This document shows positions 1 to 64,000 of a stretch of 64,000 bases of DNA, piece by piece. The DNA lies in IMG/VR virus record IMGVR_UViG_3300044796_000401; one strand, given 5' to 3'. Position numbers and translations under genes: made by a program. The notes below the pieces were generated by a model that worked only from the letters and a program-made list of their open reading frames with translations, was not told where the DNA came from and searched no databases. Position 1 is the stretch's first letter. Every line of letters begins with the position of its first letter. Source of the DNA: a virus. Its lineage: Duplodnaviria > Caudoviricetes.

Positions 1-2
1 GT

Positions 3-170
3 CCTGTCAACACTGAAGAAATGAAAATTGTATGCCCCGAAGATTGGAAGCGGTTTTGCGAAATCAAACAACAAATTTTCTCGCTCATGCGGGAAGCGGA
101 CGAGATTGCCCCCCGTTTAAGGGAGGCCGCTTTACTCCAACGCTCACAAATTGTGGAGTTAAAGGGATAA
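3..170 (+). CDS. 3' end of a hypothetical protein (partial, runs off window start)
   Basis: Open frame PVNTEEMKIVCPEDWKRFCEIKQQ...ELKG ending TAA at 168-170. Confidence 0.5.
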   Translation, partial: PVNTEEMKIVCPEDWKRFCEIKQQIFSLMREADEIAPRLREAALLQRSQIVELKG

Positions 171-186
171 TTCCCAAAAACAGTTC

Positions 187-216
187 TTGACAGTTTTCCG
201 GCTACCGCGGTATTAT
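187..216 (+). promoter_or_regulatory. sigma70-type promoter of tRNA array 1
   Basis: TTGACA (187-192), 18 nt, TATTAT (211-216); ATG follows 6 nt later. Confidence 0.8.
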
Positions 217-222
217 ACAGAC

Positions 223-303
223 ATGGTTCGCATACCCATATCGTCGTCATCCAGTAGCCCCTCAGGGGCGGGCGGCGGTGTGCGCGATACCTTCGAAGAT
301 TAA
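223..303 (+). CDS. Putative attenuator leader peptide 1 (26 aa, MVRIPISSSSSSPSGAGGGVRDTFED)
   Basis: Leaderless ATG; codons ATA x2 and TCG TCG TCA TCC AGT AGC ... TCA match the downstream Ile(TAT) and four Ser tRNAs. Confidence 0.75.
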   Translation: MVRIPISSSSSSPSGAGGGVRDTFED

Positions 304-326
304 GAGAGCACACAGAAGCAGTAAGC

Positions 327-360
327 GCCGCCAGACAGTTTTGGCGGCTTTTTTGTTTTT
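327..360 (+). terminator. Intrinsic terminator/attenuator upstream of tRNA array 1
   Basis: GCCGCCAGA (327-335) / TTTGGCGGC (340-348) then TTTTTTGTTTTT; the 5' arm can instead pair with GGCGGCG (271-277). Confidence 0.8.
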
Positions 361-363
361 AGC

Positions 364-455
364 GGAGACGTGGGTGAATTGGCAAAACCACCACACTGCT
401 AATGTGGGGCTTCCAGAGATGGGGCATCCGGGGTCGAGACCCGGCGTCTCCGCCA
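364..455 (+). tRNA. tRNA-Ser(GCT)
   Basis: GGAGACG/CGTCTCC acceptor, CCACA-CTGCTAA-TGTGG anticodon arm, long variable arm, encoded CCA. Confidence 0.92.
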
Positions 456-464
456 AGTTTAAGC

Positions 465-556
465 AGTCCCGTAGTTTAACGGTAAAACAGCGGTCTTATA
501 AGCCGCAAGCTCTCGATTGGAGCGCGTTGAAGGTTCGAATCCTTCCGGGACTACCA
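465..556 (+). tRNA. tRNA with TAT anticodon (nominally Ile, reads ATA) and an atypical long variable arm
   Basis: AGTCCCG/CGGGACT acceptor, GCGGT-CTTATAA-GCCGC arm, ~22-nt variable arm, GAAGG-TTCGAAT-CCTTC, A73, CCA. Confidence 0.85.
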
Positions 557-560
557 GTTT

Positions 561-642
561 GGGGACGTGGCTGAGTGGCTTAAGGCGCACACTTGGAAAG
601 CGTGAAAGCGTGCCGTGGGTTCGACTCCCACCGTCCCCGCCA
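561..642 (+). tRNA. tRNA-Ser(GGA)
   Basis: GGGGACG/CGTCCCC acceptor, loop TTGGAAA, G73, CCA; variable arm short for Ser. Confidence 0.88.
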
Positions 643-653
643 AAGTTGAATAC

Positions 654-748
654 GGCGAGTTGGCTCAGTGGCTACAGCACCCGCCTCGAAAGCGGGCAAA
701 TGTCGGTGATCCCGGCATACGGGGGTTCGAGTCCCTCACTCGCCGCCA
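654..748 (+). tRNA. tRNA-Ser(CGA)
   Basis: GGCGAGT/ACTCGCC acceptor, CCCGC-CTCGAAA-GCGGG, long variable arm, CCA. Confidence 0.92.
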
Positions 749-799
749 AAATTGTGAATGTAAGGATTGAACTATCAACTCCTATGTATGGAGGCATTT

Positions 800-1498
800 A
801 TGGTAGTTCATACGGTGTATAAAACCACAAACTTGGTCAACACTTGTTTTTACATAGGCATGCATAAAACGGCAAATCCGAACGACTCGTATTTGGGGTC
901 GGGCACGGTGATAAAACGGGCGATCAAGAAACATGGTGCAGATAGGTTCAAAAAAGAAGTTCTGTTCGTCTTTCTAACCGCAAAAGAGGCCGCGGACAAA
1001 GAAGCTGAACTGTTGTTAGCTGAGAAAGTCAGCCCGCTTTGCTACAACTTGCACGAGGGCGGTAGCGGGGGTTTTGAATACATTAACAAGCACTATGCTC
1101 ATATGAAGCGTAAGTTGTTTAAGAAGGCTGAAATCGTTAGGCTAGAAAAGTTAAGGACCGATCCCGAGTTTCGCAAACGCGTTGGTGAACGAATCAGTAA
1201 GGCCCAACGCAAGAAATACAAAAGTGACCCAGAATTTCTGGAAGCCGCCAGAAGAAGAGTTTTGCTGCTTCAGCCGTCAGCCGTGGAGGTTTGGCGTGGA
1301 CAGAAGCACACTAAAGAGACCAGAAAAATTCTCAGCGACAACCACCGGGGGGAGCGGAATTCAATGTTTGGAATGCATTGGATGTATAATGATGACACCC
1401 AACAGTCGAAGCGGTTTCCTAAAAATGAAACAACAGCACAGCAACAGGTAGGATGGCAGTTGGGAAGAAAATTCTACGGAAGAGTGGCCGAACGGTAA
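800..1498 (+). CDS. GIY-YIG homing endonuclease (Seg-like, NUMOD3 motif)
   Basis: VYKTTNLVN..FYIGMHKT..NDSYLGSG, HEGGSGG, WRGQKHTKET; GGAGG RBS before ATG 800; lower GC than flanks. Confidence 0.88.
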   Translation: MVVHTVYKTTNLVNTCFYIGMHKTANPNDSYLGSGTVIKRAIKKHGADRFKKEVLFVFLTAKEAADKEAELLLAEKVSPLCYNLHEGGSGGFEYINKHYAHMKRKLFKKAEIVRLEKLRTDPEFRKRVGERISKAQRKKYKSDPEFLEAARRRVLLLQPSAVEVWRGQKHTKETRKILSDNHRGERNSMFGMHWMYNDDTQQSKRFPKNETTAQQQVGWQLGRKFYGRVAER

Positions 1499-1568
1499 GG
1501 CATCCGCCTTGAAAGCGGACGATGCCTTGAAAGGGTTATGGGGGTTCGAATCTCCCCCTCTTCCTCCA
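1478..1568 (+). tRNA. tRNA-Ser(TGA)
   Basis: GGAAGAG/CTCTTCC acceptor, TCCGC-CTTGAAA-GCGGA, long variable arm, CCA. Confidence 0.88.
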
Positions 1569-1585
1569 TTTCCAGTATTAGTCCT

Positions 1586-1712
1586 TGCGTGGTGCCGCGA
1601 GCGGCAACGCCGCGGGGTGAAATAAAACTGTCAGGGACAAAGACCCCTAAGGGTGAATGGCGTTAACTGGCAGTAAAAGTAGCCGAGTGCCAACATTAAC
1701 CTTCACCACGCA
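1586..1712 (+). ncRNA. Unidentified structured RNA candidate
   Basis: TGCGTGGTG/CACCACGCA closing stem, GCG-GCAA-CGC hairpin, nested GTTAA/TTAAC and TGGCA/TGCCA stems. Confidence 0.4.
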
Positions 1713-1718
1713 CATCCT

Positions 1719-2015
1719 ATGGAAGAACACTATTGCGATGTCCAGATTTTCAAGGGTCCGTGCGACTGCAAGATAAGCTGCGAGAAGTGCCGGATCGGCT
1801 GCTTCAAGCCCGCCAAGTTCCGGAACCCCTCGTACGATCCGGACGGGTTGGTGAAGGGCACGATCTACAATTACGCCGAATGGTTATGCGCTTCTCACTG
1901 GGATGAAGCGGTGGCATACAAGGAAGAGTATGACGACAGGGTGGAACAGGGGATGTCCGACGATTTTGACTGTAGGACAGGAACGAGATTTTTTGGCGGA
2001 GGACTAGCATGGTAA
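1719..2015 (+). CDS. Hypothetical Cys-rich protein
   Basis: 98-aa ORF with CxxC pairs, overlapping the next start. Confidence 0.6.
   Translation: MEEHYCDVQIFKGPCDCKISCEKCRIGCFKPAKFRNPSYDPDGLVKGTIYNYAEWLCASHWDEAVAYKEEYDDRVEQGMSDDFDCRTGTRFFGGGLAW
1972..2007 (+). repeat. 36-bp dispersed direct repeat, copy 1
   Basis: GTAGGACAGGAACGAGATTTTTTGGCGGAGGACTAG; 1 mismatch to 18691-18726. Confidence 0.85.
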
Positions 2016-2317
2016 AGTACACGATCACGGCGAGCAAGGACTCGAAGACGGTCGCCGTCCGCTATCATCTGGAGGTCCCGGCCGGGGGGCCCGAGCTTAT
2101 CGCCCGCTTCTCCTTCTACGTGGACGGCAGCGACGCCATCAAGGAAAGCGCCTCGGGGAACACCGTGTTCAGCGGCACCGCGTTCGCCAAGCTCGCCGAT
2201 GGGGCCAAGGACGTGGCTGTGAGCTTCGCCATCTCGTCCAGCACCGGGTGGACGGCGGACGGCTCGGACACGCTGCGCGGCGGGCACCCGTATGACGACT
2301 CGGAGTTCTCGAACTGA
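2009..2317 (+). CDS. Hypothetical protein
   Basis: GGAGG RBS, phage-like codon usage. Confidence 0.7.
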   Translation: MVKYTITASKDSKTVAVRYHLEVPAGGPELIARFSFYVDGSDAIKESASGNTVFSGTAFAKLADGAKDVAVSFAISSSTGWTADGSDTLRGGHPYDDSEFSN

Positions 2318-2475
2318 TGCACACGTGCAACAAGATGTTGCCGGACTCGGCGGGAGGATATTCGCAATGCCAAAAGCCTGCCGTTCGGTCTGCACTGCTT
2401 GGCTGGTGCGGCGATGTTTTCCAGCACCGCATAAAACCCAGCAGCATACGGTTGGTCTCGCCACATCAACTGAGG

Positions 2476-2504
2476 TAGCCAAAATCCCCGGTTCCCTGTA
2501 TACT
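2476..2504 (+). promoter_or_regulatory. TAGCCA-N17-TATACT promoter (member of a dispersed family)
   Basis: Motif recurs about 12 times in the window; ATG 6 nt after the -10. Confidence 0.75.
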
Positions 2505-2510
2505 ACGGGT

Positions 2511-2822
2511 ATGGAAACCGTATCAGTTTACGTGCTCATCGAGTCGACCGTGCTCCCGAAGGGCAGGATCAACCGCAACGTGGGCGTCACCACGGACCTC
2601 GACGAGGCCAAGGACCACAAGGCCCGGAACCCCGTGCCGGGCACCGGCACCTCCTACATCGAATTTGACTACCAGGAATTCACCACCGCCACCGACCTCT
2701 TCGTGGCTGGCGCTGAATCCGCGCTTTTTATGAAAGAAATGGAGCAGTTCAAGGAAACCGTCCAAGGCGTCCGCGACAGGCTCGTGGACACCATGATGGG
2801 AAGGCAACCGCATGCTCGATAA
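2511..2822 (+). CDS. Hypothetical protein (probably leaderless)
   Basis: ATG 2511 in frame with track ORF 2292-2822, directly after promoter. Confidence 0.7.
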   Translation: METVSVYVLIESTVLPKGRINRNVGVTTDLDEAKDHKARNPVPGTGTSYIEFDYQEFTTATDLFVAGAESALFMKEMEQFKETVQGVRDRLVDTMMGRQPHAR

Positions 2823-3065
2823 CCAGCAATGGGATACGTTGCAGGACCGGATCGCCAGCGCCATATGCGCCAGCACGGGCGGAACAACCCAAGGCGGCGG
2901 CCGAACAGTATGACAAGATGTTCAAGTATCGCCGCGGCTGCAGCATGATCTTGCTGGACAAGTGGAGCGAGGCCTCGTGGATGCGCAAGCGCCCGACGTG
3001 GCACACCGCGGGCTATTCGCCATCGCTCGAAGAGGCGTTGGCCGTCTTCGAAAAGGACTGGAAAA

Positions 3066-3242
3066 ATGGCGGTTGACCAAAAGGCGACATTCAAGAGCGA
3101 GCGTTCGGCGTTCCTCGTGAAGCCGCCCGCCTGCTACTGGTGCCTCGACGCCAAGCGGGTCGCCGTCACGCCCTTCACCACGGAGCAGCATGACAACGGC
3201 ACCGTCCCGGTGAAGGAATGCCCATACTGCAAGGGGAAATAA
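3066..3242 (+). CDS. Small Zn-ribbon protein (58 aa)
   Basis: CYWC...CPYC; stop overlaps next ATG. Confidence 0.55.
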   Translation: MAVDQKATFKSERSAFLVKPPACYWCLDAKRVAVTPFTTEQHDNGTVPVKECPYCKGK

Positions 3243-3559
3243 TGGAGTCCCTCGGACCCAAGCCGACCGCGAAACAGATGGAGACGCTCAAGAAGCTGTG
3301 CGAAGAGGGCGTGGAAATCCATTGGTGGTCCGGTCTTCGCAGCCCCGACCATGCTTCGATTGTGTGGAAGGATGCCGCCGGGGCCAGCTTCGGATCGGAA
3401 CGATTTCGTACCGACACGCTTTACAAGTTCCGCACGTGGGGCTGGATCGAGGCGATCGGCGACCCGGCTTGGGCGTGGCGGAACAACGAGTACCGCATCA
3501 CCGAAAATGGACGCAAGGTAGCGGAGATGGGAGCGATACGAAAGTCAAGGACCCCATAG
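3242..3559 (+). CDS. Hypothetical protein (possible winged helix)
   Basis: Start coupled to upstream stop; ends YRITENGRKVAE. Confidence 0.65.
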   Translation: MESLGPKPTAKQMETLKKLCEEGVEIHWWSGLRSPDHASIVWKDAAGASFGSERFRTDTLYKFRTWGWIEAIGDPAWAWRNNEYRITENGRKVAEMGAIRKSRTP

Positions 3560-3592
3560 CTAAAGCTGGGGGTATCCGCAGCGGCATAAGAG

Positions 3593-3799
3593 ATGAGCAA
3601 AGCCGTCACGATCAAGTACCGCGGCGGGAGGCAGGAGATCAAGAGCCTCAAGGCCGACTACTGCTCCGGCGTGGTTCCAACGGGAAGCTCCACGTCCTAC
3701 CGGTGTTTCCGTCTCAACAATAAAGACGTGGGACGCGTGGCCGAGGGGAAATGCGACCCCGAGAAATGCGTGTTCTGCAAGCCAAGGAAAGAGGAATAA
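3593..3799 (+). CDS. Hypothetical Cys-containing protein
   Basis: 68-aa ORF abutting next gene. Confidence 0.55.
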   Translation: MSKAVTIKYRGGRQEIKSLKADYCSGVVPTGSSTSYRCFRLNNKDVGRVAEGKCDPEKCVFCKPRKEE

Positions 3800-4261
3800 G
3801 TGGTTCCCTTAATCGCAGGCTTCCATCCCGGCTACGAGCGCAACGGCATCTACACGATAGAGGCCGTGCTGTCGCGGCTTGGCAACTCGTGGGCCGTGTT
3901 CGGCAACGACATAATCCCGGTCGTCTCCTTGCGGTACCAGGTTTTCGCCCGGTCGCTGGTTTGCGTAAGCTGCGGGCTCGAAGGAAAATATTTCGCCAAG
4001 GAGCGCAGCGCGAAGAAGCTCAGGGACGGCTCGGGCTTCAAGGCCACCGCCAAGGCTTGGCATTTCAATCTCTATGCGATGCGGGCGGATGGCCGGGAAG
4101 TCCTCATGACGAAAGACCATGTTCTCCCGAGATCAAAGGGCGGGCCGGACGTTCTTGAGAACCTACAGACCATGTGCGCCCCGTGCAATTGCCGGAAACG
4201 GGACAACCATCGCTATCAGGCGAGGCTTCCGTTCGAGGCCCGCGGGGAAAATTCCCGGTAG
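3800..4261 (+). CDS. HNH endonuclease
   Basis: CVSCG ... TKDHVLPRSKGGPDVLENLQTMCAPCNCRK. Confidence 0.85.
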   Translation: MVPLIAGFHPGYERNGIYTIEAVLSRLGNSWAVFGNDIIPVVSLRYQVFARSLVCVSCGLEGKYFAKERSAKKLRDGSGFKATAKAWHFNLYAMRADGREVLMTKDHVLPRSKGGPDVLENLQTMCAPCNCRKRDNHRYQARLPFEARGENSR

Positions 4262-4286
4262 AATTGGCAATTCCGTATTAGGCCTC

Positions 4287-4511
4287 ATGATCATTCGGTT
4301 CGCCAATTTCGTGCTCATCCTGTGCTACATTCTTCTTGGGCACAATCGCTTTAGGGCTGGATGGGCCGCAAGCGTCACGGGAAATTTGATTTATGTGGCC
4401 ATGATGCTGCGCATGCACCGCTTTGACCTTGCATTTTTGCCAGCAACCTTCACAATACTAGCAGGGTGGAATCTATGGGTCCTCGTCAAGCGCCAGAAAT
4501 CTACGAACTGA
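4287..4511 (+). CDS. Small membrane protein
   Basis: Three hydrophobic segments. Confidence 0.55.
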   Translation: MIIRFANFVLILCYILLGHNRFRAGWAASVTGNLIYVAMMLRMHRFDLAFLPATFTILAGWNLWVLVKRQKSTN

Positions 4512-6601
4512 TCGTCGGGAAAACGGATTACCCGTACCTCGACGGGACCGTCCATCTCTTCGTCGGCGGCTCCGCGGCGCACGGCGCGAAGCTCGAAGGC
4601 AAAAGCGACTTCGACCTGCTCGGCGTGTACGTCCCACCGATAGAGGAGGTCGTCGGCGTCCGCGGCGTGGACGAGCATTGGGTCTGGAGCACGGCGGGGG
4701 ACAAGGTGCGCAACGGCGCGAACGACATCGACATGAACATGTACTCCCTTCGCAAATGGGCAAGGATGGCAACATCCGGCAACCCGAGCGCCATCGAGTT
4801 CATGTTCGTGGACAACCTCGCTCCCAAGAGCGACATCTGGGAGCGCTTCGTCACGCCGAACATCCCCGTGTTCCTGAGTTCCCACGCCGGGCTGCACTTC
4901 CAGAAATTCTGCGAGCACATGCTCCGCACGCTCAAGGGCGAGGGGCAGGGCAAGCGTGGAAAGCGGCTGGACTTGATCGCCGAGTTCGGCTACGATTGCT
5001 ACGACGACAGTCAAACCGAGTTTCTTACCGACCGTGGTTGGAAGAAATTCGATGGTGTGTTAAATTCAGACAAGGTAGCTGCTTTCGACCCGCTCACAGG
5101 CGAGATCAAGTTTGAAACTCCGCTATCTAAAATAGACAAACATTACTCTGGGTTGTTGTATGAAGTAGAGCCCCAGCTTACACGATGCGTAGTAACTCCC
5201 AACCACAACATGGCAGTTTCTCCAGCTTCCCGCAACCCAAAAACAAACTTCAGCACTAAATTTGATCCCGGCAAGGCAGACTGGGGTCTTGTTCCTATTT
5301 CAAGTTTAATGTCCGGGGTCAAAAAGCGTGTAGCGCGTTCTATGTACCACATTCGCCGCGCAGGATCGAGACGGGATCAAAGATTTGATGTTCAATCCGA
5401 ATACCTGCTCTTGGCTGGGATGTACTTGTCCGAAGGTTCAATCGCCTTTTACAAAAGTAAAACGGGGAAAAAAGTGAAAGCCGCCCGTCTCACCCGGACT
5501 AAAGAAGGCAAAGACGAATACTATAAGTATGCCGATAGGCTGATTCGTTTATTCCAAGGGCACCGCCATGACTATCCCCGTAAGCATGTTGAGTGTGAAA
5601 CCACTTGGGTTTTTCCTCGTAAAATTGCTAGACAGATATACGCAGATTTTGGACATCATAAGGAAAAGCACCTTCCCGATTGGTGTTTTCGGTTATCATA
5701 CGATCAGGCATGGGAGATGTGGAACGGCTTGTGCTTGGGGGATGGAACTCGCATTAAAACAAAGCGGAGCGTAGGGCAGGGCGTTGTATTTTACACATCT
5801 GTCAAGAATCTGGCGGATGACATACATGCAATGATGGTTTCATCCGGGCACATATGCGTGGTAAACGGACCATATGGCCCCTATGGATACGAACCGAAAA
5901 GCGCGTTCGGTGATTGTGCGATGTACCAAGTATATCGTCCAGACGATCAAAATCCGTATCGATGTGTGAATTTTAGAAGCGGTATCTTGAAAACCGGAGA
6001 GGAACCGGACCTCGAAAAGGGATACTCTATCAAAGAATCCCTCGTAGAAAACCGTCGAATCGTTTGCTTTGAAATGCCATCTGGCACGCTTATAACTCGC
6101 AGTAATGGACGACCCGCATTCCAAGGCAATAGCAAGGCAGCTATGCACCTGATCCGCGTGCTCAACGAGGGCATCGAGCTCATGGAGACGGGCAGGATCA
6201 CGCTGCCCCGCCCCGAGAAGGAGCACCTGATCGACATACGGAAGGGCAAAGCCGGAACCCTGAAGGACATCGAGGACATCGCGCAAGCGCTTTTCACCCG
6301 GCTCGAATCCGCACGGCTGGCCTCCGCCCTGCCACCGGCGGTCGATCTCGGCAAGGTCAGCGGCATCATTACCTCCGCGCAGGAGACGGTCTGGAACCAA
6401 AGCAACGAGGTCTTGCAGATCATAAGCAAGGCGTTCTCCGTATCAGCGTGGTGGATCGCCTCGCACAACAAAGCCAACCCGACGCCCTTGACAGGGAAAT
6501 GGGATGAGTGGCAAGATCAGAAGTGGGTCGAGAGGGAGATGGTCAAGGTGGCGATGGACCTCCACGAGAAGGAGAAGGCCGATGCCAAAAAAGGCGTCTA
6601 A
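4466..6601 (+). CDS. Pol-beta superfamily nucleotidyltransferase (Nuc-transf type) interrupted by an intein
   Basis: GGSAAHG..KSDFDLLGVY motif; exteins rejoin as FGYD/SKAAMHLIR, like the conserved YGYDxKxAMH motif. Confidence 0.85.
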   Translation: MESMGPRQAPEIYELIVGKTDYPYLDGTVHLFVGGSAAHGAKLEGKSDFDLLGVYVPPIEEVVGVRGVDEHWVWSTAGDKVRNGANDIDMNMYSLRKWARMATSGNPSAIEFMFVDNLAPKSDIWERFVTPNIPVFLSSHAGLHFQKFCEHMLRTLKGEGQGKRGKRLDLIAEFGYDCYDDSQTEFLTDRGWKKFDGVLNSDKVAAFDPLTGEIKFETPLSKIDKHYSGLLYEVEPQLTRCVVTPNHNMAVSPASRNPKTNFSTKFDPGKADWGLVPISSLMSGVKKRVARSMYHIRRAGSRRDQRFDVQSEYLLLAGMYLSEGSIAFYKSKTGKKVKAARLTRTKEGKDEYYKYADRLIRLFQGHRHDYPRKHVECETTWVFPRKIARQIYADFGHHKEKHLPDWCFRLSYDQAWEMWNGLCLGDGTRIKTKRSVGQGVVFYTSVKNLADDIHAMMVSSGHICVVNGPYGPYGYEPKSAFGDCAMYQVYRPDDQNPYRCVNFRSGILKTGEEPDLEKGYSIKESLVENRRIVCFEMPSGTLITRSNGRPAFQGNSKAAMHLIRVLNEGIELMETGRITLPRPEKEHLIDIRKGKAGTLKDIEDIAQALFTRLESARLASALPPAVDLGKVSGIITSAQETVWNQSNEVLQIISKAFSVSAWWIASHNKANPTPLTGKWDEWQDQKWVEREMVKVAMDLHEKEKADAKKGV
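4997..6130 (+). mobile_element. Intein with LAGLIDADG endonuclease (378 aa)
   Basis: N-terminal CYDDSQTEFLTDRGWKKF, blocks LAGMYLSEGS and WNGLCLGDGT, C-terminal VCFEMPSGTLITRSNGRPAFQGN then Ser+1; AT-richer than exteins. Confidence 0.9.
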
Positions 6602-6860
6602 ACCCAGCAGCAGCAGCGTCGAGAAGAGCATCATGGACTGGGCCAACGACCCCCTGTCCTCGGCGAATGTCGAGGACCCGGTGGATTCGCTGGAGGAGGA
6701 AATCCGCAAGCTTCCTTGCTACAGCACCAAAGTTCTCGCGTCAAGCGGTATTCATGCGACGGCTTGCGTGCAAGTGGAAGACGTGATGCTCGCCATCCGG
6801 CGCTACAGGGCAAGGATTTGGGAACTCAAGGAAAAGGGAACCCGAGGAGAAAAACGATGA
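6582..6860 (+). CDS. Hypothetical protein
   Basis: GGAG RBS, overlaps upstream stop. Confidence 0.6.
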   Translation: MPKKASKPSSSSVEKSIMDWANDPLSSANVEDPVDSLEEEIRKLPCYSTKVLASSGIHATACVQVEDVMLAIRRYRARIWELKEKGTRGEKR

Positions 6861-7141
6861 ATTTCAAGACATGGATACCGTATTGCGCAGTACCGCACAA
6901 ATGACAGGTGCGGCCACGTGTTCTTCACGCTTCATGCGGTGCCCGAACTGGGAGAAAAAGGAGTCATACTTGTTTAAGCATCTTCTTTTGCTGTTGTCAC
7001 GATTGTTCCCTCCGAAGATGGGGAAGTTCGGCGTCTACGTCGAATCGCCGGAACCGGATGAACGGGGATGGGCCGGAAATGTGCGCGAGAAGCGGTACCG
7101 TGACGGCATCGACCGCGTGATGCAGGAGGGGATGTAGAGCC

Positions 7142-7492
7142 ATGAAAAAGCATTTGTTGCCGTTGGCGGGCGTGCTGCTCGGCACAATGTTGTTCTTAAT
7201 GGCTTGTGGTAACCCGCCTGTTTCGTCTTTGTCTCTCGCGGTTACAACAGCGTCTTTGCCAGCAACGGTTGTGGGCCAGTCCTACTCGCAACAGTTGCTT
7301 GCTTCCGGTGGTGTCGGACCGTATCGTTGGTCTGTCATTTCCGGCAGCTTACCCGTGGGTCTCAGTCTCAGCACCACGGGATTGCTTTCGGGTAAGCCTA
7401 CCACGGTAGGACAATTCTCGTTTACGGTTCAGGTAACTGATTCCGCAACTACAGCGGGGGCTGTAGCCCAAATTCAAATGAGGGGGGTTTAA
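7142..7492 (+). CDS. Predicted lipoprotein with one putative Ig (He_PIG) domain
   Basis: Signal with LMAC lipobox; TTASLP.A.VGQSYSQQL.ASGG..PY.WS...GSLP.GLSLS..G..SG.PT. Confidence 0.8.
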   Translation: MKKHLLPLAGVLLGTMLFLMACGNPPVSSLSLAVTTASLPATVVGQSYSQQLLASGGVGPYRWSVISGSLPVGLSLSTTGLLSGKPTTVGQFSFTVQVTDSATTAGAVAQIQMRGV

Positions 7493-8169
7493 TGAAGAGG
7501 TTTTTCATCGCAGCTTTTCTATCTCTCGGTTTGTCGATGGCCGCATTCTCACAGGATAAGGCCACGGCAAATTTGAGCATCGTCGTCAACGCGGCTGTTG
7601 TTACAATCGCGCCCAGCACGCTTCCGCCGGGCATGGTTGGGACAGTCTACGGCGGCGTGGGCACCACGATTTCGGCGTCAGGGGGTTTGGCACCATACAC
7701 CTTTGCTATCTCGGCTGGCACGCTGCCCGCTGGAGTGGTGTTGGGTTCCTCTACGGGCGCTCTTACAGGGGCACCAACCGCATCCGGTCTGTTTACATTC
7801 ACGGTGAAGGCCACGGATTCCGAGGCTACACCCGCCACGGCAGCACAGGTTTATTCCATCAACGTGCTTGCTACTCTGGCAATTACAACGATCAGTCTGC
7901 CTTCTGCTAATCTCGGTGTGGCTTACTCTTCAAGCGTGGCCGCGTCGGGCGGTCAGTCTCCGTACACCTTCGCAGTAACGCTGGGGTCTTTGCCCACAGG
8001 CTTGACTTTGAATGGTTCGACTGGCGCTATCACAGGAACGCCAACAGCAGCCGGGACATTCACCTTCACGATTACCGTAACCGACTCTGCAACGAATGTG
8101 GCTATGACCCATGTTGAAGCCGTAATCGTAGCTGAAAACAAAGTTAAGACGAAGAAAGGTACTGTCTAA
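7492..8169 (+). CDS. Secreted protein with two putative Ig (He_PIG) domains
   Basis: Signal peptide; two copies of ASGG..PYTF....G.LP.G..L..STGA.TG.PT..G.FTFT. Confidence 0.82.
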   Translation: MKRFFIAAFLSLGLSMAAFSQDKATANLSIVVNAAVVTIAPSTLPPGMVGTVYGGVGTTISASGGLAPYTFAISAGTLPAGVVLGSSTGALTGAPTASGLFTFTVKATDSEATPATAAQVYSINVLATLAITTISLPSANLGVAYSSSVAASGGQSPYTFAVTLGSLPTGLTLNGSTGAITGTPTAAGTFTFTITVTDSATNVAMTHVEAVIVAENKVKTKKGTV

Positions 8170-8816
8170 TGCGCCGGGCACCTGAGGTTTCGTTGGAACT
8201 AACGAAAACCCATCTGGTTATTCGCATTCCGATCAAAGCTCAGCTTGTGCCTATTGCGGAGAAACTAAAAGATAGGGCGGGTTCGCCGCCCTATCTTCCT
8301 CCGCAAACTCTTAAAGTATTTGAAGGCGTGCGCAAAGGACTCCAAAACAAGGAAATCGCCTCAAATATGAACATCTCGGAACGAACTGTGAAATTTCATG
8401 TAACTGAGATTTTTCAGCGTCTTGGGATAACCGGACGAGCAGAAATTCTTAAACGATTCGGCTACTCACTGATGCTGTTGTTTGCTTTGTTTTTGATGCC
8501 GCTCCATGCTCAAGACAAAACGTCAAAGGTTTTTTCGATGTGGGTTGGGCACACGGTGATGCTTACTTGGACTGCCAGCACGAGTTCCGGTGTCACGAGC
8601 TACAACATCTACTCGTCGGCTTCGAGCGGCGGACCGTACACGATTCTGGGTTCAACGTCGGGCTGTTGCAGCTTTCAGGCTTTGAACTTGGTTGCTGGAA
8701 ACACCTATTACTTCGTGGCGACAGCCGTAGCACCGCCGTGCGTCGATGGACAGGACGTACCCTGCGGAGAGAGTATCTACTCTAACGAGGCGACGGCGAC
8801 GCTTCCGACGCCGTAG
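8169..8816 (+). CDS. LuxR-type HTH fused to a hydrophobic segment and an FN3-like domain
   Basis: GLQNKEIASNMNISERTVKFHVTEIFQRLG; LMLLFALFLMPLHA; VMLTWTAS...SYNIY...YYFVATAV. Confidence 0.75.
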   Translation: MRRAPEVSLELTKTHLVIRIPIKAQLVPIAEKLKDRAGSPPYLPPQTLKVFEGVRKGLQNKEIASNMNISERTVKFHVTEIFQRLGITGRAEILKRFGYSLMLLFALFLMPLHAQDKTSKVFSMWVGHTVMLTWTASTSSGVTSYNIYSSASSGGPYTILGSTSGCCSFQALNLVAGNTYYFVATAVAPPCVDGQDVPCGESIYSNEATATLPTP

Positions 8817-8847
8817 TTGAAAGGAGCGCGTGATGAAAAGGTATTTG

Positions 8848-9115
8848 CTGCCAGTTGCTGTTGACCGAAATCTTGCTTCGGGCAAAATTCTAGGGAATCA
8901 CTGTATAATTCCCACAAGATAAGAAAGGACTTACGATGAGAAGAGAAGGAAACAGCATTGTGTGGTCGCCAGAGATTGAAAGGCAAATGCTGAAAAACAT
9001 AGCGGATGAACGAAAATGCCCGTGCAATGGGAGTAAAAACTGCCCGGACTGCCAGTTGCTGTTGACCGAAATCTTGCTTCGGGCAAAATTCTAGGGAATC
9101 ACTATATAATTCCCA
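8848..9115 (+). repeat. 67-bp direct repeat pair (8848-8914, 9049-9115)
   Basis: One mismatch; each copy has a TTGACCGAA/TTCGGGCAA hairpin and GGGAAT...TATAATTCCC. Confidence 0.85.
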
Positions 9116-9138
9116 AAATTTATTAGTAAGGAAAAAAC

Positions 9139-9819
9139 ATGACTGAACGAACAGTTGAGCAAGCGAAGGCGGATTGCATCGCGGCATGGGCCGCGCACCC
9201 GGAGGCGACGCACGGCTGGTGTGTGCATCATGAGGTAGAGATGGAAGAACTAACCGAGCCGATTGAAAACCGAATCCGCTACATTGTAGAAAACAAAGCG
9301 GAAGAAGAAATCGTTACACGCTTGGATAATCTGCGCCCCGTGCTATCCAAAGTTCCCATATTGACACAGAAGGCCTATGATGAAGCCACCGCCCCGGCAT
9401 GGAAGGCCTACCGCGAAGCCACCGCCCCGGCATGGAAGGCCTACGACGAAGCCACCGCCACGGCACGGAAGGCCCACGACAAAACCATTGCCTCGGCATG
9501 GAAGGCCTATGACGAAGCCACCGCCCCGGCATGGAAGGCCTACGACGAAGCCACCGCCACGGCACGGAAGGCCCACGACAAAACCATTGCCTCGGCACAG
9601 AAGGCCTACGACGAAACCGCCGCCCCGGCATGGAAGGCCTACGACGAAGCCACCGCCCCGGCATGGAAGGCCTACCGCGAAGCCATCGCCCCGGCAGAGA
9701 AGGCCTATGGCAAAGCCATCGCCCCGGCACGGAAGGCCTACGGCGAAGCCATCGCCGCGGCGCACAAGCAGGATGTCCCGGACCACACGTGGGACGGAAA
9801 AACCATTTTCCCGAAATAA
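9139..9819 (+). CDS. Protein with twelve 11-aa tandem repeats (KAYDEATAPAW type)
   Basis: 33-nt periodicity about 9367-9765; AAGGA RBS. Confidence 0.85.
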   Translation: MTERTVEQAKADCIAAWAAHPEATHGWCVHHEVEMEELTEPIENRIRYIVENKAEEEIVTRLDNLRPVLSKVPILTQKAYDEATAPAWKAYREATAPAWKAYDEATATARKAHDKTIASAWKAYDEATAPAWKAYDEATATARKAHDKTIASAQKAYDETAAPAWKAYDEATAPAWKAYREAIAPAEKAYGKAIAPARKAYGEAIAAAHKQDVPDHTWDGKTIFPK

Positions 9820-9833
9820 AAGAGAGGCGTAGC

Positions 9834-10004
9834 ATGGACGAAAGCGAAAACGAACGCATAGACCTCGACGTGCAGGACGGGCAGCAGGTGCACCCGCTGG
9901 ACCGCTGCCATTGCGGCAAGGATTCCCACGAGGACGAATCCACCGCCTGGCTGGGGGTCAATAATCCCCAGCCCCAAAGGGCGGGGCTTGGTGAGTTCCA
10001 CTAA
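9834..10004 (+). CDS. Small hypothetical protein
   Basis: GAGG RBS, CHC motif. Confidence 0.5.
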   Translation: MDESENERIDLDVQDGQQVHPLDRCHCGKDSHEDESTAWLGVNNPQPQRAGLGEFH

Positions 10005-10669
10005 GCACATTGACATAAGTTAGCATATTTCGGCGACTTCTGCGAACGCAATGCGATTTACGTTAGCTGGGAACTTTTGGCCGATGCGAAACAGCTTGCT
10101 TCATTCGTGACCGCCGAACTCAACCGTGCGATCTTTACGTATGAGGAAAACGCGTTCATCAACGGCACCGAGCCCGACCGAGCCGATACCATCACCAATG
10201 AACGGATCGCATCGCTTCCCGCCGAAGTCCGGGAAGCCATCAGAGGAGGGAAGTAATGGCAAAAGAGACAGCGAAAAAGAACCACGGGGAGAGAAAAGAC
10301 CCCGGCATGGCGGACAAATTCCGGAACCTGCGCAGGGAGACGAACGCCCTCCGGCCGAAGCAGCGCTGGGTCGGCGAGCACGCCAACCTCGGCCAAGCCG
10401 CCGGGCACTGGGAGCGGTAGTTCGGGGGAACGGAATGATCGAACGATTTTTCAACTGGCTCAGAGCCGCGTTGACATCCGATATGCCACCGGAGCCGGGG
10501 GCCGATCCCAACCCGAATTGCATGGGGCACGGCGCGAACAACGTTCCCGGCTGCATCTGCCGCCTGCTTTACTACCGCCAGTGGTTGGGCCACGACTAGC
10601 GGAAACCCGTTGAAACCGCTGGTTTTAGCCCTGGCCTGATCTTTCTTGAAATATTTTCGACAATTCCCC

Positions 10670-10697
10670 TTGATTTTCCCGCTGTCCGGTGTATTAT
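10670..10697 (+). promoter_or_regulatory. sigma70-type promoter of tRNA array 2
   Basis: TTGATT (10670-10675), 16 nt, TATTAT (10692-10697). Confidence 0.65.
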
Positions 10698-10701
10698 GTA
10701 G

Positions 10702-10830
10702 GTGCACAGTATCGTGGTTAAGAACATGACCCTCAGGAAATCCAATTCGACGAGAGCCGCCCGAAAGCATCAGGGCGACGGCCAGCGGTGGAATACCGCG
10801 GCGGGTCTGTTCGATGGGTGGGACGAGTAA
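10702..10830 (+). CDS. Putative attenuator leader peptide 2 (42 aa from GTG 10702; 34 aa from ATG 10726)
   Basis: MTLRKSNSTRAARKHQGDGQRWNTAAGLFDGWDE; contains a codon for all ten anticodon types downstream. Confidence 0.72.
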   Translation: MHSIVVKNMTLRKSNSTRAARKHQGDGQRWNTAAGLFDGWDE

Positions 10831-10855
10831 GAAGAGTCCCAATCCAAAGAATTCC

Positions 10856-10895
10856 AAACCCGCCGACCGAGAAGGTTCGGCGGGTTTTTTGTTTT
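10856..10895 (+). terminator. Intrinsic terminator/attenuator upstream of tRNA array 2
   Basis: AAACCCGCCGACC / GGTTCGGCGGGTTT then TTTTTTGTTTT; 5' arm can instead pair with CGGCGGGT (10799-10806). Confidence 0.82.
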
Positions 10896-10969
10896 AGGGG
10901 AGTCGTCCAACGGTAGGACTCTGGTCTCCAAAACCAGGTATGGCGATTCAAATTCGTCCTCCCCTGCCA
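10896..10969 (+). tRNA. tRNA-Trp(CCA)
   Basis: AGGGGAG/CTCCCCT, CTGGT-CTCCAAA-ACCAG, CCA. Confidence 0.92.
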
Positions 10970-11010
10970 AAGTTTAAGCCGTGTCCGTGAGTTAGCCGGG
11001 CACGCAGGGT

Positions 11011-11086
11011 GTGGCCGTGGCAACTATTGGCATGTTGCACCTGTCTGTGGAACAGGGTCTTGTGGGTTCAATTCCCACCGGTCACC
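11011..11086 (+). tRNA. tRNA-His(GTG)
   Basis: GTGGCCG/CGGTCAC, CCTGT-CTGTGGA-ACAGG, C73; no encoded G-1 or CCA. Confidence 0.8.
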
Positions 11087-11131
11087 CTTTCGTGACTTCC
11101 TGAGTATTAAGTAGGGTGCTCAGGAGGGTTC

Positions 11132-11974
11132 ATGATGTTTTACACGGTGTACAAGACGGTTAATTTGCTGAACGGTGAGTACTACTTCGGGGTTCACAAG
11201 ACTGAGAATCCCAAGGATGTTTATCTCGGTTCCGGGACATACATCAAGCGAGCCGTTGCCAAGTGCGGGGAACAGAACTTCCGCAAGGAAGTGCTGTTCA
11301 CCTATCTCGATGCGAAGTCGGCGTTCGGTAAGGAGGACGAACTGATTCAAAGTTATCGCGGACGTGATTCGCTGTGTAAGAATCTGAGAAAGGGCGGTAG
11401 CGGTGGGTTTGATTGGATCAATGAGAAGGGATTAAACGGCACCAAAGTAGCTAGGGCGGCTGGGGTAGAAAAAAGACGGAGAGATACTTTTCGTAAACGA
11501 TGGGAGAATGATCCAGCGTTCAGGAAAAAGCTTTCGAAAAACGGACGAAGAGCCCTAAAATGTGTTTCCGATGAAACCAGAAAAAGGAATCTTCTTTTAG
11601 GCGCGAAAGCTTGGAAAGGACAACACCACACTAAAGAGTTTCGAGAACGAAAAAGCCAAGAACAACGCGGAATTAACAATTCCCAATTTGGCTGCCGATG
11701 GATGAGAAAGGAAGGGGTTGTACGGAAGGTTGCTCGAACTGAAGTTGAGAGGGCTTTAACTGAGGGATGGTTATTTGGAAAAGTCGCACCTAAAGTACGA
11801 CAAAAACAAACTAGAAAACCAACATTAAACGAGCAAGCCCCCAAAGGAACCCGTTGGTGTTCTAGTCACAAACAATTTTTGGATGTTCAATTGTTTCACG
11901 GGAAATATAAATATTGTAAGGCATGCCGAAGAACTCAAAGAATTATTCGGCGTCAGCGGTTAGGACATTGGTAA
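11132..11974 (+). CDS. GIY-YIG homing endonuclease
   Basis: YTVYKTVNLLNGEYYFGVHKT..YLGSG, NLRKGGSGG, NUMOD3-like WKGQHHTKE, C-terminal Zn ribbon. Confidence 0.88.
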   Translation: MMFYTVYKTVNLLNGEYYFGVHKTENPKDVYLGSGTYIKRAVAKCGEQNFRKEVLFTYLDAKSAFGKEDELIQSYRGRDSLCKNLRKGGSGGFDWINEKGLNGTKVARAAGVEKRRRDTFRKRWENDPAFRKKLSKNGRRALKCVSDETRKRNLLLGAKAWKGQHHTKEFRERKSQEQRGINNSQFGCRWMRKEGVVRKVARTEVERALTEGWLFGKVAPKVRQKQTRKPTLNEQAPKGTRWCSSHKQFLDVQLFHGKYKYCKACRRTQRIIRRQRLGHW

Positions 11975-11981
11975 AAGTTTT

Positions 11982-12058
11982 GCGCCCGTAGCTCAATGGA
12001 TCAGAGCGTTCGGCTACGAACCGAAAGGCTGCGAGTTCGAGTCCCGCCGGGCGCACCA
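11982..12058 (+). tRNA. tRNA-Arg(ACG)
   Basis: GCGCCCG/CGGGCGC, TTCGG-CTACGAA-CCGAA, CCA. Confidence 0.93.
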
Positions 12059-12079
12059 GATTTTTGAAGAATGGGTTTT

Positions 12080-12157
12080 GCGCCTGTAGCTCAGTTGGAG
12101 CAGAGCGTTCGCCTCCGAAGCGAAAGGTCGCGAGTTCGAGTCTCGCTAGGCGCACCA
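12080..12157 (+). tRNA. tRNA-Arg(CCG)
   Basis: GCGCCTG/TAGGCGC, TTCGC-CTCCGAA-GCGAA, CCA. Confidence 0.93.
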
Positions 12158-12167
12158 GATTTGAGTT

Positions 12168-12254
12168 CGGCCCTGTCGGCAACTGGACAGTCGGCTTCGC
12201 TACGAACGCCCAGCCCTTCGGGGAATGCAGGTTCGAGTCCTGTCACCCGTTCCA
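12168..12254 (+). pseudogene. tRNA-like element: class II-like 3' half, no matching 5' acceptor strand
   Basis: CCC-TTCG-GGG variable arm, GCAGG-TTCGAGT-CCTGT T arm, CACCCGT-T-CCA; no complementary 5' strand found upstream. Confidence 0.5.
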
Positions 12255-12258
12255 GTTT

Positions 12259-12334
12259 TGGGAAGTGGCGCAATTGGGAGCGCAGCGGGTTCTGAACCCG
12301 AAGGTTGTTGGTTCGAACCCAACCTTCCCAACCA
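12259..12334 (+). tRNA. tRNA-Gln(CTG)
   Basis: TGGGAAG/CTTCCCA, loop TTCTGAA, CCA. Confidence 0.88.
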
Positions 12335-12339
12335 AGTTT

Positions 12340-12414
12340 TGGGGTGTGGTCTAACGGTAAGGCACCGCACTGTTAATGCGGACGATGAAGGTTCGAGTCC
12401 TTCTGCCCCAGCCA
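12340..12414 (+). tRNA. tRNA-Asn(GTT)
   Basis: TGGGGTG/TGCCCCA, CCGCA-CTGTTAA-TGCGG, CCA. Confidence 0.9.
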
Positions 12415-12432
12415 AGTTTTGAAGGGAGACTG

Positions 12433-12579
12433 ATGGGAACAGCTATTGCGGTGATTGCGAGTTTTATCTTGGGCGCTGTCATGGACCACTTCTTGGAAGC
12501 GCGAAGCGCCAAGGCCGTAACGACGGCGATCAAGCATTTGGAAGATAGCGTTGTGGCGGAGATACGGAAGTTGCGGTAA
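12433..12579 (+). CDS. Small membrane protein inside tRNA array
   Basis: GGGAG RBS; MGTAIAVIASFILGAVMDHF... Confidence 0.55.
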   Translation: MGTAIAVIASFILGAVMDHFLEARSAKAVTTAIKHLEDSVVAEIRKLR

Positions 12580-12590
12580 AAAGTTTCAGT

Positions 12591-12665
12591 TCCCCGTTAG
12601 CTCAGTGGCAGAGCGTTCGGCTGTTAACCGAAGTGTCGGGAGTTCGAATCTCTCACGGGGAGCCA
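12591..12665 (+). tRNA. tRNA-Asn(GTT), second copy
   Basis: TCCCCGT/ACGGGGA, TTCGG-CTGTTAA-CCGAA, CCA. Confidence 0.93.
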
Positions 12666-12671
12666 AGATTT

Positions 12672-12746
12672 GGGTCTGTAATTCAGCGGCAGAAAACCTC
12701 GCCCTTAACGAGGGGGCCGAGAGTTCGAGTCTCTCCAGACCCACCA
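12672..12746 (+). tRNA. tRNA-Lys(CTT) with C33
   Basis: GGGTCTG/CAGACCC, CCTCG-CCCTTAA-CGAGG, CCA. Confidence 0.87.
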
Positions 12747-12747
12747 A

Positions 12748-13275
12748 ATGCAGACTCTTATTATGAATTCAGTATTAAGAGTCATGGAACAGGAAAAAGT
12801 ATGCTGCCGATGTAAGGCTCCTAAACCAGTTGACGCTTTTAACTGGAAAAATCGAGCTAAAGGAATTCGACAGAGTTTTTGTCGGACGTGTAAAAAGGAG
12901 TATCAAGGCACTTGGTATAAAAATCACAGAGACGAGCAACTAGCACGAATCCTAGCTAGAAAAACTCGTATTGTGAAAGAAAACCAAGATCGCATTTGGG
13001 TTTATTTGAAGGAACATCCATGCGTTGGCTGTCCTGAGAATGATCCGGTTGTTTTAGATTTTGACCATGTACGTGGGGCTAAAAGAGTGGAAATCTCTAC
13101 GATGTTAGCCCACGGATGTGCATGGAAAAGCATCTTGAAAGAGATAGCTAAATGCGAAGTTCGCTGTAGAAATTGCCATCATCGCCGACATGCGGTGGAA
13201 CTTGGCTCTTGGCGAGTAACGCAAGCTTCACAAGATTGCGCTCATAGCTCAACTGGGAGAGCAGGAGACTCTTAA
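12748..13275 (+). CDS. HNH homing endonuclease (start uncertain; ATG 12763 or 12784 also possible)
   Basis: CCRC..CRTC; HPCVGC...LDFDHVRG...CEVRCRNCH. Confidence 0.85.
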   Translation: MQTLIMNSVLRVMEQEKVCCRCKAPKPVDAFNWKNRAKGIRQSFCRTCKKEYQGTWYKNHRDEQLARILARKTRIVKENQDRIWVYLKEHPCVGCPENDPVVLDFDHVRGAKRVEISTMLAHGCAWKSILKEIAKCEVRCRNCHHRRHAVELGSWRVTQASQDCAHSSTGRAGDS

Positions 13276-13313
13276 TCTCAAGGTTGCAGGTTCGACCCCT
13301 GCTGGGCGCACCA
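13238..13313 (+). tRNA. tRNA-Lys(CTT), canonical
   Basis: GCGCTCA/TGGGCGC, loop CTCTTAA, CCA. Confidence 0.92.
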
Positions 13314-13362
13314 GATTAAACTGGAAGGACTTTTGAGTTCTTCTGGTAGAAGGGAAGTTGTT

Positions 13363-13941
13363 ATGGGAACTGACACACTAGTGCTTGACATGACGGGAAC
13401 CCCCATCGGGTTCGTCGGCTGGCAGAAAGCCGTGACCATGGTGTGGAAAGATCGTGCTATGGTCATGGATGAAGATTCGGAAAAAATTTTGAGGTCGCCT
13501 TCGTTCGAGATGGGCATGCCCACGGTCATCCGTGCGAGGAACTGGGTGCGCCGCCGTCGGAAGACCGCGGTCCCGTTCTCCCGCCGCAACGTTGCGGTCA
13601 GGGACAACAGCGAGTGCCAGTACTGCGGCAAGCTGCTTCACCTGCCGGAGTACACGCTGGATCACGTGGTCCCGAGGGTCCAGGGCGGATCGAGCAACTG
13701 GAAGAACCTCGTGCTGGCATGCATCAGGTGCAACAAGCACAAGTCCGGGAGCACCCCGGAACAGGCCGGAATGCGTTTGCGCAGGATGCCGTTTGAGCCG
13801 AAGCCGGACGACCCGAAGTACAACTTCAAGCTTCGGATCAAGAAGATGCATCCGAGTTGGCGGCCGTATGTGGACGGCGGCTGGCTGTATGCCGAGAAGG
13901 CCGCCTACGCGTATTGGAACGTGGAACTCTCGGAGAAATAG
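13363..13941 (+). CDS. HNH endonuclease (McrA/HNH_5-like)
   Basis: VLDM..P...WQKAV...PTVIR...PFSRRNVAVRDNSECQYCG...TLDHVVPRVQGG..WKNLVLAC..CN..K. Confidence 0.88.
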   Translation: MGTDTLVLDMTGTPIGFVGWQKAVTMVWKDRAMVMDEDSEKILRSPSFEMGMPTVIRARNWVRRRRKTAVPFSRRNVAVRDNSECQYCGKLLHLPEYTLDHVVPRVQGGSSNWKNLVLACIRCNKHKSGSTPEQAGMRLRRMPFEPKPDDPKYNFKLRIKKMHPSWRPYVDGGWLYAEKAAYAYWNVELSEK

Positions 13942-13944
13942 GTT

Positions 13945-14179
13945 CCACGGGAGATCGGCTCAACGGAAGGTCAGGATTGAGCCGGACCATCGTGGTCGCC
14001 GCCAGGCGATGCCGGTGGCAGGACGGGAGAGGGCGATGTGGAGGCCCTCTCCCGTACGGAATTCGGTCGGTAGCTACGGCTCCCGGCGATAGCCCGAGGC
14101 GCTTAGTACAGGCGTTCGGGCGGGGAAGCTCTCTTGTCCCCCATCCTGCGGTTGAGAGTCCGTGGCCACGGATCGCAGG
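13945..14179 (+). ncRNA. Unidentified highly structured RNA candidate inside tRNA array 2
   Basis: Perfect 12-bp stem 14023-14034/14044-14055, 7-bp stem 13957-13963/13977-13983, CCTGCG/CGCAGG 14145-14179. Confidence 0.45.
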
Positions 14180-14185
14180 AAGCAC

Positions 14186-14261
14186 GGCCCCATAGTTCAA
14201 ACGGACAGAACGCTAGTTTCCTAAACTTGAAATCCCGGTTCGAGTCCGGGTGGGGCCGCCA
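14186..14261 (+). tRNA. tRNA-Arg(CCT)
   Basis: GGCCCCA/TGGGGCC, loop TTCCTAA, CCA. Confidence 0.9.
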
Positions 14262-14280
14262 GATTTTGATTGAAGGATGT

Positions 14281-14355
14281 TGCTTTGTCGTCTAATCGGC
14301 AGGACACAGGTCTCTGGAACCTGTTATAATGGTTCGAGTCCATTCAAAGCAGCCA
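14281..14355 (+). tRNA. tRNA-Gln(CTG), second copy
   Basis: TGCTTTG/CAAAGCA, CAGGT-CTCTGGA-ACCTG, CCA. Confidence 0.9.
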
Positions 14356-14621
14356 ATTTTATGACGAAGGCGAAGTCGCTCAAACAAGTCGTTGCAACCG
14401 CCCGCAAGAACGGGAAGATGAGGATGTCGCAGGCGTATTTCGACCTGATGCTTGAGGGGATGCAGATGCCCGAAGAGCTCGGTAAAGCAGCGGTAGAGGC
14501 GGCAAAAAGGAAGAAGTGATGCAGGCTCTCGCACAACTCGGTGTCGCAACGGGATTCGTCGTGATCCTTGTCGGGTTGCTCTTTCTTCCCAACCTCAGAC
14601 GAAAACGTTGATCCCACCTCC

Positions 14622-14698
14622 GCTCCCGTCGTCCAATGGAATAAGGACGCTAGTCTTCTAAACTAGGAATATGGGTTCAAGTCCCATCGGGAGCCCCA
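14622..14698 (+). tRNA. tRNA-Arg(TCT)
   Basis: GCTCCCG/CGGGAGC, CTAGT-CTTCTAA-ACTAG, CCA. Confidence 0.92.
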
Positions 14699-14708
14699 AT
14701 CTTTCCGT

Positions 14709-14784
14709 GGGCTGCTAATTCAATTGGCTAGAAGCGCAGACCTTTAATCTGTTAATTTCGGTTCGAGTCCGGAGCGGCCCACCA
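14709..14784 (+). tRNA. tRNA-Lys(TTT) with C33
   Basis: GGGCTGC/GCGGCCC, GCAGA-CCTTTAA-TCTGT, CCA. Confidence 0.87.
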
Positions 14785-14884
14785 ATTCTTTATATTTAGA
14801 CTATCAACCATTCCATTGGGGCGTATAATGGTTACAACCGGGGTCTGAAACCCGACTTCCGCCGCCGTAAGTGGAGGCACTTCC

Positions 14885-15082
14885 ATGACTCAATTTATCG
14901 TTTGCACGATTTGCTTTGTGGCTGGCGGGATCGTCGGCGCGGGCGGCTGGGCGGCTTTCCAAGCGAAGGTCAAGTCCGACGCATCGGCCCTTTTGGCTTC
15001 CGCGAAGGCGGAAGTAACCAAGACCGCTCCGAGCCTCGCAGCCGTCGGCGCTTGGATCGACGCGGCCATCGCGAAATTGTAA
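14885..15082 (+). CDS. Small membrane protein
   Basis: GGAGG RBS, N-terminal hydrophobic helix. Confidence 0.65.
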   Translation: MTQFIVCTICFVAGGIVGAGGWAAFQAKVKSDASALLASAKAEVTKTAPSLAAVGAWIDAAIAKL

Positions 15083-15447
15083 ATCGGGGCTTGTTTGCCG
15101 GGGGCTGGCCGGAGCCAGCCCCCGATTTTATCCCCCGCCGGAAGTCCGTCTTTTTTCCTCCTCCGAGTATTATCCGGTATGTTCCAGCTTCCCGAATTGC
15201 CGCCCTGCCCCTACCACGCCGCCGAGCCCCCCGAGGAGCTTGCCGCCCACAAATGCTATGATTACCAGCCCAAGCGGTTCCACGAACTGATGGACGAGAC
15301 TCGGGAAGAGACGTTTTCGCAAGTGCCCGAGATCGTGCCCAAGATCATCGAGACGCCGGAGGGGGAAGAATGAAACCGTTTCCGCCCTCCCCCACGTCTA
15401 ACAACAAGATTGGTGAATACGGGTTTACTAGATAGCGAGGAACACAT

Positions 15448-16020
15448 ATGAAATACTTTATCGGTCTATTGGTTCTTTTCTTCAGTTTTGTTGGTCTTTC
15501 CGCGGCCCAGCATCCGGGCGGAGGGTCCCACGGCGGCGGTGGCGGCGGCTCCCACGGGGGCGTTAGCGGAAGCCATGGCGGCGGAAGCAGCCACGGGAGC
15601 GCCAACAAAGGCTCCTCCCACAAGGGCGGCAGTCGCGGAGCGGTCTCGCATGGCAATCAGGGACGCAATCAAGGACATCAATCGCGAGTAACCGACCGAG
15701 GACATTTCAACGGCGACCAAGGGCGTCACACAAGCGCCAACGACCGCAGCCACTTCGACGGGCGTCATTTCGACGCTGGGTATCGCGGTCGCTATTTCGG
15801 ACGCAGCAACCGTTTCCGCTTCGGGCCTCGCGTGCGGTATGGCACCGGCGGTTGGCGTTTCTGGTATGGAAATTTTTGGTTCAACATGTATGACCCGTGG
15901 TATAGTGACTGGGGATGGGGCGATGACATGTACATCGACTACTCTGAGGGTGATGATTGCTACTTCCTGTACAACTACCGCCATCCCGGATTCAGAATCC
16001 GCCTCGGCGTAGTTTTTTAG
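15448..16020 (+). CDS. Secreted Gly/His-rich protein with aromatic C-terminal domain
   Basis: Signal peptide, GGGSHG repeats, RFWYGNFWF...YIDY...YFLYNYRHPG; GAGG RBS. Confidence 0.75.
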   Translation: MKYFIGLLVLFFSFVGLSAAQHPGGGSHGGGGGGSHGGVSGSHGGGSSHGSANKGSSHKGGSRGAVSHGNQGRNQGHQSRVTDRGHFNGDQGRHTSANDRSHFDGRHFDAGYRGRYFGRSNRFRFGPRVRYGTGGWRFWYGNFWFNMYDPWYSDWGWGDDMYIDYSEGDDCYFLYNYRHPGFRIRLGVVF

Positions 16021-16233
16021 GGTTTTATCGATAGGAACATTATACCGCTACCCACATCCCAACGAACCTGCCCGTTTCATTTATGTTGGGCAGGGAGCGA
16101 ACCGGGATAAAAGACACCGTTTGGGACGTTCATCTTGTTCATCTTTTGGTCGGCGCTTCAAAAACACTTTCCCAACGTTGAACCGCTTAGCGAGCGCAAT
16201 CCCAGACTTTAGTCTGGGTAAGCGAGTGACTTT

Positions 16234-16371
16234 ATGATACAAGCACAACTCAAGCTTCGTCTCAACAAGAAGCAAGAAAACACTCTGACGGGATGGTTGT
16301 GGAACCTAACTGGTGTCTGGAACTGGGCTATCCGCAAGATAGAATTAGACGCAAAGGCGGGTGCGTCGTGA
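16234..16371 (+). pseudogene. tnpB: TnpB N-terminal remnant (45 aa)
   Basis: MIQAQLKLRLNKKQENTLTGWLWNLTGVWNWAIRKIE, typical of the OrfB_IS605 N-terminus. Confidence 0.7.
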
Positions 16372-16868
16372 TTATTTGTAAAGCGTGTTTAGTCCCTAAA
16401 GACTCTCGTGAGTTCAGCAAAGACTCTCGCAAACGTAATGGATGCCAGAGTTATTGCAAGCCTTGTGCCGCCTCTAAAATTGCTCGGGCGAGGGCGGCAA
16501 ACCCCGAGAAAGATAAAGCCACACGCAAACGGTGGGAAGCGACACACCCCCAGCGCCACTTGAAACATTCGGTAGGAATCACTCTGTCCGAGAAGCGGAG
16601 TCAATTTAAGAAGCAAGGCAGTAAGTGTGGTGCATGCGGCAGCCTTGAACATAATCACCCGTATCTGCAAGGCGAGAATGGGTGGTGCGCCGACCACGAC
16701 CACGAGACCAGACAGTTCCGTGGCGTGATTTGCTGGCCTTGCAATATGACGCTCGGATTTGCTCACGATTCCGTAGAGCGATTACTGGGCTTGCTGGATT
16801 ATCTGGCGGCTCGTAACACGCTATTTGCCGGGGCAGGATATGCCCACGAGGAGGCTTGCTATGCGTGA
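16368..16868 (+). CDS. Endonuclease VII-family homing endonuclease with TnpB-like C-terminal tail
   Basis: CKAC..CKPC; QGSKCGAC...ADHDHET..RGVICWPCNMTLGFAHDSVERL; ends AARNTLFAGAGYAHE. Confidence 0.82.
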   Translation: MIICKACLVPKDSREFSKDSRKRNGCQSYCKPCAASKIARARAANPEKDKATRKRWEATHPQRHLKHSVGITLSEKRSQFKKQGSKCGACGSLEHNHPYLQGENGWCADHDHETRQFRGVICWPCNMTLGFAHDSVERLLGLLDYLAARNTLFAGAGYAHEEACYA

Positions 16869-17209
16869 GCCTGTCAGGAATCCCAGAGTTTACTCTGGGA
16901 GTATCAAGCAAAAGCGCGTGCTTGTTACAATGGAGGCCGCACTCAGGGGCGTAAAAACGCTGAAAGCGGATTCCTCAAGATTATTCTTGCAAAGGGCCGA
17001 CACAGCCGTTGGCACATTGCCCGAAATAAGCCGAATCTCCGTTGCTCTCTTTGTGTTGACGAGGAATTAACTAAAGCGGCGGCTCATAACTGAACTCAAT
17101 TTTGCCTGCCGCGCTGAAAAGGCCGAACCTTTGCGCGAAATCTAGCGGTTGTCTCGCGTCGCAGGCATAATTTCCTCGACGTTCAATCCCCATCTGGTAT
17201 TATCTGGAT

Positions 17210-17557
17210 ATGGACGAAATCAAGCAAATCAGCATCGTCAACTCCGAGTATGGCAAGCCCTTCAATCTCTACGTTCGTTCAGACCGCCTCAAGGCGTTCT
17301 ACCAGTTCATGATCGATGAGCGCCATCCCGAGCGCAAATCCGACCCCATGCCCGGTGCGAGTTGGGCCGTGGTGCTGGGGCTTGATGCGATCTTTGCCCG
17401 CCGCCCCAAGAAATTTCCCGTCGATGACATCCTGCTTTGGCTGGCCAGCGGCATCATTCCACACCCGGATTTCCCGCGCGTGACCAAGACCGAGGTCGAG
17501 TACGCCCTTGAGCGTTTCTCCGCGATGTACCCTCCGGACGCCTCGGAGGACGCATGA
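17210..17557 (+). CDS. Hypothetical protein (probably leaderless)
   Basis: TATTAT 17198-17203, 6 nt, ATG. Confidence 0.7.
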   Translation: MDEIKQISIVNSEYGKPFNLYVRSDRLKAFYQFMIDERHPERKSDPMPGASWAVVLGLDAIFARRPKKFPVDDILLWLASGIIPHPDFPRVTKTEVEYALERFSAMYPPDASEDA

Positions 17558-18090
17558 ACTTCCACGACGAGATAAGCGCGATCCGCAGCAATTGGACCGG
17601 CGGGCGGATCACGAAACGCACCGCCATCATCGAGTTCGAGGCGCTGCTGCGGGAGCATCGCATGCTCCCGAAGGACCACCTGCTCAATCCGGACCTTTCC
17701 GACGAAAGCTTCCTGTCTTTGCTCAACCATTCGTTCGCCCTGACGGAGGGGTCCCTCGCGTGGCTGGAGCAGCAGACCGAGACGTTCTTCGCCGAGCATC
17801 CCATCACGGAGTCCCGGTGCCCCGCATGCAACCGGTGGGTCGCCGGAGGGCTGTACAAGCAGGTCGGCATAGAGGAAGAGGACGACGGGGACCAGATTGC
17901 TCCGCGGGAAATCTTCGACCTGCCCTCGCTCCGGTGCGCGGCCTGCGCCCAGGCCTACTTGGACGAGCGCGTGTTCAAGACCAAGAGTCCGGGCATCCCC
18001 GACACGGGCGAGGCTCCGATGAGTAAAGAAGAGGCCTCGTGGTTTGCTTCGCTGGAAAAACAGATGAATGAGCCCAACGGCAAGAAGTGA
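17554..18090 (+). CDS. Hypothetical Zn-ribbon protein
   Basis: CPAC...CAAC; ATGA overlap. Confidence 0.7.
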   Translation: MNFHDEISAIRSNWTGGRITKRTAIIEFEALLREHRMLPKDHLLNPDLSDESFLSLLNHSFALTEGSLAWLEQQTETFFAEHPITESRCPACNRWVAGGLYKQVGIEEEDDGDQIAPREIFDLPSLRCAACAQAYLDERVFKTKSPGIPDTGEAPMSKEEASWFASLEKQMNEPNGKK

Positions 18091-18320
18091 GGAAAACCTC
18101 AGTATTGACCAGTATGAAGCGAGCCACCGCGACGGCGAAAGTCTGGTTGGACGGAAAGCCCGTGGTCTTGAGCGGCACGTTGCAGCCGCTCCAAGACGGC
18201 ATCCAGCTATTCTGCTGCAAGGGCAGGTGGTGGCTCTACTACGATTTCGACGACAACACGGGCTCCTTCGAGTCCAAGAAGGAAGCCAAGGAATGGCTGC
18301 TGAATAATGGCGGACGGTAA
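18087..18320 (+). CDS. Hypothetical protein
   Basis: Overlapping start/stop coupling. Confidence 0.55.
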   Translation: MRKTSVLTSMKRATATAKVWLDGKPVVLSGTLQPLQDGIQLFCCKGRWWLYYDFDDNTGSFESKKEAKEWLLNNGGR

Positions 18321-18726
18321 GTTACAGGCCAAAATGGGGCTTAATCCTAAGAACGCGTTACGAAAGGAACTTCGACCGTATGGCGGCTGCAAACGGTGGA
18401 TGTACCTATTTCTTTGTGCAGAATGCAAAAAAGAACTTTGGTATGAACGACGTATTGTCTTCAAGCAACAAGGGAAATGCCCAAGATGCGCCGCGAAAAT
18501 TAACGCCGTTCAAGCCCACGAATCTGTCACAAAGCGCCCCTTTGAGGCCATCTATAACAGATTAGTCAAATCCGCTTCGGACCGTAATTTGTCGTGCGCA
18601 CTGACTTACGAATCCTTTTTACGGTTTACAAACACCCATAAGTGCCACTACCGCGGGTCATCCATTGTTTGGTCAAAACACACAGGTTCAGTAGGACAGG
18701 AACGAGATTTTTTGGTGGAGGACTAG
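18307..18726 (+). pseudogene. Truncated HNH-type homing endonuclease
   Basis: CAEC..CPRC; YNRLVKSASDRNL...LTYESF....CHY then ends in the 36-bp repeat before the catalytic motif; AT-rich. Confidence 0.55.
18691..18726 (+). repeat. 36-bp dispersed direct repeat, copy 2
   Basis: GTAGGACAGGAACGAGATTTTTTGGTGGAGGACTAG. Confidence 0.85.
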
Positions 18727-19185
18727 ATGGACAATAAACTCAGCAAGCCGAAGAAGCTCACCGAGCGATGGCTGGACGCGGCGTTCGAGGAGTTGCGGAA
18801 ATACAAAGCCACCCTCCAGGAATGGGACGACCTCCTGACGGACAAGGAAGCCATGCTGGAATCTTGGGAGGCGAGGCTCCTCGCCTTCACGGAGGAGCAC
18901 AGCGAGGAGTTCGAGGACGAAGGATGCCCGTGCGACATGTGCCGGTACGAGCGCATCGGAGAGGACGACGAGGACTGCGGGATGCGCGAGTGGGATGAAG
19001 AGGAAAAAGAAGCCATCCGTAAAGACCCTGATCTTGAACAGCATATGCGCCAACTCAAGCTCGTGCGCCATTGGGGTCCGCCTCCCGAGCCGGTAGTCGC
19101 CGCCCCGGACGCCGGAGCCCGGAAAGACATCGTGGAGCTCGATAAATTGTACGCTTTGCCGGACAGGCGCAAGGGGAAGCGATGA
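18727..19185 (+). CDS. Hypothetical acidic coiled-coil protein
   Basis: GGAGG RBS inside repeat; CPCDMC. Confidence 0.7.
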   Translation: MDNKLSKPKKLTERWLDAAFEELRKYKATLQEWDDLLTDKEAMLESWEARLLAFTEEHSEEFEDEGCPCDMCRYERIGEDDEDCGMREWDEEEKEAIRKDPDLEQHMRQLKLVRHWGPPPEPVVAAPDAGARKDIVELDKLYALPDRRKGKR

Positions 19186-19412
19186 GCTTGGGCGGGAAAG
19201 TCTGCTGCGTGGTCGAATGGCTCGACGGGGGGGAGTCCGAACAGTGCGAGAATCCCCCGACGCATGCCGCCTACAGCCCCGAGGGCAGGCTGAAGCACTA
19301 CTGCACCCCGCATTTCGACGCCCTGGTCGAGACGCTGCGGGCTTGGGATCGCACGAACCGGTACCCCGAGTACATCACCAAGGTCAAGAAACTCAATCCG
19401 GGGCTCCTGTGA
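19182..19412 (+). CDS. Hypothetical protein
   Basis: ATGA overlap; Cys/His motif shared with next ORF. Confidence 0.6.
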   Translation: MSLGGKVCCVVEWLDGGESEQCENPPTHAAYSPEGRLKHYCTPHFDALVETLRAWDRTNRYPEYITKVKKLNPGLL

Positions 19413-19422
19413 GGCCGGTCTG

Positions 19423-19635
19423 ATGCCGCACGAATGCCAATGGCCGATATCGGAAACCGAAGCCTGCGGGCTGCCAGCCCACAATCGCATCGAATCCGAT
19501 AATGACGGAGAGCCCCTCATGTGGCTTTGCGCGAAGCACTTCGACTGGATGGCAAACCTGATCAAAAATGTGGCAGAATGGGACGATCCTGTTGGGGAAT
19601 TGATGGCCCGGATCGTCAGGAAGAACCGTCTATAG
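19423..19635 (+). CDS. Hypothetical protein
   Basis: CQW..C....LCAKHFD, similar to previous ORF. Confidence 0.6.
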   Translation: MPHECQWPISETEACGLPAHNRIESDNDGEPLMWLCAKHFDWMANLIKNVAEWDDPVGELMARIVRKNRL

Positions 19636-20032
19636 AGGGAAATTAAGCGGGGTAAAATCGTCCTTTGCGGCGTATTCCCTTTATATATCCTAGCACTTCA
19701 TACTGAGGCCACTCCTCAGAGCGGATGCGTTTTGCGGCAAGTGTCCGATGATGGATTGGAACTCTTCCTTTCATGGAAGCTGCAAGAAGTAAAAGTCGGG
19801 TTGAGTTTTCGCCCGGACTAAAACACCAAAGCCGCCGTTTCAGGCGGCTTCGGTATAGATTTTTTGGGATCACCACCTTTCTACGGAGTACTGGGCAACT
19901 TCAAGTTTTCCTGATATATGAGGCTGCACTGCTTTTGATTCATAGGCATCCTCCACCGAGAAAGGGATTAGATTGAGTATTAGGTTGTGTCAAGCGACCG
20001 TTGAATGAGGCCGCTTAAATAAGGAAACCGTA

Positions 20033-21580
20033 GTGGAAAATCTCAAACGCATTTTCGGAATACTGGATGACCCCGTGCGCATCTACTATTTTGATGAAAG
20101 CCGGGAAGTGGAAAAGGAAGAAGTAGCCTACGGTCGGATACTACATCAGATTGTCTTTGGCAACAACGGCCTAGTTGAGAGTCTTGGTCCAACGTGGTCC
20201 TTGGTGGCCGATCCCAGATTCTCAAAAATTGAAGCCATGATGATTGTGGATCGTAAGGCCGTATTCGGCGGGGATTCGCGGCTTGGGGTGCAATATATCA
20301 GCGAGAACGGACTCCTATCTTCTTCCATGGGGGATTTGGAAAAATATGCGGAGATTTTAGGAGAAGGGCGGAACTTCCACAATGTCCTTGTCCACCCCGA
20401 CGAAAATTGCCTCGTCCGCCGCTGGCTTGAGCGCATCTTCAAGGGCTACACTTTGGTAAGGCCCCACCTCTCCCTCAACTGCAAGTGCAAGCCGACCGCC
20501 GACCCCCGGACGTTCAAGGACGCTCCGGACGAGGTTGTATGGGATTTGATAGGGCGGGAGTGCCCCAACCGGGGTTTCGACCGCGCAGGGGCTCCCACGG
20601 CGTATGGCACCCTAATGCACAGCCTGATCCGGTCGGACCTCGTCGGCCTGATCCACGATTACGCCGAGACCCCGCTCATCGACAGCTACATCTACTTGCA
20701 GAACAACGGCGTCGTCGTGGCACCGGAGGATGTCCAGAAGCTCGATCCCCGCGGGGTGGACCACCAGCGAGTGCTTCAAGAGATCGACATACTGGAGCAG
20801 GCGCTCACCCACCGGGCGGTCCTGAGGGTCACGGCGGCAAAAATACTGCAACAAATGCAGGTCGAGAACGAGCTTAAGAATCTCAAGGATTCGGAGGGAA
20901 ACCCGCTCCAGCTTACCGACACCGAGCGTGACGAGCTTCTCCGCATCGTGTATTTATCCAAGTGGCCAGACGAGAAGCCCGAGCTTATGATGAACATATT
21001 CGGATTCATCGCTTCCTGCATGAAGCGCCCGTTTGCCGAGCGCCAAGCCAGGCAGCTTGCGGACGCCAGCAACCGCTCGCTGGAAACGATCGAGGACCTG
21101 AAGCGCGGCATCATCATGCCGATCAACCACTACACGGAGCCCGTGCTGGAGATTCCCGCCGACCTCGCGGAGAGCGAGGTCATGCGGTACGCCGCGGTGC
21201 TGGACGCCTTGACCAAGAACCCGCTGAAGGGCCTGCTGTTCCAGATTTACGTGGCGGCGGAGCAGGAGGGCGAGGTCGGCGTGCTGGACATCCTCGCGCC
21301 CATTTTCGATCCCAACTACCGGCTTGACGAGGAGACCTACAACAATTTCCTGCGCGCCATCACCCGCCGCGCCCGGAGCCTGCGGGTCATGGAAGCCGCG
21401 GAGGTCGTCCCCCGCGGCACGACGGACACGGGCGTCTCGGACATGGACACCCGGACCAAGGAAGGCAAGCTCGATATCTACGGGCAGCGCCCGAACCCCG
21501 ACGATCCCACGAAGATGCAGGTCAAGCTGGGGGACGGCACCTGGCACGACACGAAGTTCCCCGATCCGCCTAAGGAATAG
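20033..21580 (+). CDS. Hypothetical protein (515 aa), family not recognised
   Basis: Long ORF, AAGGA RBS, phage-like codon usage. Confidence 0.8.
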   Translation: MENLKRIFGILDDPVRIYYFDESREVEKEEVAYGRILHQIVFGNNGLVESLGPTWSLVADPRFSKIEAMMIVDRKAVFGGDSRLGVQYISENGLLSSSMGDLEKYAEILGEGRNFHNVLVHPDENCLVRRWLERIFKGYTLVRPHLSLNCKCKPTADPRTFKDAPDEVVWDLIGRECPNRGFDRAGAPTAYGTLMHSLIRSDLVGLIHDYAETPLIDSYIYLQNNGVVVAPEDVQKLDPRGVDHQRVLQEIDILEQALTHRAVLRVTAAKILQQMQVENELKNLKDSEGNPLQLTDTERDELLRIVYLSKWPDEKPELMMNIFGFIASCMKRPFAERQARQLADASNRSLETIEDLKRGIIMPINHYTEPVLEIPADLAESEVMRYAAVLDALTKNPLKGLLFQIYVAAEQEGEVGVLDILAPIFDPNYRLDEETYNNFLRAITRRARSLRVMEAAEVVPRGTTDTGVSDMDTRTKEGKLDIYGQRPNPDDPTKMQVKLGDGTWHDTKFPDPPKE

Positions 21581-21597
21581 TGTGCTATACTCAGCCC

Positions 21598-21978
21598 ATG
21601 TTCTCGCGAAATAAAATCCCGACTGTCTTCCCCTCCTGTAGGAGGGGTTTCGTGGCCGACAAACACATCGACATACCGGATGCTGAAGCGCCAAATTTGG
21701 GTGACATTTTGGGGATTTGCAAACTGATCGACTCGACGGCGAAGTCCTACGCCGAGCTTGCGGCGTCGAATGTCGATCCGAACGATCCCGAGCTTCCCCG
21801 GCTCCGCATGGTTGGCGGAGTGTTCATGCGGGTTCCCCACAAGGCCCTTTACCGCCAGCTTTTCGAGCCCTCGTACAGGCGGGCAAAAACCCTCGGGTAC
21901 AGGGGCACCCTCCAGCGCTGGGGAGAGCTTCTCCAGGAAGCCGCGGACCAGCCCCAATCCCCGCCCCCGGCCAAGTAG
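21598..21978 (+). CDS. Hypothetical protein (probably leaderless)
   Basis: Extended -10 TGcTATACT, 6 nt, ATG; TAG stop doubles as next promoter -35. Confidence 0.65.
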   Translation: MFSRNKIPTVFPSCRRGFVADKHIDIPDAEAPNLGDILGICKLIDSTAKSYAELAASNVDPNDPELPRLRMVGGVFMRVPHKALYRQLFEPSYRRAKTLGYRGTLQRWGELLQEAADQPQSPPPAK

Positions 21979-22045
21979 CCGAAATCCCCCGACCGCTGTA
22001 TACTATGGGTGAGGAGGCGGGAGCCAACGGTTCCCCCCAAACACC

Positions 22046-22279
22046 ATGAGCACAGAAGGATTCTACGCAGGCAACCCCCCGAGCGGATTCTATGCGGGCG
22101 ACAGCTTCGTCCACCAGCAGTACGAAAAGCGGGTCCGCCCTTGGGAGGAACTCAGCGCCGAGGTCAAGGAAGCCACGAAGCCCCCGTTCAAGGTGTTCCG
22201 TTCCTCGGCGAGGGAAGACGAGGCGCTCGCCCGGCTGGACGCGGAGATCGAGAAGCTCAGGATTCGGAATTCCCGATAG
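22046..22279 (+). CDS. Hypothetical protein
   Basis: Downstream of TAGCCG-N17-TATACT promoter (21976-22004). Confidence 0.6.
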   Translation: MSTEGFYAGNPPSGFYAGDSFVHQQYEKRVRPWEELSAEVKEATKPPFKVFRSSAREDEALARLDAEIEKLRIRNSR

Positions 22280-22794
22280 CGCGCCCCGACATCACGCCGG
22301 ATCGGAGCGGAGCGCGGATGACATCGATGAAACAGGCGGCCATCGGTGCTTATTTCGAGGTATCATAGGACATGGGCTGGAATCTTCTGATCGATTGCGC
22401 CGTATCGGCGGGGCTTCTGTTCTGCGCCGCCACTTTGGTCTATGCGCTGGCGCAAAGCCGAAAAGGAAAGCAGCCGTGGAACTAGACTTGGGGAACGGCA
22501 TCATACTGACGGGGGCGGATGAAAAAACCGCCAAGGGCCTTCTCGCGCGGAAGGCTTTCATCGCGCAGTATTGCAAGGGCAAGGGCTGGGATGCCGACGA
22601 TCTCACGATAACGCAGGTGCTTGAAATCCGTGCGCAGGAGGGCTGGAAAAATCCTCTGGCTACCGCACCATAAAGATAGGGGCTGGTGGAGTGGGTATCA
22701 GACATTCTACAGATAAGCTGGGCGCGAACCCAGTGCAAAACGAAATGCCTCATCCGGTGAAAGCCGGGTGAGGCATTTTTGTGTTTGGGGCCGG

Positions 22795-23748
22795 TTACTT
22801 TGCGAGCTTCGTGTCCAAGACCTGAAAGAGTTTGGCTTCCGCTCTTACCAAGCTGCCGTCGCAAGAAACTGCGTATTTCCCGTCGCTTGCGCAGCCGCCG
22901 TGGACTTCCTCGCTCCAAAGTACGTTCCCCGCTGCTATGCCGCTATCCAAAGCCTGAATCTTGATTCCCAAGCAGGCGTTAGCCCTGCTGAACCCCATAG
23001 GGCGGTCGATGATGAGAACGATTTGGATTCTGGAATCTTCCGCCGTCCCGATGGAAAGCCCCTTGCCTTTCAGGTAGGCGAGCGTATCGCTCTGGATTTT
23101 GTCCACCGTATCCCCTTCGTAAAGGCGGTTGGAGCCGTGCTTGATGCCGGGGGTGCGGGTCAGCCACTTGTCCGCGCTCTTGGTCGTATGAATAACGAGG
23201 GCAACATCTTTCATTTGCGGTGTTGTTGCCACGGGTGCTGGCGTTGCCGCTGGCGTTGCGGGCACGGGCACGACAGGTTCGGCCTGCACGGGTGCTGGTG
23301 TCACAGGTTGGGGTACGGCTTCGGGAACCGGTGCGGGCAGCTTGCCGTGTATCCTCCAATCAAGGGCGATGGCGAGGCAGGCGTCCTTGACGGCCTTGCC
23401 GACCGATACTCTTCCCCCCGCATAGATGATGCCTTTGGCGGCATTCAAAACCATGATTTGCGATGCGCCCATCTCGCCGAAGACCGTTCGGTAACCTTCG
23501 CGGTTCAAGCTGATGAAATAGTCCGGGGCAAGCTGGTCGCTGAGGGTGATTGTGACGGCGGGGCACGACTTCAGCAAATCCTGCGCCATCTCGATCGTCT
23601 GGTCGTGCTTGTTGGTGATGCCGTTCTGCGTGCTGGTGTTGCCTTCGCCCGATATAAAGACGACGGGTTTGGTCTGCGCGAATGCGGACGCGGCGAACAT
23701 CAGGACTGCGACCGAGAGAACAGCTAGAATCTTTGAAGCTGGTTTCAT
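22795..23748 (-). CDS. Secreted protein with Pro-rich linker
   Basis: Signal peptide ending AFA, PAPVPEAVPQPVTPAP linker; GGAG RBS. Confidence 0.75.
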   Translation of the reverse strand: MKPASKILAVLSVAVLMFAASAFAQTKPVVFISGEGNTSTQNGITNKHDQTIEMAQDLLKSCPAVTITLSDQLAPDYFISLNREGYRTVFGEMGASQIMVLNAAKGIIYAGGRVSVGKAVKDACLAIALDWRIHGKLPAPVPEAVPQPVTPAPVQAEPVVPVPATPAATPAPVATTPQMKDVALVIHTTKSADKWLTRTPGIKHGSNRLYEGDTVDKIQSDTLAYLKGKGLSIGTAEDSRIQIVLIIDRPMGFSRANACLGIKIQALDSGIAAGNVLWSEEVHGGCASDGKYAVSCDGSLVRAEAKLFQVLDTKLAK

Positions 23749-23808
23749 AAGTCTCCTTTGTGAACCGGTCAGGGGCGGGCTGGCGCGTGAACGCTGTCCG
23801 CTCCGTCT

Positions 23809-23949
23809 TTACTGCTTGGCCTGCCTTCTTTCCAAGAACTCCTCGACGGCTTTCCGAACCAGCCAGCCGACCGAGCGTTCGTCCTGCTTTCCTATCTTCT
23901 TGAGGGCCGCGACAGCGGGGCTGTCCAGCCATAGTGTGAGTCTCTGCAT
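23809..23949 (-). CDS. Ribbon-helix-helix (CopG/Arc-like) regulator, 46 aa
   Basis: MQRLTLWLDSPAVAALKKIGKQDERSVGWLVRKAVEEFL; GGAGG RBS; TTGACA-N18-TATTAT promoter at 23965-23994. Confidence 0.75.
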   Translation of the reverse strand: MQRLTLWLDSPAVAALKKIGKQDERSVGWLVRKAVEEFLERRQAKQ

Positions 23950-24317
23950 AGGGCCTCCAGCTGCATAATACTACATCTTACGTTATCTTGTCAATTCCTG
24001 TTTTGGGCTGTCCGGGCGGAACTGATGGGCTGCCAGCCGCCGGTCCGCCGCGGCGATGCTGCATGGTGAAGGGCTTCCGCGCATAGAATAGAGGCTGGCG
24101 TGCCTCGTGCCGGGGAGCCACGACCGTAAAGTCTCTCATACTATGCATCGGCTCCCCGATTCAATTTTCTCCTAAACCGTTGAAAACCAAGGGCTTAAAA
24201 ATAGACGAAATCCCTTTCAGGCCGACAACCCGAAGTACCGAGGACGACCCCCAAAAGTACCAGTCCTCGGGTAGTCAAAGTCCCCCGTCCGCTGTATACT
24301 GTGGGCAGGAGAAACAA

Positions 24318-25271
24318 ATGACAAGCTTGAAGAAATCAAAGAACGCAAACCAAAACTTGGCAAAAGCAGCCAAGAAGGACGAGTTCTATACCCAGCTTGA
24401 CGACATCGCGAGGGAATTGAAGCACTACAAAAAGCATCTCAAAGGGAAGGTCGTGTTCTGCAACTGCGACGATCCGGAAGAGAGCAATTTCTGGAAGTAC
24501 TTTGAGAAGAATTTTGAATTTCTCGGACTGAAACGCCTCATCTCAACGCATTATGTGCCGAAGGGTCCGTCCTTCAAGCTGGAAATCATCGAAACCCGTA
24601 AATCGCCGCGTGTCGTTCGCACCCCACTGGAGGGCAACGGCGACTTCCGCAGCGAGGAATGCGTGGACCTGCTGGAACAGGCGGACATCATAGTTACAAA
24701 TCCGCCGTTTTCCCTGTTCCGCGAGTATGTCGCCCAGCTTGCCGAGCACGGCAAGAAGTTCATCATCATCGGACACCAGAACGCTATTGCCTACAAAGAC
24801 ATATTCCCACTCATAAAGGACAACAAACTTTGGTTAGGCTTCGGTTTCCAAGGTGGGGCGGCTCACTTTATCAATAAACATTACAAAGACTATGCTTCGG
24901 CAACTGACCACAAAGACGGCATGATTCGAGTCTCAGGCGTTCAATGGTTCACCAACCTCGACACCGCCAAGCGCCACGAAGACCTGATTCTTTACAAGAC
25001 CTACACGCCCAAGGAATACCCGACCTACGACAATTACGACGCCATCGAAGTCAGCAAGACAGGGAACATCCCCATGGACTACAGCAAAGTGATGGGCGTA
25101 CCCGTGACTTTTTTGGAAAAATACAATCCCGATCAATTTGAATTGCTTGGTTCAAATCGTGGTATTGACCAAGACCCAAATGGTGTTTATGGTCGAGGCT
25201 CAATGCTGAATGGCAAAGAAACCTACAAAAGATTATTCATCAAACGAAAAGTCAAGAAAGCGGGGGCTTAA
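24318..25271 (+). CDS. Adenine-specific DNA methyltransferase, EcoRI family
   Basis: KDEFYTQL..I..EL..Y...GKVVFCNCDDP..SNFWKYF, DIIVTNPPFSLFREY; AGGAG RBS after promoter 24272-24300. Confidence 0.9.
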   Translation: MTSLKKSKNANQNLAKAAKKDEFYTQLDDIARELKHYKKHLKGKVVFCNCDDPEESNFWKYFEKNFEFLGLKRLISTHYVPKGPSFKLEIIETRKSPRVVRTPLEGNGDFRSEECVDLLEQADIIVTNPPFSLFREYVAQLAEHGKKFIIIGHQNAIAYKDIFPLIKDNKLWLGFGFQGGAAHFINKHYKDYASATDHKDGMIRVSGVQWFTNLDTAKRHEDLILYKTYTPKEYPTYDNYDAIEVSKTGNIPMDYSKVMGVPVTFLEKYNPDQFELLGSNRGIDQDPNGVYGRGSMLNGKETYKRLFIKRKVKKAGA

Positions 25272-25274
25272 ATC

Positions 25275-26384
25275 ATGGACATCAAACTCAAGGAAATCAC
25301 CGTCCGCGAACTGACGGACGGCTATAAGGACAACGAGGAAGCCGGGGTCATCGGCTACAAAGGTCGGCTGGATATCCGCCCGCCGTACCAGAGGGAGTTC
25401 ATCTACAAGGACAAACAGCGAAACGCGGTCATCGATACCATCGCCAACGACTTCCCGCTGAACGTCATGTACTGGGCCGTTCGGAAAAACGGCGATTTCG
25501 AGATCATTGACGGCCAGCAGCGCACCGTTTCGATCTGCCAGTTTGTCACTGGGGATTTTGCCCTTGCCGTTTTCGGCAGCAAAGAGCAGCGGTTCTTCCA
25601 CAATTTGCAGGAAGACGAGAAAGAGAAAATCCTGAACTACAAGTTGATGGTGTACTGGTGCAGCGGCACGGATAGCGAGAGGCTGGGGTGGTTCAGGACC
25701 ATCAACATCGCCGGAGAGAAACTGATGGAGCAGGAACTCCGCAACGCCGTGTATGCCGGTCCTTGGGTCTCGGACGCCAAGCACTATTTCAGCAAGACCG
25801 GGTGCCCCGCATGGGGATTAGGCAGCGACTACCTTACGGGCTCGCCTATCCGGCAAGACTTCCTTGAAACAGCCATCGACTGGTTCGGCGAAAGCAAAGG
25901 CGATAGCATCGAAGATTACATGGCCAAGCAGCAGCACGAGCCAAACGCCCACGAGTTGTGGCTGTATTTCCAAGCCGCCATCAACTGGGTCACGGTCACT
26001 TTCCCCAAGCATCGCAAGGAAATGAAGGGCGTCGCTTGGGGAAAGTTGTACAACACGCACAAAGACGACAAGATCGATGCTGCCAAGCTTGAGGAAAAAA
26101 TCGCCCGTCTCATGGGCGATGACGATGTCACAAACAAAAAGGGCATCTATTCCTACGTTTTGGATGGAGAAGAACGAAGCCTGAATATCCGAGCCTTCAC
26201 CGACAACCAGAAACGAGAAGCCTACGAACGGCAGAAAGGCATCTGCCCCCGGTGCGAAAAGCAGTTTGAGCTTGAAGACATGCAAGGGGACCATATCACC
26301 CCGTGGCACCAAGGCGGAAAGACAACGGCTGACAACTGTCAGATGCTCTGCGCGGATGATAACCGGCGCAAATCTGGGAAATAG
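25275..26384 (+). CDS. DUF262 (GmrS-like) plus C-terminal HNH nuclease, probable restriction partner
   Basis: PPYQREFIY, IIDGQQRT, NIAGEKL..QELRNA; CPRC...GDHITPWHQGGKT..NCQMLC..DN..K. Confidence 0.88.
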   Translation: MDIKLKEITVRELTDGYKDNEEAGVIGYKGRLDIRPPYQREFIYKDKQRNAVIDTIANDFPLNVMYWAVRKNGDFEIIDGQQRTVSICQFVTGDFALAVFGSKEQRFFHNLQEDEKEKILNYKLMVYWCSGTDSERLGWFRTINIAGEKLMEQELRNAVYAGPWVSDAKHYFSKTGCPAWGLGSDYLTGSPIRQDFLETAIDWFGESKGDSIEDYMAKQQHEPNAHELWLYFQAAINWVTVTFPKHRKEMKGVAWGKLYNTHKDDKIDAAKLEEKIARLMGDDDVTNKKGIYSYVLDGEERSLNIRAFTDNQKREAYERQKGICPRCEKQFELEDMQGDHITPWHQGGKTTADNCQMLCADDNRRKSGK

Positions 26385-26508
26385 CCAGACGGGGTTTTAA
26401 TCGTAAAGGTGGGGGAACCGCCCCGCTCCCGCAAAAAATCTTATAAATATAGTGGAATCAACTACTTACAAATAGCCAAAACCCCTCCGATAGCGGTATA
26501 CTATGGAC

Positions 26509-28230
26509 ATGGAAGAAACGCCTAACATAGCAGCAGAGCCGATCTGCTTCATCTCTAAATCCAAATTCATCGCAGGGCTTCAATGCCCCAAGCGTGAATG
26601 GCTTCAGGTCTACCGCCCAGAACTTGCCGTCGAAACCGCCACAGACATTAAGGAACAGGGTTCATTGGTTGGCAAGGCAGCACGGGATGCGTTTCGCGGC
26701 GGTGTCCTCGTTGACATCCCCAGCTACAATAGCACGTTTGACAAAGCCGCAGCAGAAACCAAGCGTCTCATGGAAGACCCAAACGTGCAAATCGTCTTCG
26801 AGGGGGCGTTTTCGGCGTCCGGCGTCCGGGTGCGCGTGGATGTTCTTATCCGCAGGGGCGACGGGTGGTCCTTGGGCTACGCCCCGGTCAATGGCGAAGA
26901 TTACTCCGTGGGTGAAATCATAGGCGAGGTCAAAGCATCTACGAAAGTTAAAGAGTCCCACATTTGGGACGCTAGCCTTCAGGCATATATCTTGCGCAAG
27001 TGCGGCGTGAACGTGCCTGACGTTGCCGTCATCCATCTCAACCGCAAGGGCTCAAGCACAGAGATTACAGGCAACGTGGCGGCACACGTTCCAGCCGATA
27101 CATACGCCCAGATGGGCGGCGGCTACATATGGGATGGCGCGATGAACGATGACGGCACCCGCAAGTATAACTTCGCCGAGCTTTTTGTCACCGTGCCGAT
27201 CACGCCGGTTCCCGATAGCGAGATCGTCACAGAACTCAATAAACAGTTTCGTATCCTCGGCCAGCCAACCGAGCCCAGCGCCACGTGCGGCAGCCAATGC
27301 ACAAAACCCTACGCGTGCGAATTCGCCAAGCGTTGCCATGAGGGTCTGCCTATCGATGATCTTGTCTATATGCCCAACGTGTTCGGCTCAACAAAATGGA
27401 GCCAGATCGACAAGCTGCGTAATTTGGGTGTTGTCTCGATCTGTAGCATCGACAGCAACAAGTTTCCCAAGACTAAGAGCAAGATCGAGCGCGTGCAGGA
27501 CGCTTTTAAGAGTGGCAGCGTCACGGCTGACTCGCAGAAGCTCGTCGAATGGCAGCGCAAGCTGAAGTTCCCCATTAATTTCCTCGACTATGAAACCGTG
27601 GCTTACGCCCTTCCCAATATCAAAGGCACCAAGCCGTGGGACGCCGTACCGATGCAGTTGTCCAATCATCGCTTGGATGCGGATGGCACACTCACGCATC
27701 AGGAATTCCTCGGCGAGGCGGACGGGACCGATCCCCGCGTGCCGTTCATCGAGGTACTGTTGGCGGCGGTCGGTACTGAAGGCACTATTGTTACTTACTC
27801 AATGTTCGAGTTTAATAACGTGAACGAGCCCTTGGCGAAGCGGTATCCGCAGTACGCCGAGCGCCTACGGGCGCTCAAGGAGCGTGCGTGGGACATGTGC
27901 GCGGTCGTCAAGGACTGCGTGTACCACCCGAAGTTCCGGGGCTCATTCAGCATCAAGACTGTGCTGCCCGTGCTCGTGCCCGGCATGAGCTATGAGAACT
28001 TAGCTATTGGCAGCGGCATAGATGTGTCGCCCGCATGGGACCGCCTGCTCAACAAGTGCACGCCCGCCGCTGAGCACCAGCAGCTTCGCGTTGACCTGCT
28101 TGCGTACTGTGGGCAGGACACGATGGCTATGGTTCAGGTGCTAGAAGTGCTAGTCGGACTGTCGGGGCAAAATGTGGCATCTGTCAACTTCCTCAAGCCT
28201 CTTTCCAAGGCGCAGAAGGCGGGGGCGTAA
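26509..28230 (+). CDS. DUF2779 protein (PD-(D/E)XK-like N-terminus, RNase H-like C-terminus)
   Basis: ISKSKFIAGLQCPKREWL, RVDVL..EVKAST, FLDYET, GSFSIKTVLP, LLAYCGQDT. Confidence 0.82.
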   Translation: MEETPNIAAEPICFISKSKFIAGLQCPKREWLQVYRPELAVETATDIKEQGSLVGKAARDAFRGGVLVDIPSYNSTFDKAAAETKRLMEDPNVQIVFEGAFSASGVRVRVDVLIRRGDGWSLGYAPVNGEDYSVGEIIGEVKASTKVKESHIWDASLQAYILRKCGVNVPDVAVIHLNRKGSSTEITGNVAAHVPADTYAQMGGGYIWDGAMNDDGTRKYNFAELFVTVPITPVPDSEIVTELNKQFRILGQPTEPSATCGSQCTKPYACEFAKRCHEGLPIDDLVYMPNVFGSTKWSQIDKLRNLGVVSICSIDSNKFPKTKSKIERVQDAFKSGSVTADSQKLVEWQRKLKFPINFLDYETVAYALPNIKGTKPWDAVPMQLSNHRLDADGTLTHQEFLGEADGTDPRVPFIEVLLAAVGTEGTIVTYSMFEFNNVNEPLAKRYPQYAERLRALKERAWDMCAVVKDCVYHPKFRGSFSIKTVLPVLVPGMSYENLAIGSGIDVSPAWDRLLNKCTPAAEHQQLRVDLLAYCGQDTMAMVQVLEVLVGLSGQNVASVNFLKPLSKAQKAGA

Positions 28231-28717
28231 TGTTTCCGTTTTCTAAATATGACAGGAAATCGTGCATTTACTATCGATTTATTCTTTAATGCAGCTAACT
28301 CCGTAACAATCAACTGAGGTAGCCATTTTACCCGGAGCGCTGTATACTAGGGGCGTGGACGGTGGACGGAGTTCAACCAGCGGGGCGCTGATCGCAAAGA
28401 GGAAAAGGAGAAACACCATGAACATCGGAACGAAGGTCACTCACAAATTCAACGGCGAGATGGTTGGCGAAGTCGTCGCCATCGGGACCGGGCCGTTCGC
28501 AGGCAAGGCGAAGGTCCAGATCGAGGTATACTTAGGATCAGGAGACAACGATGAAAGCCAAAGATAAGACAAAAGAGTTGGACGCATTTGTCGAGCGACT
28601 GCGAGCCGCGTTTGACAAACTTGACGGTCGTGAAGCCGAGAAACTGTTGAAGTCACTTGACCGCACAATCATCCGGACAATCGAAATTAAAGAGGGCAAG
28701 ATGACCGATTTCCCATA

Positions 28718-28746
28718 TTGACTGGCTGACAGTTTGTTAGTATTAT
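28718..28746 (+). promoter_or_regulatory. cas3 promoter
   Basis: TTGACT-N17-TATTAT. Confidence 0.65.
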
Positions 28747-28759
28747 AGTGATCCTAACT

Positions 28760-30967
28760 ATGAACACTTCGACAAATCCAGCAATCGCCCACAGTGCCCA
28801 ACCAAAGGAGGGCATTCCAGAGCAGTCGTATGCGAACCACATCTCCAACGTGGTGTCCAACACGACTAGCAAGTGCGAGGACATGCTGAAGTACCATATC
28901 GCTGGTGCAAGGTTTTTGTCTTCTGCGAAGGCTGCCAGCGAATTTCACGACCTCGGCAAGCTCGAACCGGAAAACCAAGAAATCCTCCAAGGCCGCAAGA
29001 AGGGGAAGCTGATCAATCACGTAGACGCAGGTGTGGCACACCTTGTTGCGAACGGGCTTTGGGAGGCGGCCATAGCGGTAAATGCCCATCATTGGGGCTT
29101 GCCAGATTTGGTTGAGGAAGAAGAGAAGGGGCGTCGAAACGCCTGCCTGCGGGACGAAACAATTTTTGAACATACGAATCGCAGCATGGAGGACTTGATT
29201 AAGCGCCACGGCGAGAACGGGTTTTCTGTGTCTCTCCAGCCGGGTAACAACCCCCACTTGTCCGGCTTGGAGCGTCGGCTGCTGCTCTCTTGCCTCGTAG
29301 ACGCCGACCACTCCGACACCGGGCACAATTACCCCCAATACTTTCCTCCGCAAGTACCCGAATGCGGGTGGGAAGAGCGGCTCGCGGCGCTGAATGCCTA
29401 CGTCAATGGCTTGCCGAAAGGCTCCAAGAGCGACAAATTGCGCAGGGAGATCGCCGATGCTTGCCGCAGGGCCGAACTGGTGCCGCTCAGCACGCTGGAC
29501 AGCGCGGTAGGCACGGGCAAGACGTTATCGGCGATGGCGTACCTTCTGCGGCTGGCCATCCGGTTCAACCTCCGGCACATCTTCGTCGTGCTGCCGTACT
29601 GCAACATCATCCGCCAATCGGTAAAGGAGTATCGAAAGGCGCTGACCTTGCCCGGCGAAGACCCGAAATCGGTGGTGGCGGAGCACCACCACCTGATCGA
29701 ATTCGAACCCGTGCAGCAGCGGCATTTGACCACGCTTTGGAACGCCCCCATCATCGTCACCACGGCGGTGCAATTCTTCGAGACCCTGACCGCCGCCAAG
29801 ACCAGCCGCCTGCGCAAGCTGCACGAATTGCCGGGTTCGGCAGTATTTATTGATGAGGCCCACGCCGCCATGCCTGTCAAACTCTGGCCGTTCATGTTCG
29901 ATCAGATGAGGGAACTTGCCGAAGCATGGTCGTGCAAGTTCGTGCTGGGCTCCGGATCGTTGACCAAGTTTTGGGAGAGCCAGCGCATCATGGGCGAAGG
30001 AGTCGCCTTGCCGGACATTCCTGACCTAGTGCCTAACGAAATCAGGCGCGAGAGCGCGGAAGCGGAAAAAGAACGAACCGTCCTCAGGACGAAAAAGCAA
30101 GCCATGAGCTTGGATGATTTGACGCAATGGCTTATGGGCTTCAACGGCGCACGGCTCGTAGTCATGAACACCCTCAAGAACGCCGCCAAGCTCGCCCAAG
30201 CGCTCAGGGCTCAGGGGGTACAGGCATTGCACGTCTCCACCGCCCTCGCCCCGGCAGACCGCGAAAAAGTGCTGGAACAGGTCGAGAAGCGGCTCAACAA
30301 TGACCGAAACTTTGTCTTGGTCGGCACAAGCTGCATCGAAGCCGGATGGAACGTTTCGTTCGATGTCGGCTTTCGGGAGCGCAGCAGCCTCGTGAGCCTT
30401 GAGCAGATTCGCGGGCGAGTCAAGCGGCACGGAGGCGACGGCCCCCCGGCCGAGGTTTGGGATTTCAAGGCTGACGAGGACGACGATTCCTTTAGCCTCA
30501 ACCCCGAGTTTGCGAATAGCTCAGTCGTGCTAGGAAGCATGTTTGAAGATGGAAGCTTCGAGCAGGGGATGCACGCCGCAGACTTGGTGTTCCGAGCCTT
30601 GGAGGAAGAATGGAAATTGCAGCCCAAAGACGCGTGGGTGGCAACTATCCGTGAGGTGGAGAAAAGTGGGTGTTATAACAGCAGGAACCCCGAGAAAATA
30701 TTCACTGTAAGCCGAATGGCTCGGCTGATCACGCAGGAAACCCTGACCGTTGTGACCGATCCCGTCCTCGCCAAAAAGATGAAGGATGGGAAGCAGGTCA
30801 CTCCGCAGGAAGTGCAGCGGCACAGCGTCCAGATTTGGGAGCAGAAATTCGAGAAGCTGCATTTGGAGAAAAAGCTGGCTCTGATTGCCGACGACGTTTA
30901 CGAGTGGACGCTGGGTTATGACCCGGATTTTCTGGGCGTGATGGAGGGATTGCTGCCTCTCATTTAG
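28760..30967 (+). CDS. cas3: Cas3 HD nuclease-helicase (compact)
   Basis: AHS..Y..H, FHDLGK, H.DAG, AHH, SCLVDADHSD; AVGTGKT, IDEAH, GSGS, VMNT, GTSCIEAG, GRVKRHG. Confidence 0.92.
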   Translation: MNTSTNPAIAHSAQPKEGIPEQSYANHISNVVSNTTSKCEDMLKYHIAGARFLSSAKAASEFHDLGKLEPENQEILQGRKKGKLINHVDAGVAHLVANGLWEAAIAVNAHHWGLPDLVEEEEKGRRNACLRDETIFEHTNRSMEDLIKRHGENGFSVSLQPGNNPHLSGLERRLLLSCLVDADHSDTGHNYPQYFPPQVPECGWEERLAALNAYVNGLPKGSKSDKLRREIADACRRAELVPLSTLDSAVGTGKTLSAMAYLLRLAIRFNLRHIFVVLPYCNIIRQSVKEYRKALTLPGEDPKSVVAEHHHLIEFEPVQQRHLTTLWNAPIIVTTAVQFFETLTAAKTSRLRKLHELPGSAVFIDEAHAAMPVKLWPFMFDQMRELAEAWSCKFVLGSGSLTKFWESQRIMGEGVALPDIPDLVPNEIRRESAEAEKERTVLRTKKQAMSLDDLTQWLMGFNGARLVVMNTLKNAAKLAQALRAQGVQALHVSTALAPADREKVLEQVEKRLNNDRNFVLVGTSCIEAGWNVSFDVGFRERSSLVSLEQIRGRVKRHGGDGPPAEVWDFKADEDDDSFSLNPEFANSSVVLGSMFEDGSFEQGMHAADLVFRALEEEWKLQPKDAWVATIREVEKSGCYNSRNPEKIFTVSRMARLITQETLTVVTDPVLAKKMKDGKQVTPQEVQRHSVQIWEQKFEKLHLEKKLALIADDVYEWTLGYDPDFLGVMEGLLPLI

Positions 30968-30970
30968 GAC

Positions 30971-30999
30971 TTGACAGGGGTTTTTATTCATGTTATGCT
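30971..30999 (+). promoter_or_regulatory. cas5-cas8-cas7 promoter
   Basis: TTGACA-N17-TATGCT; GGAGG RBS before ATG 31022. Confidence 0.7.
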
Positions 31000-31021
31000 G
31001 TCTTAACGGATGGAGGATCGC

Positions 31022-31624
31022 ATGAAGGATGAAAAGATTTACGAGGTTGCACTGGAGATCGCAGGACCGATGGCGCAATTCACGCGCCCCGACTCCGGCA
31101 ACTCATTTGTGTCCTATCCAGTCCCGACTTTCGCTGCGGCAGCGGGCATTTTCAGGAACGTCGCATGGTGGAAGGACGTTTACATCGAGCCGATACGGGT
31201 GGAAATTTGCACGCCTGTCAAATTCATGCGGCTGACGCAGAATTATCATGGGCCGTTCAAGAAGCCCGGCAATAACAATTTCCAGCTTAGCATGCTGGCG
31301 CTTGTGGATGTCTGCTACAAACTTTACGGACGCACCCGCAGGCTCGGCGACGGATTCACGCCGGGATACAACCCCCTGCATGCCTTGCAAGAGCAGTTCA
31401 GCCGCCGCCTGAAGCAGGGCAAGCTGTTCCGCACCCCGTGCCTCGGCCTCTCGGAATGCACGCCGAGCTACTTCGGTCCGCTGCGGGATTCAACCTTTGC
31501 CCAGAAAGACATCAACTTGACGATTTCCAGCATGCTTTTCCGCACATTCAACGACGCCGGGGAATACGCGCCGGAATTCCGGCAGAACGTGAAGATCAAG
31601 GACGGAGTGCTGATTTATGCTTAA
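31022..31624 (+). CDS. cas5: Cas5 (type I-C-like)
   Basis: EIAGPMAQFTRP...SYPVPT.AAA.GIF, L.DV.Y, F.RRL.QG..FRTPCLG. Confidence 0.88.
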   Translation: MKDEKIYEVALEIAGPMAQFTRPDSGNSFVSYPVPTFAAAAGIFRNVAWWKDVYIEPIRVEICTPVKFMRLTQNYHGPFKKPGNNNFQLSMLALVDVCYKLYGRTRRLGDGFTPGYNPLHALQEQFSRRLKQGKLFRTPCLGLSECTPSYFGPLRDSTFAQKDINLTISSMLFRTFNDAGEYAPEFRQNVKIKDGVLIYA

Positions 31625-33503
31625 CGAAATCCATGCCCTCGCTGAAGCGCTGAAAGCCCGCAACGTGCTTGTTCCGGAGCGCCACCCTTGGATACAAAGC
31701 GTGGGCAAGAGCAAACCTATGTTCCGAGTCTTTCTCTCCCCCGCAGGCATCGTCAAATCCGTTGAGGAAATATCCCCAGAAGCTCGCAGCGGCATGTGCT
31801 TGATCCGCAGGGGCAACCACTTTTCGTTTCCCGTAACGAACCTGACGCTCAGTGACGACCCCAAGACGATCAAGAAGAACGCCGCGCAGCTTGGGCGGCT
31901 GCTGGAATTCGCCGCCGAACTCGGCAAGGTGTTCGACAAGGACAACGCAAAGCTCCTCGCCACGACGTTGCTGATCGAACGATTGAAAAAGGTCGAGCCG
32001 TCTGACCTTCTCAACCAGATCATGGTTAAAATCAAGTCTGACAAGGAAGAGGACATCACCGTGGTGCTGGACATCGTTCACACCGAGAAAGCGGCCTACT
32101 TGGTCAACGACCCCAAGGCAGCGGAGGAATGGAACGCCGCTCTTCTCGCTTGCGCCAAGCCCGAAGGGGCGGAAAAAGTATGCTCCCTGAGCGGGGTTTC
32201 GGCGGCAACGAGTTCCGACCCCATCGGTCCGGTCAACCTCCCGGCGCTCGGCAAGACATCCCTTTATTCGCGGTTCGGCGAGGTCCCCTGCCTTGAGCGC
32301 TACGGTCGATCCGACCGGGATGGGTTCTTGGTTTCCGACGCTAGCATCGCGGAAGCTCGGGACGCCATCCAGTTTCTTGCTACGGGGGACGAACGCAAGA
32401 ATCGGACGTATGCCGCGATCGGCAAAGATTCGCTGCTGATCGCCTATCTCGACGAGCGCCCCGAACTGGTTGCGGATTATGTTTCCCCGTTCCGGGACAT
32501 CGACGAAGCCGACATCAGCCAGTACGAAGAGCGCTGCTCCAAACTGTTCCAGATGCTCCACGCAAAGAAGGTCAGCGGCCTCGACCATTTGAGCGTCTTG
32601 GTGATCGAGAAGGTGAACAAAGGAACCAAGCGGGTCGTTTTGGACGAGCACCTCACGGTCGATGCCATCCGCAAGGCAGTTCAAGACTGGCGCGACGGCT
32701 TGACCAATTGCCCGACCGTCGAAACTTTTATTCCGCAGAAAAAGGGAGAGCCCGCCAAGTGTGTCAAGAACGAGCCGTTTTCCCCGACCTGGTTCAGCCG
32801 CAGCTTCGGCAAGCCGTGGATTCGGGGCGGGGACGAGAACACCAAGATTCGCGGGCTGTCGATCCCCGAAGCCTATTCGCTTTTCCTGCATGGCGGAACG
32901 CGGGCGGCGGAGCAAGCGCACACCCTGCTCCAGCGGTATGTCGGCTTGGTCAAGTCCCTCCTGTACGGTTTCGGGAAGGGTGAACAGGGCTTCAAGGTAA
33001 TGGCTCGGCAGGAAGCGCTTCGGCAGGAAGCGCTTCGGCAAGAGGCGCTTGTTGCGGTGTCGATTTTGGGGTTGTTGCTCTACAAACAGGGACGGTTGAA
33101 GGAGGAATACATGCGGGACATTTATTTTGCGATTGGGCAGGGCTGCAAGGCAGCCGACGGCTTGCACAAGCGGTATTGCGCAGGAGTTCGGGACGGCGAC
33201 GTGCCGTCGCAACTGCTGGGCAACTCCTCGCTGACGGCCATCATCAGGAACCCGGCCAAGGGCCTGAAGATGCTGCTCGGCGACAGCCGCCTGCGGGTCT
33301 ATATGGGCTGGGTGGAGCAGAACGGCGACGGCCTCGGCATCGGGTTCAAGCGCCAGCTTGAAGCCGTAGCCGAAGCGATTTCCGGGCAGGACCTGCCGAA
33401 GCGCTTGACCCCCGAGCAGGAAGCGGAATTGATGCTGGGCTGGCTTGCCCCCCTTCCGAAGCTGGCGAACAGCGGCTCGGACAAGACAGTTGCACAGCAG
33501 TAG
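31617..33503 (+). CDS. cas8c: Cas8c-like large subunit, probably with internal Cas11 start at 33111
   Basis: Position between cas5 and cas7; CSLSG, LYSRF..VPCL.RYG; AAGGAGG RBS before in-frame ATG 33111. Confidence 0.75.
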   Translation: MLNEIHALAEALKARNVLVPERHPWIQSVGKSKPMFRVFLSPAGIVKSVEEISPEARSGMCLIRRGNHFSFPVTNLTLSDDPKTIKKNAAQLGRLLEFAAELGKVFDKDNAKLLATTLLIERLKKVEPSDLLNQIMVKIKSDKEEDITVVLDIVHTEKAAYLVNDPKAAEEWNAALLACAKPEGAEKVCSLSGVSAATSSDPIGPVNLPALGKTSLYSRFGEVPCLERYGRSDRDGFLVSDASIAEARDAIQFLATGDERKNRTYAAIGKDSLLIAYLDERPELVADYVSPFRDIDEADISQYEERCSKLFQMLHAKKVSGLDHLSVLVIEKVNKGTKRVVLDEHLTVDAIRKAVQDWRDGLTNCPTVETFIPQKKGEPAKCVKNEPFSPTWFSRSFGKPWIRGGDENTKIRGLSIPEAYSLFLHGGTRAAEQAHTLLQRYVGLVKSLLYGFGKGEQGFKVMARQEALRQEALRQEALVAVSILGLLLYKQGRLKEEYMRDIYFAIGQGCKAADGLHKRYCAGVRDGDVPSQLLGNSSLTAIIRNPAKGLKMLLGDSRLRVYMGWVEQNGDGLGIGFKRQLEAVAEAISGQDLPKRLTPEQEAELMLGWLAPLPKLANSGSDKTVAQQ

Positions 33504-33614
33504 CGGTGTCGCCCGGTGCAATATGGCAAGTGGAAACACTTCCGGCTTCGGGCGTGAATTGAAGAAGGAAGCAAATTTGGGTGGCGACCTACCGCCGATA
33601 CATGAAAGGCTTTT

Positions 33615-34520
33615 GTGAAGAACGCGAAGGAACTGAAAGAACTGAACCGCGCAACCCTGCTGCTCGTGGTTGAGGCGGTGAACTCCGGGATCAACCAAGA
33701 CCCGGACAACGAGAGCGACCCGCGCACCCAGCCGGATGGGCGCGGGCTGTGCACTCCCGTGTCATTCAAGGCGAAGCTCCGCACGCTGGTGGCCGACAAG
33801 GAATTCAACCTCTGGAAGGAACTGTCCAAGAACCTTTCGTTGGCGGACAAGGAATTCGACGTGCTTGAGCGCCGGGACACGGTGCTGAAAGAAATCTTCG
33901 ATATGACGCCGGAAGCGTTCAAGAGCAAGTATTGGGATGCCCGGTTGTTCGGCAACACCGCGCTTGAAGGCAAGGACTCGGGCGGTGAGAAGGCGGAAAA
34001 GGACCGCTTCGTCCGCACCGGGGTCGTGCAGTTCGGGCTGGGCGTCAGCGTTTGCCCGGTGGACATCATCCGCCTGACGACCACTGGCCAGCGCGCCGTG
34101 CAGGCGGGCAAGAGCCGCGCCATGGCTGCGCTGGGATACAGGGTCGTCAAGCACGGGCTGTACGTGATGCCGGGGTATGTCAACCCCGCCGTAGCCTCGA
34201 AGAGCGGCTGCACCGCGACCGACGTGGAACTCATGAAGCGCGTCATTCCCTACGCCTATTCGCACACTACCTCCTATGTCCGCAGCGAAATCAACATCCT
34301 GCACGCATGGTACGTGGAGCACAAGTCGCCCCTCGGGTCGTGCCCCGACTGGAAGATCATCGAGGCCCTCACCCCGAAGCGGATCGGCGACCCGGAGACG
34401 CCGAGCCAGTCCCGCAAGGACTACGAAATCCCTTCCGCGCTGCCGGAAGAACTCCGCAAGCAGGTCAAGTCGGCCGTGGACCTGATGGAGTACATGGCAC
34501 AAGCGACCGACGCGAAGTAA
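33615..34520 (+). CDS. cas7: Cas7 (Csd2-like)
   Basis: VVEAVNSGINQDPDNESDPR....G..TPVSFKAKLR, WDARLFG, TGVVQFG...S, YRVVKHGLY. Confidence 0.9.
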   Translation: MKNAKELKELNRATLLLVVEAVNSGINQDPDNESDPRTQPDGRGLCTPVSFKAKLRTLVADKEFNLWKELSKNLSLADKEFDVLERRDTVLKEIFDMTPEAFKSKYWDARLFGNTALEGKDSGGEKAEKDRFVRTGVVQFGLGVSVCPVDIIRLTTTGQRAVQAGKSRAMAALGYRVVKHGLYVMPGYVNPAVASKSGCTATDVELMKRVIPYAYSHTTSYVRSEINILHAWYVEHKSPLGSCPDWKIIEALTPKRIGDPETPSQSRKDYEIPSALPEELRKQVKSAVDLMEYMAQATDAK

Positions 34521-34576
34521 GGATGCTCGCAAACGGCGGGGCAGCACGTTTATTTGCATAGACTTGCTGCCCTGGA

Positions 34577-35303
34577 CTTGTCAGGTACTTGAAACTATCT
34601 GTGAATTGAAACATGCAGACAAGGGGCTTGGAAGCCGCGTGGAATATCTTGTCAGGTACTTGAAACTATCTGTGAATTGAAACCAAGTCACTTGCACGGG
34701 CTGCACAAACGGTTCCACCTTGTCAGGTACTTGAAACTATCTGTGAATTGAAACGTGAAAAACCTGCGCTCCCAGCTTCCGATTCCCGCTTGTCAGGTAC
34801 TTGAAACTATCTGTGAATTGAAACCAAGACACAAGGCACAGTGACCGTTCAGTCTTGCTCTTGTCAGGTACTTGAAACTATCTGTGAATTGAAACTGAGC
34901 CCCCATCGGGCGGCGTACCACGGGAAGGCCTTGTCAGGTACTTGAAACTATCTGTGAATTGAAACACGTTCTGCGCCACGTAGGATGCGGCCTTGTCGGC
35001 CTTGTCAGGTACTTGAAACTATCTGTGAATTGAAACATTTCCGTTCCGGGAATTTGCGACATCATGCCTGGCCTTGTCAGGTACTTGAAACTATCTGTGA
35101 ATTGAAACATTACCCGCAATGGGGCGGTGACCCCCGCATCGACTTGTCAGGTGCTTAAGACACCTGTGAATTGAAACATGTTATGCTGGTCTTACAACAG
35201 TTAGCCGCACTGCAAGGTGCGTGAATTGAAACAATCCCGAGGCGAATGGCAGGAAGCGGATCAAAGCGTAATGTTTGTCAGGTGCTTAAAACACCTGTGA
35301 ATT
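34577..35303 (+). CRISPR. CRISPR array: 8 identical 36-nt repeats, 3 divergent distal repeats, 10 spacers
   Basis: CTTGTCAGGTACTTGAAACTATCTGTGAATTGAAAC at 34577, 34648, 34719, 34789, 34860, 34930, 35001, 35073; variants at 35143, ~35213, ~35274; spacers 34-36 nt in the conserved part. Confidence 0.97.
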
Positions 35304-35392
35304 TTAGGAGTAGAAATCCTCTGGAAGTTGCAGAGGAACGATTTTATATTTGAATATTCGTAGAAAATTCTAAAGCTTGAGAGTGGGGTTTT

Positions 35393-35878
35393 ATGCCTTT
35401 TACTTCTCGTCATCTTGGCGAATTTTCTTATTGCCCCCGGCTCTTTTTTCTCGAAGAAATCGAAGGCTTCGATGCGGAGTCCTCCGACACCGAAACAGGG
35501 CATTATGTCCACCAACCCCATGAAGCCAAGGTTCGCGCTCGCCACAACGGTGGCTGTAATCAACCCCATGAAGTAAGAGTTAGATGCGGTCTTCAAAAGG
35601 CCGCAAACGGGCTTCTCGATAGAATACGTGCCTTGCCGCAAACCAAAGAGGCACAACGAAGGATGGGTCTCATCTATGGTCGCAAAAACGTCGAGAGCGG
35701 ACAGATCGCAAGTTTGAGAACACCCGAGCACCAAGCAAAAGCTGGTCGCATCGGCGGTTTTATCAGCCGCCACAACTGCTGGCATGTCAGGGGATTTTCT
35801 CGAATCGGCAAGTGGTATCCACCAAAGCCAAACCCCAAATGCCGCCTCTGTGCAGAATCCGCCAGTAAAAGTCTGTAA
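35393..35878 (+). pseudogene. cas4: Cas4 N-terminal remnant fused to a homing-endonuclease C-terminal module
   Basis: RHLGEFSYCPRLFFLEEIEG...DTETGHYVH then GRKNVESGQ...RHNCWH...PNPKCRLC; nuclease motifs absent. Confidence 0.65.
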
Positions 35879-35929
35879 ATCAACAGTTTGGGAGTAGCCA
35901 AAACCCCTCGACCCCTGTATACTGTAGGC

Positions 35930-36754
35930 ATGGGACGAAAACCATACATTCCGAAATCCGATCAGGACATCCGCGTCGTCAGGCTGTACAACGACGAGGT
36001 CACGATCACGTACAAAAACGGCCGTCACACCTACTCCGTTGAGGACCCGGCGAACGGCGTCAACGGTCTCGTCCTCAGCGTGACCCAAGTCCTGAACGTG
36101 CTAGACAAACCGGCCCTGGTATCGTGGGCTGTTAATTGCGGGGCGGACTATATCCGCTCCCGCTTCAAGGCGGGCGAGGAACTGTGGCTCACGCAGGAAG
36201 AGATCGACAGGATCGCCGATGGTGTCAAGTCGGCGCACCGCAAGGTCAGCAAGGCGGCTCGCGACATCGGCTCCGAGGCCCACGACTGGATCGCTTCCTG
36301 CATAGCCGCGCAGGCGGAGGGCGGGGATGCCCCCGTGCTTCCCGAGAATCCCGCCGTAAAAAATTGCTGCGTCGCCGCCAAGAACTGGCTCGCCGAAGTC
36401 GGGCTGCGCCCCATCGCAATAGAGGAAATCGTCTACAGCCGCAAGCACAAGTACCTCGGCTGCATGGACGCGGCGGGCGGGCTGGTGGAAATCCGCGGGC
36501 GGAAAGCCGTGATCGATTGGAAATCCTCCAAGGGGTTGTACAATGAGTACCGTTTCCAGCTAGCCGCCTATCGCAACGCGTACGAGGAAATGACCGGGCT
36601 GAGCGGATTCGACCGTTATGTCGTCAGGCTGGGCAAGAACGACGGGTCGTTCGAGCCGTTCTTGCTGCCGGACGAAGATTACGAAGGCGACTTGGCTGCG
36701 TTCCTCGGCTTGATCCCCGTGGCGCGGCGATTGAAGGAGTTGGGGTCGCGATGA
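35930..36754 (+). CDS. PD-(D/E)XK exonuclease (phage recombination type), probably leaderless
   Basis: SVTQVL..LDKPAL..W, G.EAH, E..VYS...Y.G.MD, VIDWKSS, QLAAY. Confidence 0.85.
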   Translation: MGRKPYIPKSDQDIRVVRLYNDEVTITYKNGRHTYSVEDPANGVNGLVLSVTQVLNVLDKPALVSWAVNCGADYIRSRFKAGEELWLTQEEIDRIADGVKSAHRKVSKAARDIGSEAHDWIASCIAAQAEGGDAPVLPENPAVKNCCVAAKNWLAEVGLRPIAIEEIVYSRKHKYLGCMDAAGGLVEIRGRKAVIDWKSSKGLYNEYRFQLAAYRNAYEEMTGLSGFDRYVVRLGKNDGSFEPFLLPDEDYEGDLAAFLGLIPVARRLKELGSR

Positions 36755-37617
36755 ACAAGGACAAGCAGAAGCGAAATCAGAATCGCCCGCAAAAACCGGG
36801 AGCACCATTCCAACCAATACTCGGGGGGGAAACATTCGGCGCTCTAACAGCCACAGGTCACAGCAAGCCCGGCGACAGGTCGGCAATTCCCCGCATTTAT
36901 CCCCAAGATGAAGTTGAGTGCGAGTGCGGCTGGGTAGGATGGATACACCACTCCCGTTTAATGGGCAAGAAGCCCCAGCAATCTTGCAGCAACACTTGCC
37001 TATTTAATTCACGCAAGAAGCCGCCCGTGAAAGGCGAGAAGTTTCATCATTTGACGGCGACGGGCAAGTGGAAAATGGAGACTACACCTAGTGGCTTCCG
37101 CTATATCGCTGCGGAGTTTGTCTGTGACTGCGGCAGACCCCCCTGCTGGAAGTCCTTCAACAATGTAAAGTTTGGTCAAGCCACGTCTTGCGACAAACGG
37201 TGCTCCTGCAACGGACTTCGCATTGGTGACCTTGCAGAGCAAAGAGACGCCTATCGTAACTACAAACGTGCCTGCCTTGTTCGAAACTTTGTCCCCCTTA
37301 CTTTTGAGGATTGGCTGTCTGTAGCAAAGCTGTCCTGCATTTACTGTGGCGCATTGCCAACACTCTACAAGGTAAACATGGGATTCAAAGGATTCGACCG
37401 GAAGCCATTTTTTCGTAATGGCATCGACCACTTTGACCCAAAGATAAAAGCCCCTGTGGGAAACTCCCTCCCGTGCTGCCTCCCCTGTAACCACGAAAAG
37501 AATGTGATGACCCCGCAAGAGTGGAAAGATCGCCTCATCCAGACCCGCGGGAAGACGAAGGCGACTAAGATTTGGCGGCGGGTGAAGGCTTTCCTGCGGA
37601 AGCAGAAGGAACAGTAG
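36751..37617 (+). CDS. HNH homing endonuclease with repeated N-terminal Cys modules
   Basis: CECG/CDCG modules; CIYCG...NGIDH...NSLPCCLPCNHEK. Confidence 0.82.
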   Translation: MNKDKQKRNQNRPQKPGAPFQPILGGETFGALTATGHSKPGDRSAIPRIYPQDEVECECGWVGWIHHSRLMGKKPQQSCSNTCLFNSRKKPPVKGEKFHHLTATGKWKMETTPSGFRYIAAEFVCDCGRPPCWKSFNNVKFGQATSCDKRCSCNGLRIGDLAEQRDAYRNYKRACLVRNFVPLTFEDWLSVAKLSCIYCGALPTLYKVNMGFKGFDRKPFFRNGIDHFDPKIKAPVGNSLPCCLPCNHEKNVMTPQEWKDRLIQTRGKTKATKIWRRVKAFLRKQKEQ

Positions 37618-37659
37618 CTATTTCGCTTCTGGATGTGGTACACTAGGAGTGGAGGAGTT

Positions 37660-37854
37660 ATGAGCATCAAAAGAGTTGTAGCCGTTCTGATTTTCATTCT
37701 TGTTTTAGCGGCGGGGGCTTGGGCTGGTTGGCCGTGTCCGATGCACCCGGCCTCACAGTGCAATACAGATGGTCAAGTTAAGTATCTCAACGGGCAACGG
37801 TGGGAACACTATCGCTGTGCCCCTTGTGGCGATTCTGGATGGAAACAAAACTGA
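37660..37854 (+). CDS. Small secreted Cys/His-rich protein
   Basis: Signal peptide, CPMH...C...HY.C..CG; GGAGG RBS. Confidence 0.65.
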   Translation: MSIKRVVAVLIFILVLAAGAWAGWPCPMHPASQCNTDGQVKYLNGQRWEHYRCAPCGDSGWKQN

Positions 37855-37879
37855 AGAGGATCGACCTTTGGGGGGCTCT

Positions 37880-38599
37880 ATGAAACTCGCAATCGCAATG
37901 ATCCTTGGATTGATACTTTGTGCATCGGCTGCGGGACAAACAACCCCGTCGTTGGCGGATACGGCGGCATTTCTCAACACTATGGGTGTCCCCGATGGAC
38001 ATTTTGTAACCGTTGACGCCTGTACTATGAGAGTTGGACAAGTTGATGCTGACGGGTTTCCCCTTGATGGCGGTGGAATGCTGCATTTGTCAGGCAACCG
38101 TGCCCAGCTTGCTGAGTTTGATCCGGTAAAAGGCTACTTGTGGTATGCTTGGAATCCAGAACCTCTTGCGGCAGAATTCAAACTGTCAGATATTGACACC
38201 ACCCACATCGGTTCTTTCGGGGTGGTTACGGTGGACATTTTTTTGGACAAGAAACTCCCTGAACTCCCTAAAGAACCTTCGCTTGATGAAGACCCCAACT
38301 TATTCGCTACACACATCAAGGAGTACCGCGCTGCACTCAAGGTATACCATGAAGCGCACCACCAATTTAACTCTTGGGCCGTAGTAATTGACACTAAGGA
38401 TCGCGTGAAAGCCATAAAAGAAACATACGTTGACGATCACAACCCCAACCCCCAAACTCCTCAGTATTGTAACTCCAGCGGAACGCATTTCTTCTTTTCC
38501 TCCAAAGACAGGGCGGAGAGATTTGTCACAGGATTGAAGCACGCCGCCGAACTTTGCGGGGGAGGACCGAGCCTTTTCCCGCCTACCCCTGCGAAATAG
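37880..38599 (+). CDS. Secreted hypothetical protein
   Basis: Signal peptide MKLAIAMILGLILCASAAG. Confidence 0.7.
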   Translation: MKLAIAMILGLILCASAAGQTTPSLADTAAFLNTMGVPDGHFVTVDACTMRVGQVDADGFPLDGGGMLHLSGNRAQLAEFDPVKGYLWYAWNPEPLAAEFKLSDIDTTHIGSFGVVTVDIFLDKKLPELPKEPSLDEDPNLFATHIKEYRAALKVYHEAHHQFNSWAVVIDTKDRVKAIKETYVDDHNPNPQTPQYCNSSGTHFFFSSKDRAERFVTGLKHAAELCGGGPSLFPPTPAK

Positions 38600-38645
38600 T
38601 TGCCGACGCCCCCGGCGTATGCTATACTGCTCTGGGAGAAGCAAA

Positions 38646-39299
38646 ATGGAAAAATCGGAGAAAAAAGCCCTTAGATACCTCAGGTTGATGTATCCGCAGT
38701 ATGAGTGGGCCAAGACCGCGGGGGGCGGATTTTTGGATTTTATGGGTTCACCTCCATCCGGCTCCACGTCTCCGACACAGCACGTTGAAAGCAAGTGCGG
38801 CTTGGACAAACTCCGCGATACTCAGATAAAGTGGGCTGCGGGCGACTTTGCTATGCGGGGACGCAGGTGCGTGGCTTACAGTCCCGACGAGAATTCCGGT
38901 CCGGTTTTTCTGTACCCATGGGATGACTATGTTCAAATGGAAAAAGACGGCACCCTTCCCCGTCCCCCAAAGAAAGCCAAGACTGAGCGGACTGTCCCCG
39001 AAAATAAAGAACAACCCGAACCCGCTAGCGAACCCCCCGCATCGGGCAACTACACCGCGGTGTGGACGGCCGAACTGGAGAAGATCGCCAAGGACAATCC
39101 GGGAAGTCTGAAGCGTCTGGTGGGAAAGCCGGGCTTCGGCTTTTTGCATCCAACGCTTGAAGACCTGAAAGAAAAACGGACAACGACATGGAAAAGGCAC
39201 GTTGTCGTGGATGGCGTTTATATCACTACAAACTTGAGCACCGCCGACAAGAAGAGGTACCTCAAGAAGATCGAGGAAGAGATAGCCCGCCCGCGCTGA
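38646..39299 (+). CDS. Hypothetical protein, possible PD-(D/E)XK nuclease domain
   Basis: GFLDF...HVESK...L..TQ.KW. Confidence 0.55.
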   Translation: MEKSEKKALRYLRLMYPQYEWAKTAGGGFLDFMGSPPSGSTSPTQHVESKCGLDKLRDTQIKWAAGDFAMRGRRCVAYSPDENSGPVFLYPWDDYVQMEKDGTLPRPPKKAKTERTVPENKEQPEPASEPPASGNYTAVWTAELEKIAKDNPGSLKRLVGKPGFGFLHPTLEDLKEKRTTTWKRHVVVDGVYITTNLSTADKKRYLKKIEEEIARPR

Positions 39300-39332
39300 T
39301 TTGTGTTATACTTCTTCCAGAGGAGCCCCACA

Positions 39333-39653
39333 ATGTCTTCTTTCTCTAAGCGGTTTCCCGACCTCCGACCCGGCGAGTACGAAGAGATCGGCGTCCCCGT
39401 TGGCATCCTGAGTCAATTGCCCAAGGGGATTTCCGTCCGCGTGTTCGCGACGCCCTCGCGCACCCACGCCAGCGAGGGATATTTTATCCAAGCCACAAAA
39501 AACGCCAAGGCGGGCTGGTCGAACAGGACGGCCACGATCCAATGCTCCTGTCCCGGCTCCATGCTGAGGTGCGCCCTTGTCCTTCTGGGGCTCGTCAAGA
39601 CCCCGTGCAGTCATGCGCGGGCATTGCGCATGGCGCTCAAGCGGGGATTGTAG
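39333..39653 (+). CDS. SWIM-like Zn-finger protein
   Basis: QCSCP...PCSH; AGGAG RBS. Confidence 0.6.
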   Translation: MSSFSKRFPDLRPGEYEEIGVPVGILSQLPKGISVRVFATPSRTHASEGYFIQATKNAKAGWSNRTATIQCSCPGSMLRCALVLLGLVKTPCSHARALRMALKRGL

Positions 39654-39741
39654 TAGCCGAAATCCCCCGGCCCCTGTATACTAGGGCAGTTAGTGCGACT
39701 GGCAACCCCACCGCACCGCAGAAGATTGGCAGGGGTAAATT

Positions 39742-40587
39742 ATGAAAAATACTTTGGTTCTGAACGATTGGCATGTGGGTAGCCCATTTGGGTTGCAACA
39801 CCCGAACTATGTGAACGTGGACGGCCAGCACATCGACCTGAGCCACGATTCTAAACAAGACTATCTCTATGACAACTTTGAAGACAAGCTGGAAAGCATC
39901 CGGCGCGACCACGAAATCCACTACATCCAATACATGGGCGATATTATCGACGGTCTTCCGGCGAAAGGCGATTTCACGGAATCCGCACTTCCGCGGATAG
40001 AAGATCAAATTCGCTGTGCACGGATGCTGCTTGAAGAGGTCCGCACCCGGTTCCCGAAAGCGATCTGGAATCCGTTTGTTTTTGGCACGAAGAACCACGA
40101 GAAACCCGAGGATACTCGCCGCCTCGCCATGGATTTCATCCGCACCAAATGCCGCATGACTTACAACATGCGGGTAGTTGAAGACGGGGCTGACGATGTT
40201 TTGGTCCGGTTCCACCACGAGGTCGGTTTCAGCGGCGCTGTGGCCGGACGTTCGGGTTCCATGGAACGGGAGATCGTCCAAGGCATGCTCGCCTACGCAG
40301 AAGGCTCCACGGAACGCTTCGATGCCGAGGTGCGGGGCCACGTCCACTACCACGCCCGCGTCTTGCAGCGGAACATTTGGCTGGTGACCGCTCCGAGTTT
40401 TCAAATCCAAAATCTCTACGGCACGAAACCCACGCCCAACCGTTTCCCGTCTCTGGGTTTCTTGGTTGTACATACGGACGGGCGGATGCGGCGGCACGGT
40501 CAAAATCCGGTGGATTTCACCGCCTACACCTTTAATCACCCCAAGACCAAGGCGACCACGCCGGAGGAAGAGAATGGCATTTCCTAA
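39742..40587 (+). CDS. Calcineurin-like metallophosphoesterase
   Basis: NDWHVG, MGDIIDG, GTKNHE, FHH, GHVH. Confidence 0.85.
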   Translation: MKNTLVLNDWHVGSPFGLQHPNYVNVDGQHIDLSHDSKQDYLYDNFEDKLESIRRDHEIHYIQYMGDIIDGLPAKGDFTESALPRIEDQIRCARMLLEEVRTRFPKAIWNPFVFGTKNHEKPEDTRRLAMDFIRTKCRMTYNMRVVEDGADDVLVRFHHEVGFSGAVAGRSGSMEREIVQGMLAYAEGSTERFDAEVRGHVHYHARVLQRNIWLVTAPSFQIQNLYGTKPTPNRFPSLGFLVVHTDGRMRRHGQNPVDFTAYTFNHPKTKATTPEEENGIS

Positions 40588-40825
40588 AACGCCCGGCAAG
40601 GTCATCCTGATCCCCAAGAACATTTGGGACACAACATTGGCGGAGAAACGCAAGCAGCAGCGCAAGGCGTTTGACAACAACAAGCCGCAAGAGCCGCTCA
40701 AGGTCCCGCCGAGGGCGGAGCCTGAGCAAAAAAAGTTTAGCAAGCCCGTGCCTTACGCAGCGCCGGATGGTCCGCAGTTTAGACAGCCGCCGCCGCGAAA
40801 ACGGTTCGGGCTGCTGAAGAAGTAA
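40574..40825 (+). CDS. Hypothetical basic protein
   Basis: GGAGG RBS, overlaps upstream stop. Confidence 0.55.
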   Translation: MAFPKTPGKVILIPKNIWDTTLAEKRKQQRKAFDNNKPQEPLKVPPRAEPEQKKFSKPVPYAAPDGPQFRQPPPRKRFGLLKK

Positions 40826-40847
40826 ATCTGACACGAAAAGAGGATGT

Positions 40848-41423
40848 ATGAAATACATAGTTGAAGTAAAGGGGATGGAAGGCTCCAGCCTTCTGTTCGG
40901 CAAGCACATCGAGTCCCCGAAACGAGATGGAGAAAACGAAGGAGCCTATGAAGACCGCGTATGGCGGGAACGCCTACACGTCGATTCCGAGGGCTTCGTT
41001 GTTTTCCCGGTCGAGGGTTTCAAGCGCTCGCTTGAAACCGGAGCCAAGGGAAAGAAAACCGGAAACGGCAGGCAGACTCTCACCGACTCGTTCCTCAAGG
41101 CGGTCGTGAGCAACAATGCCTTTGCCCAGATTCTCACCCCTAAGGGCAAGCCGATCAAGGCGGATAGCGTGGAACACCTCTGCTTGTTCGTTCCCAGCAA
41201 GGGCGAACGGAACGGCCCCAAGCGGGTCGCCAAGAACTTCCCGTGCATCCCTGAGTGGAAGGCGGCATTTCCCTTGACCGTGCTTCTCGACGACCTCATC
41301 ACCATGGACGCCATCAAGCGGGTTGTTCCCGATGCTGGGCTGCTTGAGGGCATCGGCTCCATGCGTGCCGGGAACGGCAACAATAACGGACGATACGAAC
41401 TCGTTTCCATCCGCAAGGCGTAA
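40848..41423 (+). CDS. Stand-alone Cas7/RAMP-like protein (191 aa)
   Basis: beta1 with G.SLLFG; GFVVFPVEGFKRSL resembles the RAMP P.IPGSSLKG helix; C-terminal Gly-rich loop AGLLEGIGSMRAGNGNNNGRY. Confidence 0.7.
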   Translation: MKYIVEVKGMEGSSLLFGKHIESPKRDGENEGAYEDRVWRERLHVDSEGFVVFPVEGFKRSLETGAKGKKTGNGRQTLTDSFLKAVVSNNAFAQILTPKGKPIKADSVEHLCLFVPSKGERNGPKRVAKNFPCIPEWKAAFPLTVLLDDLITMDAIKRVVPDAGLLEGIGSMRAGNGNNNGRYELVSIRKA

Positions 41424-42236
41424 ATCTGACGAGACCAGAAGCAGGGACTTTCGAGCCTCTGCTCCTGCTCTCAAGGCAGGAATCCGATCCGATCTGATGG
41501 GATACGACATGACAAGATGCGACTGGAACCGATATGATGCGACATGCTGAGATTAGAGGCAAGGGGCTTCGGCCCTTTGCTCCTGCTCTCAAAGGCAGGA
41601 CTTAGACCTGACCCGATAAAATACGATGTGATATGACCCGGTGGGACGTGACAAGACCCGACACGTTGAGATTCGAGGCAAGGGGCTTCGGCCTTTTGCT
41701 CCTGCTCTCAAGGCAGGCTGTGATTAGATAAGATATGATGGGACGTGACGGGACGTAACTTGACGCGCCAAGCTGAGATTCGAAGCAAGGGGCTTCGGCC
41801 CTTTGCTCCTGCTCTCAAGGCAGGCTGAGATAAGATGCGACGTAACAGGGTGTGATGTGACGTGATTTGTTAAGACGTGGCGGGACATGGCGAGACCAGA
41901 GGCAAGGGGCTTCGGCCCTTTGCTCCTGCTCTCAAAGCAGGAATCGTTAAGATAAGAATAGATGCGGCGCGATGCGATTCGATTGGATTGGAAGGGATTG
42001 GTTCTGATAGGTTGAGTTCAGAAGCAAGGGGCTTCGGCTCTTTGCTCCTGCTCTCAAAGGCAGGATGCGATTTGATTTGATTCGATTGGATTGGACAGGA
42101 TTGGACACGATGGGACCAGACATGTTGAGACCTGAAGCAAGGGCTTTCGAGCCTTTGCTCCTGCTCTCACGGATGGGATGCGATGTGATGGGACATGACG
42201 TGATGGGACTGGATAAGACGCGCTGAGACGAGACAC
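41424..42236 (+). repeat. 7-unit array: conserved ~45-50 nt double-hairpin block alternating with 13-16 in-phase GAY-NN pentamers
   Basis: Block GARGCAAGGGGC-TTCG-GCCYTTTGCTCCTGCTCTCAA(A)GGCAGG with GARGC at 41438, 41556, 41675, 41782, 41899, 42021, 42134; tracts unique in NN. Confidence 0.95.
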
Positions 42237-42237
42237 G

Positions 42238-42272
42238 AAAAAGGAGCCCAGAAATGGGCTCTTTTTTGTTTT
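42238..42272 (+). terminator. Intrinsic terminator closing the pentamer array
   Basis: GAGCCCA (42244-42250) / TGGGCTC (42255-42261) then TTTTTTGTTTT. Confidence 0.85.
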
Positions 42273-42517
42273 CCCAGTATTGTATCCCGAAGCGGAGACG
42301 CACAACGACGGATGCAGTGCGTGTCGATCCTCCATCGCCGGGAAGGAAAGATGATAAGCCTGAGATTCAAGTACTTGTTCCTCATCTGCCCCAACGGGTG
42401 CTACGCACGGGAGTTGCGCGCCATCGGCGGTAGGGCGGCATGCGCCAAATGCGGTTATTGGCTGCTCGTGCTCACGATTGACGACCTGCGGAAGAACGGT
42501 CCCCGGAAGGGGAAGAT

Positions 42518-42868
42518 ATGGACGAAGGTGAATCCGCTGTGGACCGGGGGAAAGTGCGAATAGCGTTTGCGGGGGACAGGCGCATGTCGCGCCAAAAACG
42601 GTCCATCAAAAACCGCAGAGTAAGCTGGCACGCCATCACCGTGCCGATGGGCGGGCGGACCTCAAAGGTTATCTACGTTACTGACAAGCAGCTTGCCCGG
42701 CTCAACGCCGTCCCGGTCGGCAAGGAAGTGTTCCTGAGCAACGCCTACTGCATGATCGGCAGCGGCTGGGTGATCCGCACCGTGGACGGGTTGCAACACA
42801 TGCCGTTCCCGAGCGGCGCGAGCAGGGACGAGGACGTTTGCCTGCTGGAAAATATGATGAAGGATTAG
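42518..42868 (+). CDS. Hypothetical protein (start uncertain)
   Basis: Phage-like codon usage in 3' part. Confidence 0.5.
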   Translation: MDEGESAVDRGKVRIAFAGDRRMSRQKRSIKNRRVSWHAITVPMGGRTSKVIYVTDKQLARLNAVPVGKEVFLSNAYCMIGSGWVIRTVDGLQHMPFPSGASRDEDVCLLENMMKD

Positions 42869-43000
42869 CCGTATCCTTTTGACTGCGTTGCAAGCCCTTT
42901 GCTTTTAATACAATACAGTAGAGGTAGTTAGAATCGCCCGGCCCCTGTATACTATTGTGGAAGTCAACCCACTTTCCCTTCACGGGTACGGAGGCCGTAA

Positions 43001-43552
43001 ATGAAAGACATAGTAGCAGTTCATGAAGCGGGTCATGCGGTCGTTGCCGCTTTATTGCATTTGCCGTTCGAATACGTTGAAATCTATGACGAAGCCGTTC
43101 CCCTTGAAGATGGATATGTAGGCGGACAAGTTTGCTTGAAATTTTCCCATCCGAAGACCGTCAGATGTTTTGTTAGGAGAGGAGAGGAGTATATTCCCAG
43201 AACAGAAGATGATCTTCGCAAGGCATACGCCAAAAAAGCCAAAAAATACATCGTTATGTATTTTGCCGGAATGGCAGCGGTTCGTCACTTCCCGGCGGTA
43301 TCGGAGGCGGAAATTTTGGAGGGGGGAACCAAGGATTTGGAGCAGATCAGGGATTGGAAAGCCGATGCGGGGCTTACGGACTTGGACGTGGAGCAATGCA
43401 AGCGGAAAGCGGAATCCTTGGTCCACAAACACTTTTTGGGCATTGGATGGGTTGCAAAGCTTCTGGCGGAGAAAAAACGGCTTACAAGCCGGGAAGTTCG
43501 GAAGAACATTTTGATGTGTTGGAACACGAGGAATTCGGCACGCTGGAGTTGA
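43001..43552 (+). CDS. Peptidase M41 (FtsH protease domain)-like protein
   Basis: VAVHEAGHAVVA, YFAGMAA, G..DL..I. Confidence 0.78.
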   Translation: MKDIVAVHEAGHAVVAALLHLPFEYVEIYDEAVPLEDGYVGGQVCLKFSHPKTVRCFVRRGEEYIPRTEDDLRKAYAKKAKKYIVMYFAGMAAVRHFPAVSEAEILEGGTKDLEQIRDWKADAGLTDLDVEQCKRKAESLVHKHFLGIGWVAKLLAEKKRLTSREVRKNILMCWNTRNSARWS

Positions 43553-43715
43553 TCAGCAAGCTTTCCGACGCCGTGCGGAACACCGTTCGCTGCGGCCTCA
43601 CGGCGGGCACGTCGGTGGCCGTGATCGGCAAGCAGGGCGCGGCCCTCGACGACGTTTACACGAAGGATTACCCCGCTGTTTTGTTTGTCAACGTGTATCC
43701 CGAGGAAAAGAAGAA

Positions 43716-44159
43716 ATGACAGAGAAGCGCATCTACGTGGTGATCGCCGAGACGGTGGATACGCCGTTGGGCGTCGTGCATCAAGTCCCCGGTCGCATGG
43801 CGGCGCAGGGCGGGCACGCCCTCAGCCGCATGAAGATGCGCCGCCTGATCGAGGATATGCGCAGCAAGAGGCATCCCCGCACTTTCGAGCGCCTGGAAGC
43901 ATTGGCGGACGAGAAGATCACCACGATCTGGAAGTCCTGCCGGGACAGCCGGGAACTTGAGCACATCCACCGCCTGCTCGCCAAGGCGAGGATCAAGCAC
44001 TGCGATTTCGAGGACGAGAACGACGAGGTTTACGGCACTTACGACGACGGTGCGGGCTGCCATCCGCGCACGGCGCTGGCGACGGTGCCTGTTTATCCCG
44101 AGCAGGTGATCGACATCGCTGATTACTTGCCGCTTTGGAAACCAAAAGGAGACGATTGA
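43716..44159 (+). CDS. Peptidyl-tRNA hydrolase, Pth2 family
   Basis: YVVI...GRMAAQGGHA, ...FED, TALATVP...I.DYLPL. Confidence 0.75.
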   Translation: MTEKRIYVVIAETVDTPLGVVHQVPGRMAAQGGHALSRMKMRRLIEDMRSKRHPRTFERLEALADEKITTIWKSCRDSRELEHIHRLLAKARIKHCDFEDENDEVYGTYDDGAGCHPRTALATVPVYPEQVIDIADYLPLWKPKGDD

Positions 44160-44217
44160 CAATGAAATTCCTGTTTGCAGGTAGCTAAAATCCCCCGGCC
44201 CGATGTATACTAGGGGC

Positions 44218-44478
44218 ATGAACACGAACTCCGCTTTGGTTGTTCGAATCCCGGCAGGGACCATAACCCTGCCCGACAACGACCAGTGGACCAACCGCTT
44301 CGAAATCCACTCCTCGTCCTCAAACCGTGTTTATATCATCGCACAGAATAAGTCTGGTCGGTTCTGGGGGTGTTCATGTTTTGGGTGGGTACGCCACGAG
44401 CATTGCCGCCATCTGGACTCTCTCGGACTCCCCGGCGATCACCAGCCGCGTGAAGCCCGTTTGACGGGGGGCAAGTAA
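44218..44478 (+). CDS. SWIM Zn-finger protein (probably leaderless)
   Basis: S.S..VY.I....WGCSCFGW....CRH. Confidence 0.72.
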   Translation: MNTNSALVVRIPAGTITLPDNDQWTNRFEIHSSSSNRVYIIAQNKSGRFWGCSCFGWVRHEHCRHLDSLGLPGDHQPREARLTGGK

Positions 44479-44879
44479 TGGCTCGCCGCTCCGCCAATCC
44501 GAAGCCGAAGCGCACATTCGCCGACATTGATGCGGCTCGGAAACGTTACAATCCCGAAGCCGAAGGCTACGGCAACCCGTCCGAGTGGCGCGGGGCTTTC
44601 TACCAGCGCATGGGATTCGAGGAAGCGCAGCGGGTAAAGGAAGAAGCACAAGCCGCTGGCAAATGGCGCTCGGAATATCGTATAATCGGTGATATGGCTG
44701 GCGTCGTCCTCGGCGAGAACAGCACATGGGGCGAGATCAAGGCGGCTTTCCGCAAGGCGGCGCTGAACTGCCATCCCGACCGAGCGAAGGGCAACGGGAT
44801 GTCCGAGGAGACCGCCAAAGTGAAATTCCAAGAAGTGCAGGCCGCTTACACCATCCTGGCGGAAAGGTACGGAGAATAA
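44478..44879 (+). CDS. J-domain (DnaJ-like) protein
   Basis: EIKAAFRKAALNCHPDR...KFQEVQAAYTIL. Confidence 0.85.
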   Translation: MARRSANPKPKRTFADIDAARKRYNPEAEGYGNPSEWRGAFYQRMGFEEAQRVKEEAQAAGKWRSEYRIIGDMAGVVLGENSTWGEIKAAFRKAALNCHPDRAKGNGMSEETAKVKFQEVQAAYTILAERYGE

Positions 44880-45147
44880 AGCCATGAGCAAAATTCCCTC
44901 GACGCCATGCTTGCTCTGCAACCAGCCTGTGACGCTGGCGATGCGGCAAAAGTTTACGCCGTGCCCCAAAAGCAAGGATGGCAAAAGCGGACACGCTTTG
45001 GTTCGCTCCCCGGATTCGCTCGGGAAGATCATGCCGAAGAGGGGGCGCTAACATGCACGTTTTACTTTTCTTGGCGCTGCTTTGGATTGCATACAAGATC
45101 GGTCAGAGTAACAGCCAGCACAGATAAATCGCATCGAGGAGAGTGTC

Positions 45148-45669
45148 ATGAGAAAGAGAAACAGGGCAATGTTCGAGGAGCCGACGGTCGAAGTCGTGGA
45201 CACGCGCGTGGTTGCGAATGGGGTGATCGTGCCCAAGAATAGATGCGCCGAGCACGCTTATACGCCGGTGCTGAATGATGCGCCGTGGTTCACGGTGCTG
45301 CTGGTCCACCCGGACCCGGCAAAGCCGACCGACATAAAGGCGACCAGACTCTTCCATACTTCGGATTACAAGCAGGCTTGCAGGGAGGCCACCAAATTCG
45401 CGAGCCAGCATCCGTGCGACAAGTTTGTTCCCGTCTCCCGCATGGGCTGGCCGCCCAGCGCAGCGTGGAGTTCAGAGCACAAGCACATGGCCGTGTATGT
45501 GACCGTGGACGAGGAACGCAGCACGGAGCCATACGTCAAGGCCACGCAAGCCACGCTGCTGCGCAGGTGCCGCGGACTGCACCAGATCGTGTTCCGGCTA
45601 GGCTCAAACGGCCACATGGTTGGCGAACCCAGCGCCGTCTCGGACGAACACAAGTTCAGGCTTATTTGA
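45148..45669 (+). CDS. Hypothetical protein
   Basis: AGGAG RBS. Confidence 0.65.
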   Translation: MRKRNRAMFEEPTVEVVDTRVVANGVIVPKNRCAEHAYTPVLNDAPWFTVLLVHPDPAKPTDIKATRLFHTSDYKQACREATKFASQHPCDKFVPVSRMGWPPSAAWSSEHKHMAVYVTVDEERSTEPYVKATQATLLRRCRGLHQIVFRLGSNGHMVGEPSAVSDEHKFRLI

Positions 45670-45702
45670 AATCCCCCAGTTCGGGGGCACAAGGAGAAGC
45701 AA

Positions 45703-45936
45703 ATGATCCATCTCGGAACCGACAACGAATCGCAGGACGCCAAGAACTACCCGGTGCTCCATCGCCGGACGGACCACATCGTCACGCTCTCGAACATCGA
45801 GGCGGACGTGAGGAAGAACAGGAACAGCTACGGCGCGGCCGTGGTGCAGACGGTAAGCAGGCGGATGGCGCGGACCGTCTCCGTCATCCGGCGCGACCTG
45901 AATTCCACCAAACGCCAAGAACGCCGCCGCAACTGA
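45703..45936 (+). CDS. Hypothetical protein
   Basis: AGGAG RBS. Confidence 0.6.
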   Translation: MIHLGTDNESQDAKNYPVLHRRTDHIVTLSNIEADVRKNRNSYGAAVVQTVSRRMARTVSVIRRDLNSTKRQERRRN

Positions 45937-45942
45937 GGACCC

Positions 45943-46140
45943 ATGAAAACCGCGCCGGAAAAAGCCATGCTGCGAATCATCTGGCTCATGCTGTGTTCCT
46001 TGGCGCTGGTCTGGGCGTGCGACCGCGCTGCCTGGTTCATCTTCTGGGAACCAGCCCTCCCAGTCTTGCTCATGGCGTATCTCCTGCTGCTCTACGCCGG
46101 GTTCAAGCTGATAAACAAACTCCATTACGGTGGGTGCTAA
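45943..46140 (+). CDS. Small membrane protein
   Basis: Two hydrophobic helices. Confidence 0.6.
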   Translation: MKTAPEKAMLRIIWLMLCSLALVWACDRAAWFIFWEPALPVLLMAYLLLLYAGFKLINKLHYGGC

Positions 46141-47019
46141 ATGCCGATCAAGGGGGAAAATGCGTGGAAATTCGCCGCGTCGATCCTGCTGTTCCTGTCG
46201 GGTGTCGGCCCCGCTTTCGGGCAAGCGGAAATGAAGAGCTTTCTGTTCCTGCAGAACGATTATCCCGTGTTCATCTCGACCGACGGAAAAAAGCTCAACG
46301 AGCAGATCATGTATCTGTCCGCCGACGACGAGTATGTCCGCTTGCACTACACGTTCTGCGAGACCGCCAAGGAAGCGCCCGCCCTCAACGCATCGAGGGA
46401 ATTGAACAAGGCCGCCGTGTACGGCGGGCATTGCGACTACCAGATTCTTTCGGCTCCCGTAGGCGACCTGACCAATGTGTCGCTGCTATGTTCGGTCAGG
46501 ACCGGGGAGATCATCGCCGCCAGCAGCCCCGAGGGCGTCTCCGGCTTGTCGCAAGCGGTCGATTGGTCCCCGATGAAGAAGACTCCCGCCGAATGCCCCG
46601 TTGTCGGAACCGGCTGGAACGGCTTCTTTGCCATCCGTGCGCCGGAGCCGATCGCCAGGATGCCTTTGGCATTCAACGGTTCCGACCTGATAACCGCCGG
46701 ATGGGTGAACGGCAAGCTGGCATTCCTGAGCTTGGACACCGGCGCTAGCTCCATCGCCCTCAACTTTTCCTCTTTCTCCATCCCCGTTTCCGGCACCAAG
46801 GAAGTGACCCTCGGCGACGGGAGCGCCACGACGCTCTCCACCGGGAGCGCTTCCTTCTGCTATGTCGGCACGCTGTGCTCCACCGTGGCTGTCGATGACA
46901 TACCCGCCAAGGCGGAACCGCTGCTCGGGCTGTCCTTCCTCGGGCTTTTCGACAAGGTGACGATCAACATGACGGACCATACTCTCGACTTGATTGTCAA
47001 GAAAAAAGCGGCAGAGTAG
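46141..47019 (+). CDS. Secreted protein with C-terminal retropepsin-like aspartic protease
   Basis: Signal peptide; LDTGASS, LGDG, LLGLSFL. Confidence 0.8.
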   Translation: MPIKGENAWKFAASILLFLSGVGPAFGQAEMKSFLFLQNDYPVFISTDGKKLNEQIMYLSADDEYVRLHYTFCETAKEAPALNASRELNKAAVYGGHCDYQILSAPVGDLTNVSLLCSVRTGEIIAASSPEGVSGLSQAVDWSPMKKTPAECPVVGTGWNGFFAIRAPEPIARMPLAFNGSDLITAGWVNGKLAFLSLDTGASSIALNFSSFSIPVSGTKEVTLGDGSATTLSTGSASFCYVGTLCSTVAVDDIPAKAEPLLGLSFLGLFDKVTINMTDHTLDLIVKKKAAE

Positions 47020-47374
47020 GGTATAATGTATGGAGAGGCTGCGAACGCCACAAACCATGAAAGGCTCCCGAGGCAATGAGGCGGTAAAGGTTGTCGTGAT
47101 CGAGGCGGTCATTTTCGTCGTCTCGGCATTCGGCATCATCATGTGGTGCCGCCACCTGCTGCGCACGGCGATACGACCGTGACCCCGGTTAAATGCAAGA
47201 GCCGTGGTAAGAACCACGGTCCTACAGCTACAGGCAAAGTAAAAGACTGCCCCTATCGGACAAAGAAACTTCGGCGCAGGCGAAACCGCAATGCTTAAAC
47301 GAGTTCTAGTCACATCCGAGCCCCTGCCCCAAAGATGGCTGCACACCGTCGTCAGCGGTCTGTGCGGGAGAGAC

Positions 47375-47548
47375 TTAGGGGTTAATCGGAAATTTCAACG
47401 TAATTAAACGCCACGGGCCTTTTCGGATGAGGTTGCCTTCAAGATCGAATTGTCCGCTTGATTTGCCGCACTTGCAGCTTCTTACCCCCCGGCGTCTTAA
47501 CTTCACAACATCATGGCATTTTAGGCAATTCAACAACTTTATCGGCAT
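47375..47548 (-). CDS. Small Zn-ribbon protein (57 aa)
   Basis: MPIKLLNCLKCHDVVKL...RSCKCGKSSG. Confidence 0.55.
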   Translation of the reverse strand: MPIKLLNCLKCHDVVKLRRRGVRSCKCGKSSGQFDLEGNLIRKGPWRLITLKFPINP

Positions 47549-47557
47549 AGTTGTATC

Positions 47558-48049
47558 TTAACGCGTGCACCGCGATTGTGGAAGATCGCGAACAATTAGA
47601 TGTTTCTTTTTAAGATACGCGATAGCCTTGTATAAAAGCTCCACGTTATCTTGAAACAAGCCAAGGGCTCGATTATGCGCGTCACATAACAAGCCGCGTA
47701 TCTCGTCCGTCTCATGGTCGTGATCTACGGACAGTCTACGATTCTTTTTGGGAGGACGACCGCAAAGGGCGCAACCTCCTCCTTGCTCTTCGGAAAGTCG
47801 TTGATATAGCGTCTCTGAAATTCCGTGTCTCAAGCGAAGATCGGTTTTTCTTTGTGCCTGTTTTACGGCTTCTGGATGTGTTTTACACCATTGTCTATAG
47901 CGATCATTATCGCACGACTTACAATAAGCACGTAAGTATCCGTTTTTTCTGACGCCGAATTCGGCTATAAGTTTTGGGAGTGTACAAATGGGGCACCGTT
48001 TCGTTTCTATCGGTCGTTTATGACATCGTTTTGTTGGTTGTGCAGTCAT
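47558..48049 (-). CDS. Endonuclease VII-family homing endonuclease
   Basis: CPIC..CKSC; QGGGCALCG...SVDHDHET..RGLLC..HN.ALG.FQDN..LL.KAI.YL; AT-rich. Confidence 0.87.
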   Translation of the reverse strand: MTAQPTKRCHKRPIETKRCPICTLPKLIAEFGVRKNGYLRAYCKSCDNDRYRQWCKTHPEAVKQAQRKTDLRLRHGISETLYQRLSEEQGGGCALCGRPPKKNRRLSVDHDHETDEIRGLLCDAHNRALGLFQDNVELLYKAIAYLKKKHLIVRDLPQSRCTR

Positions 48050-48128
48050 ACTAGATAGAGCAAAAGTCGAAACATTGTAACTGACAAACGGGCTTGCTAA
48101 GTTCCTGCCAGTTTGCTATTCTAGTCCC

Positions 48129-48392
48129 ATGAAAAAGCCCCGGATAGAATTGGCACCGACGCAACAACTGGACGCCCGCCAGCCGACGCTGGACCGCTTC
48201 CTTGAGCAGTTCAAGAAGGCGACGAGGATCAAGCCCCTGCTGGTGACCGACGAGAGCCGCCTCAGCGACTTCGGGCTGGACGAGAAGGACTTGGAGAAGC
48301 TGCAAAAGCGCCTCGGATTCCCCGTTGAGCGCACGGCGCTGATCGTGGACATTGTGATGTTGATGGAAGCGAAGGAAGGAAGGGTCCAATGA
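48129..48392 (+). CDS. Hypothetical protein
   Basis: 87-aa ORF, phage-like codon usage. Confidence 0.65.
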   Translation: MKKPRIELAPTQQLDARQPTLDRFLEQFKKATRIKPLLVTDESRLSDFGLDEKDLEKLQKRLGFPVERTALIVDIVMLMEAKEGRVQ

Positions 48393-48543
48393 GACGGGGG
48401 CAAAGCCCGAAGCTGGTGGCGCTGGATACTGCCATCAATGGAAGCTTCGACTGGTCGAATTTCGGTGTGGTGGCGCTGGTCGCAAAAGTCGAGGAGCGCC
48501 TCCCGAATTTCCAGCGCGAGATTCCCCTAACGGAGGGCGAATA

Positions 48544-48888
48544 ATGACACAGGCCGTGGTCAGCGTCCGGCGGGACGGCAAGGTGGTGATGAAGCTGGTT
48601 TGCGGCTGCTGCGGCACAGAGGCGCGAACTCTGGCGGCGGCACTCAGGGCACTGGGGCGGGTGCCGACCCTCCCAGAAGCGCTGCAAATGGCGGCAAATG
48701 CCCGTTACGGGTGCCCGGCGTGCATCGCCGCAGTCACGCCGGAGTTGACCTGCCTCCCGGACGGGGAGTACCGGGACGAAACCGAGTACCCGTGGCTTAT
48801 GTTCTACCGGACGACATTCGACGATCCGAATTTCAATCCCCGCTGGGCTCTGGGCACAGCCGACTACGTGGAAATCGTTGACTTCTGA
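48544..48888 (+). CDS. Hypothetical protein
   Basis: GGAGG RBS, CGCC and CPAC. Confidence 0.65.
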   Translation: MTQAVVSVRRDGKVVMKLVCGCCGTEARTLAAALRALGRVPTLPEALQMAANARYGCPACIAAVTPELTCLPDGEYRDETEYPWLMFYRTTFDDPNFNPRWALGTADYVEIVDF

Positions 48889-48976
48889 CCTCAAGTTATT
48901 TTTAAGTCGTTGAAAATCAACAGGTTATAGGAACGGAAAACTAGCGAAAACCCGCTTTCCGATGTATACTATAGAC

Positions 48977-49228
48977 ATGAAAACCACAAAGACAGCCAAG
49001 ACCATCACCGCCGCCGAACTCAAGTCCCGCGGTTATGTCAAGACCGCCAGCGGTACGTGGGAAAACCCCACTGCCGAAAAGAAGATGCTTGCCGACCTGA
49101 ATTTCAAGCGCCAGTTCGCAGCCGACACCAAAAAGCTTGCTGCCATCGAAACTCGCATGCGCAAGTTTCCCAAGACCAGCGCCGAATACAAAGCCGCCGA
49201 GAAAGAATTCTTCGCTTTCTTCAACTAG
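48977..49228 (+). CDS. Hypothetical basic protein (probably leaderless)
   Basis: TAGCGA-N17-TATACT, 6 nt, ATG. Confidence 0.7.
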   Translation: MKTTKTAKTITAAELKSRGYVKTASGTWENPTAEKKMLADLNFKRQFAADTKKLAAIETRMRKFPKTSAEYKAAEKEFFAFFN

Positions 49229-49230
49229 CC

Positions 49231-49584
49231 ATGCCCCGTTCCCGCACCGATCTCATACCAATCATCATCAACCCCGAACGGTGGCCGACCCACACCCTAG
49301 AACGTGCGAGAAGTCGCAAAGCCCCTCCCGAATTTTGGGCAGCCCTGAAGTCGTGGGGCAGCGGTGTACCACACGTCGGTTACGGCGAGGAGTGGTACAA
49401 AGAATTTGACCTGTACCATCTGGCGCTTCGCGGCTGGCGGCTAGTGGGGCGAGGGGAAATGCCCACATCCGTCCTCGGTCCCGATGAGAACAAGTACACC
49501 CGAGGCCGCCGATTGGCAACGAACATTGAGCTTGTGGACACCGCGGCGGACTGGCTTGCCGGGCACCCCGAATGGAAAAAGTAG
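49231..49584 (+). CDS. Hypothetical protein
   Basis: Starts 3 nt after upstream stop. Confidence 0.6.
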   Translation: MPRSRTDLIPIIINPERWPTHTLERARSRKAPPEFWAALKSWGSGVPHVGYGEEWYKEFDLYHLALRGWRLVGRGEMPTSVLGPDENKYTRGRRLATNIELVDTAADWLAGHPEWKK

Positions 49585-49697
49585 AACCCGTAGCTAACTG
49601 CTTACTTAAAGCGAAACCTCGGTAGCCAAAACCCCCGGACTCCTGTATACTTGGGGTATGACCGGAGCGGTTCCAGTTTTGCCCGAGGAGATGACGG

Positions 49698-49937
49698 ATG
49701 ACCAAGCGCGTCGAAGAGAACCTTGAGGAATACGGCGAACGGCTGGGCAGGATGCCCGACACCGGACTTGTGAAGGAAATCCGCAGCTACAAGTTCGTCC
49801 CCCGCCCGCCGATAGTGGACATGGTGGTGCTGGAGTTCTGCATGAAGCATCTCGCGCTGCCCAAGGAACAGCGCCAAGCGGCTCCGCGCACCGTACAAAT
49901 TCTGGAGCCCAAGAAGATGAGCTACGAGGAGGAGTAG
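49698..49937 (+). CDS. Hypothetical protein
   Basis: GAGGAG RBS. Confidence 0.6.
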   Translation: MTKRVEENLEEYGERLGRMPDTGLVKEIRSYKFVPRPPIVDMVVLEFCMKHLALPKEQRQAAPRTVQILEPKKMSYEEE

Positions 49938-50487
49938 TGCGCGGCTGCAAGCCATCGCTGAAGCGGACCATCTGGCGCTGGCTGGACGAAATCCACCAGC
50001 GCAACATGGCGCCGCGGGAGCACACCGACTGGCGGAAGGCTGGCAAGCTGGTTCCTTACGTGAATGCTTTCGTCAAGGAATGCGGCGGCGAGATTCCAGA
50101 GCACCTGTTGCCGAAGAGAAAGGAAAAGACTGATGAAGGAAACGAGACAACTCAAACCGGGGAATAGGTTCAGCTTTCTTCCCCCAGCATGGCACGGTCC
50201 CAGCATCGTCAGGGAATCCCATGCCTCCGGGAACCTGTGGACGCTGAAGTTCGACAACCCGAAGATCGTCAATCCTCCGGGCGTTTGGTACGGGGAGCCG
50301 GGAACAAAAGTCCGGCTGTTGAAGAAAGGAAAGGCATGAAGAAAGAGACGAAAAAGGCCGAGCGTACGCGGCGGCTGCGGCACATGGCGGGGCTGTTCGA
50401 CGACCTGTCGTTCTTCTACAAGGCCACGGGCGACGACGACCGCTCCAAGGGATTGAAGAAAGCGGCACGCAAGCTGCGGAGGAAAAA

Positions 50488-50940
50488 GTGAATATCGAGG
50501 GCCTATTCGTCGGGCAGAGGGCCTGGAGCGTCACCAAGGGGAAGATGGGGAACACGACCATCGTCACGACCCGCGTGCATCCGGTGGACATCGTCGGGAT
50601 CGACCCCGAGAAGCGTTGGGTCCTCGCATCGTGGAACGGCAACCGGCCAGAGAAATGCTACAGGCTTCGCGTCTCTGGATGGCGCAAGAGCGAACCGATC
50701 TTGATCGAATCGATGACCGGGCGGAGCCGCTTGGCGACGCGGGAGGAACTCAAGGCCATCGCGGACGGGACTTTCACCGGAAGGCACAGCCGGGACACCG
50801 TCCGCTGGCGGGAGGAAGGGCTTTCGCAACTGGCGAAGATCGATCCCGTCAACGAAGTCCTGTGCCCTTACCAGCTTCCCATCGACATCGGGAAGTCGGT
50901 CAACGAAATCCAGAAGGAATGGAACCGTGGAAACTGCTGA
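50488..50940 (+). CDS. Hypothetical protein
   Basis: GTGA overlap, GGAGG RBS. Confidence 0.65.
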   Translation: MNIEGLFVGQRAWSVTKGKMGNTTIVTTRVHPVDIVGIDPEKRWVLASWNGNRPEKCYRLRVSGWRKSEPILIESMTGRSRLATREELKAIADGTFTGRHSRDTVRWREEGLSQLAKIDPVNEVLCPYQLPIDIGKSVNEIQKEWNRGNC

Positions 50941-51244
50941 CCTGACAACGGCGACCGACATGGAACTGACCTACCATGGGTATGAACGTGCGCGATTACT
51001 GCGGATGCTCCATACCGGGCTGGAAACAGTGAAGCGCCAAGCCGAAGTCAAGGAAAGCATCATTTGCGATCTCGAACGGGACTTGGACCTGATCAACGCG
51101 GAGTTGAACAACCGGAATTACCACGACATCGGGCATGCCCGAGAACAGTTCGAATGCAAGGCCGTGGACGGCCACAAGGTCTTGCTGGCGGACGACGAAC
51201 TCGACCCTCGGGTGAGGGCGTTCCGGGACGAGGGGGTACTGTGA
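50927..51244 (+). CDS. Hypothetical coiled-coil protein
   Basis: Overlaps neighbours in operon fashion. Confidence 0.6.
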   Translation: METADLTTATDMELTYHGYERARLLRMLHTGLETVKRQAEVKESIICDLERDLDLINAELNNRNYHDIGHAREQFECKAVDGHKVLLADDELDPRVRAFRDEGVL

Positions 51245-51328
51245 AGCCGAAACTTTTCGTGGGGCTGGTCGAGTTCTGGCTGGCGAACTTCGTCAACGAC
51301 GGGCCCATCACGTTCAGGATTCCATTGG

Positions 51329-52078
51329 ATGGATTGGAGAAAAAAGATGTTTGACGACAAGATCACGAAGCACGAGAGCTTCGGCGCGATCACGGTGAAC
51401 CGCGTGAGCGGCCAGTCGTATTTGTTCGGCTCCGAGGCGCTGCACCACGGCTTCATCCGCGTGGAGATCAGCGATGCGGACATGCGCCGGAGCCTGAGCG
51501 ACGACCACGTCTACGCCGACCGCAGGCTGGTCACCGTCGACATGACGTACGAGCAGTGGGCCCGGTTCGTGTCGAGCTTCGGGCTCGGCATGGGCACGCC
51601 CTGCACCCTGCGGCAGGTCGGCACCAAGCGGTACGAGGAGCCGCCCGAGCCCGAGAGCTTCACCAGCAAGTTCCAAGACGACCTGAAAGAGACCGTGAAC
51701 GAAGCCATGGAGAAGCTGGAGGGGCTGATCACGAAGCTCACCGAATCGAACCTGCCAGGCAACAAGCCCCTCGGCAAGAAGGAACAAGCCGTGGTGCTCG
51801 GCGATATCAAGCAAGCCGTCATGCGGATCAAGAGCAACGTCCCCTTCATCGAGCGCCAGTTCGACGAAGCGATGGAGACCAAGGTCGCCGCCGCCATCAT
51901 CGAGGTCGAGGGCACCATCGCCCACGGGCTCCGCGAGGCGGGGCTCGCCTCCCTGCGGCAGAACATGCCGGAGTACGATAGGATGTTCGCGGTGGGCAAG
52001 CCGCAGGAGCAACTGCCGGAAATCGTCGATGCCGAGATCATCATCGAAAATGACGACCGCGGCATCGGAAAGCCGTAA
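51329..52078 (+). CDS. Hypothetical phage protein (start probably ATG 51347)
   Basis: HESFGAI...SG...LFGS...H..FI; strong codon bias. Confidence 0.75.
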   Translation: MDWRKKMFDDKITKHESFGAITVNRVSGQSYLFGSEALHHGFIRVEISDADMRRSLSDDHVYADRRLVTVDMTYEQWARFVSSFGLGMGTPCTLRQVGTKRYEEPPEPESFTSKFQDDLKETVNEAMEKLEGLITKLTESNLPGNKPLGKKEQAVVLGDIKQAVMRIKSNVPFIERQFDEAMETKVAAAIIEVEGTIAHGLREAGLASLRQNMPEYDRMFAVGKPQEQLPEIVDAEIIIENDDRGIGKP

Positions 52079-52080
52079 GC

Positions 52081-52446
52081 ATGGTCTACGTCACGAAGGA
52101 AGGCCACGAGGTCGAATACAAGCATCCCCAGCGGCCGTTGATGAAGTCCATCAGCGTCACGCTGCTGGACAAGGCGACGTTTAGCTCGGACCAGCTTCTC
52201 GACGTGATCTGGAAGCACGCCAGGTTCCTGTGCCGCCGTGTCGTGTTCAACCATTCCTACAGGCATGAGAACGGCTCCCTTTCCCACACTTACGACTTGT
52301 ACTTCGATTGGGGGCCGTTCGGCTCCCAGCGCCTTGGCGGCAAGGAGATCAACACGATCGTCGCCGCCATCGAGGAAGACCTGCCGAGCCACATCCCGGT
52401 CAGCCTGCGCGGACGGTCGCATCGGGCCGGACAGGAAGCTAAATGA
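52081..52446 (+). CDS. Hypothetical protein
   Basis: Operon-coupled. Confidence 0.65.
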   Translation: MVYVTKEGHEVEYKHPQRPLMKSISVTLLDKATFSSDQLLDVIWKHARFLCRRVVFNHSYRHENGSLSHTYDLYFDWGPFGSQRLGGKEINTIVAAIEEDLPSHIPVSLRGRSHRAGQEAK

Positions 52447-52976
52447 AGCACATGCTCCTTTCGATTTTGCTTGTTTTGCTTGCTATCCCGGCGAGGGCTG
52501 ACTGCGGCCGCAAGGAGTGGCACACCCGCGTCCGTTCCATCTTGGTCCGGCTTTTTCCGAACGATGAGATGGCCAGCAATGTCCGCCTCGTCTTCATTTG
52601 TGATCCCCGCCCGGACGCCACCTACTCGAACGGCAACATGGTCATCGACTCCGGATTGATGAAGTTCAAAAGGGCCGAGATCGCCGCCGTCCTCGCCCAC
52701 GAGATGGGACACGCGAAACTGGAACAGGACATAGCCTTCGGGCTGTTCGGCGAAAGCCTCGCCGCGCTGGAAAAGGACGAAATAGATGCCGACGACTTCA
52801 GCCTCGTCACCCTGCGCCGGGCGGGATACGGCCCTTGCGATGCCTATCATGCCATGGCGAAGGCGTTGCCGTACTTTCCCAGCATTCTCAAGAATCCTAC
52901 CGGCCCGCACAACCGGATAGTCGTCCATCGCTTCGGCAGGCTCCAAGAGGCATGCAAACAGGGGGGCGTGACATGA
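52443..52976 (+). CDS. Secreted M48-family metallopeptidase
   Basis: Signal peptide; PDATYSNG, EIAAVLAHEMGH, E.DAD...L..AGY. Confidence 0.82.
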   Translation: MKHMLLSILLVLLAIPARADCGRKEWHTRVRSILVRLFPNDEMASNVRLVFICDPRPDATYSNGNMVIDSGLMKFKRAEIAAVLAHEMGHAKLEQDIAFGLFGESLAALEKDEIDADDFSLVTLRRAGYGPCDAYHAMAKALPYFPSILKNPTGPHNRIVVHRFGRLQEACKQGGVT

Positions 52977-53313
52977 CATGGATTTTCGAATGCCCGGACT
53001 GCGATGCGAGGGTTACTCTCGACCCCCACGCCCTAGAGTCGCCGCAGACCCGGTGCCAGAGTTGCGGCCGCGCATTCAAGACATCCGGGTTGCGGGCGCA
53101 CGGGTTCATCTATTCGATAGGAACCGAGGAAGAAGAGGAATAAAACATGGCGCACGCGCACAAAGTCACGAAAGCCGACCGCCGCAATAAGGGCCGCCGC
53201 AAGGACCAGGGCGCGGCGACGATGGCCGCCCTCAAGCGGCTCGACGCCCGGAACGCCCTTGAAAAAGCCGTTATCGCCGAGGACAAGCCGCCGCTCGGGC
53301 CGAGGAGTAGCGG

Positions 53314-53565
53314 ATGATTAGCATCAACGTCAACGGTAACGTCCGGGTGAAACTGACGCCGTCAGGCGAGGCGCTGTGGGCCGAGCACTGGAAGAGGACG
53401 AACCCCAAAGGCGTGCCGGACGCCATCCGCAGATCGCAAGTCGAAGCGTGCGGGTGGACGCGGTTCCAGTTGCACGAACTCATGCTCGTTTTCGGCAAGG
53501 CGATGTGGAACGGCAACATGGAGTTGCCGTTTGAAATGAACGAAACCAGGCTGACTCGCAACTGA
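53314..53565 (+). CDS. Hypothetical protein
   Basis: AGGAG RBS. Confidence 0.65.
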   Translation: MISINVNGNVRVKLTPSGEALWAEHWKRTNPKGVPDAIRRSQVEACGWTRFQLHELMLVFGKAMWNGNMELPFEMNETRLTRN

Positions 53566-53744
53566 GGAAACATGCCAAGGTCAATAACAGCAATCTGCGG
53601 CGTGCCGTTTCGCAAGATCGTGAAGCACGCGCGGAAAAACCTCCGGACCTCCACCGAAACCCTGTCATGCGGGCACACGATGCTGCGCCGGGAGGATGCC
53701 AACGGTTTGGGAACTATACGCTTTACACCACAAGGAGATAAACC

Positions 53745-53945
53745 ATGAGAAAGAAAGAAGCTAGACCTAATGAATCGGACAACAGAATCTTCAAAGTCGA
53801 GGCACAAGGAGACACACTCTATATCCAAGCGCCTACGCAGGAAGATGCTCATTTACAACTAACTGAAAAGATTGGCCCTATTCCTGATCGGCTGCTCACA
53901 TGGGGCGAAGTCAAAAAATTACCAAAAGGCGAAGAGTTTTTGTAG
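53745..53945 (+). CDS. Hypothetical protein
   Basis: AGGAG RBS. Confidence 0.55.
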   Translation: MRKKEARPNESDNRIFKVEAQGDTLYIQAPTQEDAHLQLTEKIGPIPDRLLTWGEVKKLPKGEEFL

Positions 53946-54051
53946 GGTATCAAGCGTATAATTCCCAACGGTTTCTGTTGCGCATCCCAGCGGAGGTGCT
54001 ATACTTGCAAGAGGGAAGGCTACGAGAGCCTGAAGAGCCGCAAAATCCGCC

Positions 54052-54381
54052 TTGCGAACGAACGCTGGGACAAAGAAATGGAGCCGTTCCTTGAGGAAAA
54101 CCAGTCGAAAGCCAAGAAGTAAGTATCCGACCGTCCGCGCTGGCTGCCGCCACTGGTTCGGAATCGTGCCCACCGACAAGCGGATCGATAAATATGCGCA
54201 AGCGCATTGCATCCTCAAGGAGGATATTCCCGAGGACATCTTCGACACCATGGACCGGGACTTGTTCATCAATATCATCGTGGAGGATGCGCTTGGCAAG
54301 GGGTATAATCGGCCCATGAATTGCGACTCCGACGAGTACAAGAACAAGTTCTATCCGCTGTTCTACCAAGTCGCGCCGTAG
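54052..54381 (+). CDS. Hypothetical protein, probably truncated by the IS-derived element
   Basis: Stop at element left junction; a frame RKAIKKGIKVTAAARR resumes after the right end. Confidence 0.5.
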   Translation: MRTNAGTKKWSRSLRKTSRKPRSKYPTVRAGCRHWFGIVPTDKRIDKYAQAHCILKEDIPEDIFDTMDRDLFINIIVEDALGKGYNRPMNCDSDEYKNKFYPLFYQVAP

Positions 54382-54648
54382 AGCCCCTGCCTTCAGGCAT
54401 GGGGATATAAGGCGCGTTATACAGCTTAAAGATATTTATTGACAAACAGAAAGCGAAGGCGTACACTTTCATTGAAGGTTTGAGAATCCTAGCCGAGGGA
54501 CGCTCGGTATCAGCCTGTGGAGGCACAGTAAGTCTTGAGCGCGAGCCCAAGCATGTGCCTGTGAAGCAGGAAACATCGTTGGAGACGTGCGGCAATGCCG
54601 CATAGTAACTCCAAAGAATCCCCCGCCTTTAGGCGTGGGGAGTCTCAA
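54381..54648 (+). mobile_element. Miniature IS200/IS605 derivative retaining tnpB 3' end (omegaRNA scaffold) and a promoter
   Basis: Left hairpin CCCCTGCC-TTCA-GGCATGGGG; TTGACA-N17-TACACT (54439-54467); ILAEGRSVSACGG..VKQE tail; right hairpin CCCCGCC-TTTA-GGCGTGGGG then AGTCTCAA. Confidence 0.8.
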
Positions 54649-54701
54649 AGGAAGGCAATCAAGAAGGGCATCAAGGTCACGGCTGCCGCCCGGAGGATCG
54701 C

Positions 54702-54917
54702 ATGTACGACGAACTGATAGCCACAGCCCCGAGCGGGGAAATCGCCATGAGGCTGGTCAAGGCGCTCAGGGAGGTGTTCGGCATCAAGGTCACCGCGAGC
54801 GGCACGCTTGTCACCTCGGCGGGCACGAGCGTGAAAATTTTCGGGGATGTCACTCCCATCTTCCTTCCCATCGTGAAAGCCTACACCAAGGGATTCCTCG
54901 AAGGAGCCAGCAAATAA
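54702..54917 (+). CDS. Hypothetical protein
   Basis: GGAGG RBS. Confidence 0.65.
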   Translation: MYDELIATAPSGEIAMRLVKALREVFGIKVTASGTLVTSAGTSVKIFGDVTPIFLPIVKAYTKGFLEGASK

Positions 54918-54920
54918 GCC

Positions 54921-55412
54921 ATGGCTGAAACGCAGAAATCCGTCCATGAATGGTGCAAGACGACCTTTTCCCGGTTTGCGGGATTGCAGGGGCGGGCGAC
55001 CGCCTTGTTGGAAGAAGCTGTTGAATTGGCGTTGACTGCTGGACTGAGCAGTGAAACCATTTACGCCACTGCGAGGGTGCCGATCCTCAAGGAAGCCGCC
55101 AGAGCCAAGAGTGGTTGGCCCACGATTCAATGCCGCAAATGCGCCGCCTTTTTCTGGGTTCCGGACGGATGCGCCTGCGGCGAGCACAAGCCGTTCAATT
55201 CGATGACTGGAAAAAACGGGGACGCGGAGGAGATCGCGGATGTCATGATCTGCGTCTACGCCTGCGCCGAGGAGGCGGGGTACGATGCCCGCAAGGAACT
55301 GGACGAAAAAATGGCATTGAACCGCAGCCGCCCGGCGGAGTATTATGCCGAGAAGACGGCACGCAAGGAAGAGTTGGGCTACGTCCTTCCGGAGAGCGGG
55401 GTGCCGCGATGA
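54921..55412 (+). CDS. MazG-like nucleotide pyrophosphohydrolase with Zn-ribbon insert
   Basis: EW...TF, LLEEAVEL, EEIADV.I, KM..NRSR; CRKC...CACG insert. Confidence 0.7.
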   Translation: MAETQKSVHEWCKTTFSRFAGLQGRATALLEEAVELALTAGLSSETIYATARVPILKEAARAKSGWPTIQCRKCAAFFWVPDGCACGEHKPFNSMTGKNGDAEEIADVMICVYACAEEAGYDARKELDEKMALNRSRPAEYYAEKTARKEELGYVLPESGVPR

Positions 55413-55804
55413 GCAAAACGGTTCCGCCGCTGCGGACGCGGCTGTGGGAATTGGCGCGGTACATGCGAATGGAATTGCACACGGCGAGTCTCATCACGGA
55501 CGAGGAATACGCCGAACTGGCCCAGGACCACGACGCCGTGCGCCGACTGGAGGAATGGGATGCCATCCGGGCGGCGGAAAAATCCCCGGAAGACGGGAAT
55601 AGCGCGGCAACCGCGATCCCGCAGCAGGTCATCGCCGACGAGATTCTGCGAAGGATCGCAATGCGCTACAAGCATTGCGATGCGAACATCTATCCTGCGT
55701 TTCCGGGATTGACGGCGGTCGAAGCGGAATTGACGGTGGTCGAAGCGGTTTTGCGCTGCGCAGCCAAGGAAGGATTCTGGCTGACAAACATGCCGAGGTG
55801 ACCG

Positions 55805-56014
55805 ATGGCGAAAAACATGGACCTTGAAAAGCTGCGGGAATCCGCCCGCAAGCTTATCATGCTGATCGACACGAAGAACGACTGGGTGGGCCTGATGCCG
55901 GGGCAAATGGCATTCCACGACCTCCTGAACGGCATACGCTGGGAGATCGACGGCGAGGAGAGCGAAGTTCTTCGCACGACGGGGTGCTTGGAAAAGTACC
56001 TGAGGAGAGGATAA
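55805..56014 (+). CDS. Hypothetical protein
   Basis: GAGG RBS. Confidence 0.6.
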   Translation: MAKNMDLEKLRESARKLIMLIDTKNDWVGLMPGQMAFHDLLNGIRWEIDGEESEVLRTTGCLEKYLRRG

Positions 56015-56287
56015 ATGCGGCCGATCAAGAAGACCTTGCCTTGCGGGGTGGTGCTGCGGCAGATGCCCTCCCCCGAAGACGAGAATTTCGACAGGGATTA
56101 CGTCCAGTTCCACATCGAACCCACGGGGCCGGAGATCAGCAACAATTTCGTCCGCGCCTACAACGGGGACGAAAAACCCAATAAGGACTTCGCCCCCTAC
56201 AAAAGGCAGGCGGATATCATCGTCGCCCGCAGGAACCTGCGGGCGTTGCGGGCCTTGATCGACCGATTGATCAGGCAAAAAGTCTAA
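56015..56287 (+). CDS. Hypothetical protein
   Basis: GAGG RBS, abuts upstream stop. Confidence 0.6.
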   Translation: MRPIKKTLPCGVVLRQMPSPEDENFDRDYVQFHIEPTGPEISNNFVRAYNGDEKPNKDFAPYKRQADIIVARRNLRALRALIDRLIRQKV

Positions 56288-56296
56288 GGGGGCAAA

Positions 56297-56890
56297 GTGG
56301 GCATATTGGTTCCGATGGTGGTCGAGCAGACCAGCCGCGGCGAACGCGCCTACGACATCTATTCCCGCCTGCTGAAGGACCACATCATCTTCCTCGCGGC
56401 GGAAATCGACGACGACGTTGCCAACCTCGTGATCGCGCAGATGCTCTTCCTCGAAGCGGAAGACCCGAACCGCAGCATATCCCTCTACATCAACTCGCCG
56501 GGCGGCAGCGTCACGTCGGGGCTGGCGATCTACGACACCATGCAGTTCGTCAAGCCGAGCATCGAGACGATATGCATCGGGCAGGCGGCGAGCATGGCGG
56601 CGGTGCTGCTGGCGGGCGGCGCTCCGGGGAAGCGGCTCACCCTGCCGCACGTCCGGATCATGATCCACCAGCCGATGCTGTTCGGGCTGAGCGGACAGGC
56701 GACGGACATCGAAATCCACGCCAAGGACATCCTGCGCATAAAGAGGCGCTTGAACGAGATCATGTCGAAGCACACCGGGCAGCCGCTCGAAAAGCTGGAG
56801 AAGGACGCCGACCGGGACTTCATCATGGGCGCGGAGGAAGCGAAGGAATACGGGATCGTGGACACCATCGTCGGGAAGAAGGGCAGCTAG
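56297..56890 (+). CDS. clpP: ATP-dependent Clp protease proteolytic subunit
   Basis: [66 protein letters not shown]. Confidence 0.96.
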
Positions 56891-56927
56891 CCGATTCCTC
56901 CCCGGTCGCTGTATACTAGGAGTGCGT

Positions 56928-57125
56928 ATGATTCTCAAGTGCCAATGCTGCGGGTTCGAGCGGGAGTTCGCCGACGCCGAGGAGGCGTTCGAGGCGGGCT
57001 GGGACGCCCCGCCGCATTTTTTCTATGTTTGCTGCGATTGCTGCCCCGCTTCTTATCTGATACTGGGCACGGATCACAGCGAGGTTCACGAACGGTGGAA
57101 GAGGGATGGGAGACCAACGCCATAA
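56928..57125 (+). CDS. Small Cys-rich protein
   Basis: AGGAG RBS after TAGCCG-N18-TATACT promoter; CQCC, CCDCC. Confidence 0.6.
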   Translation: MILKCQCCGFEREFADAEEAFEAGWDAPPHFFYVCCDCCPASYLILGTDHSEVHERWKRDGRPTP

Positions 57126-57173
57126 ATACCACTAACAAATGAATTAGGATACTTTCAACTCCCTAAATGGGGG

Positions 57174-57791
57174 TTGAAAATGACTTTAGAACAGAGAAGG
57201 ATTAACGCGGAAAAAGCTCTAAAGCTGTACCATGATAGGCGCTTGTCGGGAATTTGTGTGGCGTGCGGGAAGCGACCACCAATCCAAGGGGTGCTAAGAT
57301 GTGCTAGCTGCCGTAAGATACGAAAAGCCATCTCGCAAAAACAAAAGGAAAACAGACCGGAGGGGAGTTGTAGGCAATGTTTAACTCGCCCGGCAGTACC
57401 CGGATTGACTAGTTGCCAAAAATGCCGTGAACGTGGCTGTAAGAAAATGAACAATCTAACCCGTGAAACTAGACTCAAAGTTCTTGTTTTATATGGGGGA
57501 AAATGCCAGTGTCCCGGCTGTACGGTTTCAAACTTCAAATACCTGCAATTGGATCACAAAAACAACGATGGCGGTATAGAACGAAAAGCGTTGCCGCCAT
57601 CGATTCGGGGAACCAAGTTTTTTAAGCTAGTGTTGAGCCAAGAAAAGCGAAATGATTTGCAATTACTGTGTGCAAACTGCCATAATACTAAGAGGTATGG
57701 TGGTTGCACCGAGGAAGATCATGCCGGGACAAGAACGAATCCGCTACCCGAGAACCCCGCATCTGATGTGGAGCCCCGGAGCCACGTCTGA
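57174..57791 (+). CDS. HNH homing endonuclease
   Basis: Repeated C..CG..P modules; YGGKCQCPGC...LQLDHKNNDGG...LQLLCANCH..K; AT-rich. Confidence 0.85.
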   Translation: MKMTLEQRRINAEKALKLYHDRRLSGICVACGKRPPIQGVLRCASCRKIRKAISQKQKENRPEGSCRQCLTRPAVPGLTSCQKCRERGCKKMNNLTRETRLKVLVLYGGKCQCPGCTVSNFKYLQLDHKNNDGGIERKALPPSIRGTKFFKLVLSQEKRNDLQLLCANCHNTKRYGGCTEEDHAGTRTNPLPENPASDVEPRSHV

Positions 57792-58383
57792 TGACCGCGT
57801 GCTGAAAACGACCGCTTCGTGGGAGGGAACGGAGGTCGTCATCACGGAAAAAATGGATGGCAGTCAGTGCACGTTATACTGTGACGGCCTGCATGGACGG
57901 TCGTTGGAGTTGGATTCGCATTGGCAATGGGACAAGCTCAAGGCGATGCATGCCGCTATGTCCCACGAAATACCCGTGGGCTGGCGCATATGCTTGGAGA
58001 ATATGACAGCCGTCCATTCCATTGAATATGACAACCTGCCTTCGCTATTTTTAGTTTTTTCCACTTGGGACCGAGACAATATTTGCCTTGGCTGGGTAGA
58101 AACAACCGAATGGTGCGCGTTACTGGACTTAACGCCTGTTCCGGTGCTTTACCAAGGACTGTATACCGATGATGCTTGCAAAGCGCTCTGTGATTCGCTG
58201 GACACAAATCACCAAGAGGGGTTGGTTGTACGCCCTGCAAACCGTTTTCACTTTGACCGATTCAGCGTTCTGACTGGAAAGTGGGTCAGAAAAAACCATG
58301 TGCGGACTTCTGACCATTGGAAAGAACAGCCACCACGGTACAACCGGACCCGGCATATCGAATTCAACGAGGTGCAAGAATGA
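57721..58383 (+). CDS. RNA ligase (Rnl2-like adenylyltransferase domain)
   Basis: RYPRTPHL.WSPG..SDD, ITEKMDG, FSTWD, EGLVVR, GKWVR..HV. Confidence 0.87.
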   Translation: MPGQERIRYPRTPHLMWSPGATSDDRVLKTTASWEGTEVVITEKMDGSQCTLYCDGLHGRSLELDSHWQWDKLKAMHAAMSHEIPVGWRICLENMTAVHSIEYDNLPSLFLVFSTWDRDNICLGWVETTEWCALLDLTPVPVLYQGLYTDDACKALCDSLDTNHQEGLVVRPANRFHFDRFSVLTGKWVRKNHVRTSDHWKEQPPRYNRTRHIEFNEVQE

Positions 58384-58640
58384 TCCGTATCATTGTCATA
58401 TCCGTCGGTATCCTCAGCCTAGCCTATGTTTTCGGCAGCGCTGTTTTCGTCTACCGCTGGTTCCGCCTGTACGGGAAACTGGTGGACAAGCCGTGGGGAG
58501 AAGCCATAGCTCGGGAAGACTGGGACGAAAGCTACTACTGGCATGAAGTGGCCGCGTCCCACCTCAAGGTAAACCCCCTCAACCCGGTGAACTGGGTGCG
58601 CCGCTGGAACTGGGCCCCTAAGCCAAGGAGCGACCGATGA
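58380..58640 (+). CDS. Membrane protein
   Basis: ATGA overlap; N-terminal hydrophobic helix. Confidence 0.6.
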   Translation: MIRIIVISVGILSLAYVFGSAVFVYRWFRLYGKLVDKPWGEAIAREDWDESYYWHEVAASHLKVNPLNPVNWVRRWNWAPKPRSDR

Positions 58641-58891
58641 CCAACTGGGAAAAAGCGAAGTGGGCGTGGAACAACTTCTGCGCGCTGATAGTCTGCGCCG
58701 CCTACGCCTCCGTGGCGGCCGTGGCCCTCGGGGACGCCTGCTGGCGGACCTATCACCATGAATGGCTCCAGTGCGGCAAGGATTTGCTGGTCGTCGTCAT
58801 ATGCCTCGGGGGAGGGGCGCTGACCTGGAAGTTCTACCAATGGACGAACGGGCTGTTCAAGAGATGGATTGACAAGGCCCCCAAGACCTGA
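58637..58891 (+). CDS. Membrane protein
   Basis: Two hydrophobic helices. Confidence 0.6.
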   Translation: MTNWEKAKWAWNNFCALIVCAAYASVAAVALGDACWRTYHHEWLQCGKDLLVVVICLGGGALTWKFYQWTNGLFKRWIDKAPKT

Positions 58892-58903
58892 TACCATGCG
58901 TCC

Positions 58904-59164
58904 ATGAACTACCAGTACGAGCAGCTTGCAAGCCGACTCTCCGTGGTGGGGGACTGCTTCCCGATGGGGGAGCCCGTCCGGTGCAAGTTCTGCCGCAAGG
59001 TCTACGACCTGACCATCGTCCGGATCGTTGGCGACTACGGCGTCCACGGCGTCACCACCCGCAACATCGCCTTCGAGACCCCGTGCTGCCGCCAGATAGC
59101 GAGCAGCGGGGCGCACTGCGACTTCACGCGTCTGACCAAGGGCAACTCGATCTTCGCACGCTAA
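58904..59164 (+). CDS. Zn-ribbon protein
   Basis: CKFC...TPCC. Confidence 0.6.
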   Translation: MNYQYEQLASRLSVVGDCFPMGEPVRCKFCRKVYDLTIVRIVGDYGVHGVTTRNIAFETPCCRQIASSGAHCDFTRLTKGNSIFAR

Positions 59165-59756
59165 TCTGTCGGAGGACTGCCCCCGCCTGCTATGTATTGC
59201 ATGCCGTACCGGTCAATCAAATCCGCCAGAACGCAATTCAGGGATGCCCGCCTGCCCACCGTTTCGTCGATCAAAAACGATTTCATGGCATCTTTTCCCC
59301 GTTGGCTGGAAATCACCGAGATACACATAAACGAGCAGTTGTAGGTAAGGCGGGTTTCGGTCGGGGGGCTGTCCGAAGGCACGGTGATCAAGCAAGAGAT
59401 CGCAGCCGCACGGTCCTTAATCCTGACGAACGAGGGCGAATTCCTTGTAGGGTATCCGGCCGAGGCGTATGGGTTTTTTGTCGGGACCGTTGGACACGTA
59501 GAGTTCGCCCGTGTCCGTGCAAAGCATGAGTTGGGAGGGAACCGAATTCACGATTCCTTTTTTCAAGTTCTTTTTCAGTCCCCGGTACGGTTTCAAGTAG
59601 CCGATAAGATGTGCCATAGATTCACCTCTGATTCCTCCTAATATTCGCAGCCGAAGCCGTTCCGTCCCCGCTCGGCGGGAACGCCGAGGCACCAGCCAAC
59701 GCTAGCCGGATATCGGCGGCGATTGGTCTGCGGCGATTTCCGCTTGGCAGTAGGCG

Positions 59757-60266
59757 ATGGCGCAGGTTAGCTGGCAGAACTGCGACGGAATTCCCACCAG
59801 ATTCAACTGGGTGTTGTCCCCGGAGCGCGTCGTATTGTACCCGATTACCCACTTGATGTCCGGGCGGTCGGTGACGCCGTTTGTCACCGTTTCCACCGTG
59901 GGACTCGATGGGTACGGAGAACCCGTCCCGGTGCAGGACAATGCCTTGCTCGGCTTCGGGGCTGCGGACCTGAACAGGGCCATCGACCTCATCCTCAGCA
60001 CCAAGCACGACAGGGAAAAGAACATCGTCACGGATGTCGATCTTGCGGGCCTCGGGTTCAAGCCCGAGATTTACGACGAATGCAGCATCCGCATACGGCT
60101 GGAGTACTCCGACTTTTCCGATGATGAATGGAAAGCCGGAAGATCGGCCTCCCTTGCCCGGCTCCTGGCTTCCGAACGCATCTTCGTCACCCCGGATTTC
60201 CTCCAGTTCGAGGCCCCGGCGAGGGAGAACATGCGCCGGGAACTCAACGATTTGACCCTGAAATAA
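59757..60266 (+). CDS. Hypothetical protein
   Basis: 169-aa ORF, phage-like codon usage. Confidence 0.65.
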   Translation: MAQVSWQNCDGIPTRFNWVLSPERVVLYPITHLMSGRSVTPFVTVSTVGLDGYGEPVPVQDNALLGFGAADLNRAIDLILSTKHDREKNIVTDVDLAGLGFKPEIYDECSIRIRLEYSDFSDDEWKAGRSASLARLLASERIFVTPDFLQFEAPARENMRRELNDLTLK

Positions 60267-60370
60267 GCCATTTCCACCCCCCGATCCCGACAGTGCGGAG
60301 CGAATCGCCTTTGCGATCCCTTAGGAAGAGGCGTCAGTGCCGCTCCATGCCGACCACAGGGACCAAAAGA

Positions 60371-61519
60371 ATGAAGACCGGGACGAAGCAGCAGCTTGAT
60401 CCGAGCCGCCGCAGCACAGAAGCGAAGGACTTCGAAGCCAATCTCCGCAGCAGGATCGTGGGGCAGGATGCCGCGATCGAAAAAATGGTCGAGGTGTACC
60501 AGGTTTTCCTGGCCGGGTTGAATCCCGTGGGACGCCCTGTCGGCAATCTTCTCTTCCTTGGACCCACCGGCTCCGGCAAAACGCGCATCGTCGAATCCAC
60601 CGCGGAAATCCTGTTCGGCGATTCCCACGCCATGATCAAGATCGACTGCGCGGAATTCCAGCACTCCCACGAGATCGCGAAACTCATCGGCTCGCCCCCC
60701 GGCTACCTCGGGCACCGGGAAACCCACCCGCTCATCACGCAGGAGGAACTGAGCAAATACCACACCGACAAGCTGAAGCTCTCCGTCCTGCTTTTCGACG
60801 AGATCGAAAAAGCGTCCGATGCGCTGTGGCAACTGCTCCTCGGCATCTTGGACAAGGCCACGCTCACCCTCGGCGACAACCGCCGCGTCGATCTCAGCCA
60901 ATGCATCATCGTCATGACATCCAACCTCGGCAGCGGCAGCATGATCCAGATTCAGGAGGGCGGCGGGATGGGCTTCACGATTGGCAAGCCCGTCGTGGAC
61001 GAAAAATTCGATACCCGGATCAACGACTCGGCGATCAACGCCGCCCGCAGGAAGTTCACGCCGGAGTTCATGAACCGGATCGACAAGGTTGTCGTCTTCA
61101 ACACGCTCCGCGACGAGCACCTGCGGCAGATTCTCGACATCGAGCTTGGCATATTGCAGCAGCGGGTGCTCGCCGCGCAGGGGAACAACCACTTCGTCTT
61201 CTCCTGCACGCGGGCGGTCAAGGACAAGATTCTGGCCGAGGGCACGGACGTGAAGTACGGTGCCCGCCACCTGAAGCGGGTGATCGAGCGCAGCCTCACC
61301 TTCCCGCTGGCGAACCTCGTGGCGACCGGGCAGATCAAGCTCGGGGACATAGTCAGGATCGACCTGAACGACCAAATGGAGCTTGTGTTCACTAGGGAGG
61401 CCGAGGGGGCGCTGATCCCGATCCTCCTCGAAAAATGCGGATCGCCGACGGGTTCGCAGAATCCGGCCCCGGTAGCGCCGTCGCCCGTCGCGGCGGTAGC
61501 GCCGAGGCGCAAGAAATAG
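60371..61519 (+). CDS. Single-domain ClpA/ClpB-type AAA+ ATPase (AAA_2 plus D2-small)
   Basis: IVGQD.A, LGPTGSGKT, IDCAEFQHSHEIAKLIGSPPGYLG, LFDEIEKA, PEFMNRID, YGARHLKR. Confidence 0.92.
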   Translation: MKTGTKQQLDPSRRSTEAKDFEANLRSRIVGQDAAIEKMVEVYQVFLAGLNPVGRPVGNLLFLGPTGSGKTRIVESTAEILFGDSHAMIKIDCAEFQHSHEIAKLIGSPPGYLGHRETHPLITQEELSKYHTDKLKLSVLLFDEIEKASDALWQLLLGILDKATLTLGDNRRVDLSQCIIVMTSNLGSGSMIQIQEGGGMGFTIGKPVVDEKFDTRINDSAINAARRKFTPEFMNRIDKVVVFNTLRDEHLRQILDIELGILQQRVLAAQGNNHFVFSCTRAVKDKILAEGTDVKYGARHLKRVIERSLTFPLANLVATGQIKLGDIVRIDLNDQMELVFTREAEGALIPILLEKCGSPTGSQNPAPVAPSPVAAVAPRRKK

Positions 61520-61577
61520 AATCCTGAATAGCGGCCCCGTTTTATAGCGTCTACAGGCTCCCTAAGCGGAGGCGGAT

Positions 61578-61913
61578 ATGCGATTCCCATGGTTCGAGAA
61601 AATGCGGCGAATGCCGTTCCGGTTCTACAACGGCGCAAAAACGAGGGCGATTGCAGCTTGGGGCAGCGCCAGCATGATGCCCATCTACGACAAGCTGGGC
61701 GGAAGAAGCTGGATTCTTGTCGGCTTTTTCGCCTTGGCGGCGACGGTATTGGCGTGGTACGGCAAGCTGACGGACTCCTACGCGGCGGTCATCACCGCGC
61801 TTTCCGGCTTCCATATCGGGCGGGCCATAGCCCAAGACTACCACGACCGGAAAATGTCCGAAAACGGGAACGGAAACGGAAACCACTCGGTTTCGCCGCC
61901 AGCCGCAAGCTAA
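61578..61913 (+). CDS. Membrane protein
   Basis: GGAGG RBS, two hydrophobic helices. Confidence 0.6.
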   Translation: MRFPWFEKMRRMPFRFYNGAKTRAIAAWGSASMMPIYDKLGGRSWILVGFFALAATVLAWYGKLTDSYAAVITALSGFHIGRAIAQDYHDRKMSENGNGNGNHSVSPPAAS

Positions 61914-61919
61914 CCGGAC

Positions 61920-62651
61920 ATGGATTCCATAACCTTTTTGACCCCGAATGACCTTTGTTGGCCCCTCGGCGTGCAAGACACGACGCCGCAGTACACCTTC
62001 GGCTCGGGCACCCACCAGCGCAGCCTCAAGGTCGATCCGTATCCCGCCTACCCGCATGATCTGGAGCTTGTGGAAAGAACCCTCGGCCATTGCATGGATG
62101 TCTTCCCCCTCAAGGCTGCCAAGTTCGGGCTGTGGGTGCTGAGCCACGACCTGATCGACAGGATAAACGGGCTCACCTACGAGGATTACGAGTATTACCG
62201 GGAGGACGGCTCCGACTGGGAGGACATGATCCCCCGCTACGACGGCTCCGGCGAGATGCGCAAGTTCTACGGGCAGGCGATCAGCATCGCGCTGGCGGCC
62301 AAGCGCGTTCCTATTCATCCGGCGATGACCCGCTACCTCGTGTCCCACGAATACGGGCACGCCGCCTTCTATGCCGTCGCACGAGCCATGGGCTACAAGG
62401 ACAGCGAGAGGGACAAGCTGGAAGCGAAGTACATGGAGCTTCGGGGAATCGAGGATTACGCCAAGAAATACCGGGGCGGCGACTGGCACCGCAACCCCGG
62501 AGAGATCATCGCCAACGATTTCCGCATATTATTCACAAAGCAAGAAATGGAGTTCTGGCCCCACGACTGTTGTCCGCTTCCGGCATGGTCCCAGCCCGAG
62601 GGGAAGTGGTGGCGGGAAGCGGCTGAGTTGTGCGGGGTGGCACTTAGATGA
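61920..62651 (+). CDS. Zincin-like HExxH protein
   Basis: VSHEYGH, E.IANDF. Confidence 0.7.
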   Translation: MDSITFLTPNDLCWPLGVQDTTPQYTFGSGTHQRSLKVDPYPAYPHDLELVERTLGHCMDVFPLKAAKFGLWVLSHDLIDRINGLTYEDYEYYREDGSDWEDMIPRYDGSGEMRKFYGQAISIALAAKRVPIHPAMTRYLVSHEYGHAAFYAVARAMGYKDSERDKLEAKYMELRGIEDYAKKYRGGDWHRNPGEIIANDFRILFTKQEMEFWPHDCCPLPAWSQPEGKWWREAAELCGVALR

Positions 62652-63337
62652 CATCGGGACGAACATACGAGGTTTTCGTGGACGGCAAGCCTGCGGGGCT
62701 TGTGGGGAGCACCGTGAAGACCTTGGAACAGCGCCGGAAAAACAAGTACCCCAAACGATTCGGTTCCACGGTAGAGCTTCGCCTTATCCGGGAAATCCCT
62801 CGTCCGGAAGGCTATTTGGACTTTGACTACAACTTTTACCTCAAGGCCTGCGAGGCGATGGACATCGCGAGGAAAAAGACCTATGTAGAAGACGGGGGAC
62901 TCAACAGGATATCCCCGTTGATTCAAGCACTAGGACACCCGATGCTTGAAAGAGAAATGGGGCGGATAGGCGGACGTACGGCTGCACGTAAGAATATAGA
63001 AAGCGGACAGGTTGCTAAGATTGCTACCTATGAATCCCGCGCTAAAGGTGGACGTACAGGCAGTCGCAAGCACAACGAGCTTTATGGCAACCCAGCCACT
63101 TCTGAGGGGCGTGCTAAAGCCGGGCGCACAAACATAGAGAGCGGGCAAGTTCTAAAACTTGGATACAAGCAAGGACGCAAAAACGCTGAGAGCGGATATA
63201 TTCAAGCCCTCGGGCACAAGCAGGGATGTAAGAACGCCAAGAATGGGCATCTTGCTCGCATTCGTCATATCCGTTGGCATGTCAACCGGAATCTCAATAA
63301 TCCGAATTGCGAACTGTGCAGAAAACACGAGGGATAA
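62648..63337 (+). CDS. GIY-YIG-like homing endonuclease with repeated GRKNxESG motifs and terminal Zn motif
   Basis: YEVF...LVGST..L.QR, E..DI...T, GGLN; GRKNAESG repeats; RHIRWH...NPNCELC. Confidence 0.7.
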   Translation: MTSGRTYEVFVDGKPAGLVGSTVKTLEQRRKNKYPKRFGSTVELRLIREIPRPEGYLDFDYNFYLKACEAMDIARKKTYVEDGGLNRISPLIQALGHPMLEREMGRIGGRTAARKNIESGQVAKIATYESRAKGGRTGSRKHNELYGNPATSEGRAKAGRTNIESGQVLKLGYKQGRKNAESGYIQALGHKQGCKNAKNGHLARIRHIRWHVNRNLNNPNCELCRKHEG

Positions 63338-63354
63338 AATTTCAAAAACTGCTT

Positions 63355-63600
63355 TTAGTGCGTCGGCACTCCGTGTTGTTCCATGCACCGGACGCAGATC
63401 GCCGCGATCTTGCGCACGACGGCGAGCTTTGCCCTCGGATCATTGGGCGAGGTGGCCGTCTCATCCAGAACCATGCTGTACTGGCGGATGTGGGTGGCGA
63501 ACGCATCAATCTCGTGCGGGTTGCCCCCGAACTTGAGGTCCTGATAGTCCCGTTCGCTGTCAATGGCGGCGTATACAGCGTCTCTAGTGACTTTGTCCAT
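63355..63600 (-). CDS. Hypothetical phage protein
   Basis: R..VYAAIDSERDYQD.K...LAVVRKIAA.CVRCMEQHG; AAGGAG RBS. Confidence 0.75.
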   Translation of the reverse strand: MDKVTRDAVYAAIDSERDYQDLKFGGNPHEIDAFATHIRQYSMVLDETATSPNDPRAKLAVVRKIAAICVRCMEQHGVPTH

Positions 63601-63610
63601 TTGCGGCTCC

Positions 63611-64000
63611 TTATTCTTCGAGGAAAATCGGTGTGGACATCGTTTTCGCGTTCCAACGTTTGTTCACGAGAAAAAACGCTTGGGTGGGTGGCTCAAAGCT
63701 GGCTTTGATGCTCACGGCGAAATCATTGTAGCCGATAAGCGATCCGTTGCATATGAAGTTTCCGGTGTTGATGTACTGGTGGTAGTGCCCGAATACGTCG
63801 AGGTTCACGTCGCGGACGGCTTGGTTCCAGTTGGCGATTGCCCTGTTCGCCGGGATCGTGATGCCGCCTATGCCCCCGCTGTACCTAATGGCGTGCCCGT
63901 GGTGCCAGCGGATGACGTAGCTGTCGTCAAACAAGCGGGTGAATGTGTGGTAGCCTTCGCCGATCTGCCACTGGATGCGCTTCTCGCCGTCGAAGTAGCG
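63611..64000 (-). CDS. Metallophosphoesterase, 3' part (partial, runs off window end)
   Basis: RWHHGH, FGHYHQ, NGSLIGY.DFA. Confidence 0.8.
   Translation of the reverse strand, partial: RYFDGEKRIQWQIGEGYHTFTRLFDDSYVIRWHHGHAIRYSGGIGGITIPANRAIANWNQAVRDVNLDVFGHYHQYINTGNFICNGSLIGYNDFAVSIKASFEPPTQAFFLVNKRWNAKTMSTPIFLEE

Follow-up and report, generated by a model that had tools for sequence, protein, structure and literature searches.

A probable VIPR guide-RNA array with a variant GAY scaffold in a large peat and pond phage

What is encoded by a run of pentamers, each made of a nearly constant triplet and two changing bases, that fills the DNA directly behind a small gene of a large phage? An earlier note, made from the sequence alone, had suggested that the changing dinucleotides (NN) of these pentamers spell gapped targets, with the gap on the codon wobble position. 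We consider it very likely that positions 41481-42236 (+ strand) of the window, by which we mean the whole 64-kb stretch analysed, hold an array of guide RNAs that belongs to a VIPR (Viral Interference Programmable Repeat) system of a large phage of peat and ponds. VIPR is a CRISPR-related phage system that was first described in 2026 (bioRxiv 10.64898/2026.04.26.720920, 10.64898/2026.04.26.720927, 10.64898/2026.10.15.759431). The gapped wobble code has thus been in print since April 2026, and the locus is a further VIPR example with the variant scaffold GAY. It is distinctive in this triplet and the matching change in the G-loop of the protein, in its seven guides in a row, in a candidate metallophosphoesterase, and in its carrier, a jumbo phage with a type I-C CRISPR-Cas locus. 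With it, the family gains a member from an uncultivated jumbo phage of peat and ponds, whose habitat and phage type lie outside those of the E. coli and Pseudomonas models.

A pentamer array beside a Vipr homologue

The array region (about 41424-42270, + strand) begins right after the stop codon of a 191-codon gene and consists of seven units of 107-122 nt each. Seven tracts of 10-14 GAY-NN pentamers each lie in it at 41481-42236 (+), in one unbroken 5-nt register. Among the 101 pentamers, position 1 is G in 96 (95%), position 2 is A in 82 (81%) and position 3 is C or T in 97 (96%), whereas the two variable positions are near-even in composition (A/C/G/T 26/13/41/21 at position 4 and 26/26/21/28 at position 5). 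A scan for 5-nt-periodic GAY or GGY on both strands of the whole 64 kb returned these seven tracts alone, all on the + strand; given this uniqueness and the composition of the pentamers, chance is excluded as the source of the observation. The features of the region are as follows, the guide tracts having been delimited by splitting the register and extracting the NN pairs.

40848-41423, + strand: vipr gene, 191 aa (P0001), predicted stand-alone RAMP/Cas7-like protein (profile, AF2, Foldseek)
41424-41480, + strand: leading tail-like element (GAGA box, hairpin, CCUGC-UCUCAAG-GCAGG) directly after the vipr stop, with no tract before it (sequence, folds)
41481-41545, + strand: guide tract of putative vrRNA 1, 13 GAY-NN units
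41546-41599, + strand: tail 1, with GAGA box, hairpin of 9-10 bp (UUCG loop) and pyrimidine box UCUCA predicted to pair with GAGA (folds, covariation)
41600-41664, + strand: guide tract of putative vrRNA 2, 13 units
41665-41717, + strand: tail 2 (folds)
41718-41772, + strand: guide tract of putative vrRNA 3, 11 units
41773-41824, + strand: tail 3 (folds)
41825-41889, + strand: guide tract of putative vrRNA 4, 13 units, with partial likeness to tract 3
41890-41940, + strand: tail 4 (alignment of tails)
41941-42010, + strand: guide tract of putative vrRNA 5, 14 units, several scaffolds degenerate
42011-42063, + strand: tail 5 (alignment of tails)
42064-42123, + strand: guide tract of putative vrRNA 6, 12 units, with a TC-TG-TG-nG-TG core in common with tract 5
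42124-42171, + strand: tail 6, with a variant hairpin loop (folds)
42172-42221, + strand: guide tract of putative vrRNA 7, 10 units
42222-42268, + strand: GAGA box and intrinsic terminator (stem 42244-42261, then a T run) in place of a tail of vrRNA 7 (sequence, fold)

The NN strings that we extracted independently were letter-for-letter identical to the seven (T1-T7) of the earlier note. The note was also right to leave two pentamers off the end of each tract (three in the case of T7): the dropped pentamers hold the invariant GAGA box, which is predicted to pair into the structured 3' tail. Runs of NN pairs are common to guides 3 and 4 (41718-41889) and to guides 5 and 6 (41941-42123), and it seems that guides either arise by unit duplication and divergence or target variants of one site. 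Two strain variants, 41624 C>T and 41633 A>G (runs X13 and X18), are located in tract 2, each of them on an NN position, and no differences besides these were present among four other runs compared; with a probability of about 0.16 that two sites would do so by chance, their placement is only suggestive of micro-evolution of the guides.

The structured element of each unit is made up of the GAGA box, a 9-10 bp hairpin with a UUCG loop, and a CCUGC-UCUCAAG-GCAGG element. Single-sequence folds gave a strong tail hairpin (z about -3) and predicted that the GAGA box, which is the last two pentamers of each tract, pairs with the UCUC(A) box 3' of the hairpin. Between the window and two related loci from other metagenomes (L004 and L001, see below), changes in one arm of the hairpin are fully compensated in the other, while in L001 the GAGA:UCUC(A) pairing is kept solely by one-sided C-to-U changes that yield G-U pairs. 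The tail may fold either as a pseudoknot with the second small hairpin or as one extended stem. The leading element at 41424-41480 may be a boundary, a processing site or a stabiliser of the mRNA 3' end. The tail motif had no match in IMG/VR and the array none in INPHARED by blastn, and an Rfam scan of the window returned tRNAs only.

The protein encoded directly upstream, P0001, had no match in Pfam, NCBIfam or PADLOC and none when searched in IMG/VR; it matches phrog_4652, a PHROG of unknown function (E 2e-5). An exhaustive HMMER search gathered relatives in 669 representative clusters, nearly all of 185-215 aa. A profile built from 116 homologues matched a single solved chain, PDB 36pp, 'SUSP1 Vipr protein' (E 2.4e-12, residues 35-183), in an alignment that runs through the thumb and the glycine-rich G-loop; the pairwise comparison of P0001 with SUSP1 Vipr is weak (E 0.2), so that the significance comes from the profile only. 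It was the title of this PDB entry that led us to the VIPR preprints of 2026. An alignment-based AlphaFold (AF2) model of P0001 reached a pLDDT of 94.6 and a pTM of 0.88, and its best Foldseek matches were type VII Cas7 and Csm3 (type III). Judged by profile and predicted structure, P0001 is a homologue of the characterised Vipr and, like it, a minimal RAMP with RRM core, glycine-rich loop and thumb.

In the published account, Vipr is an early-branching RAMP, encoded mostly by phages, that co-purifies with vrRNAs of ~100 nt composed of 9-16 GGY-NN pentamers and a 3' pseudoknot tail (2026.04.26.720920/.720927, 2026.10.15.759431). One Vipr protomer binds each pentamer, hiding GGY and presenting NN, and the NN pairs read dsDNA by a 'one-nucleotide skip rule' in which one base is skipped per two; the skipped base is overwhelmingly the codon wobble, so that synonymous mutations give no escape. 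In this way, satellites, prophages or rival phages are silenced at the level of transcription. Specificity for DNA is set by the NN bases, which have been reprogrammed, degenerate internal units are usual in vrRNAs, and the arrays are without self-targets (2026.04.26.720920/.720927, 2026.10.15.759431).

The closest system is the type II VIPR of Escherichia phage SUSP1 and of a Pseudomonas fulva prophage, which consists of Vipr, vap1 and vrRNAs (PDB 36pp). The two have in common a stand-alone small RAMP gene flanked by arrays of RNAs of about 100 nt, 107-122 nt per unit in the window as against ~100 nt for the vrRNAs in print. Each RNA in the window has 10-14 pentamers of constant triplet plus NN and a predicted structured 3' tail, as in type II; both systems are phage-borne and have no self-target, and the arginine of the pyrimidine pocket is kept (R179 of SUSP1, R173 here). 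In contrast to SUSP1, the triplet is GAY instead of GGY, seven guides stand in one downstream array instead of one upstream and three downstream, and the tail is a UUCG hairpin flanked by the GAGA/UCUC pairing, unrelated in sequence. No vap1 is recognisable here, and the candidate accessory gene is a metallophosphoesterase. At the level of sequence, the locus thus very probably belongs to the VIPR family, from which its mechanism would follow by homology.

The backbone proteins of class 1 CRISPR systems (Cas7/Csm3/Cmr4, type VII Cas7) have the same fold of RRM core, G-loop and thumb; VIPR and the class 1 backbone also have in common one protomer per RNA repeat unit and a thumb that periodically breaks the guide-target duplex. 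They differ in period and geometry: VIPR has a 5-nt period, with three guide bases hidden and one target base skipped, whereas class 1 has 6 nt and one base flipped. Moreover, VIPR lacks a repeat-spacer array, the Cas6/Cas5 handle, large and small subunits and adaptation genes, its guides being hard-wired in the genome. We rejected the reading of the locus as a CRISPR array, as its variable parts are pentamers with a fixed triplet and there are no free spacers between identical repeats of ~28-37 nt.

The linkage of such arrays to vipr, in the flanking intergenic DNA, is conserved among relatives. The two nearest homologues of P0001 (44-45% identity), from other metagenomes, have GAY-NN arrays adjoining the gene. 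In one of these loci (L004), four GAC-NN tracts lie upstream of the vipr homologue, and the separators between them are tails with the same second element as in the window and a hairpin whose arms differ yet still pair; in the other (L001), the gene is flanked on either side by GAT-NN tracts. An 85-kb IMG/VR phage contig (L014, IMGVR_UViG_3300005077_000014) has at least nine GAC-NN vrRNAs on both sides of vipr (L014:3710-5866), and 5-nt-periodic arrays likewise adjoin the vipr homologue in L026, L028, L029, L030 and L031. In L014, one tract of 24 units includes an internal 4-unit repeat, and the tails are A/U-rich and unrelated to those of the window. For the window locus itself, the repeat anatomy, the family and fold of the protein, the linkage of gene and array, and the occurrence in many samples are established.

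Scaffold triplet and G-loop across the family

According to the preprints, D177, W178 and the thumb residue R138 of SUSP1 Vipr contact the two guanines of GGY, and perturbation of GGY abolished silencing, GGY>GAY being among the constructs tested (2026.04.26.720920/.720927, 2026.10.15.759431). In our HMM alignment, these three residues align to S171, M172 and F131 of P0001, and R179, the pyrimidine-pocket arginine, is conserved as R173. Since a disrupted GGY silences nothing in SUSP1 and the scaffold of the present locus is GAY, P0001 must read a different triplet.

We surveyed scaffold and G-loop in 16 loci of the Vipr family. Where the scaffold is GGY (SUSP1, L009, L011, L018), AGY (L013), or A[A/G]Y or AAT (L015, L017), the G-loop reads D/R-aromatic-R-P. 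GAY scaffolds are present in the window, L001, L004, L014, L029 and L030, and probably as GAT in L032, where the periodicity is weak; other scaffolds without G at position 2 are GAA (L031), GCC/GAC (L026) and GTY (L028). Among these loci without G at scaffold position 2, the first position of the G-loop is S, A, Q or V and the second is mostly Met or Leu. The first G-loop position splits the scaffold classes cleanly (9/9 vs 0/7), a split that is confounded by phylogeny.

The rule that an aromatic residue means G at position 2 was broken by L030 (S-F-R-A with GAC) and by L017 (R-W-R-P with AAT), and a weaker correlation was therefore put in its place. A scaffold with G, mixed or A-rich position 2 tends to go with a charged residue followed by an aromatic one in the G-loop (D/R-W/F-R-P), and a scaffold with no G at position 2 with a residue that is small or uncharged and, in most cases, precedes Met or Leu (S/A-M/L-R-A/V). 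We tentatively propose, as a possibility rather than a probability, that the constant triplet of VIPR follows a protein-encoded specificity code. If the correlation were causal, GAY-type and GGY-type systems would be orthogonal: an element could neither make use of the guides of a rival nor serve them as a decoy, and it would be possible to design programmable VIPR tools that work independently of one another.

The alternative scaffolds named in the available preprint text are NNNGG, YNNNG and NNNNG only, and the same text permits 'a related consensus' besides the canonical GGY (2026.04.26.720920/.720927, 2026.10.15.759431). As all three named scaffolds retain the second G, the GAY class may, with regard to that text, be undescribed. 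The scaffold is in any case far more labile in the Vipr family than the GGY consensus suggests, and the GAY locus and its relatives with GAC, GAA, GCC and GTY provide a natural series for how Vipr reads its triplet and for the insulation between systems. The non-GAY arrays lie at L031:319-560 and 1162-1205 (GAA, with a purine at position 3), L028:59-100 and 1087-1150 (GTY), and L026:1100-1400 (GCC/GAC).

Proposed action, targets and rival explanations

The + strand would give one transcript region that runs to the terminator near 42244-42268 and contains seven vrRNAs, each a tract of 10-14 pentamers followed by a structured tail. On the model of the solved SUSP1 complex, a homologue, one Vipr protomer would bind each pentamer, burying G-A-Y and presenting the two variable bases, and the NN pairs would jointly base-pair with a DNA strand, with one base skipped after every two. 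Once bound, the complex would shut off transcription in a competing phage, satellite or prophage. Assembly of the filament, the one-base skip, the wobble alignment, DNA silencing and the class of target would all be carried over to the locus from the VIPR family by analogy.

Natural targets were sought with exact one-base-skip patterns of 9-11 units from five guides in IMG/VR, JGI metagenome contigs and GTDB genomes, with chance levels estimated from collection size only. These exact scans gave 0-3 loci for each of the five guides, approximately the number expected by chance, and none was credible; likewise, each pattern with 18 fixed bases had 0-2 independent hits in IMG/VR, about as collection size predicts. 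For guide 1, nine NN pairs found two independent sequences in IMG/VR (19-20/26), one out of frame and the other in a 97-aa ORF with the 5' units unmatched; 11 NN pairs found none in the JGI metagenomes, and a search allowing up to 3 mismatches found none in 251 Acidobacteriota genomes, a host phylum that is a guess. Ten NN pairs of guide 2 found a non-coding site and a gene for a Bacteroidota T9SS surface (secreted) protein, where extension was at chance level. Guide 3 found one sequence (20/22, GC 0.44) with the skip on codon position 1, and exact scans with guides 4 and 6 found none.

The only full-length match was that of guide 7, 20/20 in a lambda-like portal gene (L023), where the skip falls on codon position 1; this phage is present in gut and wastewater runs and not in peat or pond runs. 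Guide 7 hit the GTDB genomes once, where chance predicts about one hit; the site lies in the housekeeping gene Ppx/GppA of a Blastocatellia MAG. The hit loci have a GC content of 0.43-0.46 vs 0.55 for the window phage, and the unscanned units matched at chance level. The hits are thus at odds with a genuine target in habitat, in GC content or through their place in a housekeeping gene, and most of them lie outside the wobble register.

Searches within the window at skips of 0-3, compared with 50 shuffles, found no self-targets beyond those of shuffled guides, in line with what is published for VIPR, and guides of all loci gave no cross-targets among the window and the related loci. In a codon-register likelihood that compared NN composition with the ORFs of the phage itself, only the position-2-skip register was disfavoured (about -15 bits), and wobble skip and position-1 skip were indistinguishable. 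The proposal of gapped targets with the gap on the wobble position hence coincides with the published mechanism of the VIPR family, while at the locus itself it meets with hits at chance level only; these hits show no preference for the wobble register, and two of the three independent ones in real genes skip codon position 1. That such guides would be blind to synonymous escape is likewise published for the family and would apply here by homology. The peptide-like strings obtained by reading the NN pairs as NNx codons do not count as evidence, and the caveat attached to them, that any NNx string translates, stands.

The VIPR explanation has to be weighed against readings that dispense with part or all of it. 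A VIPR-like ribonucleoprotein with another rule, skipping 0, 2 or 3 bases or binding mainly RNA rather than dsDNA, would accommodate the differences from SUSP1 in the scaffold triplet and in the G-loop residues that hold it, as well as the failure of the one-base-skip scans to give anything convincing; in addition, the one-base rule in print comes from tests on type II GGY systems, and SUSP1 filaments are also able to pair with ssRNA (2026.04.26.720920/.720927, 2026.10.15.759431). However, those scans were exact-match, few and not aimed at the phage's own community, the 5-nt RNA period and the skip-setting thumb and helical-bundle elements are conserved in the model, and VIPR types III and V gave hits with at least 80% NN match under the same one-base rule (2026.04.26.720920/.720927, 2026.10.15.759431). 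We regard another rule as unlikely. Non-functional repeat DNA, or a decaying array beside a hitch-hiking gene, could explain why some scaffolds are degenerate, for example in tracts 4 and 5, a trait that is described as usual for vrRNAs. The register, however, runs on without a break for ~800 nt, pairing in the tails is preserved by compensatory changes, the intact vipr ORF has the invariant residues of its family, and the stretch recurs with hardly any change in runs of 13 studies (peat, pond and viral metagenomes), all of which makes decay barely credible.

From anatomy, our first reading had been a TRAP-like or sponge RNA, and it was dropped once the neighbouring protein turned out to be a Vipr homologue with a RAMP fold. 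The TRAP-binding trp leader RNAs of Bacillus carry 11 (G/U)AG triplets at 2-3 nt spacing, one per protein subunit, and in the same way the triplets of the window recur with 2-nt spacers. In a scaffold or sponge RNA of this kind, or of the CsrB manner, GAY would load an oligomeric protein and the NN would be mere spacers, which agrees with the triplet spacing and with the empty target searches. Yet the fold of the adjacent protein is unrelated to that of TRAP, which forms a ring and not a helical filament, and a scan of neighbouring genes turned up nothing TRAP-like. The spacers between TRAP triplets are uninformative, unlike the NN bases of the VIPR family with their role in DNA specificity; here, the seven tracts keep the scaffold and differ at NN, and the strain differences fall on NN, a pattern of guides and not of spacers. 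Such an RNA is in our view very improbable. Against the VIPR explanation count the first structured element, which has no preceding tract, and the last tract, which has a terminator for a tail, as do the lack of a natural-target match and the GAY scaffold. We nevertheless favour a VIPR guide array as the explanation of the locus.

The carrier phage and neighbouring genes

The window holds, besides phage-type genes, 17 tRNA genes (Rfam) in two clusters at 364-1564 and 10896-14781, and the gene neighbouring the array recurs on contigs as long as 269,646 nt. This length (~270 kb) and the 17 tRNA genes together point to a jumbo phage. One peat metatranscriptome library yielded a contig that covers 41202-41811 and so takes in the 3' end of vipr and the array as far as vrRNA 3; it gives a weak hint of transcription, with DNA carry-over being possible. 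Upstream of vipr lies one further gene of possible relevance to the system.

39742-40587, + strand: candidate accessory (vap-like) calcineurin-like metallophosphoesterase, 281 aa (P0002; motifs, weak Pfam Metallophos match)

The motifs DxH, GDxxD, NHE and GHxH are readable in P0002, and its neighbours in the Atlas are Metallophos clusters from phages. L004 has a homologue upstream of its vipr gene (E 6e-15), and a Metallophos gene also adjoins the vipr of another relative (P0028). T5orf172/MUG113 and UvrD helicase genes adjoin vipr in L001 and L026. Metallophosphoesterase, T5orf172/MUG113 and UvrD neighbours are thus candidate VIPR accessory genes.

The same phage has a type I-C-like CRISPR-Cas locus at 28748-35303, 6 kb from the VIPR locus, with the following features.

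28748-30967: Cas3
31010-31624: Cas5
31617-33503: 628-aa ORF in the position of cas8c, no Pfam match
33615-34520: Cas7 (Pfam E 5e-42)
34574-35114: CRISPR array of at least 8 repeats at ~71-nt spacing, with degenerate copies to 35303

Neither cas1 nor cas2 was seen, and the repeat of the CRISPR array is unrelated to the VIPR array. The co-occurrence of an ancestral-type (VIPR) and a modern RNA-guided system in one virus bears on the proposal that the RAMPs of CRISPR systems descend from Vipr.

Two ORFs follow the array. A small one of 83 aa (42312-42563), just downstream of it, has two Cys pairs (CPNGC and CAKCG) and looks zinc-ribbon-like; it had no family match and no homologue in the related loci. 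The other, of 183 aa (43001-43552), begins with a HEAGH zinc-metallopeptidase motif and has weak, sub-threshold matches to the Pfam families Peptidase_M41 and M50.
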